NCBI GenBank assembly: GCA_019894975.1
Contig: JAGXNO010000057.1
Coordinates: 1-19,086 of the forward strand
Direction: 5' to 3'
DNA: 19,086 bases
Source of the DNA: Promethearchaeota archaeon
Lineage (GTDB): Archaea > Asgardarchaeota > Lokiarchaeia > Sigyniarchaeales > SOKP01
Shown here: one piece after another, positions 1 to 19,086 of the stretch
Layout of the letters: every line of letters starts with the position of its first letter
Position numbering within the stretch: the stretch's first letter is position 1
Translations under genes and position numbers: made by a program
The notes under the pieces: generated by a model
Told to the model about the DNA's origin: nothing
The model's input: the letters and a program-made list of their open reading frames with translations, nothing else
Databases searched by the model: none

Positions 1-2
1 AT

Positions 3-218
3 TATGGAGTTACTCAATTTACAAAAAACATGTTGTTTGATGAAAAAATGGGTGGTACTTTACATTGCGCTCTTGGGCTTGGTTTTGAAGAAAATGGTTC
101 AAAAAATAAATCACCAATTCATTGGGATATGCTAAAGGATATGAAATTACCTGGTTCGAAAATTATAGCTGATGGTAATGTTATTTATGAAGAAGGAAAT
201 TGGAAAATTGATATCTAA
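3..218 (+). CDS. Aminopeptidase, peptidase M29 (AmpS/PepS/aminopeptidase T) family, 3' end only (5'-truncated by the window)
   Basis: The frame is open from the window edge: YGVTQFTKNMLFDEKMGGTLHCALG...NKSPIHWDM. The LFDEK, HxALG and NxSxIHWDM motifs are the C-terminal metal-binding signature of M29. The ATG at 30 is internal. Confidence 0.85.
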   Translation, partial: YGVTQFTKNMLFDEKMGGTLHCALGLGFEENGSKNKSPIHWDMLKDMKLPGSKIIADGNVIYEEGNWKIDI

Positions 219-246
219 AAAAAATATTTTTAGTTAAAAACAAAAA

Positions 247-267
247 AAATTAGGAAATTAGGGGATA
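247..267 (+). repeat. 21-bp leader/RBS block AAATTAGGAAATTAGGGGATA, copy 1 (upstream of MFS-1)
   Basis: Exact copy at 1601-1621. Contains an SD-like GGGGA, and the block ends 4 nt before the ATG in both copies. Confidence 0.85.
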
Positions 268-271
268 TTTG

Positions 272-1558
272 ATGGAAGAAACAGCGAATAGGGAGACATT
301 TAGAAGTTATATTTTTTTTTGGTCGGGGCAGTTATTTTCATTACTCGGATCAATGGTAGTTTTCTTTGTAATAACATTTTGGATTGCGGATGAATATAGG
401 GATCCAATTTTGGCTGCAGGAGCTTCATTTTTATATGTGCTTATGATGATCATATGTATGCCTATAGCGGGAGTTATTGCAGATAGAGTCAATCGAAAGC
501 AACTTATAATAGTCGTAGATTCTCTACAGGCGTTTACGACATTTCTATTAATATTATTTTTTCAATTTGGATTAGCAAATATATGGATTATTTTTATATT
601 CCTTAGCCTACGAAGTGTATTCCAAGCATTCCATTTACCTACTGTTAATGCTATCATTCCAACGATGGTCCCTAAAGACAAATTATCACGAATTAATGGT
701 GTTAACTATTTATTTACAGGAGTGGTTCAGCTTTTAGCACCATTTATAGGAGCTATGCTGTTAATCTTCTTATCACCGTTCATAATTTTTTGGGTCGATA
801 TTATTACATTCTTTATTGCATTGGTACCATTATTAATGATAACCATACCCTCTGTTAAAATAGTTGATCACACTCAATATATTACTGAAAAAAGTTCTTT
901 TATAAAGGAATTTACACTTGGAATTAAAACATTGAGGCTAATTCCAGGATTGATTATTATGACTGTCCTCTCGATGCTTTTAAATTTCTTAATCACACCT
1001 GTTGATTCACTTATGGCTTTATTCATCATAGACACTCACGGAGGAGGTTCAGGGCATATTGCTTTTACAAGTATGTTTTTTACAGGAGGGATGATTGCTG
1101 GGGCGATATTTACATCATTTAAAAAGAATTGGAATAATAAAATTCAAGTGATTTTTATTAGTATCATAATAGCTTTGATTGGATATATGATATTTGCAAT
1201 AGCACCTACAGGTTCATTTATTATTATAGGATTAGGTGGTGCAATATTGGGGTTCAATTTACCAATTATAAATTCGCTATATCAAACATTTCTACAAACT
1301 GCGGTCCCAGCTGATAAACTTGGGAGAGTGACTTCTATCGATCACACATTATCTTCAGCCATATCACCTGTTGGATCGCTTCTTTCCGGCCCTTTAGCAT
1401 TGTTATTAGGTATTCCTGCTTTATTTTTTTATGGCGGATTACTAGGTGTTTTTTGTACCCTCGGATTTTGGAGTTTCACAGGGATCCGGAAGGTAGATCT
1501 TGATAGTAAGAGTGAACTAGAAAGAATTAATGGTAAAATCGAGGAAATAACAATCTAA
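272..1558 (+). CDS. MFS transporter, DHA3/MefA-like (drug:H+ antiporter-3) family, paralog 1
   Basis: About 12 hydrophobic segments, N-terminal FWSGQLFSLLGS, motif A-like GVIADRVNRK, and PTMVPKDKLSRING. ATG 272 is preferred over TTG 269 from RBS spacing and the ME- start of the paralogs. Confidence 0.9.
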   Translation: MEETANRETFRSYIFFWSGQLFSLLGSMVVFFVITFWIADEYRDPILAAGASFLYVLMMIICMPIAGVIADRVNRKQLIIVVDSLQAFTTFLLILFFQFGLANIWIIFIFLSLRSVFQAFHLPTVNAIIPTMVPKDKLSRINGVNYLFTGVVQLLAPFIGAMLLIFLSPFIIFWVDIITFFIALVPLLMITIPSVKIVDHTQYITEKSSFIKEFTLGIKTLRLIPGLIIMTVLSMLLNFLITPVDSLMALFIIDTHGGGSGHIAFTSMFFTGGMIAGAIFTSFKKNWNNKIQVIFISIIIALIGYMIFAIAPTGSFIIIGLGGAILGFNLPIINSLYQTFLQTAVPADKLGRVTSIDHTLSSAISPVGSLLSGPLALLLGIPALFFYGGLLGVFCTLGFWSFTGIRKVDLDSKSELERINGKIEEITI

Positions 1559-1600
1559 TTTATTTTTAAAAAATAATACCAACAAAAAAAAATGAAAAAC

Positions 1601-1621
1601 AAATTAGGAAATTAGGGGATA
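1601..1621 (+). repeat. 21-bp leader/RBS block, copy 2 (upstream of MFS-2)
   Basis: Identical to 247-267. Confidence 0.85.
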
Positions 1622-1625
1622 ATAG

Positions 1626-2888
1626 ATGGAAGTAATACCAACACAAAAAAGTTTTAGAAATTACATGGTTTTTTGGTCAGGGCAGTTATTTTCACTGCTC
1701 GGATCAATGGTCGTCCATTTTGTAATAATATGGTGGATACAGATTGAAACAGGGAGTCTTACGATGCTATCATTGGGCCAATTCTTTTACTTTTTACCTA
1801 TGTTACTGGCGATGCCTATAGCAGGAGTTTTCTCAGATAAGCTGAAGCGTAAAAATATTATTTTGGTTGTGGATTCTTTACAGGCTTATACTACGCTTAT
1901 ACTTATCATCTTGTTCATATTCAATGTAGCAAATGTCTGGCTTGTTTTCACGTTCATAGGCCTAAGAAGCATTTGTCAGGCATTTCACCAACCTACAGTG
2001 GCGGCAATTACTCCGTCAATGGTACCAAAAGACAAATTAAGTAGAATAAATGGTATAAACTTTCTATTTATTGGGCTTATACAACTTATTGGTCCAGCAC
2101 TAGGAGCATTAATGTTACAATTCTTTACAATTAAAGAGATTTTATGGGTTGATGTGATTACTTTCTTTATCGCACTTATACCGTTAATCTTTATAAGGAT
2201 CCCTGTTGTAAGAGATAATTCTGAAGAAAAGGAAAAGAACGGATTCATTAAAGATATTAAAGTTGGATTTTCTGCTCTGAAAGCAATACCAGGTTTGATT
2301 ATTCTTTTATTAATGTCTATGTTTATAAACTTTCTAGTACAACCAATAGGTACTCTTATGCCTTATTATGTCAATGTAATACATGGGGGCTCGGAATTTG
2401 AATACGCCTTGATAACAATATTTTTACAAATGGGAATTATTGGAGGAGCAATATTAACAACTCTCAAAAAAGAATGGAAACATAAGATTGAGTTAACCTT
2501 TTTTAGCATTGCTTTCATAGGGGTAGGTTATGCTATCTTAGCTTTGATTCCAAAAGGATTATTTTACTTTATAGGCATTAATCTAATGACAATGGGTTTG
2601 ACTTTACCAATCATTAATACAATTTATCAGACGATCTTACAAACCAACGTAGCTCAGGATAAGCTCGGGAGAGTTATATCTATAGATAGTGCATTATCTA
2701 TGGTAATTTCTCCACTCGGTTCTATTATTGCAGGGCCTATAGCTGAAATAATTGGACTTTCTAGTCTATTCTTAATATGCGCGATAGCTACTATAGTTAT
2801 ATCACTTTCGATGTACTTTTTCACAAATATTCGTCATGTGAAGTATAATGGAAATATAACTTTAGAATCTGAAATACTGGAAGTTTGA
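1626..2888 (+). CDS. MFS transporter, DHA3/MefA-like, paralog 2
   Basis: FWSGQLFSLLGS, GVFSDKLKRK, PSMVPKDKLSRING; 420 aa; colinear with paralog 1. Confidence 0.9.
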   Translation: MEVIPTQKSFRNYMVFWSGQLFSLLGSMVVHFVIIWWIQIETGSLTMLSLGQFFYFLPMLLAMPIAGVFSDKLKRKNIILVVDSLQAYTTLILIILFIFNVANVWLVFTFIGLRSICQAFHQPTVAAITPSMVPKDKLSRINGINFLFIGLIQLIGPALGALMLQFFTIKEILWVDVITFFIALIPLIFIRIPVVRDNSEEKEKNGFIKDIKVGFSALKAIPGLIILLLMSMFINFLVQPIGTLMPYYVNVIHGGSEFEYALITIFLQMGIIGGAILTTLKKEWKHKIELTFFSIAFIGVGYAILALIPKGLFYFIGINLMTMGLTLPIINTIYQTILQTNVAQDKLGRVISIDSALSMVISPLGSIIAGPIAEIIGLSSLFLICAIATIVISLSMYFFTNIRHVKYNGNITLESEILEV

Positions 2889-2909
2889 TCGAATAACCAT
2901 AATTAATAA

Positions 2910-2919
2910 TTTTTTTTTT
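2910..2919 (+). terminator. Possible archaeal oligo-T terminator after MFS-2
   Basis: T10 run about 20 nt after the stop codon. Weak evidence given the AT-rich background. Confidence 0.3.
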
Positions 2920-2963
2920 AAATTGTAAAAGAATATAAAATATTGAAACATAAGGGATAAAAA

Positions 2964-4226
2964 ATGGAAGAATTAACAGATAATAGCTCTCTAAAGAGTT
3001 ATTTATATTTTTGGGGGGGCCAGTTAGCCTCGTTATTAGGGTCTTCAATTGTTCAATTTGTTATAATTGTATGGATTACTCTTGAAACGGGAAGCCTTAT
3101 AGTTTTATCATGGGCAAATTTTTTCTTAATGTTTCCTATATTAATTTTTACACCAATTGCAGGAGTATTATCCGATAGATATGATAGGAAAAAAATAATT
3201 GTAATTGCAGATTCAACGCAAGCCTTTTTAACAGTTATTTTAATAGGATTTTTCATTGTTGATTATATAAATTTAGGGGTCATCTTCTCATTTCTTAGTC
3301 TTCGAACTGTTTGCCAAGCTTTTCATTCACCCACAGTTGCAGCAATTACACCATCTATGGTCCCAAAAGATAAATTAAGTAGAATGAATGGATTCGATTT
3401 TATCTTCTCAGGCCTTGTGCAAGTAATAGGTGCCCCAATAGGGGGTTTATTAGTAACGTTTTTTGATATAAAATATATTCTTTGGGTAGATGTAATTACC
3501 TTTCTCATAGCCTTAATACCCTTAATATTAGTTAAATTCCCAGCTGTACATATCAATCATAATAAGAGTGAAAAAAAGTCATTTATAGAAGATTTCAAAA
3601 TAGGACTTAAAGTTTTTAGAACTATCCCTGGATTGGTATTGATCCTATTTATTTCTATGTTTGTAAACTTTTTACTTCAACCGCTTTTAGTATTAATGCC
3701 ATTTTATATCCTGAATACACATGGGGGGAACCCTCTCATATATGGATTTATTAATATGTTATTCCCAGCTGCTTCGCTTGTGGGCGCATTAATACCTTCA
3801 TTTAAGAAGACTTGGAAAAATAAAATTCGGGTCATTTTTACAGGTTTACTATTTGTTGAGATTGGTTATTTAATATATGCATTGGCTCCTATCGGATCTT
3901 TTCCGATAATTGCTTCAGGAACAATTTTAATTGGTTTTGTTTTACCAATAATAAACACTATTGCGATAACCATTTTCCAGATCGCTGTTCCAAAAGATAA
4001 AATAGGAAGAGTAATGTCTATAATACTTACGATGTCAATGGTAATTTCTCCATTAGGTGCGGTTATCGCTGGACCTTTAAGCGTGATTTTTGGTTTAACT
4101 AATTTGTACTTGTATTGTGCACTGATAGGAATAGCAATTGCAATTTATTCATACTTCTTTACCAATCTCAAGCATATTGACTTTGATCAGGAATTTGAAC
4201 TTGATGTCTCAGTAGAACCCGCTTGA
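2964..4226 (+). CDS. MFS transporter, DHA3/MefA-like, paralog 3
   Basis: FWGGQLASLLGS, GVLSDRYDRK, PSMVPKDKLSRMNG; leader GGGATAAAAA-ATG. Confidence 0.9.
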   Translation: MEELTDNSSLKSYLYFWGGQLASLLGSSIVQFVIIVWITLETGSLIVLSWANFFLMFPILIFTPIAGVLSDRYDRKKIIVIADSTQAFLTVILIGFFIVDYINLGVIFSFLSLRTVCQAFHSPTVAAITPSMVPKDKLSRMNGFDFIFSGLVQVIGAPIGGLLVTFFDIKYILWVDVITFLIALIPLILVKFPAVHINHNKSEKKSFIEDFKIGLKVFRTIPGLVLILFISMFVNFLLQPLLVLMPFYILNTHGGNPLIYGFINMLFPAASLVGALIPSFKKTWKNKIRVIFTGLLFVEIGYLIYALAPIGSFPIIASGTILIGFVLPIINTIAITIFQIAVPKDKIGRVMSIILTMSMVISPLGAVIAGPLSVIFGLTNLYLYCALIGIAIAIYSYFFTNLKHIDFDQEFELDVSVEPA

Positions 4227-4350
4227 AATGTTAATTCTAACACCTTTTTTTACTGTTGTCATCTACATTCAAGTATGATTTGAAAAATCGTAAACTTCTT
4301 TTTTATTCAAATATTTCTGAAATTATTGAGTAGCATACAGGGGATAAAAA

Positions 4351-5640
4351 ATAGAACTAACATCAAATGAATCCACATATCGACAATATTTATTCTTCTG
4401 GAGTGGGCAAATGCTTTCCCTTTTTGGGTCAACAGTTGCTTATTTTGTATTAATATGGTGGTTGACAGTTGTAACTGGAAGTGCTACTATACTAGCCGTT
4501 GCCTCATTTTTTACGATTCTTTTATCAACAATATTAATGCCAATTGCGGGGGTATATGCAGATAAATTCAACAGAAAAACTCTTATTCTTATTGTTGATT
4601 AGTCACAAGCGTTAATCACACTTGTAGGAACGATTCTATTTCAATTCAATCTAATGGTCGTTTTAACCGTAGTGATTTTTATGACTGTCCGAAGCTTATT
4701 TCAAGCATTCCATGCACCCGTTGTTGGCGCAATTATGCCATCTATGGTTCCTCCTGAAAAATTAATTCGTATTAATTCTATGAGTTTCCTATTTCTAGGC
4801 GTAATTCAGATCTTTGCCCAATTAGTAGCTTCACTTCTCTGGTTACTATTTCCAGTTCATATAATTCTTTGGGTTGATATCATTACTTTTGTCATAGCGT
4901 TAGTACCACTTATTCTGATAAAAATACCTTCGGTAACAAAAAAATCAATAAATTCTAAGGGAGAAAAAGAAAAAACTTCATTCTTTAAAGATTTTAATAT
5001 AGGTGTAAAAACTTTAAAAGCAGTTCCAGGGCTTTTAATTATTGTTATTATGTCAATGATTATTACTTTTTTGTTAGCACCATTAAAAGTCTTAATGCCT
5101 TTATATGTGTATGGAGTTCATGGTGGAAAAGCAGGACATTACGCATTAGTTTTAACCTTTTTTCAAGGCGGAATCGTATTGGGTGCAGTAATTGCCTCAG
5201 TTAAAAAGAAATGGGATCATAAAGTTAGAGTTCTTTTTATCAATATGGCACTTGCAATGGTCGGATTAGCAATCTTTGGTATTGCTCCGCAAGGGTTATA
5301 TTTCGTAATAAGCATAGGAGCGATATTAACAGGTATAACTCTGCCAATCACAAGTTCATTAACTGCAGTATTTTACCAAACAACAGTCCCACCAGATAAA
5401 ATGGGAAGAGTCTCATCAATTAGTGGTACAATTTCTGCTTCAATTCTCCCAATTGGAACTATTCTCTCAGGACCTTTAGCCGAAATTCTTGGTATTCCTC
5501 TATTATTCTTCTACTGTTCTGTACTAAGTTTAATTGTTATAGCATCGATTTGGATTCTTACCAATATTCGAAAAGTGGATTTTGATAACATAGCCGAAAA
5601 TAAAAGAATATTAAATGAAAAAATAAATAATTTTGAGTAA
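4351..5640 (+). pseudogene. MFS transporter paralog 4, disrupted: ATA at the start position (4351) and in-frame TAG at 4600-4602
   Basis: The leader GGGATAAAAA matches paralog 3 but is followed by ATA. The frame reads IELTSNESTYRQYLFFWSGQMLSLFGS...LIVD*SQALIT... and continues in the same frame into ORF 4654..5640, for 430 codons in total. ORFs 4411..4602 and 4654..5640 are therefore one gene. Confidence 0.85.
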
Positions 5641-5659
5641 TGCAATAATATTGATATCT

Positions 5660-6487
5660 TTATTTGTTTTTATAGAAGTTTAACCAAGTATTAACCGTCA
5701 CATTTTTACGCCCTTCGTCAGGTTCTCCAAAAACATCTGGAACAGAGACTTTTGCAGGATCAAGATCGTCACTTATTGCATCTTTAATTATATTCCTTAA
5801 GTCTTTGTAAAAATTAATATGTTTTTCTAATGAATCTGCTCCTTTCATAATTGGTCCATGACCTGGAACGTAGGTATCTGCCTTAATATTCTTCATTTTT
5901 TCTAGTGCCTCAATCAGAAGTTCAGGATTGCAGGTTGGATCTCCAGCATAAGGAAATGTGTTTTCAAATATCAAATCTCCTGCAAAAACTACTTTCTCAT
6001 GTGGAAAGGAGATGAAACTGGAGCCTGCAGTGTGACCTCCTGTATGGAAAATCTCGACAAATAAATCCTCATCTTGAATAATTAGTTTTTCTGTGAATAG
6101 AAGAGTAGGAACGATATACTCAATACCTTCGCCAATTGGTCCTTCTTTTGCTAAATCTTTTATAAAAACTTGATAACGAGACTTGGTTTCGCTGTTCAAC
6201 ATTATCTTTGAAGTCATTTCACTACTTAAAACACACACATCCTTAAATGGCTTAATCCCAAATATGTGATCACCATGATAATGAGTTATTACTAAATATT
6301 TCACTGGAACACTAAATTTATTCTCCAAATTTTTACGTAAGATTTCACCTGTTTTAACAAACATAGTGCTATCAATTGCAATACAGAAATTGCGCAGGGC
6401 AACACCTCCTGTATTACCACGACCCTCTCCTGTAGTATTAGCTACAGTATGAGGAGTTATTGATTCTAAATCATAAGAAACTTTCAT
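5660..6487 (-). CDS. Metallo-beta-lactamase-fold hydrolase (substrate unknown)
   Basis: Metal-ligand motifs THYHGDH (HxHxDH), GGHTAG, FAGD and VPGHG in canonical order. Confidence 0.9.
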   Translation of the reverse strand: MKVSYDLESITPHTVANTTGEGRGNTGGVALRNFCIAIDSTMFVKTGEILRKNLENKFSVPVKYLVITHYHGDHIFGIKPFKDVCVLSSEMTSKIMLNSETKSRYQVFIKDLAKEGPIGEGIEYIVPTLLFTEKLIIQDEDLFVEIFHTGGHTAGSSFISFPHEKVVFAGDLIFENTFPYAGDPTCNPELLIEALEKMKNIKADTYVPGHGPIMKGADSLEKHINFYKDLRNIIKDAISDDLDPAKVSVPDVFGEPDEGRKNVTVNTWLNFYKNK

Positions 6488-6553
6488 TAAATTTCAACTT
6501 GGAAGTTTTAAGATGTAAAAACTAGATACTATTTTATAATTTTTCTATTTCTA

Positions 6554-7069
6554 TCAAATTAACCTAGAATTATTCTTATTATTTTCGCTCCACTTCAAAA
6601 CAGTCTTAGATTTTTTAGGAAATAATTGTTTCATAACTTGTATTGCGGTGTCTTTAACTATAGAATTATCTTTGTCTAAGATACAATTCTCAAGCGTATC
6701 AAACACTTCATTATTCTTTAATTGTAATACTTTAAAAGCTAGGATACTAATTCTACGAGTATTAATATCATCGTTTTTTTCTATGAAGTAAGTTAACAGT
6801 TCAGTAGCTTCTAGATTATTCATTTGATTTGTTGTTACATATTCATAGATTTTAGCTACTGTTAAATCTTTATTAATAAAATCAAGAGCATCTTGATAGA
6901 GGATATTTAGACTATTTAATGATTCTTCAAACTCAGAGGATTTTCTTAAATCAAAGGGACAATCATGATTCTCTGGTATTCGATGTTTACTGCATAATAT
7001 CATTCCGCAAAAAGTACATCTATATGGTATATCATTTATCTTTTCATTACAGAAATAACAGTTAGTCAA
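6554..7069 (-). CDS. AN1-type zinc finger protein with a C-terminal helical (HEAT-like) domain
   Basis: CYFC-x10-CTFCGMILCSKHRIPENHDC matches the zf-AN1 pattern. The remainder looks like amphipathic helices (RRISILAFKVL, VFDTLENCIL, VKDTAIQVMKQLF). TTG start. Confidence 0.8.
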   Translation of the reverse strand: MTNCYFCNEKINDIPYRCTFCGMILCSKHRIPENHDCPFDLRKSSEFEESLNSLNILYQDALDFINKDLTVAKIYEYVTTNQMNNLEATELLTYFIEKNDDINTRRISILAFKVLQLKNNEVFDTLENCILDKDNSIVKDTAIQVMKQLFPKKSKTVLKWSENNKNNSRLI

Positions 7070-7201
7070 GTTTAGATGGGGATAAATAAGATTTTATTAT
7101 ATTCTATAGTATTTTGCTGTTAAATTTTAACTAAAAAATTTATTAATTTAATCTACTATAAAATTCTCTTTATTTGTATCAGTTTTAGTCATATTACTAT
7201 C

Positions 7202-9601
7202 TCATAAATTATGTTCTAACCTTTCGATTATATCATTTTGTATAGGGGTGCCAAGATCTATGAATGTAGCGTTATAACCACCAACTTTTACAATTAGATC
7301 GTTATAATTTTCAGGATTTTTCTGAGCGTTTCTAAGAGTTTCAGTTGATACTACGGTAGGTTGTAACTGCATTCCACCTGAATCAAAATAACCCTTTAAA
7401 AGGTGCTTGAATTTATTTATATTCTCATCACTTTCAAGATTTTGAGGATGAATTCTGACATTAACCGCAACCCCATTTGTTGCTTGGTCATAATTTAATT
7501 TAGCAATTGAGTTTAATACTGCCGTAATACCATTTCTTTCCACTTTATTAACTGGAGAAAGACTATTTGAAAGAGGTTTGGTTTCTTTTCTACCATCAGC
7601 GGAAGCTCTCGAAAATAGACCCTCAATTACATGTACTCCCATGGAATAAGCTCCTGGATTATAGCGTCCATTTCTTGAACATTTATGTTTTACTACCTCT
7701 GAACAGAATAAATCCCATAGTTCGATTGCTAATTTATCAACTTCTTCTTTATCATTTCCCCATTTATCGTATTTATTAATGAGTTTCTGTCTTAATTCTT
7801 CTTCTCCATTAAAATTAGAATTTAAGATTTCAATGAATTCTGGAAGAGCCATCACTTTTTCTTCATAAATCAAGTTTTTTATATTATAAAATGAGTCTAC
7901 TAAGGTAGCAAATCCATAAGCAGTGATTGAAGAAAAATTATATTTTGCTCCACCCGCAGTATAATCCCTCCCCTTTTCTATGCATCCTTCAATTAAAGCT
8001 GAAACAAATGGTTGGGGAAAGAATTTAATGGTTTCTTCATCACCAACCTTTGCAATTTTAACAGATTTTTCGATATTATAGCGTAATTGGTTGATAAAGG
8101 CATTATATAGCTCTTCATAATTGGTAAAATTAACAGGATCTCCAGTTTCCAAACCACTTATCTGTTTTGTTAGGTTGCAATATCCATTATTCAATGTAAG
8201 TTCAAGAACACCAGGTAAATTTATAAAAATTCGACCTGTGGCAGCAAACGTATTTCCTTGGCTAGAAGGTTCAACACATCCTATTATTGCATAGTTTCGA
8301 GCATCTTCCAAGCTATTTCCTGCTTCTTTCATAGCAGGAATTATTATATCATCATTATAAAAAGCTATTCCCGAAGTACTTTGAAAAACTTTTAATACTT
8401 CTCTTAAGAACCTGTCTGGAGTTTTTTTGTGAACTCTAACTGAAAGATCAGTGGTTAAAGCTTTAATATTCTTATAGGCTTCAAGAAATAGATATGAAAG
8501 CTCATTTGTTGCATCATTTCCTTCTTTATTGACTCCAGAGATTGTTATTGTCTGTGTATTTTGCCCAAGTGCATTTGCAATAGTAGTATAATCTGTTGGT
8601 AATAGAGTTATGTTCCATGTTAATTTTAAATTTAATTCTTCAATTAATTCTAAAGCAAATTCTTTTGTAATAAGCTTGTTTTCTAAATCTATTTTATAAT
8701 ACGGCCATAGGATTTGATCTAGCCTACCTAAGGCAACGACACTTCTCTGATAAATAATATTGATTATATTTTGAGTAAAATGTATTAGTTGGATAGCTTC
8801 ATAAAAAGATTCAGCTGTTCCTATTGCAAATTTTTTCATCATATCTCCAATATTGCTAAGTTCTCTGCTTCTAACCTCGTTTTTCTCCTTTAAAGCCATA
8901 TCATATGCAAGGTCAGAATATCTCTTAGAAAACTGAATAGCTGCCTTATAGTGTATTTTTACTGCTTCATAGAAATCAAATTTTTCTTGAAAATCAGGCT
9001 CATTTTCAATTAATTCTGATTGATGTAATTCAACCTGTTTTATGATCCCCGAATAACCAACTTTGAGAAGTTTCTCATATCCCGCAGATATATGACCCTC
9101 GTTAGTGCCATTAACTATTCCAATATTTGGTGCGGCTGCCTCTATTCTTGCTTTACCAGAGATTAATTTTTCTTCATACATTTTTTGAGGTATGATATTG
9201 CCATATAGAGCCTTTCCTTTCCAAAAAGGTACTATATCCAAAAGTTCATTAATTTCGTTTTCTTCTATAAAAAATGGTTGCAGTTTCCTTTTCGCATATC
9301 TTTTAATTGAAGTTCGTTTATTGAATGTTCCGTCATATGAGTGTAAATCAAGGTTAATTTTTTCTCCCAAATTTTTACTCGTTTCATTCCCAACAAGCAA
9401 TTCATCTTCCCTAATAAATATCGTCATATTTTCCAAAGTATGAGCTAAAGCTTTGGATCGTTTTATGATCTCAGAAGCATCTGGCAATCTTTTATATATC
9501 TCGGTAAAATAACGAATTCGCTCAATACAAAACTCGTATTTACTCATCAACAGATTATTCTTTAATCTCAGTGTTCTTCTACTATTTTTATCTGAAATCA
9601 T
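7202..9601 (-). CDS. Glycyl radical enzyme (PFL-like superfamily, single-Cys GCVEP type; not canonical pyruvate formate-lyase)
   Basis: 799 aa. IREDELLVGN, LGRLDQ, Cys loop IIGCVEP (C442), KWGND, ASADGR, GGMQLQ, and Gly loop LIVKVGGYNATF (G775). Confidence 0.9.
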   Translation of the reverse strand: MISDKNSRRTLRLKNNLLMSKYEFCIERIRYFTEIYKRLPDASEIIKRSKALAHTLENMTIFIREDELLVGNETSKNLGEKINLDLHSYDGTFNKRTSIKRYAKRKLQPFFIEENEINELLDIVPFWKGKALYGNIIPQKMYEEKLISGKARIEAAAPNIGIVNGTNEGHISAGYEKLLKVGYSGIIKQVELHQSELIENEPDFQEKFDFYEAVKIHYKAAIQFSKRYSDLAYDMALKEKNEVRSRELSNIGDMMKKFAIGTAESFYEAIQLIHFTQNIINIIYQRSVVALGRLDQILWPYYKIDLENKLITKEFALELIEELNLKLTWNITLLPTDYTTIANALGQNTQTITISGVNKEGNDATNELSYLFLEAYKNIKALTTDLSVRVHKKTPDRFLREVLKVFQSTSGIAFYNDDIIIPAMKEAGNSLEDARNYAIIGCVEPSSQGNTFAATGRIFINLPGVLELTLNNGYCNLTKQISGLETGDPVNFTNYEELYNAFINQLRYNIEKSVKIAKVGDEETIKFFPQPFVSALIEGCIEKGRDYTAGGAKYNFSSITAYGFATLVDSFYNIKNLIYEEKVMALPEFIEILNSNFNGEEELRQKLINKYDKWGNDKEEVDKLAIELWDLFCSEVVKHKCSRNGRYNPGAYSMGVHVIEGLFSRASADGRKETKPLSNSLSPVNKVERNGITAVLNSIAKLNYDQATNGVAVNVRIHPQNLESDENINKFKHLLKGYFDSGGMQLQPTVVSTETLRNAQKNPENYNDLIVKVGGYNATFIDLGTPIQNDIIERLEHNL

Positions 9602-9660
9602 AAGTTTACATCTATGTTTTTTTTAAGAAATAATAATACAAGTTTAACCTATTAGTTATG

Positions 9661-18091: not shown

Positions 18092-18838
18092 TTAATCAAA
18101 TATTTTATCAATAATGGAATATCCTACAATTTCATCTCTTAAAAAAATACTAAAAGGTAAATCTAATTCTTTATAAGGTTTTACTAGGTTTACAAGCAGA
18201 TCATGTTCTGGTTTGGAAAAAATCTGCTTAAATTCTTCACCTACACCTTCAGAAAATTGATATTGTTGAAGCACAAAACTACCTTTAAATCCCATATTTC
18301 TTAGCAGGTCAATAATATCATTAATATCCTCTGAATTTAATAAGCTCTCTATATAGGTAGTGCGTATTTCAAAGTCTATATCTTGGTGTTTATTTAGAAA
18401 CTCAATAGTTTCCTTGATTTTTTTAAGATCTACATTAACACCCGTAATATTTTTAAGTTTTTCTGGTTCCAAGGGCCCTTTTAAATCTAAAGCAATCCTA
18501 TTGATATATGGTGTAAGTTTTTTGATTACTTCAGGTCTTGAACCGTTGGTATCGATGCTTAAGTATTTGCCAACTTTTTGAATTTCAATACATAATTCAA
18601 GCAAATCATGTTGAAGTGTTGGTTCTCCCCCAGTTATGCTAACACCATTTACCAACTCATTCGTTTTAATAAGATTAATCAATTCGTTAATTTCATATTC
18701 TCTCCCAACTTTAGGTTGTAGAAGATACTTATTATGGCAGAAATTACATTTGAAATTACATCCTACCGTAAAGATTACCATTGCAGACTTATGTGGAATA
18801 TCCACTGTTGAAATATCAATAATTCCCCCAATTTTCAT
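18092..18838 (-). CDS. nrdG: Radical SAM glycyl-radical activating enzyme, anaerobic ribonucleoside-triphosphate reductase activase (NrdG2-like)
   Basis: MKIGGIIDISTVDIP...VIFTVGCNFKCNFCHN (CxxxCxxC), GVSITGGEPTLQ, IDTNGSRPE, IALDLKGP, FEIRTT, VLQQY; no inserted ferredoxin domain. Confidence 0.8.
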   Translation of the reverse strand: MKIGGIIDISTVDIPHKSAMVIFTVGCNFKCNFCHNKYLLQPKVGREYEINELINLIKTNELVNGVSITGGEPTLQHDLLELCIEIQKVGKYLSIDTNGSRPEVIKKLTPYINRIALDLKGPLEPEKLKNITGVNVDLKKIKETIEFLNKHQDIDFEIRTTYIESLLNSEDINDIIDLLRNMGFKGSFVLQQYQFSEGVGEEFKQIFSKPEHDLLVNLVKPYKELDLPFSIFLRDEIVGYSIIDKIFD

Positions 18839-18969
18839 ATTAATCCCTTTTTAATAGTTTTATGTAATTATTTAATTTCTTAATCCTTTAAAAATTGAAC
18901 TGAAATAGTGGAAAAGCTTACTAATTGAAAGAAAAAATAAAAATAAGTATTAAAAAATATATTTATTAT

Positions 18970-19086
18970 TTAGATCCCGCCTGCTTGTGTAGCCATAACC
19001 GTGATTACATCCTTTTTAGGATGAATTCCAATTTTTGCAAACTTTAATTGGTCCGGTAAAACTTTCCCTTTGAATATAAATTGAAT
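18970..19086 (-). CDS. Ubiquitin/SUMO-like beta-grasp protein or domain, C-terminal 38 aa (5'-truncated by the window)
   Basis: Manual translation gives IQFIFKGKVLPDQLKFAKIGIHPKKDVITVMATQAGGI-TAA. It has the ubiquitin-type (L/F)IFxGKxLxD segment and a terminal strand followed by a di-glycine. Not in the ORF track. Confidence 0.8.
   Translation of the reverse strand: MQFIFKGKVLPDQLKFAKIGIHPKKDVITVMATQAGGI

What the first reader, a model, noticed from the sequence alone, without database searches (positions are those of the whole stretch)
18970..19086. SUMO-flavoured ubiquitin-like protein ending in QAGG plus one capping residue
Seen in sequence: the minus strand reads ...IQFIFKGKVLPDQLKFAKIGIHPKKDVITVMATQAGG-I-stop. 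Established: ubiquitin has LIFAGKQLEDG...LRLRGG and SUMO1 ends DVIEVYQEQTGG. Ubls are often made as precursors whose post-GG residues are removed by a protease before E1 activation. Asgard archaea encode ubiquitin systems, whereas typical archaeal SAMP/MoaD proteins end in a PPVxGG-type motif. Inference: a eukaryote-type conjugatable modifier whose DVIxV...QxGG tail resembles SUMO more than ubiquitin, needing removal of one Ile. E1/E2/E3/JAB genes may lie beyond the right edge. Only 38 aa are visible.
Basis: partly seen in the sequence, partly recalled or inferred. Interest (0 to 1): 0.75.

Follow-up and report, generated by a model that had tools for sequence, protein, structure and literature searches.

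The report
Known Lokiarchaeal ubiquitin, probable contig mis-join
The fragment is the tail of the already published ubiquitin of Loki-type Asgard archaea, not a SUMO. It probably sits on a mis-joined contig tip, but in some relatives the same gene is interrupted by tRNA-type introns that would have to be spliced out of the mRNA.

Summary
The reading frame is real. Its 38 residues match residues 47-84 of Lokiarch_37670|Ub (Hatano 2022 supplement) exactly. The family is an 84-aa, class-wide Lokiarchaeia ubiquitin (PF00240) with Ile44/Gly47/Lys48 equivalents. SUMO membership is not supported. The Gly-Gly is conserved, but the cap is not: none in 35 of 128 genes, one residue in 70, longer in 23.

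No conjugation genes are expected past the edge. Two same-strain assemblies match the window up to 18849, then continue into an unrelated 297-aa gene. So 18850-19086 is probably a mis-joined tip from a congener (about 65%) or a strain-level insertion. The genome's syntenic copy is on C55; E1, E2, RING and JAB genes lie on other contigs.

Side result, not in the window copy: 15 orthologues carry 29-31-nt bulge-helix-bulge inserts at four sites, seven breaking the frame, with compensatory pairing. These are probably EndA-spliced mRNA introns; no spliced RNA was seen. The scan had already noted this ubiquitin, its ATT starts, and such introns in Loki E1/E2 genes on other DNA; my look-ups showed none in the ubiquitin gene itself.

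The parts
18973..19086 (-). Codons 47-84 of a Lokiarchaeia ubiquitin gene (strands 3-5, Ile44/Gly47/Lys48 equivalents, ATQAGG, cap Ile); 5' half cut off by the contig end
18970..18972 (-). Stop codon TAA
18973..18975 (-). Single capping residue (Ile, ATC) after Gly-Gly; variable in the family
18850..19086 (.). 237-bp contig tip not shared with two same-strain assemblies; probable mis-join or strain-level insertion, breakpoint between 18849 and 18850
18850..18969 (-). AT-rich spacer with a T-rich tract right after the ubiquitin stop (terminator-like, by eye only)
18092..18838 (-). Radical SAM gene (PF04055, Fer4_12), found in 52 of 53 genus members; not part of the ubiquitin system; normally preceded by a 297-aa gene

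Best explanation
The fragment is the 3' half of a gene for the conserved stand-alone ubiquitin of Lokiarchaeia (the Lokiarch_37670 family).

Shown: beta-grasp fold, PF00240 membership, a conserved ATQAGG end, strong purifying selection, and a variable post-GG cap.

Inferred mechanism: (1) a JAB/Rpn11-type metalloprotease trims the cap; (2) the stand-alone E1 and E2 of the C142 type activate and transfer it in trans, probably with a RING E3; (3) conjugates are read by UEV/Vps23 (ESCRT-I) and perhaps the proteasome.

This particular copy most likely comes from a co-occurring congener and was joined to the contig tip at the start of the radical SAM gene. The genome's own syntenic copy is G000:C55 (L033:10192-10446).
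For: 38/38 identity to residues 47-84 of Lokiarch_37670|Ub; that paper reports a Y2H interaction between Loki ubiquitin and a UEV protein (PMC9192718). Family match in 137 of 161 class genomes. AF2 model pLDDT 92 with five strands and one main helix; VIA Z 11-11.8 to Ub, UBL and ISG15 chains. ATQAGG in 127 of 128 genes; cap absent in 35, one residue in 70, longer in 23; GG-plus-44 and GG-plus-63-residue fusions P0014 and P0097. In G039 and G045 the gene lies beside an E1 that is 64-67% identical to the C142 E1 (36% to the C84 E1); in G049 it lies beside an E2 66% identical to the C142 E2. The C84 operon has its own, different Ubl ending Ala-Gly, 16% identical. JAB and RING genes are in the genome. 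Post-GG trimming by Rpn11 is shown for Caldiarchaeum (PMC5654768, PMC6043591). Mis-join: L238 and L239 match the window over 6747 nt (1 mismatch) and 910 nt (0 mismatches) but diverge at 18850; their upstream 297-aa gene precedes the radical SAM gene in 21 of 24 relatives, and none of the 24 has ubiquitin there. The fragment is only 84% identical in DNA to the C55 copy. Bin contamination is 8.55%.
Against: I found no report of conjugation or processing tested for this family. The E1/E2 pairing rests on three genomes' neighbourhoods. The basic RLRGG tail that eukaryotic E1 reads (own knowledge) is absent. Several genomes hold two or more copies, so a true second copy is possible. The donor of the tip was not found: best DNA match 87%. 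No read-level test of the junction was possible.
Confidence: 0.7

Rival explanations
1. The copy is a real second ubiquitin gene, inserted or recombined in front of the radical SAM gene in this strain, displacing the usual 297-aa neighbour.
For: Several relatives have two or more copies, some away from the winged-helix gene. The spacer reads like a terminator followed by an intact ribosome-binding site. Only 11 nt upstream of the radical SAM ATG are shared with the other assemblies.
Against: Two assemblies that are 99.98-100% identical over the flank lack it. The arrangement is absent from 24 relatives. The segment ends at the contig end after 237 bp, and the displaced 6 kb is missing from the bin.
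Confidence: 0.3
2. It is a SUMO-type modifier, or a SUMO ancestor, distinct from ubiquitin.
For: The QxGG tail resembles SUMO1's QTGG, and one homologue ends SQTGG. 28 of 38 members weakly hit Rad60-SLD (best E 7e-6). SUMO1 is among the structural matches (Z 10.4).
Against: PF00240 scores higher (38 of 38 members, best E 3e-11). The profile ranks Ub and Get5/Rad23 UBLs above SUMO1. Ile50, Gly53 and Lys54 (Ub Ile44, Gly47, Lys48) are invariant. There is no N-terminal arm. The authors treat it as ubiquitin and report UEV binding.
Confidence: 0.07
3. It is not conjugated to proteins: it acts as a sulfur carrier or a free binding module (SAMP/MoaD/Urm1-like, or UBL5-like).
For: The gene usually stands alone. 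A MoeB-type E1 lies about 2-10 kb away in some genomes. Top sequence hits include non-conjugated UBL domains.
Against: No ThiS, MoaD or Urm1 family is hit by any of 38 members. The genome has separate small proteins ending in GG with MoaD-like tails. E1 and E2 orthologues are adjacent in three genomes. A conserved GG before a free-varying cap fits processing and adenylation.
Confidence: 0.12

Closest known systems
Lokiarchaeum GC14_75 ubiquitin Lokiarch_37670 (Hatano et al. 2022, PMC9192718, Supplementary Data 1)
   Same: All 38 visible residues are identical; both are GG precursors.
   Different: The published cap is five residues (ISIIH), this one is a single Ile. This copy is truncated and lies off the usual locus.
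Caldiarchaeum subterraneum pro-ubiquitin with Rpn11, E1, E2 and small RING (PMC5654768, PMC6043591)
   Same: Ubiquitin-fold precursor trimmed after Gly-Gly; the same enzyme classes are present in this genome.
   Different: There the parts form an operon and were reconstituted in vitro. Here the gene stands alone, the cap is 0 to about 60 residues, and a second Ala-Gly Ubl occupies the operon.
Eukaryotic SUMO
   Same: Beta-grasp fold, QxGG end, precursor form.
   Different: No N-terminal arm; Ub-type Ile44/Lys48 positions; much weaker sequence match; no Ulp/SENP protease found.
cbf5 pre-mRNA BHB intron of Crenarchaeota (PMC2738675) and the Haloferax HVO_1309 5'-UTR intron (PMC7714728) - applies to the orthologues only
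   Same: Short insert in an mRNA bounded by a bulge-helix-bulge motif, with the cut after the second bulge base.
   Different: Four different sites in one 84-codon Asgard gene; splicing not observed here; the window copy has no insert in its visible codons.

Membership tests
Ubiquitin family (PF00240) / Lokiarch_37670 orthologues | Pfam PF00240 above cut-off | tested here: met
   Full-length P0002 scores 36.7 bits against a cut-off of 25.4; 38 of 38 members hit. The fragment alone scores 22.1 bits.
Ubiquitin family (PF00240) / Lokiarch_37670 orthologues | Five-stranded beta-grasp fold | tested here: met
   AF2 pLDDT 92; Z 11.1-11.8, rmsd about 2 A over 73-78 residues. Tested on the C55 copy, because the window lacks the N-terminal half.
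Ubiquitin family (PF00240) / Lokiarch_37670 orthologues | Conserved C-terminal Gly-Gly | tested here: met
   G82 invariant and G83 at least 90% conserved; ATQAGG in 127 of 128 genes.
Ubiquitin family (PF00240) / Lokiarch_37670 orthologues | Ile44 patch centre, Gly47, Lys48 equivalents | tested here: met
   I50, G53 and K54 are invariant; Ub numbering from own knowledge.
Ubiquitin family (PF00240) / Lokiarch_37670 orthologues | Basic RLR tail before GG (eukaryotic Ub and NEDD8) | tested here: not met
   The tail is ATQAGG.
Ubiquitin family (PF00240) / Lokiarch_37670 orthologues | E1, E2, RING and JAB genes in the genome | tested here: met
   all on other contigs.
Ubiquitin family (PF00240) / Lokiarch_37670 orthologues | Covalent conjugation through an E1/E2 thioester | not testable with these tools
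   Needs biochemistry.
SUMO | Closer to SUMO/Rad60-SLD than to ubiquitin | tested here: not met
   P0002 scores 13.7 bits on PF11976 (cut-off 23.8) and 36.7 on PF00240; SUMO1 E 0.017.
SUMO | Flexible N-terminal arm | tested here: not met
   Strand 1 starts at residue 2 in orthologues.
SUMO | Ulp/SENP (C48) maturation protease | tested here: inconclusive
   PF02902 not found in a 95% complete bin.
SUMO | Structural preference for SUMO | tested here: inconclusive
   SUMO1 Z 10.4 against 11-11.8 for Ub/UBL chains; close to tied.
SAMP/MoaD/ThiS/Urm1 | Hit to ThiS, MoaD or Urm1 profiles; PPVxGG-type tail | tested here: not met
   None among the 14 families hit by 38 members; tail is ATQAGG.
UFM1 | Pfam Ufm1 hit; single Gly (VG) end | tested here: not met
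   No Ufm1 hit at E 0.1; ends in GG.
Archaeal BHB (EndA) mRNA intron - orthologues only | Two 3-nt bulges around a 4-bp helix, flanked by exon and intron helices | tested here: met
   Site nt 223: central helix 4/4 in 11 of 12 genes; site nt 182: 4/4; sites nt 210 and nt 240: 3/4 with a weak exon helix. A full motif arises in 0.3% of random positions.
Archaeal BHB (EndA) mRNA intron - orthologues only | Removal at the BHB register restores the conserved protein | tested here: met
   The BHB register is, or ties for, the top-scoring register in every full-length case.
Archaeal BHB (EndA) mRNA intron - orthologues only | Compensatory base changes | tested here: met
   88.2% of cells paired and 20 two-sided changes; 0 of 500 shuffles reach this; slid controls 35-54%. 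The sequences are related, so this is not a probability.
Archaeal BHB (EndA) mRNA intron - orthologues only | Spliced transcript observed | not tested
   No RNA run was laid on an intron-bearing gene.
Archaeal BHB (EndA) mRNA intron - orthologues only | Intron in the window copy | tested here: not met
   Codons 47-84 are uninterrupted; codons 1-46 are not visible.

The most novel reading that the evidence does not exclude
The ubiquitin gene of Lokiarchaeia has gained tRNA-type (BHB) introns at four or more separate sites. In lineages whose only detected copy carries a stop-containing intron (G033, G096, G039), no conjugatable ubiquitin can be made without EndA/RtcB-type mRNA splicing. With the scan's notes on E1 and E2 genes, much of an Asgard ubiquitin cascade would depend on mRNA splicing. 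This concerns orthologues, not the window's copy.
Probability: 0.85. Interest if true: 0.65.

Novelty: already known. Interest (0 to 1): 0.3.

Why it matters
The finding as posed is ordinary: a published Asgard ubiquitin, with no sign of a SUMO branch or a hidden operon, on a contig tip that is probably an assembly product. Two things are still useful. First, gene neighbourhoods point to the stand-alone C142-type E1/E2 as this ubiquitin's partners, separate from the Ala-Gly operon, which makes two parallel conjugation systems in Lokiarchaeia testable. Second, orthologues carry BHB inserts that most likely are spliced mRNA introns. The papers I could search confirm such splicing inside an archaeal coding sequence only for cbf5. 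An 84-codon, near-invariant gene with both intron-bearing and intron-free alleles is a compact test substrate for mRNA splicing and intron gain in the archaea closest to eukaryotes.

Tried and rejected
- Extending the contig: the 5' half is not in the bin.
- Sequencing runs: no RNA holder listed.
- Donor of the tip: no exact match in genome contigs; best 87% among 161 class genomes; no viral contig encodes a relative; the 1831-aa neighbour gave no further assemblies.
- An intron covariance model found only the two known loci in five genomes, with no copies in tRNAs or in G000.
- A strict genome-wide BHB scan of G000 gave 369 motifs and one unconvincing ORF-joining case. A protein-level scan found no insertion in G000 over about 224 kb of covered coding DNA.
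- P0097 and P0014 looked frame-broken but are plain C-terminal fusions.
- The split MFS gene in the window is a single TAG, not an intron.
- A UFM1 resemblance seen by eye was not supported.
- The structure search cannot separate Ub from SUMO.
- No complex prediction was run (enzyme-substrate case, low value). No phylogeny was built, so the number of independent gains at site nt 223 is unknown.

Full report
Observation. The minus strand of 18970-19086 encodes the 38 residues quoted, ending ATQAGG-I-stop. The window is all of contig C128 of a 3.9-Mb bin (95% complete, 8.55% contaminated), so the gene is cut by the assembly end. Homologues are named Lokiarchaeota or Promethearchaeota by their sources. 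The fragment hits Pfam ubiquitin and differs from orthologues almost only at synonymous sites, 14-18 against 0-1. It comes from a gene under selection.

What the protein is. Relatives encode a full 83-86-aa protein; 137 of 161 genomes of the class have it. Outside the class only weak matches in one family were found among 400 phylum genomes. This bin has a complete copy on C55 (P0002, 97% identical over the overlap, cap Arg). P0002 passes the PF00240 cut-off and folds as a five-stranded beta-grasp, pLDDT 92, matching Ub, UBL and ISG15 chains at Z 11-11.8. An earlier scan note said the protein was published. I checked: Supplementary Data 1 of Hatano et al. 2022 lists Lokiarch_37670|Ub, whose residues 47-84 are identical to the window's 38. 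The paper reports a yeast two-hybrid interaction of Loki ubiquitin with a UEV protein.

SUMO or ubiquitin. The QxGG tail is the only SUMO-like trait. All 38 aligned members hit PF00240 (best E 3e-11); 28 hit Rad60-SLD weakly. A family profile ranks polyubiquitin and Get5/Rad23 UBLs above SUMO1, which scores E 0.017. The positions equal to Ub Ile44, Gly47 and Lys48 are invariant. There is no N-terminal arm, and no C48 protease was found in the bin. The structure search does not separate the two.

The cap. Of 128 distinct genes, 127 end ATQAGG; 35 stop there, 70 add one residue of eleven kinds, and 23 add more. Two homologues carry 44- and 63-residue extensions. A fixed GG before a free-varying tail fits trimming after GG, as shown for Caldiarchaeum pro-ubiquitin and Rpn11. 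That this happens here is inference.

Machinery. The bin has an operon on C84 with E1, E2, JAB and a different Ubl ending Ala-Gly (16% identical to P0002), a second E1/E2 pair on C142, further JABs and four RING genes. Among 167 loci of this family, two (G039, G045) have an E1 beside the gene that is 64-67% identical to the C142 E1, and one (G049) has an E2 66% identical to the C142 E2. The C142 pair is therefore the likely partner (inference). The usual neighbour is a divergent winged-helix gene, in 91 of 128 loci.

What lies past the edge. Two ENA assemblies encode the identical radical SAM protein. They match the window over 6747 nt with one mismatch and over 910 nt with none, but diverge 11 nt upstream of its ATG, at 18850. 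There they continue into a 297-aa gene that also precedes the radical SAM gene in 21 of 24 relatives; none of those has ubiquitin there, and that 6 kb is missing from this bin. The fragment is 84% identical in DNA to the C55 copy and at best 87% to any held genome. I read 18850-19086 as a tip from a co-occurring congener joined at the start of the radical SAM gene (about 65%), or a strain-level insertion (about 30%).

Side result in orthologues: introns. Many homologues have a variable ten-residue insert at one site. Their DNA shows 29-31-nt inserts at four positions: nt 223 (12 distinct genes), nt 182, nt 210 and nt 240. Seven of the 15 contain an in-frame stop or shift the frame while the downstream ATQAGG stays intact; in G033, G096 and G039 this is the only copy detected. 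The register that restores the consensus protein is also the one that forms a bulge-helix-bulge. At nt 223 the central helix is TCAT/GTGA, TTAT/ATAA or TAAT/ATTG, tracking synonymous changes in the exon. On ten 30-nt cases 88% of cells pair, with 20 two-sided changes, above all 500 shuffles and all slid controls; a full motif occurs at 0.3% of random sites. The nt 210 and nt 240 motifs are relaxed. A tRNA-splicing endonuclease gene lies 3-4 kb from the canonical locus. Similar inserts were found in a Roadblock gene of G096 and a hydrolase-like gene of G091, so the trait is not limited to ubiquitin. Papers found confirm coding-sequence splicing only for cbf5, plus one 5'-UTR case; a 2026 Asgard tRNA-intron preprint does not mention mRNA. 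The scan had already noted such introns in Loki E1, E2, uL11 and other genes. No spliced RNA was seen here, and the window's visible codons have no insert.

Side result: start codons. 51 of 128 genes have ATT, ACG or ATA where others have ATG, usually with an in-frame stop one or two codons upstream and an SD-like GGTGTGA. The window copy's start is not visible. Earlier scan notes report the same.

Verdict. Observation confirmed; interpretation partly supported. The protein is already known and is a ubiquitin, not a SUMO; its position in this window is probably an assembly artefact. Interest 0.3, nearly all of it from the introns in relatives.

Noticed in passing
L072:4224-4253, L079:3224-3254, L081:1656-1685, L082:6450-6479, L085:3387-3417, L083:5189-5218, L102:507-535 and others: 29-31-nt bulge-helix-bulge inserts at four sites of the orthologous ubiquitin gene; seven of 15 break the frame; probable EndA-spliced mRNA introns.
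   Followed up: yes
L004-L030 and other orthologues, codon 1: About 40% of orthologues start at ATT, ACG or ATA behind an SD-like motif, so gene callers truncate or miss them.
   Followed up: partly
L199:15406-15436 (G096) and L088:396-428 (G091): 31-nt frameshifting BHB insert in a Roadblock/LC7 gene; 33-nt BHB insert in an alpha/beta-hydrolase-like gene (family by eye).
   Followed up: partly
L095, near 5022 (G139): 30-nt stop-containing hairpin insert in a long coiled-coil gene; central helix only 2 of 4, so a relaxed BHB at best.
   Followed up: no
L183:1501-1941 (P0097) and L184:404-787 (P0014): Ubiquitin-GG fused to 63 and 44 further residues. L183 has co-directional small genes and an endonuclease VII domain gene, which looks virus- or element-like.
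   Followed up: partly
window 4355-5640 (+): The fourth of four tandem MFS genes is interrupted by a single in-frame TAG at 4600-4602 with no insertion: a nonsense change or read-through.
   Followed up: partly
window 12131-17626 (+): 1831-aa predicted membrane protein joining SBP_bac_5, a beta-helix, a periplasmic binding domain and a cytoplasmic TIR_2 domain: a receptor-like architecture.
   Followed up: no
window 17761-18030 (+): Start-less remnant 42% identical to the C-terminal part of the 1831-aa protein.
   Followed up: no
window 6554-7069 (-): AN1-type zinc finger (PF01428) with HEAT-like repeats, a eukaryote-like domain often tied to ubiquitin pathways (own knowledge).
   Followed up: no
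window 7202-9601 (-) and 18092-18838 (-): PFL-like glycyl radical enzyme, and a radical SAM protein 8.5 kb away that may or may not be its activase.
   Followed up: no
L211 (G000:C84:46500-54000); also contigs C26 and C162: Operon with a 111-aa Ubl ending Ala-Gly, E1, E2, JAB and two further Ub-domain genes; two near-identical extra Ala-Gly Ubl copies elsewhere in the bin.
   Followed up: partly
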